This document shows positions 1 through 10,214 of a stretch of 10,214 bases of DNA, piece by piece. The DNA lies in the NCBI GenBank assembly GCA_000004985.1, contig GG739011.1. One strand, written 5' to 3'. Under the pieces are notes generated by a model, which saw only the letters and a list, made by a program, of their open reading frames with translations, had not been told where the DNA came from and did no database searches. The translations under genes and the position numbers were made by a program. The DNA is from Naegleria gruberi (Eukaryota). Position 1 is the stretch's first letter; every line of letters starts with the position of its first letter.

Positions 1-1
1 G

Positions 2-919
2 ATCTGCATATAAATATTTGATACAATTTACAACACCATAGTATACATATTGGTCCTGTTCAGTATCATTTTCATCAATTATTGGTTGTTGAGTTTTGAA
101 ATATTTACATCTGGTTTGAATTTGATCGTATGAAAGACATTCTTGACCACATAATTTCAGTATTTCAGTTGTATAATTGTATTGTTCTTTTGTAAACTGT
201 TTGGATTTCAACATCATGAAACTATGCCATTCTAATTCATTAGCGAATGGAGCAAACTTATTTGAAGGATCAGTTACTTTGTATGGGTTGTTGACAGAAA
301 AATTTTCTAAAACTAAATCTTCAATATCTTCATAAGGATTGACATCTTTCAAATTGATATCAGTATCATTTTGAATTTGTGAGATTTTCCACTTAATATC
401 TGTTAGCTCTGTATTTTTATCAGTTGGTGTCCATGTTGATTCAAAACCTCCACACTCCAATGTATCATTTTGAGGAGTAATGACATGCTGTAAAGATGTA
501 TTTGTAGAGGAGCTGAGCTTTACTGGTTTTTCTGGTTTAGATAAACATAATCTCTTTAACGGTTGATGTTCTATCGCGCTCTTTGTGTTGGTTTGATGTT
601 TAAAATTGATATGATCGACATATTCCTCCATTGTGGTGTAATGTTTATCACAACACACTTTTGGAAACTTGATGGAATGTTCTTTTGTAATATGTTTCAA
701 CAACGTTTCAGATTTGACACAACTATAATCACATAAACAACATCCAAGTTTTTCCTTAGTAAAATTTTTACACTCAGAGTTTTCACAGTTACATTTAATT
801 TGAATCTTGAATTTTGCACTTGAAATTGGTTGGTAAAATACTGTGTGTAAAGATTTCTTGCAAGAATCACAGCGTCTTTCAAAATAGATACCTTGTTCCT
901 TGTTATTTTGTAAAGACAT
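2..919 (-). CDS. Cys/His-rich protein with two tandem C2H2-type zinc fingers; 3'-partial, C-terminus lies beyond window start
   Basis: Hand translation of the minus strand from ATG (plus 919-917) to position 2 gives 306 codons with no stop in ~70% AT DNA: MSLQNNKEQGIYFERRCDSCKKSLHTVFYQPISSAKFKIQIKCNCENSECKNFTKEKLGCCLCDYSCVKSETLLKHITKEHSIKFPKVCCDKHYTTMEEYVDHINFKHQTNTKSAIEHQPLKRLCLSKPEKPVKLSSSTNTSLQHVITPQNDTLECGGFESTWTPTDKNTELTDIKWKISQIQNDTDINLKDVNPYEDIEDLVLENFSVNNPYKVTDPSNKFAPFANELEWHSFMMLKSKQFTKEQYNYTTEILKLCGQECLSYDQIQTRCKYFKTQQPIIDENDTEQDQYVYYGVVNCIKYLYAD. Finger 1 (plus 677..742) is C-x2-C-x12-H-x4-H (CCLCDYSCVKSETLLKHITKEH). Finger 2 (596..655) is CCDKHYTTMEEYVDHINFKH. Two further clusters, C-x2-C and C-x-C-x4-C, lie upstream. 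The start has an A-rich context (gaaaaaaaATGtc). Caveat: the same frame stays open upstream through 997 into the mask, so the true start could be further 5'. Confidence 0.7.
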   Translation of the reverse strand, partial: MSLQNNKEQGIYFERRCDSCKKSLHTVFYQPISSAKFKIQIKCNCENSECKNFTKEKLGCCLCDYSCVKSETLLKHITKEHSIKFPKVCCDKHYTTMEEYVDHINFKHQTNTKSAIEHQPLKRLCLSKPEKPVKLSSSTNTSLQHVITPQNDTLECGGFESTWTPTDKNTELTDIKWKISQIQNDTDINLKDVNPYEDIEDLVLENFSVNNPYKVTDPSNKFAPFANELEWHSFMMLKSKQFTKEQYNYTTEILKLCGQECLSYDQIQTRCKYFKTQQPIIDENDTEQDQYVYYGVVNCIKYLYAD

Positions 920-977
920 TTTTTTTCGTCTAAAAACTGGCTTTCGACTGAAAATTCGAATCAAAAAAAAACAATAA
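920..977. promoter_or_regulatory. 58-bp divergent intergenic region between the minus-strand ATG (919) and the plus-strand ATG (978); putative bidirectional promoter / 5'UTRs
   Basis: Position only: it is flanked by two oppositely oriented start codons and is A/T-rich with poly-A/poly-T runs (ttttttcgtctaaaaactggctttcgactgaaaattcgaatcaaaaaaaaacaataa). I recognise no specific motif in it. Confidence 0.3.
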
Positions 978-984
978 ATGCCAG
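978..984 (+). CDS. Putative mini first exon (ATG CCA G) followed by a consensus 5' splice donor; rest of gene masked
   Basis: The sequence aataaATGccagGTAAGTa has an ATG with A at -3, and the seven nucleotides ATGCCAG run straight into an exact 9/9 match to the MAG|GTRAGT donor consensus (CAG|GTAAGT, donor GT at 985-986). Everything downstream is N. Confidence 0.3.
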
Positions 985-997
985 GTAAGTACTTCCA

Positions 998-2479
998 NNN
1001 NNNNNNNNNNNNNNNNNNNNNNNNNNNNNNNNNNNNNNNNNNNNNNNNNNNNNNNNNNNNNNNNNNNNNNNNNNNNNNNNNNNNNNNNNNNNNNNNNNNN
1101 NNNNNNNNNNNNNNNNNNNNNNNNNNNNNNNNNNNNNNNNNNNNNNNNNNNNNNNNNNNNNNNNNNNNNNNNNNNNNNNNNNNNNNNNNNNNNNNNNNNN
1201 NNNNNNNNNNNNNNNNNNNNNNNNNNNNNNNNNNNNNNNNNNNNNNNNNNNNNNNNNNNNNNNNNNNNNNNNNNNNNNNNNNNNNNNNNNNNNNNNNNNN
1301 NNNNNNNNNNNNNNNNNNNNNNNNNNNNNNNNNNNNNNNNNNNNNNNNNNNNNNNNNNNNNNNNNNNNNNNNNNNNNNNNNNNNNNNNNNNNNNNNNNNN
1401 NNNNNNNNNNNNNNNNNNNNNNNNNNNNNNNNNNNNNNNNNNNNNNNNNNNNNNNNNNNNNNNNNNNNNNNNNNNNNNNNNNNNNNNNNNNNNNNNNNNN
1501 NNNNNNNNNNNNNNNNNNNNNNNNNNNNNNNNNNNNNNNNNNNNNNNNNNNNNNNNNNNNNNNNNNNNNNNNNNNNNNNNNNNNNNNNNNNNNNNNNNNN
1601 NNNNNNNNNNNNNNNNNNNNNNNNNNNNNNNNNNNNNNNNNNNNNNNNNNNNNNNNNNNNNNNNNNNNNNNNNNNNNNNNNNNNNNNNNNNNNNNNNNNN
1701 NNNNNNNNNNNNNNNNNNNNNNNNNNNNNNNNNNNNNNNNNNNNNNNNNNNNNNNNNNNNNNNNNNNNNNNNNNNNNNNNNNNNNNNNNNNNNNNNNNNN
1801 NNNNNNNNNNNNNNNNNNNNNNNNNNNNNNNNNNNNNNNNNNNNNNNNNNNNNNNNNNNNNNNNNNNNNNNNNNNNNNNNNNNNNNNNNNNNNNNNNNNN
1901 NNNNNNNNNNNNNNNNNNNNNNNNNNNNNNNNNNNNNNNNNNNNNNNNNNNNNNNNNNNNNNNNNNNNNNNNNNNNNNNNNNNNNNNNNNNNNNNNNNNN
2001 NNNNNNNNNNNNNNNNNNNNNNNNNNNNNNNNNNNNNNNNNNNNNNNNNNNNNNNNNNNNNNNNNNNNNNNNNNNNNNNNNNNNNNNNNNNNNNNNNNNN
2101 NNNNNNNNNNNNNNNNNNNNNNNNNNNNNNNNNNNNNNNNNNNNNNNNNNNNNNNNNNNNNNNNNNNNNNNNNNNNNNNNNNNNNNNNNNNNNNNNNNNN
2201 NNNNNNNNNNNNNNNNNNNNNNNNNNNNNNNNNNNNNNNNNNNNNNNNNNNNNNNNNNNNNNNNNNNNNNNNNNNNNNNNNNNNNNNNNNNNNNNNNNNN
2301 NNNNNNNNNNNNNNNNNNNNNNNNNNNNNNNNNNNNNNNNNNNNNNNNNNNNNNNNNNNNNNNNNNNNNNNNNNNNNNNNNNNNNNNNNNNNNNNNNNNN
2401 NNNNNNNNNNNNNNNNNNNNNNNNNNNNNNNNNNNNNNNNNNNNNNNNNNNNNNNNNNNNNNNNNNNNNNNNNNNNNNN
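998..2479. other. Run of 1482 N (masked/unknown bases)
   Basis: Literal n characters. No content can be inferred. ORF-track entries spanning it are artifacts. Confidence 1.
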
Positions 2480-3517
2480 AATCCAACAAGTAATAGAAAA
2501 TTAAATAATTTTACATTTGATTTTAATTCATTTCCATATTTAAAATATTTATTTCTTGATATTACCTATATTTATACATTGGAATCAATTAGTAATGTAT
2601 TAAATTCAAATAATATTTCAAAATTACAAGAATTTGGATTTGGAACTAATAGAAAATTTATTGAAAAATTACAATTTAATTCTAGTGAAAATTTAAAAAA
2701 TTTAAAAAAATTATTTTTAAATAGAACCGAAATGATGACAAATATAGATAATCTTCCTTCATTAGAATTATTATATATAGATGAATATGAAAAAAAGTTT
2801 TATTCCACTGCAAACTATTCAAAACCATGGAATTTAGCATCTAATGTGAAAATGCCATCTCTAAAATATTTACATTTAAATCTTATAAATGAAACTCATT
2901 TACCTGATAGATTAAATGTGGAATCATTTAAAAATATTAAATATTTTTATTTTGAATCTCAATATAATATTGATTTATCAGAATTGAGTAAATTAAATTT
3001 AGAAATATTAATTCTTAAAATTTCTTTAAAATATAACAAGAATATATTTCATCACATTTCTAAAATATCAACCTTGAGAGATTTAACATTTCGTAAGCCT
3101 ATTTGGGATATTGATTTGAAATTACTTTGTAAATTACCAAATTTAGAATATCTTAATATTAGATTGGAATTTAAAAGTGAAATATCTTTTACTTTTAATT
3201 CACTAACTACACTCTCAATTTATTCAGATAATTTGAAAGGATTAAACTTTTTTCAAATATCAAATTTACCAAAATTGAAAACTTTAATAATTCGTAATGA
3301 TTTGGATAATAACCATACGTGGTGGTTGCAACCATTATTTCCAAATTTACAAATAATTAAAGCAAGTTATACCAGTTTTGGAATATTTTTAGCATCTCAA
3401 TATAATGATGGTATGAATTTTGGTGAGTATGAGGTTTCACAAAGAACAGCAACTCATTTACAAAATGAATATGTATGGCTCTTTCCAAAAAAATTTATTT
3501 TTGGCAATGCTCAATAA
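2480..3517 (+). CDS. Leucine-rich repeat (LRR) protein; 5'-partial, reading frame enters from the masked region
   Basis: The frame is open from the first unmasked base (2480, NPTSNRKLNNFTFDFNSFPYLKYLFLDITYIYTLESISNV...) to TAA at 3515-3517, 345 codons. The track's start at 2579 is a TTG, not a real start; the first in-frame ATG is near 2730. Repeated LxxLxLxxN-type segments include NLKNLKKLFLNRT, NLPSLELLYIDEY, MPSLKYLHLNLINET, LSKLNLEILILKISL, LPNLEYLNIRLEF, LTTLSIYSDNLKGLNFFQISNLPKLKTLIIRND and FPNLQIIKASY. GC is very low (about 15-28% in hand-counted 60-nt samples), with codon bias toward TTA, AAT, AAA and ATT. Confidence 0.7.
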   Translation, partial: NPTSNRKLNNFTFDFNSFPYLKYLFLDITYIYTLESISNVLNSNNISKLQEFGFGTNRKFIEKLQFNSSENLKNLKKLFLNRTEMMTNIDNLPSLELLYIDEYEKKFYSTANYSKPWNLASNVKMPSLKYLHLNLINETHLPDRLNVESFKNIKYFYFESQYNIDLSELSKLNLEILILKISLKYNKNIFHHISKISTLRDLTFRKPIWDIDLKLLCKLPNLEYLNIRLEFKSEISFTFNSLTTLSIYSDNLKGLNFFQISNLPKLKTLIIRNDLDNNHTWWLQPLFPNLQIIKASYTSFGIFLASQYNDGMNFGEYEVSQRTATHLQNEYVWLFPKKFIFGNAQ

Positions 3518-3555
3518 TGTTTGTAAACATTTCATATTATGGAATGCTAAGGAGA

Positions 3556-6500
3556 NNNNNNNNNNNNNNNNNNNNNNNNNNNNNNNNNNNNNNNNNNNNN
3601 NNNNNNNNNNNNNNNNNNNNNNNNNNNNNNNNNNNNNNNNNNNNNNNNNNNNNNNNNNNNNNNNNNNNNNNNNNNNNNNNNNNNNNNNNNNNNNNNNNNN
3701 NNNNNNNNNNNNNNNNNNNNNNNNNNNNNNNNNNNNNNNNNNNNNNNNNNNNNNNNNNNNNNNNNNNNNNNNNNNNNNNNNNNNNNNNNNNNNNNNNNNN
3801 NNNNNNNNNNNNNNNNNNNNNNNNNNNNNNNNNNNNNNNNNNNNNNNNNNNNNNNNNNNNNNNNNNNNNNNNNNNNNNNNNNNNNNNNNNNNNNNNNNNN
3901 NNNNNNNNNNNNNNNNNNNNNNNNNNNNNNNNNNNNNNNNNNNNNNNNNNNNNNNNNNNNNNNNNNNNNNNNNNNNNNNNNNNNNNNNNNNNNNNNNNNN
4001 NNNNNNNNNNNNNNNNNNNNNNNNNNNNNNNNNNNNNNNNNNNNNNNNNNNNNNNNNNNNNNNNNNNNNNNNNNNNNNNNNNNNNNNNNNNNNNNNNNNN
4101 NNNNNNNNNNNNNNNNNNNNNNNNNNNNNNNNNNNNNNNNNNNNNNNNNNNNNNNNNNNNNNNNNNNNNNNNNNNNNNNNNNNNNNNNNNNNNNNNNNNN
4201 NNNNNNNNNNNNNNNNNNNNNNNNNNNNNNNNNNNNNNNNNNNNNNNNNNNNNNNNNNNNNNNNNNNNNNNNNNNNNNNNNNNNNNNNNNNNNNNNNNNN
4301 NNNNNNNNNNNNNNNNNNNNNNNNNNNNNNNNNNNNNNNNNNNNNNNNNNNNNNNNNNNNNNNNNNNNNNNNNNNNNNNNNNNNNNNNNNNNNNNNNNNN
4401 NNNNNNNNNNNNNNNNNNNNNNNNNNNNNNNNNNNNNNNNNNNNNNNNNNNNNNNNNNNNNNNNNNNNNNNNNNNNNNNNNNNNNNNNNNNNNNNNNNNN
4501 NNNNNNNNNNNNNNNNNNNNNNNNNNNNNNNNNNNNNNNNNNNNNNNNNNNNNNNNNNNNNNNNNNNNNNNNNNNNNNNNNNNNNNNNNNNNNNNNNNNN
4601 NNNNNNNNNNNNNNNNNNNNNNNNNNNNNNNNNNNNNNNNNNNNNNNNNNNNNNNNNNNNNNNNNNNNNNNNNNNNNNNNNNNNNNNNNNNNNNNNNNNN
4701 NNNNNNNNNNNNNNNNNNNNNNNNNNNNNNNNNNNNNNNNNNNNNNNNNNNNNNNNNNNNNNNNNNNNNNNNNNNNNNNNNNNNNNNNNNNNNNNNNNNN
4801 NNNNNNNNNNNNNNNNNNNNNNNNNNNNNNNNNNNNNNNNNNNNNNNNNNNNNNNNNNNNNNNNNNNNNNNNNNNNNNNNNNNNNNNNNNNNNNNNNNNN
4901 NNNNNNNNNNNNNNNNNNNNNNNNNNNNNNNNNNNNNNNNNNNNNNNNNNNNNNNNNNNNNNNNNNNNNNNNNNNNNNNNNNNNNNNNNNNNNNNNNNNN
5001 NNNNNNNNNNNNNNNNNNNNNNNNNNNNNNNNNNNNNNNNNNNNNNNNNNNNNNNNNNNNNNNNNNNNNNNNNNNNNNNNNNNNNNNNNNNNNNNNNNNN
5101 NNNNNNNNNNNNNNNNNNNNNNNNNNNNNNNNNNNNNNNNNNNNNNNNNNNNNNNNNNNNNNNNNNNNNNNNNNNNNNNNNNNNNNNNNNNNNNNNNNNN
5201 NNNNNNNNNNNNNNNNNNNNNNNNNNNNNNNNNNNNNNNNNNNNNNNNNNNNNNNNNNNNNNNNNNNNNNNNNNNNNNNNNNNNNNNNNNNNNNNNNNNN
5301 NNNNNNNNNNNNNNNNNNNNNNNNNNNNNNNNNNNNNNNNNNNNNNNNNNNNNNNNNNNNNNNNNNNNNNNNNNNNNNNNNNNNNNNNNNNNNNNNNNNN
5401 NNNNNNNNNNNNNNNNNNNNNNNNNNNNNNNNNNNNNNNNNNNNNNNNNNNNNNNNNNNNNNNNNNNNNNNNNNNNNNNNNNNNNNNNNNNNNNNNNNNN
5501 NNNNNNNNNNNNNNNNNNNNNNNNNNNNNNNNNNNNNNNNNNNNNNNNNNNNNNNNNNNNNNNNNNNNNNNNNNNNNNNNNNNNNNNNNNNNNNNNNNNN
5601 NNNNNNNNNNNNNNNNNNNNNNNNNNNNNNNNNNNNNNNNNNNNNNNNNNNNNNNNNNNNNNNNNNNNNNNNNNNNNNNNNNNNNNNNNNNNNNNNNNNN
5701 NNNNNNNNNNNNNNNNNNNNNNNNNNNNNNNNNNNNNNNNNNNNNNNNNNNNNNNNNNNNNNNNNNNNNNNNNNNNNNNNNNNNNNNNNNNNNNNNNNNN
5801 NNNNNNNNNNNNNNNNNNNNNNNNNNNNNNNNNNNNNNNNNNNNNNNNNNNNNNNNNNNNNNNNNNNNNNNNNNNNNNNNNNNNNNNNNNNNNNNNNNNN
5901 NNNNNNNNNNNNNNNNNNNNNNNNNNNNNNNNNNNNNNNNNNNNNNNNNNNNNNNNNNNNNNNNNNNNNNNNNNNNNNNNNNNNNNNNNNNNNNNNNNNN
6001 NNNNNNNNNNNNNNNNNNNNNNNNNNNNNNNNNNNNNNNNNNNNNNNNNNNNNNNNNNNNNNNNNNNNNNNNNNNNNNNNNNNNNNNNNNNNNNNNNNNN
6101 NNNNNNNNNNNNNNNNNNNNNNNNNNNNNNNNNNNNNNNNNNNNNNNNNNNNNNNNNNNNNNNNNNNNNNNNNNNNNNNNNNNNNNNNNNNNNNNNNNNN
6201 NNNNNNNNNNNNNNNNNNNNNNNNNNNNNNNNNNNNNNNNNNNNNNNNNNNNNNNNNNNNNNNNNNNNNNNNNNNNNNNNNNNNNNNNNNNNNNNNNNNN
6301 NNNNNNNNNNNNNNNNNNNNNNNNNNNNNNNNNNNNNNNNNNNNNNNNNNNNNNNNNNNNNNNNNNNNNNNNNNNNNNNNNNNNNNNNNNNNNNNNNNNN
6401 NNNNNNNNNNNNNNNNNNNNNNNNNNNNNNNNNNNNNNNNNNNNNNNNNNNNNNNNNNNNNNNNNNNNNNNNNNNNNNNNNNNNNNNNNNNNNNNNNNNN

Positions 6501-8735
6501 NNNNNNNNNNNNNNNNNNNNNNNNNNNNNNNNNNNNNNNNNNNNNNNNNNNNNNNNNNNNNNNNNNNNNNNNNNNNNNNNNNNNNNNNNNNNNNNNNNNN
6601 NNNNNNNNNNNNNNNNNNNNNNNNNNNNNNNNNNNNNNNNNNNNNNNNNNNNNNNNNNNNNNNNNNNNNNNNNNNNNNNNNNNNNNNNNNNNNNNNNNNN
6701 NNNNNNNNNNNNNNNNNNNNNNNNNNNNNNNNNNNNNNNNNNNNNNNNNNNNNNNNNNNNNNNNNNNNNNNNNNNNNNNNNNNNNNNNNNNNNNNNNNNN
6801 NNNNNNNNNNNNNNNNNNNNNNNNNNNNNNNNNNNNNNNNNNNNNNNNNNNNNNNNNNNNNNNNNNNNNNNNNNNNNNNNNNNNNNNNNNNNNNNNNNNN
6901 NNNNNNNNNNNNNNNNNNNNNNNNNNNNNNNNNNNNNNNNNNNNNNNNNNNNNNNNNNNNNNNNNNNNNNNNNNNNNNNNNNNNNNNNNNNNNNNNNNNN
7001 NNNNNNNNNNNNNNNNNNNNNNNNNNNNNNNNNNNNNNNNNNNNNNNNNNNNNNNNNNNNNNNNNNNNNNNNNNNNNNNNNNNNNNNNNNNNNNNNNNNN
7101 NNNNNNNNNNNNNNNNNNNNNNNNNNNNNNNNNNNNNNNNNNNNNNNNNNNNNNNNNNNNNNNNNNNNNNNNNNNNNNNNNNNNNNNNNNNNNNNNNNNN
7201 NNNNNNNNNNNNNNNNNNNNNNNNNNNNNNNNNNNNNNNNNNNNNNNNNNNNNNNNNNNNNNNNNNNNNNNNNNNNNNNNNNNNNNNNNNNNNNNNNNNN
7301 NNNNNNNNNNNNNNNNNNNNNNNNNNNNNNNNNNNNNNNNNNNNNNNNNNNNNNNNNNNNNNNNNNNNNNNNNNNNNNNNNNNNNNNNNNNNNNNNNNNN
7401 NNNNNNNNNNNNNNNNNNNNNNNNNNNNNNNNNNNNNNNNNNNNNNNNNNNNNNNNNNNNNNNNNNNNNNNNNNNNNNNNNNNNNNNNNNNNNNNNNNNN
7501 NNNNNNNNNNNNNNNNNNNNNNNNNNNNNNNNNNNNNNNNNNNNNNNNNNNNNNNNNNNNNNNNNNNNNNNNNNNNNNNNNNNNNNNNNNNNNNNNNNNN
7601 NNNNNNNNNNNNNNNNNNNNNNNNNNNNNNNNNNNNNNNNNNNNNNNNNNNNNNNNNNNNNNNNNNNNNNNNNNNNNNNNNNNNNNNNNNNNNNNNNNNN
7701 NNNNNNNNNNNNNNNNNNNNNNNNNNNNNNNNNNNNNNNNNNNNNNNNNNNNNNNNNNNNNNNNNNNNNNNNNNNNNNNNNNNNNNNNNNNNNNNNNNNN
7801 NNNNNNNNNNNNNNNNNNNNNNNNNNNNNNNNNNNNNNNNNNNNNNNNNNNNNNNNNNNNNNNNNNNNNNNNNNNNNNNNNNNNNNNNNNNNNNNNNNNN
7901 NNNNNNNNNNNNNNNNNNNNNNNNNNNNNNNNNNNNNNNNNNNNNNNNNNNNNNNNNNNNNNNNNNNNNNNNNNNNNNNNNNNNNNNNNNNNNNNNNNNN
8001 NNNNNNNNNNNNNNNNNNNNNNNNNNNNNNNNNNNNNNNNNNNNNNNNNNNNNNNNNNNNNNNNNNNNNNNNNNNNNNNNNNNNNNNNNNNNNNNNNNNN
8101 NNNNNNNNNNNNNNNNNNNNNNNNNNNNNNNNNNNNNNNNNNNNNNNNNNNNNNNNNNNNNNNNNNNNNNNNNNNNNNNNNNNNNNNNNNNNNNNNNNNN
8201 NNNNNNNNNNNNNNNNNNNNNNNNNNNNNNNNNNNNNNNNNNNNNNNNNNNNNNNNNNNNNNNNNNNNNNNNNNNNNNNNNNNNNNNNNNNNNNNNNNNN
8301 NNNNNNNNNNNNNNNNNNNNNNNNNNNNNNNNNNNNNNNNNNNNNNNNNNNNNNNNNNNNNNNNNNNNNNNNNNNNNNNNNNNNNNNNNNNNNNNNNNNN
8401 NNNNNNNNNNNNNNNNNNNNNNNNNNNNNNNNNNNNNNNNNNNNNNNNNNNNNNNNNNNNNNNNNNNNNNNNNNNNNNNNNNNNNNNNNNNNNNNNNNNN
8501 NNNNNNNNNNNNNNNNNNNNNNNNNNNNNNNNNNNNNNNNNNNNNNNNNNNNNNNNNNNNNNNNNNNNNNNNNNNNNNNNNNNNNNNNNNNNNNNNNNNN
8601 NNNNNNNNNNNNNNNNNNNNNNNNNNNNNNNNNNNNNNNNNNNNNNNNNNNNNNNNNNNNNNNNNNNNNNNNNNNNNNNNNNNNNNNNNNNNNNNNNNNN
8701 NNNNNNNNNNNNNNNNNNNNNNNNNNNNNNNNNNN
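3556..8735. other. Run of 5180 N (masked/unknown bases)
   Basis: Literal n characters. It lies directly upstream of the carbamate kinase fragment, so it must contain at least the N-terminal part of that gene. Confidence 1.
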
Positions 8736-8741
8736 AAATGA

Positions 8742-9416
8742 CAAGGCTTCCAACATCCTAACAAGCCTGTTGGTAAATTCCTCTCTCCTGAAGAGTATGA
8801 ATCATCAAAGAAGGACAAACAAATGATGACTTTCCACAAGTTTGATGAAGGCTACAGAAGAGTTGTTCCTTCTCCAACACCTATTGATATCATTGAATTG
8901 GACACTATCAAAACACTCTTCAATGAAGGACACTTGGTTATTTGTAATGGAGGTGGAGGTATCCCTGTTGTTAAAAGCCGAGATGAAGTTGGTGGTGATG
9001 AGAAAGCAATGATTGGTAAAAAGCAAGCACAAAGAAAGAACCACCTGATGGGCATAGAAGCAGTCATTGACAAGGATAGATCCAGTTCCCTGCTAGCACA
9101 AAAGCTTACTGTCGATTACTTTATCATTCTCACCAAAGTGGATCATGTCTACTTGAATTACTCTTCAAAAAAGGAGGAGAAGAAGCCTATTACTTCAATG
9201 GATGTTGAAACTGCTCGACAATACATTACGGAAGGATGCTTTGAAGAAGGTACCATGCTACCAAAGATTGAATCAGCCACTGAATTTGTTACCAAGACTG
9301 GAAAACCTGCTCTCATCACAAGCTTGGACAATTTCATCAGAGAAACTTCCAAGCAAGGAGATGTTAACAATGAAATCAAACTACGTCATATTGAAGGTAC
9401 TTGGATTGTTCCATAA
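8742..9416 (+). CDS. arcC: Carbamate kinase (amino-acid kinase family), C-terminal ~225 residues; 5' part masked
   Basis: Translation from 8742 is QGFQHPNKPVGKFLSPEEYESSKKDKQMMTFHKFDEGYRRVVPSPTPIDIIELDTIKTLFNEGHLVICNGGGGIPVVKSRDEVGGDEKAMIGKKQAQRKNHLMGIEAVIDKDRSSSLLAQKLTVDYFIILTKVDHVYLNYSSKKEEKKPITSMDVETARQYITEGCFEEGTMLPKIESATEFVTKTGKPALITSLDNFIRETSKQGDVNNEIKLRHIEGTWIVP*. It aligns block for block with the carbamate kinases I recall from memory (Enterococcus and Giardia): FxNPTKPIGxF, GRGWRxVVPSPxPIDIxE, GGGGIPVV (8949..8972), GVEAVIDKD, LVILTxVDxVxINY, GSMxPKIEAA (MLPKIESA around 9255..9278), AIITSL and GTVV. The in-frame ATG at 8823 is internal (a conserved CK block lies upstream of it). There is an in-frame TGA at 8739-8741 flush with the mask edge. 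Confidence 0.85.
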   Translation, partial: QGFQHPNKPVGKFLSPEEYESSKKDKQMMTFHKFDEGYRRVVPSPTPIDIIELDTIKTLFNEGHLVICNGGGGIPVVKSRDEVGGDEKAMIGKKQAQRKNHLMGIEAVIDKDRSSSLLAQKLTVDYFIILTKVDHVYLNYSSKKEEKKPITSMDVETARQYITEGCFEEGTMLPKIESATEFVTKTGKPALITSLDNFIRETSKQGDVNNEIKLRHIEGTWIVP

Positions 9417-9457
9417 ATCTAAAAATTCTATCATGATCCAACAACATTCACAACATT

Positions 9458-9463
9458 AATAAA
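9458..9463 (+). terminator. Candidate polyadenylation signal AATAAA for the carbamate kinase transcript
   Basis: The hexamer aataaa lies 42 nt downstream of the TAA stop (9414-9416) and is followed by a T/GT-rich stretch (ggtaattattcgtgatattt). The stop codon itself also forms TAAA (9414-9417), the short poly(A) signal type described in parabasalids. Confidence 0.35.
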
Positions 9464-9544
9464 CAATAGTGGTAATTATTCGTGATATTTAAATCAAAAC
9501 AAGAAAAAAATTCCCTTCATGGATGTTGAACTTGGTGTTGCTTT

Positions 9545-9578
9545 TATTTTTTAAAAAAATTAAAAAAAATTAAAAATG
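9545..9578. repeat. A/T low-complexity tract with short direct repeats (aaaaaaatt x2, aaaaat)
   Basis: The sequence tttattttttaaaaaaattaaaaaaaattaaaaatgtaaaa lies in the intergenic region downstream of the carbamate kinase gene. Confidence 0.5.
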
Positions 9579-9793
9579 TAAAATCTTGAAGAAGAGATTA
9601 GAGATCAAACAACAGTTGGTTGGTTAGCAGGATGAAATATTGTTGTGCTTTGCTTTTTTGAAAAGGATCTCCATTACCTGAAATTTCATCAATATTTGCT
9701 TACTATGTATGTATCATACAGACCAAAAAAATTGAAGGCTTGGTATCCTTGATATTTCCATCAAGCTTTCAGTAAATATTGGAGGTAGATATT

Positions 9794-9988
9794 ATGTTTA
9801 TCGGATCAGTAATTCAAGGGTTTGAATTGGTCATTAAGATAATACAATTCATACAAGACAGGAGAAATTCTTGCAAAAAGCTACCGAATCGAAGCTTCCG
9901 TATGTTGTTCAATGATCAAAAGGCTTTTCAGCACAGCACATTTTCCACCAAACCTTCCTCTTTTCACAAGTTTCATGAAACCTTGTAA
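9794..9988 (+). CDS. Small hypothetical ORF (64 aa), possibly non-coding
   Basis: ATG at 9794 to TAA at 9986-9988 translates to MFIGSVIQGFELVIKIIQFIQDRRNSCKKLPNRSFRMLFNDQKAFQHSTFSTKPSSFHKFHETL. A GGAGGT lies 7 nt upstream (9781-9786). I recognise no similarity, and an open frame of this length is not unusual in ~35-40% GC DNA. Confidence 0.15.
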   Translation: MFIGSVIQGFELVIKIIQFIQDRRNSCKKLPNRSFRMLFNDQKAFQHSTFSTKPSSFHKFHETL

Positions 9989-10196
9989 TAGTTGGTACAA
10001 AACTATAGTAATTTGTCCAAGATGGTCAAGTAATTACAGAAAGGGCAGGTAGTATCCTGAACGATTTACTAAATTTTGGATGGTTGTTGACTTGTATGTA
10101 CAGCCGTTGAGGGTATTTGATGGATACATTATTTTACTGCAATTACCGAGGGTTGATTGTTACAGGCAAAACACATCACAAAAAAACATCAACACA

Positions 10197-10214
10197 ATGG
10201 CAACTGACACATTA
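10197..10214 (+). CDS. Possible start of a gene running off the window end (MATDTL...)
   Basis: The context acaATGGca is Kozak-like (A at -3, G at +4) and is preceded by an A/C-rich leader (cacaaaaaaacatcaacaca). Only 6 codons are visible. Confidence 0.15.

Follow-up and report, generated by a model that had tools for sequence, protein, structure and literature searches.

A sharp compositional contrast between three neighbouring genes on a gap-rich Naegleria gruberi scaffold is probably gene-specific variation and not recent foreign DNA

A complete scaffold of 10,214 nucleotides in the genome assembly of Naegleria gruberi strain NEG-M (GCA_000004985.1, contig GG739011.1; hereafter the window) carries parts of three genes that differ sharply in GC content and codon choice: a C2H2-like zinc-finger (ZnF) gene, an unannotated LRR-like ORF and a carbamate kinase (CK). 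This raises the question of whether the contrast records a recent transfer of the CK gene from a bacterium, a chimeric or contaminated assembly, or genes of different expression or codon class residing in one genome. On balance, the evidence below favours gene-specific variation of the kind found inside AT-rich protist genomes, and not recent foreign DNA.

Real bases account for 3,552 of the 10,214 positions, and 65% of the scaffold is N. The two N runs leave little real DNA, so the comparison is one between three short islands (997, 1,076 and 1,479 bp), each equivalent to a few Sanger reads. Scanning the window for Rfam families and tRNA genes gave no match. The features are collected in Table 1; the sequence-only reading was given for positions 2480 to 9416, a span that contains the LRR-like ORF and CK, whereas the ZnF gene lies outside it on the minus strand.

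Table 1. Features of the window, with coordinates counted from its first nucleotide
Feature	Position	Strand	Remarks
C2H2-like zinc-finger gene, 5' part	2-919	-	306 codons, ATG at 917-919; runs off window start
Non-coding	920-997		GC 0.308; contains possible first exon and donor of divergent gene
Possible 7-nt first exon, ATGCCAG	978-984	+	Divergent gene; GTAAGT donor at 985-990
Assembly gap	998-2479		1,482 N
Orphan LRR-like ORF, unannotated	2480-3517	+	Open from gap edge; TAA at 3515-3517
Assembly gap	3556-8735		5,180 N
CK, C-terminal part	8742-9416	+	224 codons and stop; 100% identical to EFC35822.1 / XP_002668566.1
CK motif RRVVPSP	8856-8876	+	
CK motif GGGGIPV	8949-8969	+	
CK private insertion, 19 aa, DEVGGDEKAMIGKKQAQRK	8982-9038	+	Not shared by any bacterial, archaeal or Giardia CK in the alignment
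CK motif AVIDKD	9060-9077	+	
CK motif GTMLPKIE	9249-9272	+	
CK private insertion, 12 aa, RETSKQGDVNNE	9339-9374	+	Near CK C-terminus
No convincing gene	9417-10196		~780 nt downstream of CK, GC 0.318, A/T tracts; local non-coding background

The ZnF ORF contains a C-x2-C-x12-H-x4-H motif at 677-742 (residues 60-81), followed by a second C/H-rich stretch. A search against Pfam yielded no zf-C2H2 match, and FOXP-CC was the sole family returned, at 17 bits and below its cut-off of 28.9. The N. gruberi protein P0121, encoded on a different, 24,047-bp scaffold, is 99% identical to the ORF, and the first island is represented once more elsewhere in the N. gruberi assembly.

The LRR-like ORF is a true coding sequence, and the probability that its 345 codons would stay open by chance at its base composition is ~9e-16. 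Neither a self-match nor a homologue was found among 5.8 billion proteins, and an exhaustive HMMER search of 1.84 billion protein representatives produced four weak matches only, all to unnamed sequences that resemble LRR proteins when judged by their repeat pattern. Relatives were likewise absent from IMG/VR viral contigs and JGI metagenome contigs, and both Pfam matches, LRR_14 (20.7 bits, cut-off 40) and LRR_4 (20.2 bits, cut-off 27), were sub-threshold. A single-sequence AF2 model of low confidence (pLDDT 60, pTM 0.60) has strands at 97, 130, 155, 176, 199, 224, 244 and 268, and every PDB match listed for it by Foldseek (50 of 370 at E<=10) is an LRR protein, at low TM scores of 0.3-0.4. 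On this model, the protein is predicted to be a solenoid with one β-strand per ~22-28-residue repeat. The regularly spaced strands are its likeness to LRR solenoid proteins of the internalin, F-box-LRR and TLR types, from which it differs in missing the Pfam LRR cut-offs and in having no detectable orthologue or paralogue. A mitochondrial origin of this 21%-GC island was considered briefly; the absence of protein matches speaks weakly against it.

GenBank annotates the CK fragment as 'predicted protein, partial' only. Its sequence identifies it as a genuine carbamate kinase (arcC, EC 2.7.2.2). It matches the AA_kinase family PF00696 with 63.8 bits (cut-off 24.9, E 2.6e-17) and TIGR00746 (arcC) with an E value of 3.6e-56; arcC is clearly its best family, with argB, pyrH and proB trailing at E>1e-5, and all six PDB matches (102-119 bits) are carbamate kinases. 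Its score of 190.4 bits is below the TIGR00746 equivalog cut-off of 358; the fragment covers ~60% of the length of a CK, the rest of the protein lying in the gap. With other carbamate kinases, including those of Giardia, Trichomonas and Harpagon, it shares the AA-kinase fold family and the motifs RRVVPSP, GGGGIPV, AVIDKD and G(S/T)MxPK(I/V)E, the last of these with Ser replaced by Thr relative to GSMxPK. It differs from them in comprising the C-terminal two-thirds or so, in its three private insertions and in showing no affinity to the Giardia enzyme in a neighbour-joining (NJ) tree.

Aligned to CKs of ~310 residues, the fragment starts near residue 115-125 and runs to the C-terminus. In an intact gene, the missing N-terminal ~120 codons, where the GGNA and HGNGPQVG motifs would be expected, have to lie within the 5,180-N gap. 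Homology extends in frame 0 to position 8742 and perhaps two residues (N-D) further in the +1 frame, with an in-frame TGA (8739-8741) 3 nt inside the island that marks a stop or a possible indel at the island edge. An intron acceptor or a frameshift was considered here; a read-end error or a pseudogene may explain the edge, two residues being too few to choose between them. The private insertions measure 19, 2 and 12 residues. The 19-residue insertion was considered as a missed intron and rejected: the reading frame continues through it without a stop, it lacks a canonical donor, and its GC content of 0.41 resembles that of the rest of the gene. Environmental relatives of CK with the same insertions were searched for and none were found.

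The compositional contrast between the genes was confirmed. GC and GC3s are 0.305 and 0.224 for the ZnF gene (60-nt windows 0.23-0.38), 0.200 and 0.085 for the LRR-like ORF (2480-3421; windows 0.08-0.28) and 0.396 and 0.33 for CK (8742-9413; windows 0.35-0.48). Within the LRR-like ORF, GC climbs from about position 3300, with a GTGAGT at 3424, and overall GC is 0.20-0.21. All three pairwise Fisher tests on GC3s are significant (LRR versus CK, 1.6e-12; ZnF versus LRR, 1.8e-6; ZnF versus CK, 0.0085). The DNA beside the genes does not follow this pattern: non-coding GC is 0.308, 0.306 and 0.318 next to the ZnF gene, the LRR-like ORF and CK respectively (chi-square p=0.95; pooled 0.315), in a local sample of 993 nt in which the 134-nt LRR 'flank' (0.306) is perhaps partly coding.

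An isochore-like regional mutational bias, in which the genes occupy domains that differ in background GC, would account for the GC3 order LRR < ZnF < CK, which is mirrored by the GC of the islands. The flanks are, however, uniform at ~31.5% GC, and each of the two extreme genes departs from its own, with the LRR coding sequence lower (p=0.007) and the CK coding sequence higher (p=0.002). Regional GC domains are therefore rejected as extremely improbable, and the contrast is gene-specific.

Published estimates of genome GC for N. gruberi (33% or 35%) and of its coding fraction (57.8%), together with the pooled flank value, imply a mean coding GC of 0.34-0.375; this host baseline is thus an indirect one, built from the genome mean, the coding fraction and the 993 nt of flanking non-coding sequence. 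Relative to it, CK is close and the LRR-like ORF lies 13-17 points below, which makes the orphan LRR gene the probable GC outlier with respect to the host and puts CK near the coding average. The proposal that CK is the outlier thus fails for GC, whereas it stands for the pattern of codon choice, since relative synonymous codon usage (RSCU) correlates at r=0.76 between the ZnF gene and the LRR-like ORF and at 0.34-0.39 between CK and either neighbour. The GC3s of the LRR-like ORF (0.085) is also far below the GC of the adjacent non-coding DNA (~0.31), and is beyond what simple mutational bias would give.

Amino-acid composition accounts for about half of the GC gap between the LRR-like ORF and CK. 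CK is rich in Gly, Ala, Arg and Pro (19%), and 45% of the LRR protein consists of Phe, Tyr, Met, Ile, Asn and Lys; when GC is predicted from amino-acid composition with pooled codon usage, the values are 0.298 for ZnF, 0.245 for LRR and 0.339 for CK. The remaining contrast is one of synonymous choice. TTA is absent from CK, as had been reported, although its Leu codons number 14 (TTG 4, CTC 4, CTA 3, CTG 2, CTT 1) and not about 12. In the LRR-like ORF, described as using TTA almost exclusively, TTA is in fact a majority codon (33 of 51, or 34 of 53 if counted to the stop), and in the ZnF gene it makes up 12 of 22. CK accordingly differs in TTA use from both the ZnF gene (p=7e-4) and the LRR-like ORF (p=8e-6), between which there is no difference (p=0.44). 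C-ending codons occupy 20 of 43 two-fold pyrimidine positions in CK, 19 of 94 in ZnF and 5 of 100 in LRR, the last being devoid of C-ending Phe, Tyr, Ile or Asp codons. CK also uses AAG for 14 of its 24 Lys residues, prefers T at four-fold sites and keeps CAA, GAA and AGA.

Other preferences are common to the three genes, namely a low frequency of G at four-fold sites (0.04-0.06), AGA for Arg (0.62-0.75) and CAA for Gln (0.84-1.0), a combination present in none of 16 GC3-matched bacterial CKs. The effective number of codons (ENC) is 6-11 units below its GC3 expectation in all three genes and furthest below in CK (43 versus 54). In the sister species N. clarki, low GC3 and translational selection in highly expressed genes have been described; the N. 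clarki paper finds that highly expressed genes often have low ENC, and gives the ENC-GC3 plot of N. gruberi as supplementary Fig. S4. The genes of the window resemble these codon classes of low-GC protists (N. clarki, Willaertia) in low GC3 and a wide ENC spread, with the difference that the LRR GC3s of 0.085 probably sits at the extreme low tail.

Gene-specific variation, the reading favoured here, would have two components. The first, shown by the composition-based predictions, is amino-acid makeup, a conserved α/β enzyme (CK) being set against the LRR protein. The second would be synonymous codon class, of which the pattern is observed and the cause is inferred: the ZnF and LRR genes would track an AT mutational bias (TTA and A/T-ending codons), LRR in extreme form, and the avoidance of TTA by CK and its preference for NNC two-fold codons and AAG would match what translational selection is expected to produce in a better-expressed gene of such a genome. 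Among the explanations already raised from the sequence, that of different expression or codon classes in one genome fits best, given the homogeneous flanks, their closeness to the published genome GC and the shared four-fold-G avoidance, AGA and CAA. All three islands would then belong to the N. gruberi nuclear genome, and we consider this reading as a whole somewhat more probable than not. When RSCU was compared with 77 prokaryotic CK genes, 16 matched CK at least as well as its neighbours do, low-GC Firmicutes among them, and codon usage alone therefore cannot separate a host high-expression class from foreign origin.

The sequences most similar to CK come from prokaryotes (Thermotogota, Bacillota, Acidobacteriota, archaea and an uncultured bacterium of 42% GC), and none is close: the best non-self match among 5.8 billion proteins has 46-48% identity (BLASTP), the best match in 185,000 prokaryote species genomes has 36-47% identity with hits scattered over phyla, and identity to one uncultured bacterium is 51% over aligned columns. 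The best 120 matches listed, about a quarter of which carry names and none of which exceeds 48% identity, include no other Naegleria, heterolobosean or other eukaryote that is named or eukprot-tagged. No CK from other Naegleria being among these matches, the gene appears patchy within the genus; its apparent absence from relatives depends on database content and would be equally compatible with loss in other lineages. In a crude NJ tree of the fragment alone, built on 191 columns with one other eukaryote for comparison, CK sits on a long branch, its sister grouping lacks support (53% bootstrap) and it nests in no donor clade; the Giardia CK is among the sequences farthest from it.

Lateral acquisition of CK from a prokaryotic source, separate from the origin of the CKs of other eukaryotes and with the codon pattern as its remnant, finds support in these prokaryotic affinities, in the distance to Giardia, in the polyphyletic and patchy distribution for which eukaryotic CKs are known, and in an RSCU pattern unlike that of the neighbours. 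Similarly isolated eukaryotic CKs of prokaryotic affinity (Reticulomyxa, Preaxostyla and diatom clades; Novak et al. 2016) also form long branches among prokaryotes, the difference being that the N. gruberi placement derives from a fragment and a distance tree and identifies no donor clade. Against a foreign source for the present codon pattern stand the low identity (at most ~50%), the private insertions and the long unsupported branch, as well as GC and GC3 values close to host and local non-coding levels and the synonymous preferences shared with the neighbouring genes. Any transfer would be old and ameliorated, and so would not explain the present composition. We consider this explanation unlikely, and the recent bacterial transfer suggested from the sequence is not supported, with identity no higher than 46-51%, three private insertions and no supported donor clade. 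An old independent acquisition may have occurred; whatever its ultimate origin, CK has probably been resident for a long time in an AT-rich eukaryotic genome.

Mis-assembly or contaminant DNA, under which the islands would not be neighbours and the contrast would reflect different sources, has to be weighed on a scaffold that consists of short islands and N runs. The LRR-like ORF is unannotated and no relatives of it were found, no relative of CK was found in other Naegleria, the first island is assembled elsewhere too, and the CK island has a stop or possible indel at its edge. These observations are offset by non-coding GC that is host-like and indistinguishable between the three islands (p=0.95), by the synonymous preferences common to the three genes and by the codon correlation of the ZnF and LRR genes. 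Moreover, the LRR island sits between the other two, so that a chimera would need two independent false links; CK, with its private insertions and 780 nt of gene-poor, AT-rich flank, is unlike bacterial contamination, and the LRR-like ORF is unmatched by any sequenced AT-rich organism. A false join or contamination is, on this evidence, quite unlikely.

The LRR island could alternatively be foreign by itself and sit in a region that is hard to assemble, its much AT-richer donor being, for instance, a Mimiviridae-like giant virus that became endogenised or a symbiont of high AT content. Its coding GC and GC3s are well below both the adjacent DNA and the host mean. Mimiviridae have been described as having the preferred codons of Naegleria 'but of larger magnitude', and the LRR-like ORF relates to the ZnF gene in the same way; gaps also lie on both sides of the island, and difficult parts of genomes are said to conceal endogenous viral elements. 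However, no relative was detected in IMG/VR, in the JGI metagenome contigs or among the protein representatives, a viral hallmark gene is absent from the window, and, according to the literature, N. gruberi assemblies have yielded no capsid genes of giant viruses. A fast-evolving, weakly expressed host gene would show an equal pattern, and a viral or symbiont source is decidedly improbable. Very improbable is the combined proposal that the scaffold is a hard-to-assemble acquired island, pairing a prokaryote-derived CK, independent of those of other eukaryotes (including the heterolobosean Harpagon), with an LRR gene from a giant virus or symbiont; if true, CK would complete an overlooked arginine dihydrolase pathway in an aerobic amoeba.

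Gene-specific variation as the preferred account carries a caution for the use of such regions. In an AT-rich protist, neighbouring genes that differ by 20 points in GC and make opposite Leu codon choices are not in themselves a sign of horizontal transfer. Here, half of the contrast is amino-acid composition and the supposed outlier is at the host average. The quality of the scaffold (65% gaps, an unannotated ORF and a truncated gene model) likewise makes it unfit for claims of synteny or horizontal transfer. The identity of the CK fragment has a bearing on metabolism whichever way its history is read. N. gruberi has been reported to have OTC and a homologue of ArcA (ADI), and its CK is unnamed in the main published survey of eukaryotic CKs and ADI-pathway enzymes. 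The fragment suggests that N. gruberi may encode ADI, OTC and CK, all three enzymes of the arginine dihydrolase pathway. If complete, this pathway would be anaerobic and ATP-yielding, and would fit the known facultatively anaerobic gene repertoire of N. gruberi.

The zinc-finger-like gene (ZnF), the leucine-rich-repeat-like ORF (LRR) and the carbamate kinase fragment (CK) differ strongly in composition and codon choice, as the sequence-only reading had claimed, both in leucine codons (see table) and in the codon-usage measure GC3s (pairwise Fisher p from 0.0085 to 1.6e-12). The preference of LRR for TTA is real, although "almost exclusively" slightly overstated a share of 64%, and CK does lack TTA, in 14 rather than about 12 leucine codons. 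ZnF lies outside the interval 2480-9416 to which the contrast had been assigned.

Features of the window, with base composition and leucine codon choice
Feature	Position	Strand	GC	GC3s	TTA/Leu	Remark
Island 1	1-997		0.306
ZnF	2-919	minus	0.305	0.224	12/22	306 codons, one canonical C2H2 motif
ATGCCAG then GTAAGT	978-990	plus
Island 2	2480-3555		0.213
LRR	2480-3517	plus	0.200	0.085	33/51	345 codons, open from gap edge
Island 3	8736-10214		0.353
CK	8742-9416	plus	0.396	0.33	0/14	C-terminal 224 codons of carbamate kinase
CK insertion, 19 residues	8982-9038					absent from bacterial, archaeal and Giardia CKs compared
CK insertion, 2 residues	NYSSKK site					absent from the same CKs
CK insertion, 12 residues	9339-9374					absent from the same CKs
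ATG	10197-10199					ORF 10197-10214

Which gene is the outlier depends on the yardstick. Non-coding GC next to the three genes is 0.308, 0.306 and 0.318, which is indistinguishable (p=0.95; pooled 0.315), and together with the published genome GC of 33% or 35% and a coding share of 57.8% of the genome, this implies a mean coding GC for the host of 0.34-0.375. CK lies 2-5 points over this mean, ZnF 4-7 points under it and LRR 13-17 points under it. GC is lower in the LRR coding sequence than in the DNA flanking it (p=0.007) and higher in the CK coding sequence than in the DNA flanking CK (p=0.002), so that the background is uniform and host-like, the contrast is gene-specific and the GC outlier is LRR, not CK as had been proposed. 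By pattern of codon choice within the window CK does stand apart, as RSCU correlates between ZnF and LRR with r=0.76, versus 0.39 for CK with ZnF and 0.34 for CK with LRR.

The window corresponds to one complete, small scaffold from the Sanger-based assembly of N. gruberi NEG-M. Its quality is low: 3,552 of 10,214 positions are real bases, in three islands each only about a few Sanger reads long, with 1,482 N between the first two and 5,180 N between the last two. The CK protein record is labelled "partial", so the large gap was already in the original record. Mis-scaffolding of islands from different sources, which could also yield neighbouring genes of unlike composition, is less likely, since flanking non-coding GC is uniform across islands, the three genes have synonymous preferences in common, and two wrong joins would be needed, as the LRR island lies between the other two. 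Independent evidence confirms that island 1 comes from N. gruberi: the ZnF ORF, which matches no curated family, is identical at 155 of 156 residues (99% amino-acid identity) to P0121, an N. gruberi predicted protein on a separate 24,047-bp scaffold. The assembly thus contains two versions of this locus, allelic or overlapping. In the P0121 gene model a splice after "TLEC" changes the reading frame, giving an odd C-terminus that corresponds to another reading frame of window positions ~60-125, whereas the ZnF ORF reads straight on, which suggests an allelic or overlapping scaffold combined with a doubtful intron call in the P0121 model. On the opposite strand, ATGCCAG (978-984) resembles a first exon of 7 nt and the GTAAGT behind it an intron donor; this putative gene lies head-to-head with the ZnF ATG (917-919), 58 nt apart, and would run into the first gap.

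When all three genes were assigned one pooled synonymous usage, amino-acid composition alone predicted a GC of 0.298 for ZnF, 0.245 for LRR and 0.339 for CK, so that protein composition accounts for about half of the 19-point gap between LRR and CK (FYMINK residues make up 45% of LRR, and GARP residues 19% of CK); the rest is synonymous choice. C-ending two-fold pyrimidine codons number 20/43 in CK, 19/94 in ZnF and 5/100 in LRR, while CK also uses AAG for 14 of 24 lysines, prefers T over A at four-fold sites and has an ENC of 43 versus 54 expected from GC3. Where the background is AT-rich, translational selection is usually recognised by a preference for NNC, AAG and T-ending four-fold codons. 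For N. clarki, the sister species, a low GC3 has been reported along with evidence of such selection, and supplementary Fig. S4 of the same codon paper plots ENC against GC3 for N. gruberi. G at four-fold sites is almost absent in all three genes (0.04-0.06) and all favour AGA and CAA, a combination, picked post hoc, that occurs in none of 16 GC3-matched prokaryotic CK genes. The best-supported explanation, towards which the evidence leans modestly against an indirect host baseline (genome GC, coding fraction and local non-coding DNA), is that the contrast would be ordinary gene-specific variation inside the N. gruberi genome, with amino-acid composition and codon-usage class as its components. 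Gene-to-gene variation of this kind is already known.

The LRR ORF, whose chance occurrence at its own base composition is ~9e-16, is an orphan gene of the assembly and is unannotated, as it has no self-match among 5.8 billion proteins. Among 1.84 billion representatives, searched exhaustively, just four matches turned up, all LRR and all marginal, and no relatives were found in viral or metagenome contigs. Pfam LRR models score below threshold; a low-confidence AF2 model predicts strands at regular spacing, and all 50 PDB matches listed for it by Foldseek are LRR proteins. Simple mutational bias does not predict a GC3s as far under the adjacent non-coding GC as that of LRR. A fast-evolving, weakly expressed host orphan is one possible account. 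Another is a more AT-rich donor: Mimiviridae are said to share the preferred codons of Naegleria, "but of larger magnitude", although capsid genes are not known from N. gruberi assemblies, and none of the tool results points to a foreign origin. A third is that the LRR flank may itself be partly coding. Within 3300-3555, GC climbs from ~0.20 to ~0.30 over the last ~40 codons of the ORF, and GTGAGT at 3424 is a possible intron donor, with the ORF open on to a TAA at 3515-3517.

CK matches the entry "predicted protein, partial [Naegleria gruberi]" (EFC35822.1 / XP_002668566.1) with 100% identity, scores above threshold for PF00696 with arcC as best NCBIfam model, finds only carbamate kinases in the PDB and conserves the C-terminal motifs. 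The GenBank model begins at 8796, leaving 18 homology-supported codons upstream unannotated. An in-frame TGA (8739-8741) lies 3 nt within the island, and the +1 frame beside it reads Asn-Asp, like the "..ND" before (Q/P)(G/A)F in bacterial CKs, which suggests a possible 1-nt indel at the contig edge from a read-end error, or a pseudogene. Near the scaffold end, an ATG preceded by an A-rich leader begins a reading frame that exits the scaffold; a further gene may start here.

A recent transfer of CK from a bacterium, one of the possibilities first raised, is not supported by its relatives. The top non-self match in 5.8 billion proteins has 46-48% identity (BLASTP), the closest ones in 185,000 prokaryote species genomes have 36-47% and are spread over Bacillota, Acidobacteriota, Chloroflexota, archaea and others, and a JGI metagenome scan found no close relative. 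The nearest by distance, P0083, from an uncultured bacterium, has 51% identity over aligned columns and shares the C-terminus "...GTWI"; it lies at 6001-6993 of a gene-dense, 42%-GC ENA metagenome scaffold (56 kb), beside RmuC, inositol monophosphatase and Zip transporter genes and outside any arc operon. A distance tree of 119 sequences (191 columns) places Naegleria CK on a long branch with a sole sister at 53% bootstrap, and Giardia CK among the sequences farthest away. Bacterial contamination is made less likely by the insertions private to CK and by the downstream stretch of 780 nt, AT-rich and poor in genes. An old, independent acquisition is possible, and eukaryotic CKs are known to be polyphyletic; such an event would not account for the present composition. 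Among the 120 matches listed, about a quarter of them named, no other Naegleria or eukaryote CK was recognisable.

In Novak et al. 2016, the main survey of arginine-deiminase-pathway enzymes in eukaryotes, N. gruberi is mentioned for OTC alone and does not appear in the list of 16 protists that have all three enzymes; an ArcA homologue is listed for N. gruberi NEG-M in PMC9667741. The overlooked CK is a minor addition; if both reports are right, it would be the third enzyme and the set of N. gruberi would be complete.

Follow-up and report, generated by a model that had tools for sequence, protein, structure and literature searches.

A gap-truncated carbamate kinase gene fragment in Naegleria gruberi with two predicted loop insertions

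Known carbamate kinases and the Naegleria fragment

Carbamate kinases (CKs) and CK-like enzymes with solved structures include those of Enterococcus faecalis (PDB 1B7B, 2WE4, and 2WE5), the eukaryote Giardia lamblia (PDB 3KZF and 4JZ7), and the hyperthermophilic archaeon Pyrococcus furiosus (a CK-like carbamoyl phosphate synthetase; PDB 1E19). A protruding subdomain is unique to CKs, and its limits and key residues have been described (PMC3659122, PMC3474736). The eukaryotic CK clan comprises sequences from Fornicata, Parabasalia, Harpagon, Pygsuia, and Mastigamoeba, and Harpagon, an anaerobe, possesses the full arginine deiminase (ADI) pathway (PMC5052871). CK is recorded there from many eukaryotic lineages, and the original prediction's view of eukaryotic CKs as essentially restricted to parabasalids and diplomonads is out of date.

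We analyzed a window of 10,214 nucleotides, a complete scaffold (contig GG739011.1) of Naegleria gruberi (Table 1). This free-living amoeba is a model organism, and how far it is capable of anaerobic energy metabolism is under debate. It is an aerobic heterolobosean (Heterolobosea, Discoba), so the anaerobic source to which the CK gene had originally been taken to point was wrong. The open reading frame in the 3′ part of the window quite probably belongs to a genuine nuclear CK gene of N. gruberi that is cut by an assembly gap, which leaves its 3′ two-thirds, and that carries two translated loop insertions.

Table 1. Features of the CK locus in the analyzed window
Feature	Position	Strand	Basis or remark
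Assembly gap, 5,180 N	3556..8735	.	N-free islands: 1-997, 2480-3555, and 8736-10214
N-D-K-A, four codons, in a frame that runs one base ahead of the main CK frame (or two bases behind it)	8737..8748	+	Two-frame reading
CK coding fragment, 224 codons	8742..9413	+	Corresponds to E. faecalis CK residues ~121-310
Protruding (auxiliary) subdomain, residues 1-46	8742..8879	+	Residues 2-46 aligned with 122-170 of E. faecalis; 125-170 in Giardia; model
GGGGIPVV motif (G70-V77), first hairpin strand	8949..8972	+	Invariant columns G70-G73 and P75
Insertion 1, GGDEKAMIGKKQAQRKNH, G84-H101, net +18 aa, hairpin tip	8991..9044	+	Spacing, model, codon usage
GIEAVIDKD motif (G104-D112), second hairpin strand	9051..9077	+	Invariant G104, A107, V108, I109, D110, K111, and D112
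Small third expansion, YSSKKEEKK	9159..9185	+	+2 residues versus bacterial CKs, +1 versus Harpagon group
GTMLPK motif (G170-K175)	9249..9266	+	Invariant columns G170, M172, P174, and K175
Insertion 2, DVNNEIKLRHIE, D207-E218, +12 aa, between last helix and terminal strand GTWIVP	9360..9395	+	Spacing, alignment, model
Terminal strand GTWIVP and stop TAA (9414-9416)	9396..9416	+	Aligned with GTxIxP C-termini of homologues
AATAAA hexamer, possible polyadenylation signal, 42 nt past stop	9458..9463	+	Consensus match alone

As originally proposed, the fragment is a CK; it is a divergent, new member of the known family (arcC, EC 2.7.2.2) and not a new kind of enzyme. It matches the Pfam AA_kinase model (PF00696) with an E-value of 2.6e-17 (63.8 bits; model cutoff, 24.9) and the NCBIfam arcC model (TIGR00746) with 190.4 bits (E-value, 3.6e-56). 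Because a third of the protein is missing and an insertion divides the match, the arcC score stays under the cutoff of 358 set for full-length sequences. All six matches in a PDB sequence search were CKs. The best solved-structure sequence match is the E. faecalis enzyme (118.6 bits), with the P. furiosus enzyme at 108.9 bits and the Giardia CK at 106 bits (31-35% identity); the Giardia protein does not stand out as close, since the best database matches reach 162-172 bits. The AlphaFold model of the fragment (pLDDT, 83) matches CK structures, and the best 15 Foldseek matches are all CKs (TM, 0.62-0.75, with 0.73-0.74 for E. faecalis, which has the same fold). In addition, the fragment keeps all of the 31 columns that are invariant in an alignment with 49 homologues (50 sequences), including K8, R39, GGGG, AVIDKD, and MxPK, in agreement with the original statement that the conserved CK blocks are present. 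Membership in another amino-acid-kinase subfamily (N-acetylglutamate kinase [NAGK], UMP kinase, or glutamate 5-kinase), hinted at by weak matches to the argB (24 bits), pyrH (18 bits), and proB (17 bits) models (E-values of 2e-5 or worse), is refuted for practical purposes by the far higher arcC score, the PDB matches, the presence of the CK-only protruding subdomain, and the Foldseek search, in which NAGK and UMP kinase come next at about 1e-6 and CKs stand on top by about five or more orders of magnitude in E-value.

By homology, the reaction of the Naegleria CK would be phosphate transfer between carbamoyl phosphate and ADP. The N-domain, the mobile protruding subdomain (K8 and R39), and AVIDKD (K111 and D112) would together form the carbamoyl-phosphate site, whereas ADP would be bound in the C-domain at GTMLPK (K175); the domains were assigned from PMC3474736 and the alignment. 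K8 corresponds to E. faecalis K128 and R39 to E. faecalis R158 and Giardia R163, both in invariant columns. The second hairpin strand leads to the catalytic K111/D112 pair (E. faecalis K209/D210), and K175 is the counterpart of K271 of E. faecalis, which belongs to the C-terminal domain that binds ADP. The protruding subdomain is modelled with the elements E8-14, H16-25, E30-34, and E37-42. According to column frequencies, its mobile loop reads HKFDEG in the Naegleria CK in place of the near-invariant EDAGRG, which is found in E. faecalis; the Harpagon-group CKs have HDKxRGG.

The known enzymes share the core of the Naegleria CK but not its insertions. In E. faecalis, the hairpin reads GGGGIPVVGQELKGVEAV, and Naegleria has 18-19 additional residues there and 12 before the last strand. 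The Giardia CK, which has the same fold and catalytic residues, and the P. furiosus enzyme, which has the same fold and motifs, lack the insertions, as do the Harpagon-group CKs (spacings of 12 and 31). Just one further sampled CK, a CK-like protein of Corallochytrium limacisporum (EukProt Clim_evm7s182, P0228; VVKKVEKDDEGKEFKRFEAVDAV, spacing 20), carries a sizeable K/E-rich insertion at this hairpin tip. Its insertion measures 8 aa and is unrelated in sequence to that of Naegleria; the protein lacks a second insertion, and its N terminus is extended by 258 aa.

Relatives and metabolic context

The most identical sequence to the Naegleria CK is P0121 (50.5% by BLASTP and 55% by HMMER), which is itself 72% identical to the cluster containing the CK of Harpagon schusteri (AMQ24268.1, P0404). 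This heterolobosean group, which also includes P0287 and P0288, has the C-terminal GTxIxP seen in Naegleria. No relative with more than 55% identity was present among 1.84 billion cluster representatives, and protein database searches returned no orthologue from other Naegleria species.

The gene could have been acquired by lateral transfer from a bacterium (Thermotogota/Bacillota-like) and not inherited from a heterolobosean ancestor common to Harpagon. Bacterial and Harpagon-group matches score about equally (162 versus 172 bits by HMMER, 172 versus 172 by BLASTP), no rare residues are common to the Naegleria CK and the Harpagon group, and no CK was seen in the other Naegleria species in the database searches. 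In a neighbour-joining tree (100 bootstraps, 191 sites), Naegleria groups with Harpagon in at most 8% of replicates. However, this tree is low in power, with 191 sites and a long Naegleria branch that joins any sister with at most 18% support; the Giardia CK joins that of the metamonad Aduncisulcus, away from Naegleria. Moreover, the highest overall identity is to a member of the Harpagon group, a one-residue indel (+1) at NYxx-K is common to Naegleria and that group, and the OTC of N. gruberi groups with those of Harpagon and metamonads (PMC5052871). Taken together, we consider a bacterial origin doubtful rather than far-fetched.

The 2016 survey of ADI-pathway enzymes across eukaryotes credits N. 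gruberi in its text with OTC, while ADI and CK are not listed for it, and Naegleria is not mentioned in the text-format supplementary files (PMC5052871). A literature search found no published description of an N. gruberi CK. The most likely physiological role of the enzyme would be to yield ATP from citrulline- or arginine-derived carbamoyl phosphate at low oxygen, a role favoured by the metamonad/Harpagon-type OTC of the same organism (PMC5052871). The CK joins the N. gruberi gene inventory and, with OTC, would allow ATP to be obtained from citrulline or arginine. The anabolic direction, which the P. furiosus enzyme shows to be possible for a CK, is by analogy possible for the Naegleria CK as well.

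A more far-reaching proposal, which we regard as unlikely, is that the aerobe N. gruberi has kept, from a heterolobosean ancestor common to it and the anaerobe Harpagon, an OTC-CK module, possibly even the whole arginine dihydrolase pathway, for substrate-level ATP synthesis. The CK would then have been missed by the dedicated survey because its gene model is partial and unnamed. The Naegleria-only loops, one of them acidic-then-basic and located at the hairpin beside the carbamoyl-phosphate site, would be functional and not neutral under this proposal, for instance in regulation, partner binding, or OTC channelling. The opposite view, that they are tolerated additions, is taken up with the insertions below.

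Gene fragment at the edge of the assembly gap

The CK frame ends with the codon CCA (Pro, 9411-9413) before the stop, giving 224 residues and not the 225 originally counted. The protein is already present in NCBI as XP_002668566.1/EFC35822.1 (N. gruberi, "predicted protein, partial"; 100% identical), and in a collection of 15 billion proteins the exact gene-model sequence occurs on a single contig, with no second contig carrying it. Homologues align to the fragment from about their residue 120 onward. The 5′ third of the gene falls inside the N gap: ~120 codons, among them those for GGNAL and HGNGPQVG, together with the promoter and any introns. These two sequences are the N-terminal phosphate-binding motifs of CKs. 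The setting of the gene is eukaryotic, with ATGCCAG/GTAAGT at 978-989, an AT-rich LRR open reading frame, and an ORF-poor 3′ flank of ~800 bp. Scans of the window for tRNAs and Rfam families returned no match.

Directly 5′ of the open CK frame lies a TGA (8739-8741). In the shifted frame, the four codons N-D-K-A fit the [ND]-D-x-A that stands nearly invariant in front of F-Q-x-P-T-K-P in CKs; homologues read KDDAFQHPTKPVG and NDPAFENPTKPIG. This match in another frame implies that one T is missing in GCT(T)TC at 8748-8750, which would place the TGA out of frame, so that it is no real stop. A read-end error is the likeliest cause of the frame break, since the site lies 13 nt from the gap edge.

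The break at 8748 could also mark a decaying or nonfunctional CK pseudogene, in which the insertions and the change from EDAGRG to HKFDEG would equally reflect relaxed constraint. The long branch of the Naegleria CK, the failure of the protein database searches to return an orthologue from another Naegleria, and the absence of the gene from the eukaryotic CKs in the survey text (PMC5052871) would fit such a scenario. Nevertheless, 224 codons are open in DNA of 39% GC, every checkable catalytic residue is intact along with the 31 invariant columns, and both insertions are multiples of three with coding-like codon usage. Read-end errors are common at gap edges such as the one beside the break, and an Asp is likewise lacking from that loop window in 57 of 371 other pattern-matching homologues, with some of the pattern matches lying outside the subdomain loop. 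A pseudogene is therefore quite improbable, and we retain the reading of a genuine gene truncated by the gap.

Insertions within the reading frame

Two Lys/Glu-rich insertions had been proposed to lack counterparts in the E. faecalis and Giardia CKs, and this holds. The spacing from GGGGIP to xAVIDKD is 30 in the Naegleria CK, whereas it is 11-13 in 374 of 391 homologues, 7-16 in 390, and 20 in the remaining one. Aligned by HMMER, the CKs of Aeropyrum pernix and Giardia show a 19-residue gap at insertion 1, and the matches to the E. faecalis and P. furiosus proteins are split there into two stretches. The 24-residue segment first assigned to it (K78-H101, 8973-9044) holds ~6 normal hairpin residues; the insertion itself is real, with a net length of 18. 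The second spacing is 43, compared with 28-34 in the 391 homologues. Here, the insertion stood at 12 aa and not ~10, but the proposed C-terminal extension did not, as the protein ends in GTWIVP like the GTxIxP of its homologues. None of the ~390 other CKs sampled has either insertion, and P0121 and Harpagon CK, the nearest relatives, are among those without them. In metagenomes, no contig was found to encode a CK containing DEKAMIGK or KQGDVNNE.

The two insertions look like coding sequence and not introns and would represent in-frame, translated, species-specific loops. Both are multiples of three with coding-like codon usage; for insertion 1, the codon-usage log-odds equal 6.4, compared with 7.6 ± 2.4 for the coding sequence and -5.6 ± 5.5 for noncoding windows. 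An origin by local duplication was rejected, with only chance-level repeats of 11-16 nt and no tandem repeats in the coding sequence.

Insertion 1 could in principle be a short in-frame, stop-free intron left unspliced by the gene model, for example at 8988-9038 (51 nt), where removal of a GT..AG pair restores the canonical spacing of 13 (VVKSRDE/NHLMGIEAV). Stop-free stretches do arise by chance, as ~25% of the 72-nt noncoding windows in the scaffold contain no stop. Yet one such pair is uninformative, since listing all in-frame GT..AG pairs gave 33 in the insertion-1 region, and the donor of this candidate (GTTGGT) is unlike the GTAAGT at 985, the sole clear donor sequence of the window. At 9016, GTAAAA looks better as a donor, but its use would remove the invariant G104. 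Furthermore, the candidate is 74% purine, has no pyrimidine tract, and contains no T at codon position 1; its codon-usage log-odds of 8.1 exceed those of 85% of true coding windows and are reached by 0.13% of noncoding windows. The same protein also has K/E-rich additions that cannot be introns, namely, the SSKKEEKK expansion and insertion 2, for which an intron was rejected because it has no in-frame GT..AG pair. An intron at insertion 1 is thus very unlikely.

As translated segments, the insertions most likely form charged and flexible loops at the surface that the protein tolerates and that have no catalytic role; both are modelled away from the conserved core. Insertion 1 would lengthen the tip of a hairpin that enters AVIDKD through its second strand, and insertion 2 would precede the last β-strand. 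The surface-loop character originally suggested is consistent with the AlphaFold model: insertion 1 is modelled as a disordered loop (pLDDT below 50 for residues 83-97) with strands 76-78 and 102-104 on either side, and the block-mean pLDDT is ~66 for residues 201-210, which span the start of insertion 2, and 82 for residues 211-220. The Naegleria enzyme is a modest curiosity that leaves the understanding of CKs unchanged. Its insertions point to two sites at which the CK fold tolerates large additions, and they would provide useful signatures for recognizing Naegleria-type CKs.

Identity of the carbamate kinase fragment

In frame 8739, a TGA codon is followed by 224 sense codons (8742 to 9413) and a TAA stop (9414 to 9416). 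A protein search returned a 100% identical 206-amino-acid NCBI entry (XP_002668566.1/EFC35822.1, "predicted protein, partial [Naegleria gruberi]"), a protein known from a single contig. The fragment matches Pfam AA_kinase (E value of 2.6e-17) and the NCBIfam carbamate kinase (CK) equivalog arcC (E value of 3.6e-56, 190 bits), compared to just 17 to 24 bits for the acetylglutamate kinase, UMP kinase, and glutamate 5-kinase models. The sequence search against solved structures yielded six matches, every one a carbamate kinase. The AlphaFold2 model, computed from a 50-sequence alignment, has a mean pLDDT of 83.2 and a pTM of 0.79. Its best 15 PDB structure matches are likewise all carbamate kinases (E values of 1e-17 to 1e-11; TM, 0.62 to 0.75), with acetylglutamate and UMP kinases next in the ranking at approximately 1e-6. 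In addition, all 31 columns that are invariant across the 50 aligned sequences are kept, including K8, R39, GGGGIP, AVIDKD (K209/D210), and GxMxPK (K271). The protruding subdomain specific to CKs contributes K8 and R39, the counterparts of K128 and R158 in E. faecalis (PMC3659122). The original prediction of a carbamate kinase is upheld by these data, and the other amino-acid-kinase subfamilies that it named as alternatives are ruled out by the arcC score, the CK-only sequence matches, and the CK-first structure ranking. The locus is a real, correctly located, divergent CK gene fragment of N. gruberi; it adds to a well-known enzyme family, and its sequence is already public, unnamed.

The protruding, mobile subdomain carries HKFDEG in place of the near-invariant EDAGRG loop. 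Relative to that loop, the replacement lacks two residues between Asp and Gly and has Glu for Arg; D35 was paired with the conserved Asp in the large alignment. This loop Asp was called invariant in a study of the Giardia enzyme, in which D157 was suggested to assist closure of the active site (PMC3659122). Other sampled CKs without this Asp were returned by a motif search.

The N-terminal third of the gene falls inside a gap, at the edge of which the reading frame is broken by one base. CK homologues read [ND]-D-[PD]-A-F-Q-[NH]-P-T-K-P-V-G at this site. Adding one T to GCTTC (8746 to 8750) yields NDKAFQHPNKPVG, which is matched at 10 of 13 positions by P0121, a CK of the Harpagon group. Since the restored reading matches CKs, the TGA at 8739 to 8741 is not in the coding frame, and coding sequence homologous to CKs extends as far as the gap edge at 8737. 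With the break 13 nt away from the contig end, a read-end error is its likeliest cause; less probably, it is a true frameshift and the locus a pseudogene.

Features of the CK fragment and of the neighboring sequence
Feature	Position	Strand	Description
One-base frame break	8737-8750	+	Frame 8737, N-D-K-A; frame 8739, (Q-G-)F-Q-H-P-N-K-P-V-G
HKFDEG loop	8835-8852	+	H32-G37
Insertion 1, GGDEKAMIGKKQAQRKNH	8991-9044	+	G84-H101; MAFFT alignment with nearest relatives
Minor third Lys/Glu-rich expansion, SSKKEEKK	9159-9185	+	Two extra residues; alignment with relatives
Insertion 2, DVNNEIKLRHIE	9360-9395	+	D207-E218; spacing and alignment with relatives
306-codon ORF	1-919	-	Starts at 919, runs off scaffold end
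ATGCCAG/GTAAGTACTTCCA	978-997		Start codon with two and a third codons, then consensus 5' splice site (ATGCCAG/GTAAGT, 978-989), into first gap
Leucine-rich-repeat ORF	2480-3517		Weak Pfam LRR_14/LRR_4 matches; 21% GC
ATGGCAACTGACACATTA	10197-10214		After A-rich leader, runs off scaffold end

Extent, coding status, and position of the insertions

When the fragment is aligned by HMMER with the CKs of Aeropyrum and Giardia, the segment after GGGGIPVV faces a 19-residue gap, and at insertion 1 its matches to E. faecalis and P. furiosus CK each fall into two stretches. The GGGGIP-to-xAVIDKD distance equals 30 residues, compared to 11 to 13 in 374 of 391 homologues, 7 to 16 in 390, and 20 in the last one. 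These homologues comprised the 119 best word-index matches, 149 of 1.84 billion representatives of clusters formed at 50% identity, and neighbors of the closest relative. Similarly, the MxPK-to-terminal-GTxI distance is 43, versus 28 to 34 in the sampled homologues. Both spacings set the insertions apart from the sampled CKs, and the extents first given for them were revised. The first is present, but the 24 residues originally assigned to it (8973 to 9044) include approximately six of the ordinary hairpin, leaving a net 18. The second is confirmed at 12 residues without the proposed C-terminal extension, as the terminal GTWIVP is in register with the GTxIxP ends of relatives. The only other sizeable hairpin-tip insertion in the sample (eight K/E-rich residues) occurs in a EukProt protein of the eukaryote Corallochytrium limacisporum, consistent with the suggestion that such loops are typical of protist orthologues of bacterial-type enzymes.

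Insertion 2 holds no in-frame GT..AG pair of at least 24 nt and is therefore not a simple retained intron. Around insertion 1 there are 33 in-frame pairs, and removing one candidate intron (8988 to 9038, 51 nt) would give back the normal hairpin length. This reading is nevertheless very improbable: the donor GTTGGT differs from the only clear donor of the window (GTAAGT), and the candidate is 74% purine and lacks a pyrimidine tract. Under a codon-usage model trained on the remaining coding sequence of the scaffold, it has a log-odds of 8.1, above 85% of real coding windows and reached by just 0.13% of equal-length noncoding windows. The entire insertion 1 scores 6.4, compared to 7.6 ± 2.4 for coding and -5.6 ± 5.5 for noncoding windows, and -3.7 and -11 in its other two frames. 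We conclude that both insertions are coding, with a small chance left that insertion 1 is an intron. Repeat searches found no sign of their origin by local duplication.

In the AlphaFold2 model, insertion 1 lies between strands 76 to 78 and 102 to 104, and pLDDT values under 50 for residues 83 to 97 point to an unstructured loop at a beta-hairpin tip. In Mycoplasma penetrans CK, the N-terminal domain extends to approximately residue 222 and supplies the carbamoyl-phosphate site, helices alpha1 to alpha3 make the dimer interface, and the C-terminal domain binds ADP (PMC3474736). From this boundary and the alignment, the hairpin falls in the final part of the N-domain, and its second strand leads straight into AVIDKD. 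In the transition-state model of the Giardia enzyme, the valine of this motif makes contact with the nitrogen of the carbamoyl group (PMC3659122). Insertion 1 is at the distal tip of the hairpin. Insertion 2 separates the last helix (195 to 203) from the last strand (220 to 223) of the ADP-binding domain, with mean pLDDT values of 66 (residues 201 to 210) and 82 (residues 211 to 220). The two loop insertions are species specific, translated, and probably flexible; we infer that they may be neutral surface loops.

Relatives and origin

No close relative was found in any collection searched. After the self-match, the word-index search returned bacterial CKs (Thermotogota and others; 46 to 48% identity, up to 162 bits). 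The exhaustive HMMER search of cluster representatives gave one better match, P0121 (172 bits, 55% identity), which by BLASTP (50.5% identity, 172 bits) has the same score as the best bacterial match. P0121 is encoded by four transcript-sized contigs (approximately 1.05 kb, AT-rich, short UTRs; Logan SRR6808581, SRR6808584, SRR6808589, and SRR6808591), probably from another psalteriomonad-like heterolobosean. It is 72% identical to P0287, the 90%-identity cluster of which contains Harpagon schusteri CK (AMQ24268.1). The highest identity found for the Naegleria enzyme is therefore with a CK from Heterolobosea, the group to which the anaerobe Harpagon belongs. Unlike the Naegleria CK, the Harpagon group lacks both insertions. 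Another Logan protein related to this group, P0289 (412 amino acids), combines OTC (PF00185) and CK (PF00696) domains in a single chain, similar to the rare arcC-OTC fusion reported for anaerobic ciliates (PMC13198582), although in the P0289 fragment the OTC-like portion comes before the CK portion.

The link to the Harpagon group is statistically insecure. In a neighbor-joining tree (44 sequences, 191 sites), the Naegleria branch is long, with bootstrap values of at most 18% for any sister and 8% for the Harpagon group, while Giardia CK clusters with the metamonad Aduncisulcus, apart from Naegleria. No rare residues common to the Naegleria CK and the Harpagon group were found, and no relative was detected among JGI metagenome contigs when these were scanned with six peptide patterns (DEKAMIGK and KQGDVNNE among them). 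We lean towards vertical descent in Heterolobosea with accelerated change. A separate acquisition from a bacterium is less favored but plausible in view of nearly equal bacterial scores, low bootstrap values, and the lack of shared rare residues.

Distribution, predicted function, and neighboring sequence

The original prediction held eukaryotic CK to be essentially restricted to parabasalids and diplomonads, which is overturned by a survey that reported it in all metamonads examined, diatoms, dinoflagellates, and eight other species (Novak et al. 2016, PMC5052871). The inference about the source also fails, the organism being an aerobic amoeboflagellate. The identification as a CK and the claim of unique insertions hold up; the biological inference does not. 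The survey places N. gruberi OTC in a clade with metamonads and Harpagon, and its text names neither CK nor arginine deiminase (ADI) for N. gruberi. No description of a Naegleria CK was found in the searchable literature. GenBank has listed the sequence for years under a partial model without a name, and the gene was apparently overlooked by the dedicated survey. This apparent omission is the chief point of interest; what the locus contributes concerns the metabolic inventory of Naegleria and the question of the gene's origin, rather than the insertions themselves.

As predicted from its sequence, the protein would interconvert carbamoyl phosphate and ADP with carbamate and ATP. Together with OTC, it would permit ATP synthesis from citrulline, or from arginine if ADI is present. 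By analogy with the CK-like enzyme of P. furiosus, an anabolic direction is possible.

Real sequence in the window is limited to three islands (1 to 997, 2480 to 3555, and 8736 to 10214), the remainder being N. The CK fragment sits at the start of the third. Only N gaps connect the three islands, which makes their linkage dependent on scaffolding. tRNA and Rfam scans of the window returned no tRNA and no Rfam family, and a Pfam search assigned no significant family to the 306-codon ORF, which is Cys/His-rich near its N terminus (CDSC..., CLCDYSC...KH..H). The non-CK islands look eukaryotic and AT-rich. The GC content of the leucine-rich-repeat ORF compares to 31 to 35% in the other two islands. 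The stretch ATGCCAG/GTAAGTACTTCCA is probably exon 1 of an unseen gene, and ATGGCAACTGACACATTA may mark the start of the next gene.
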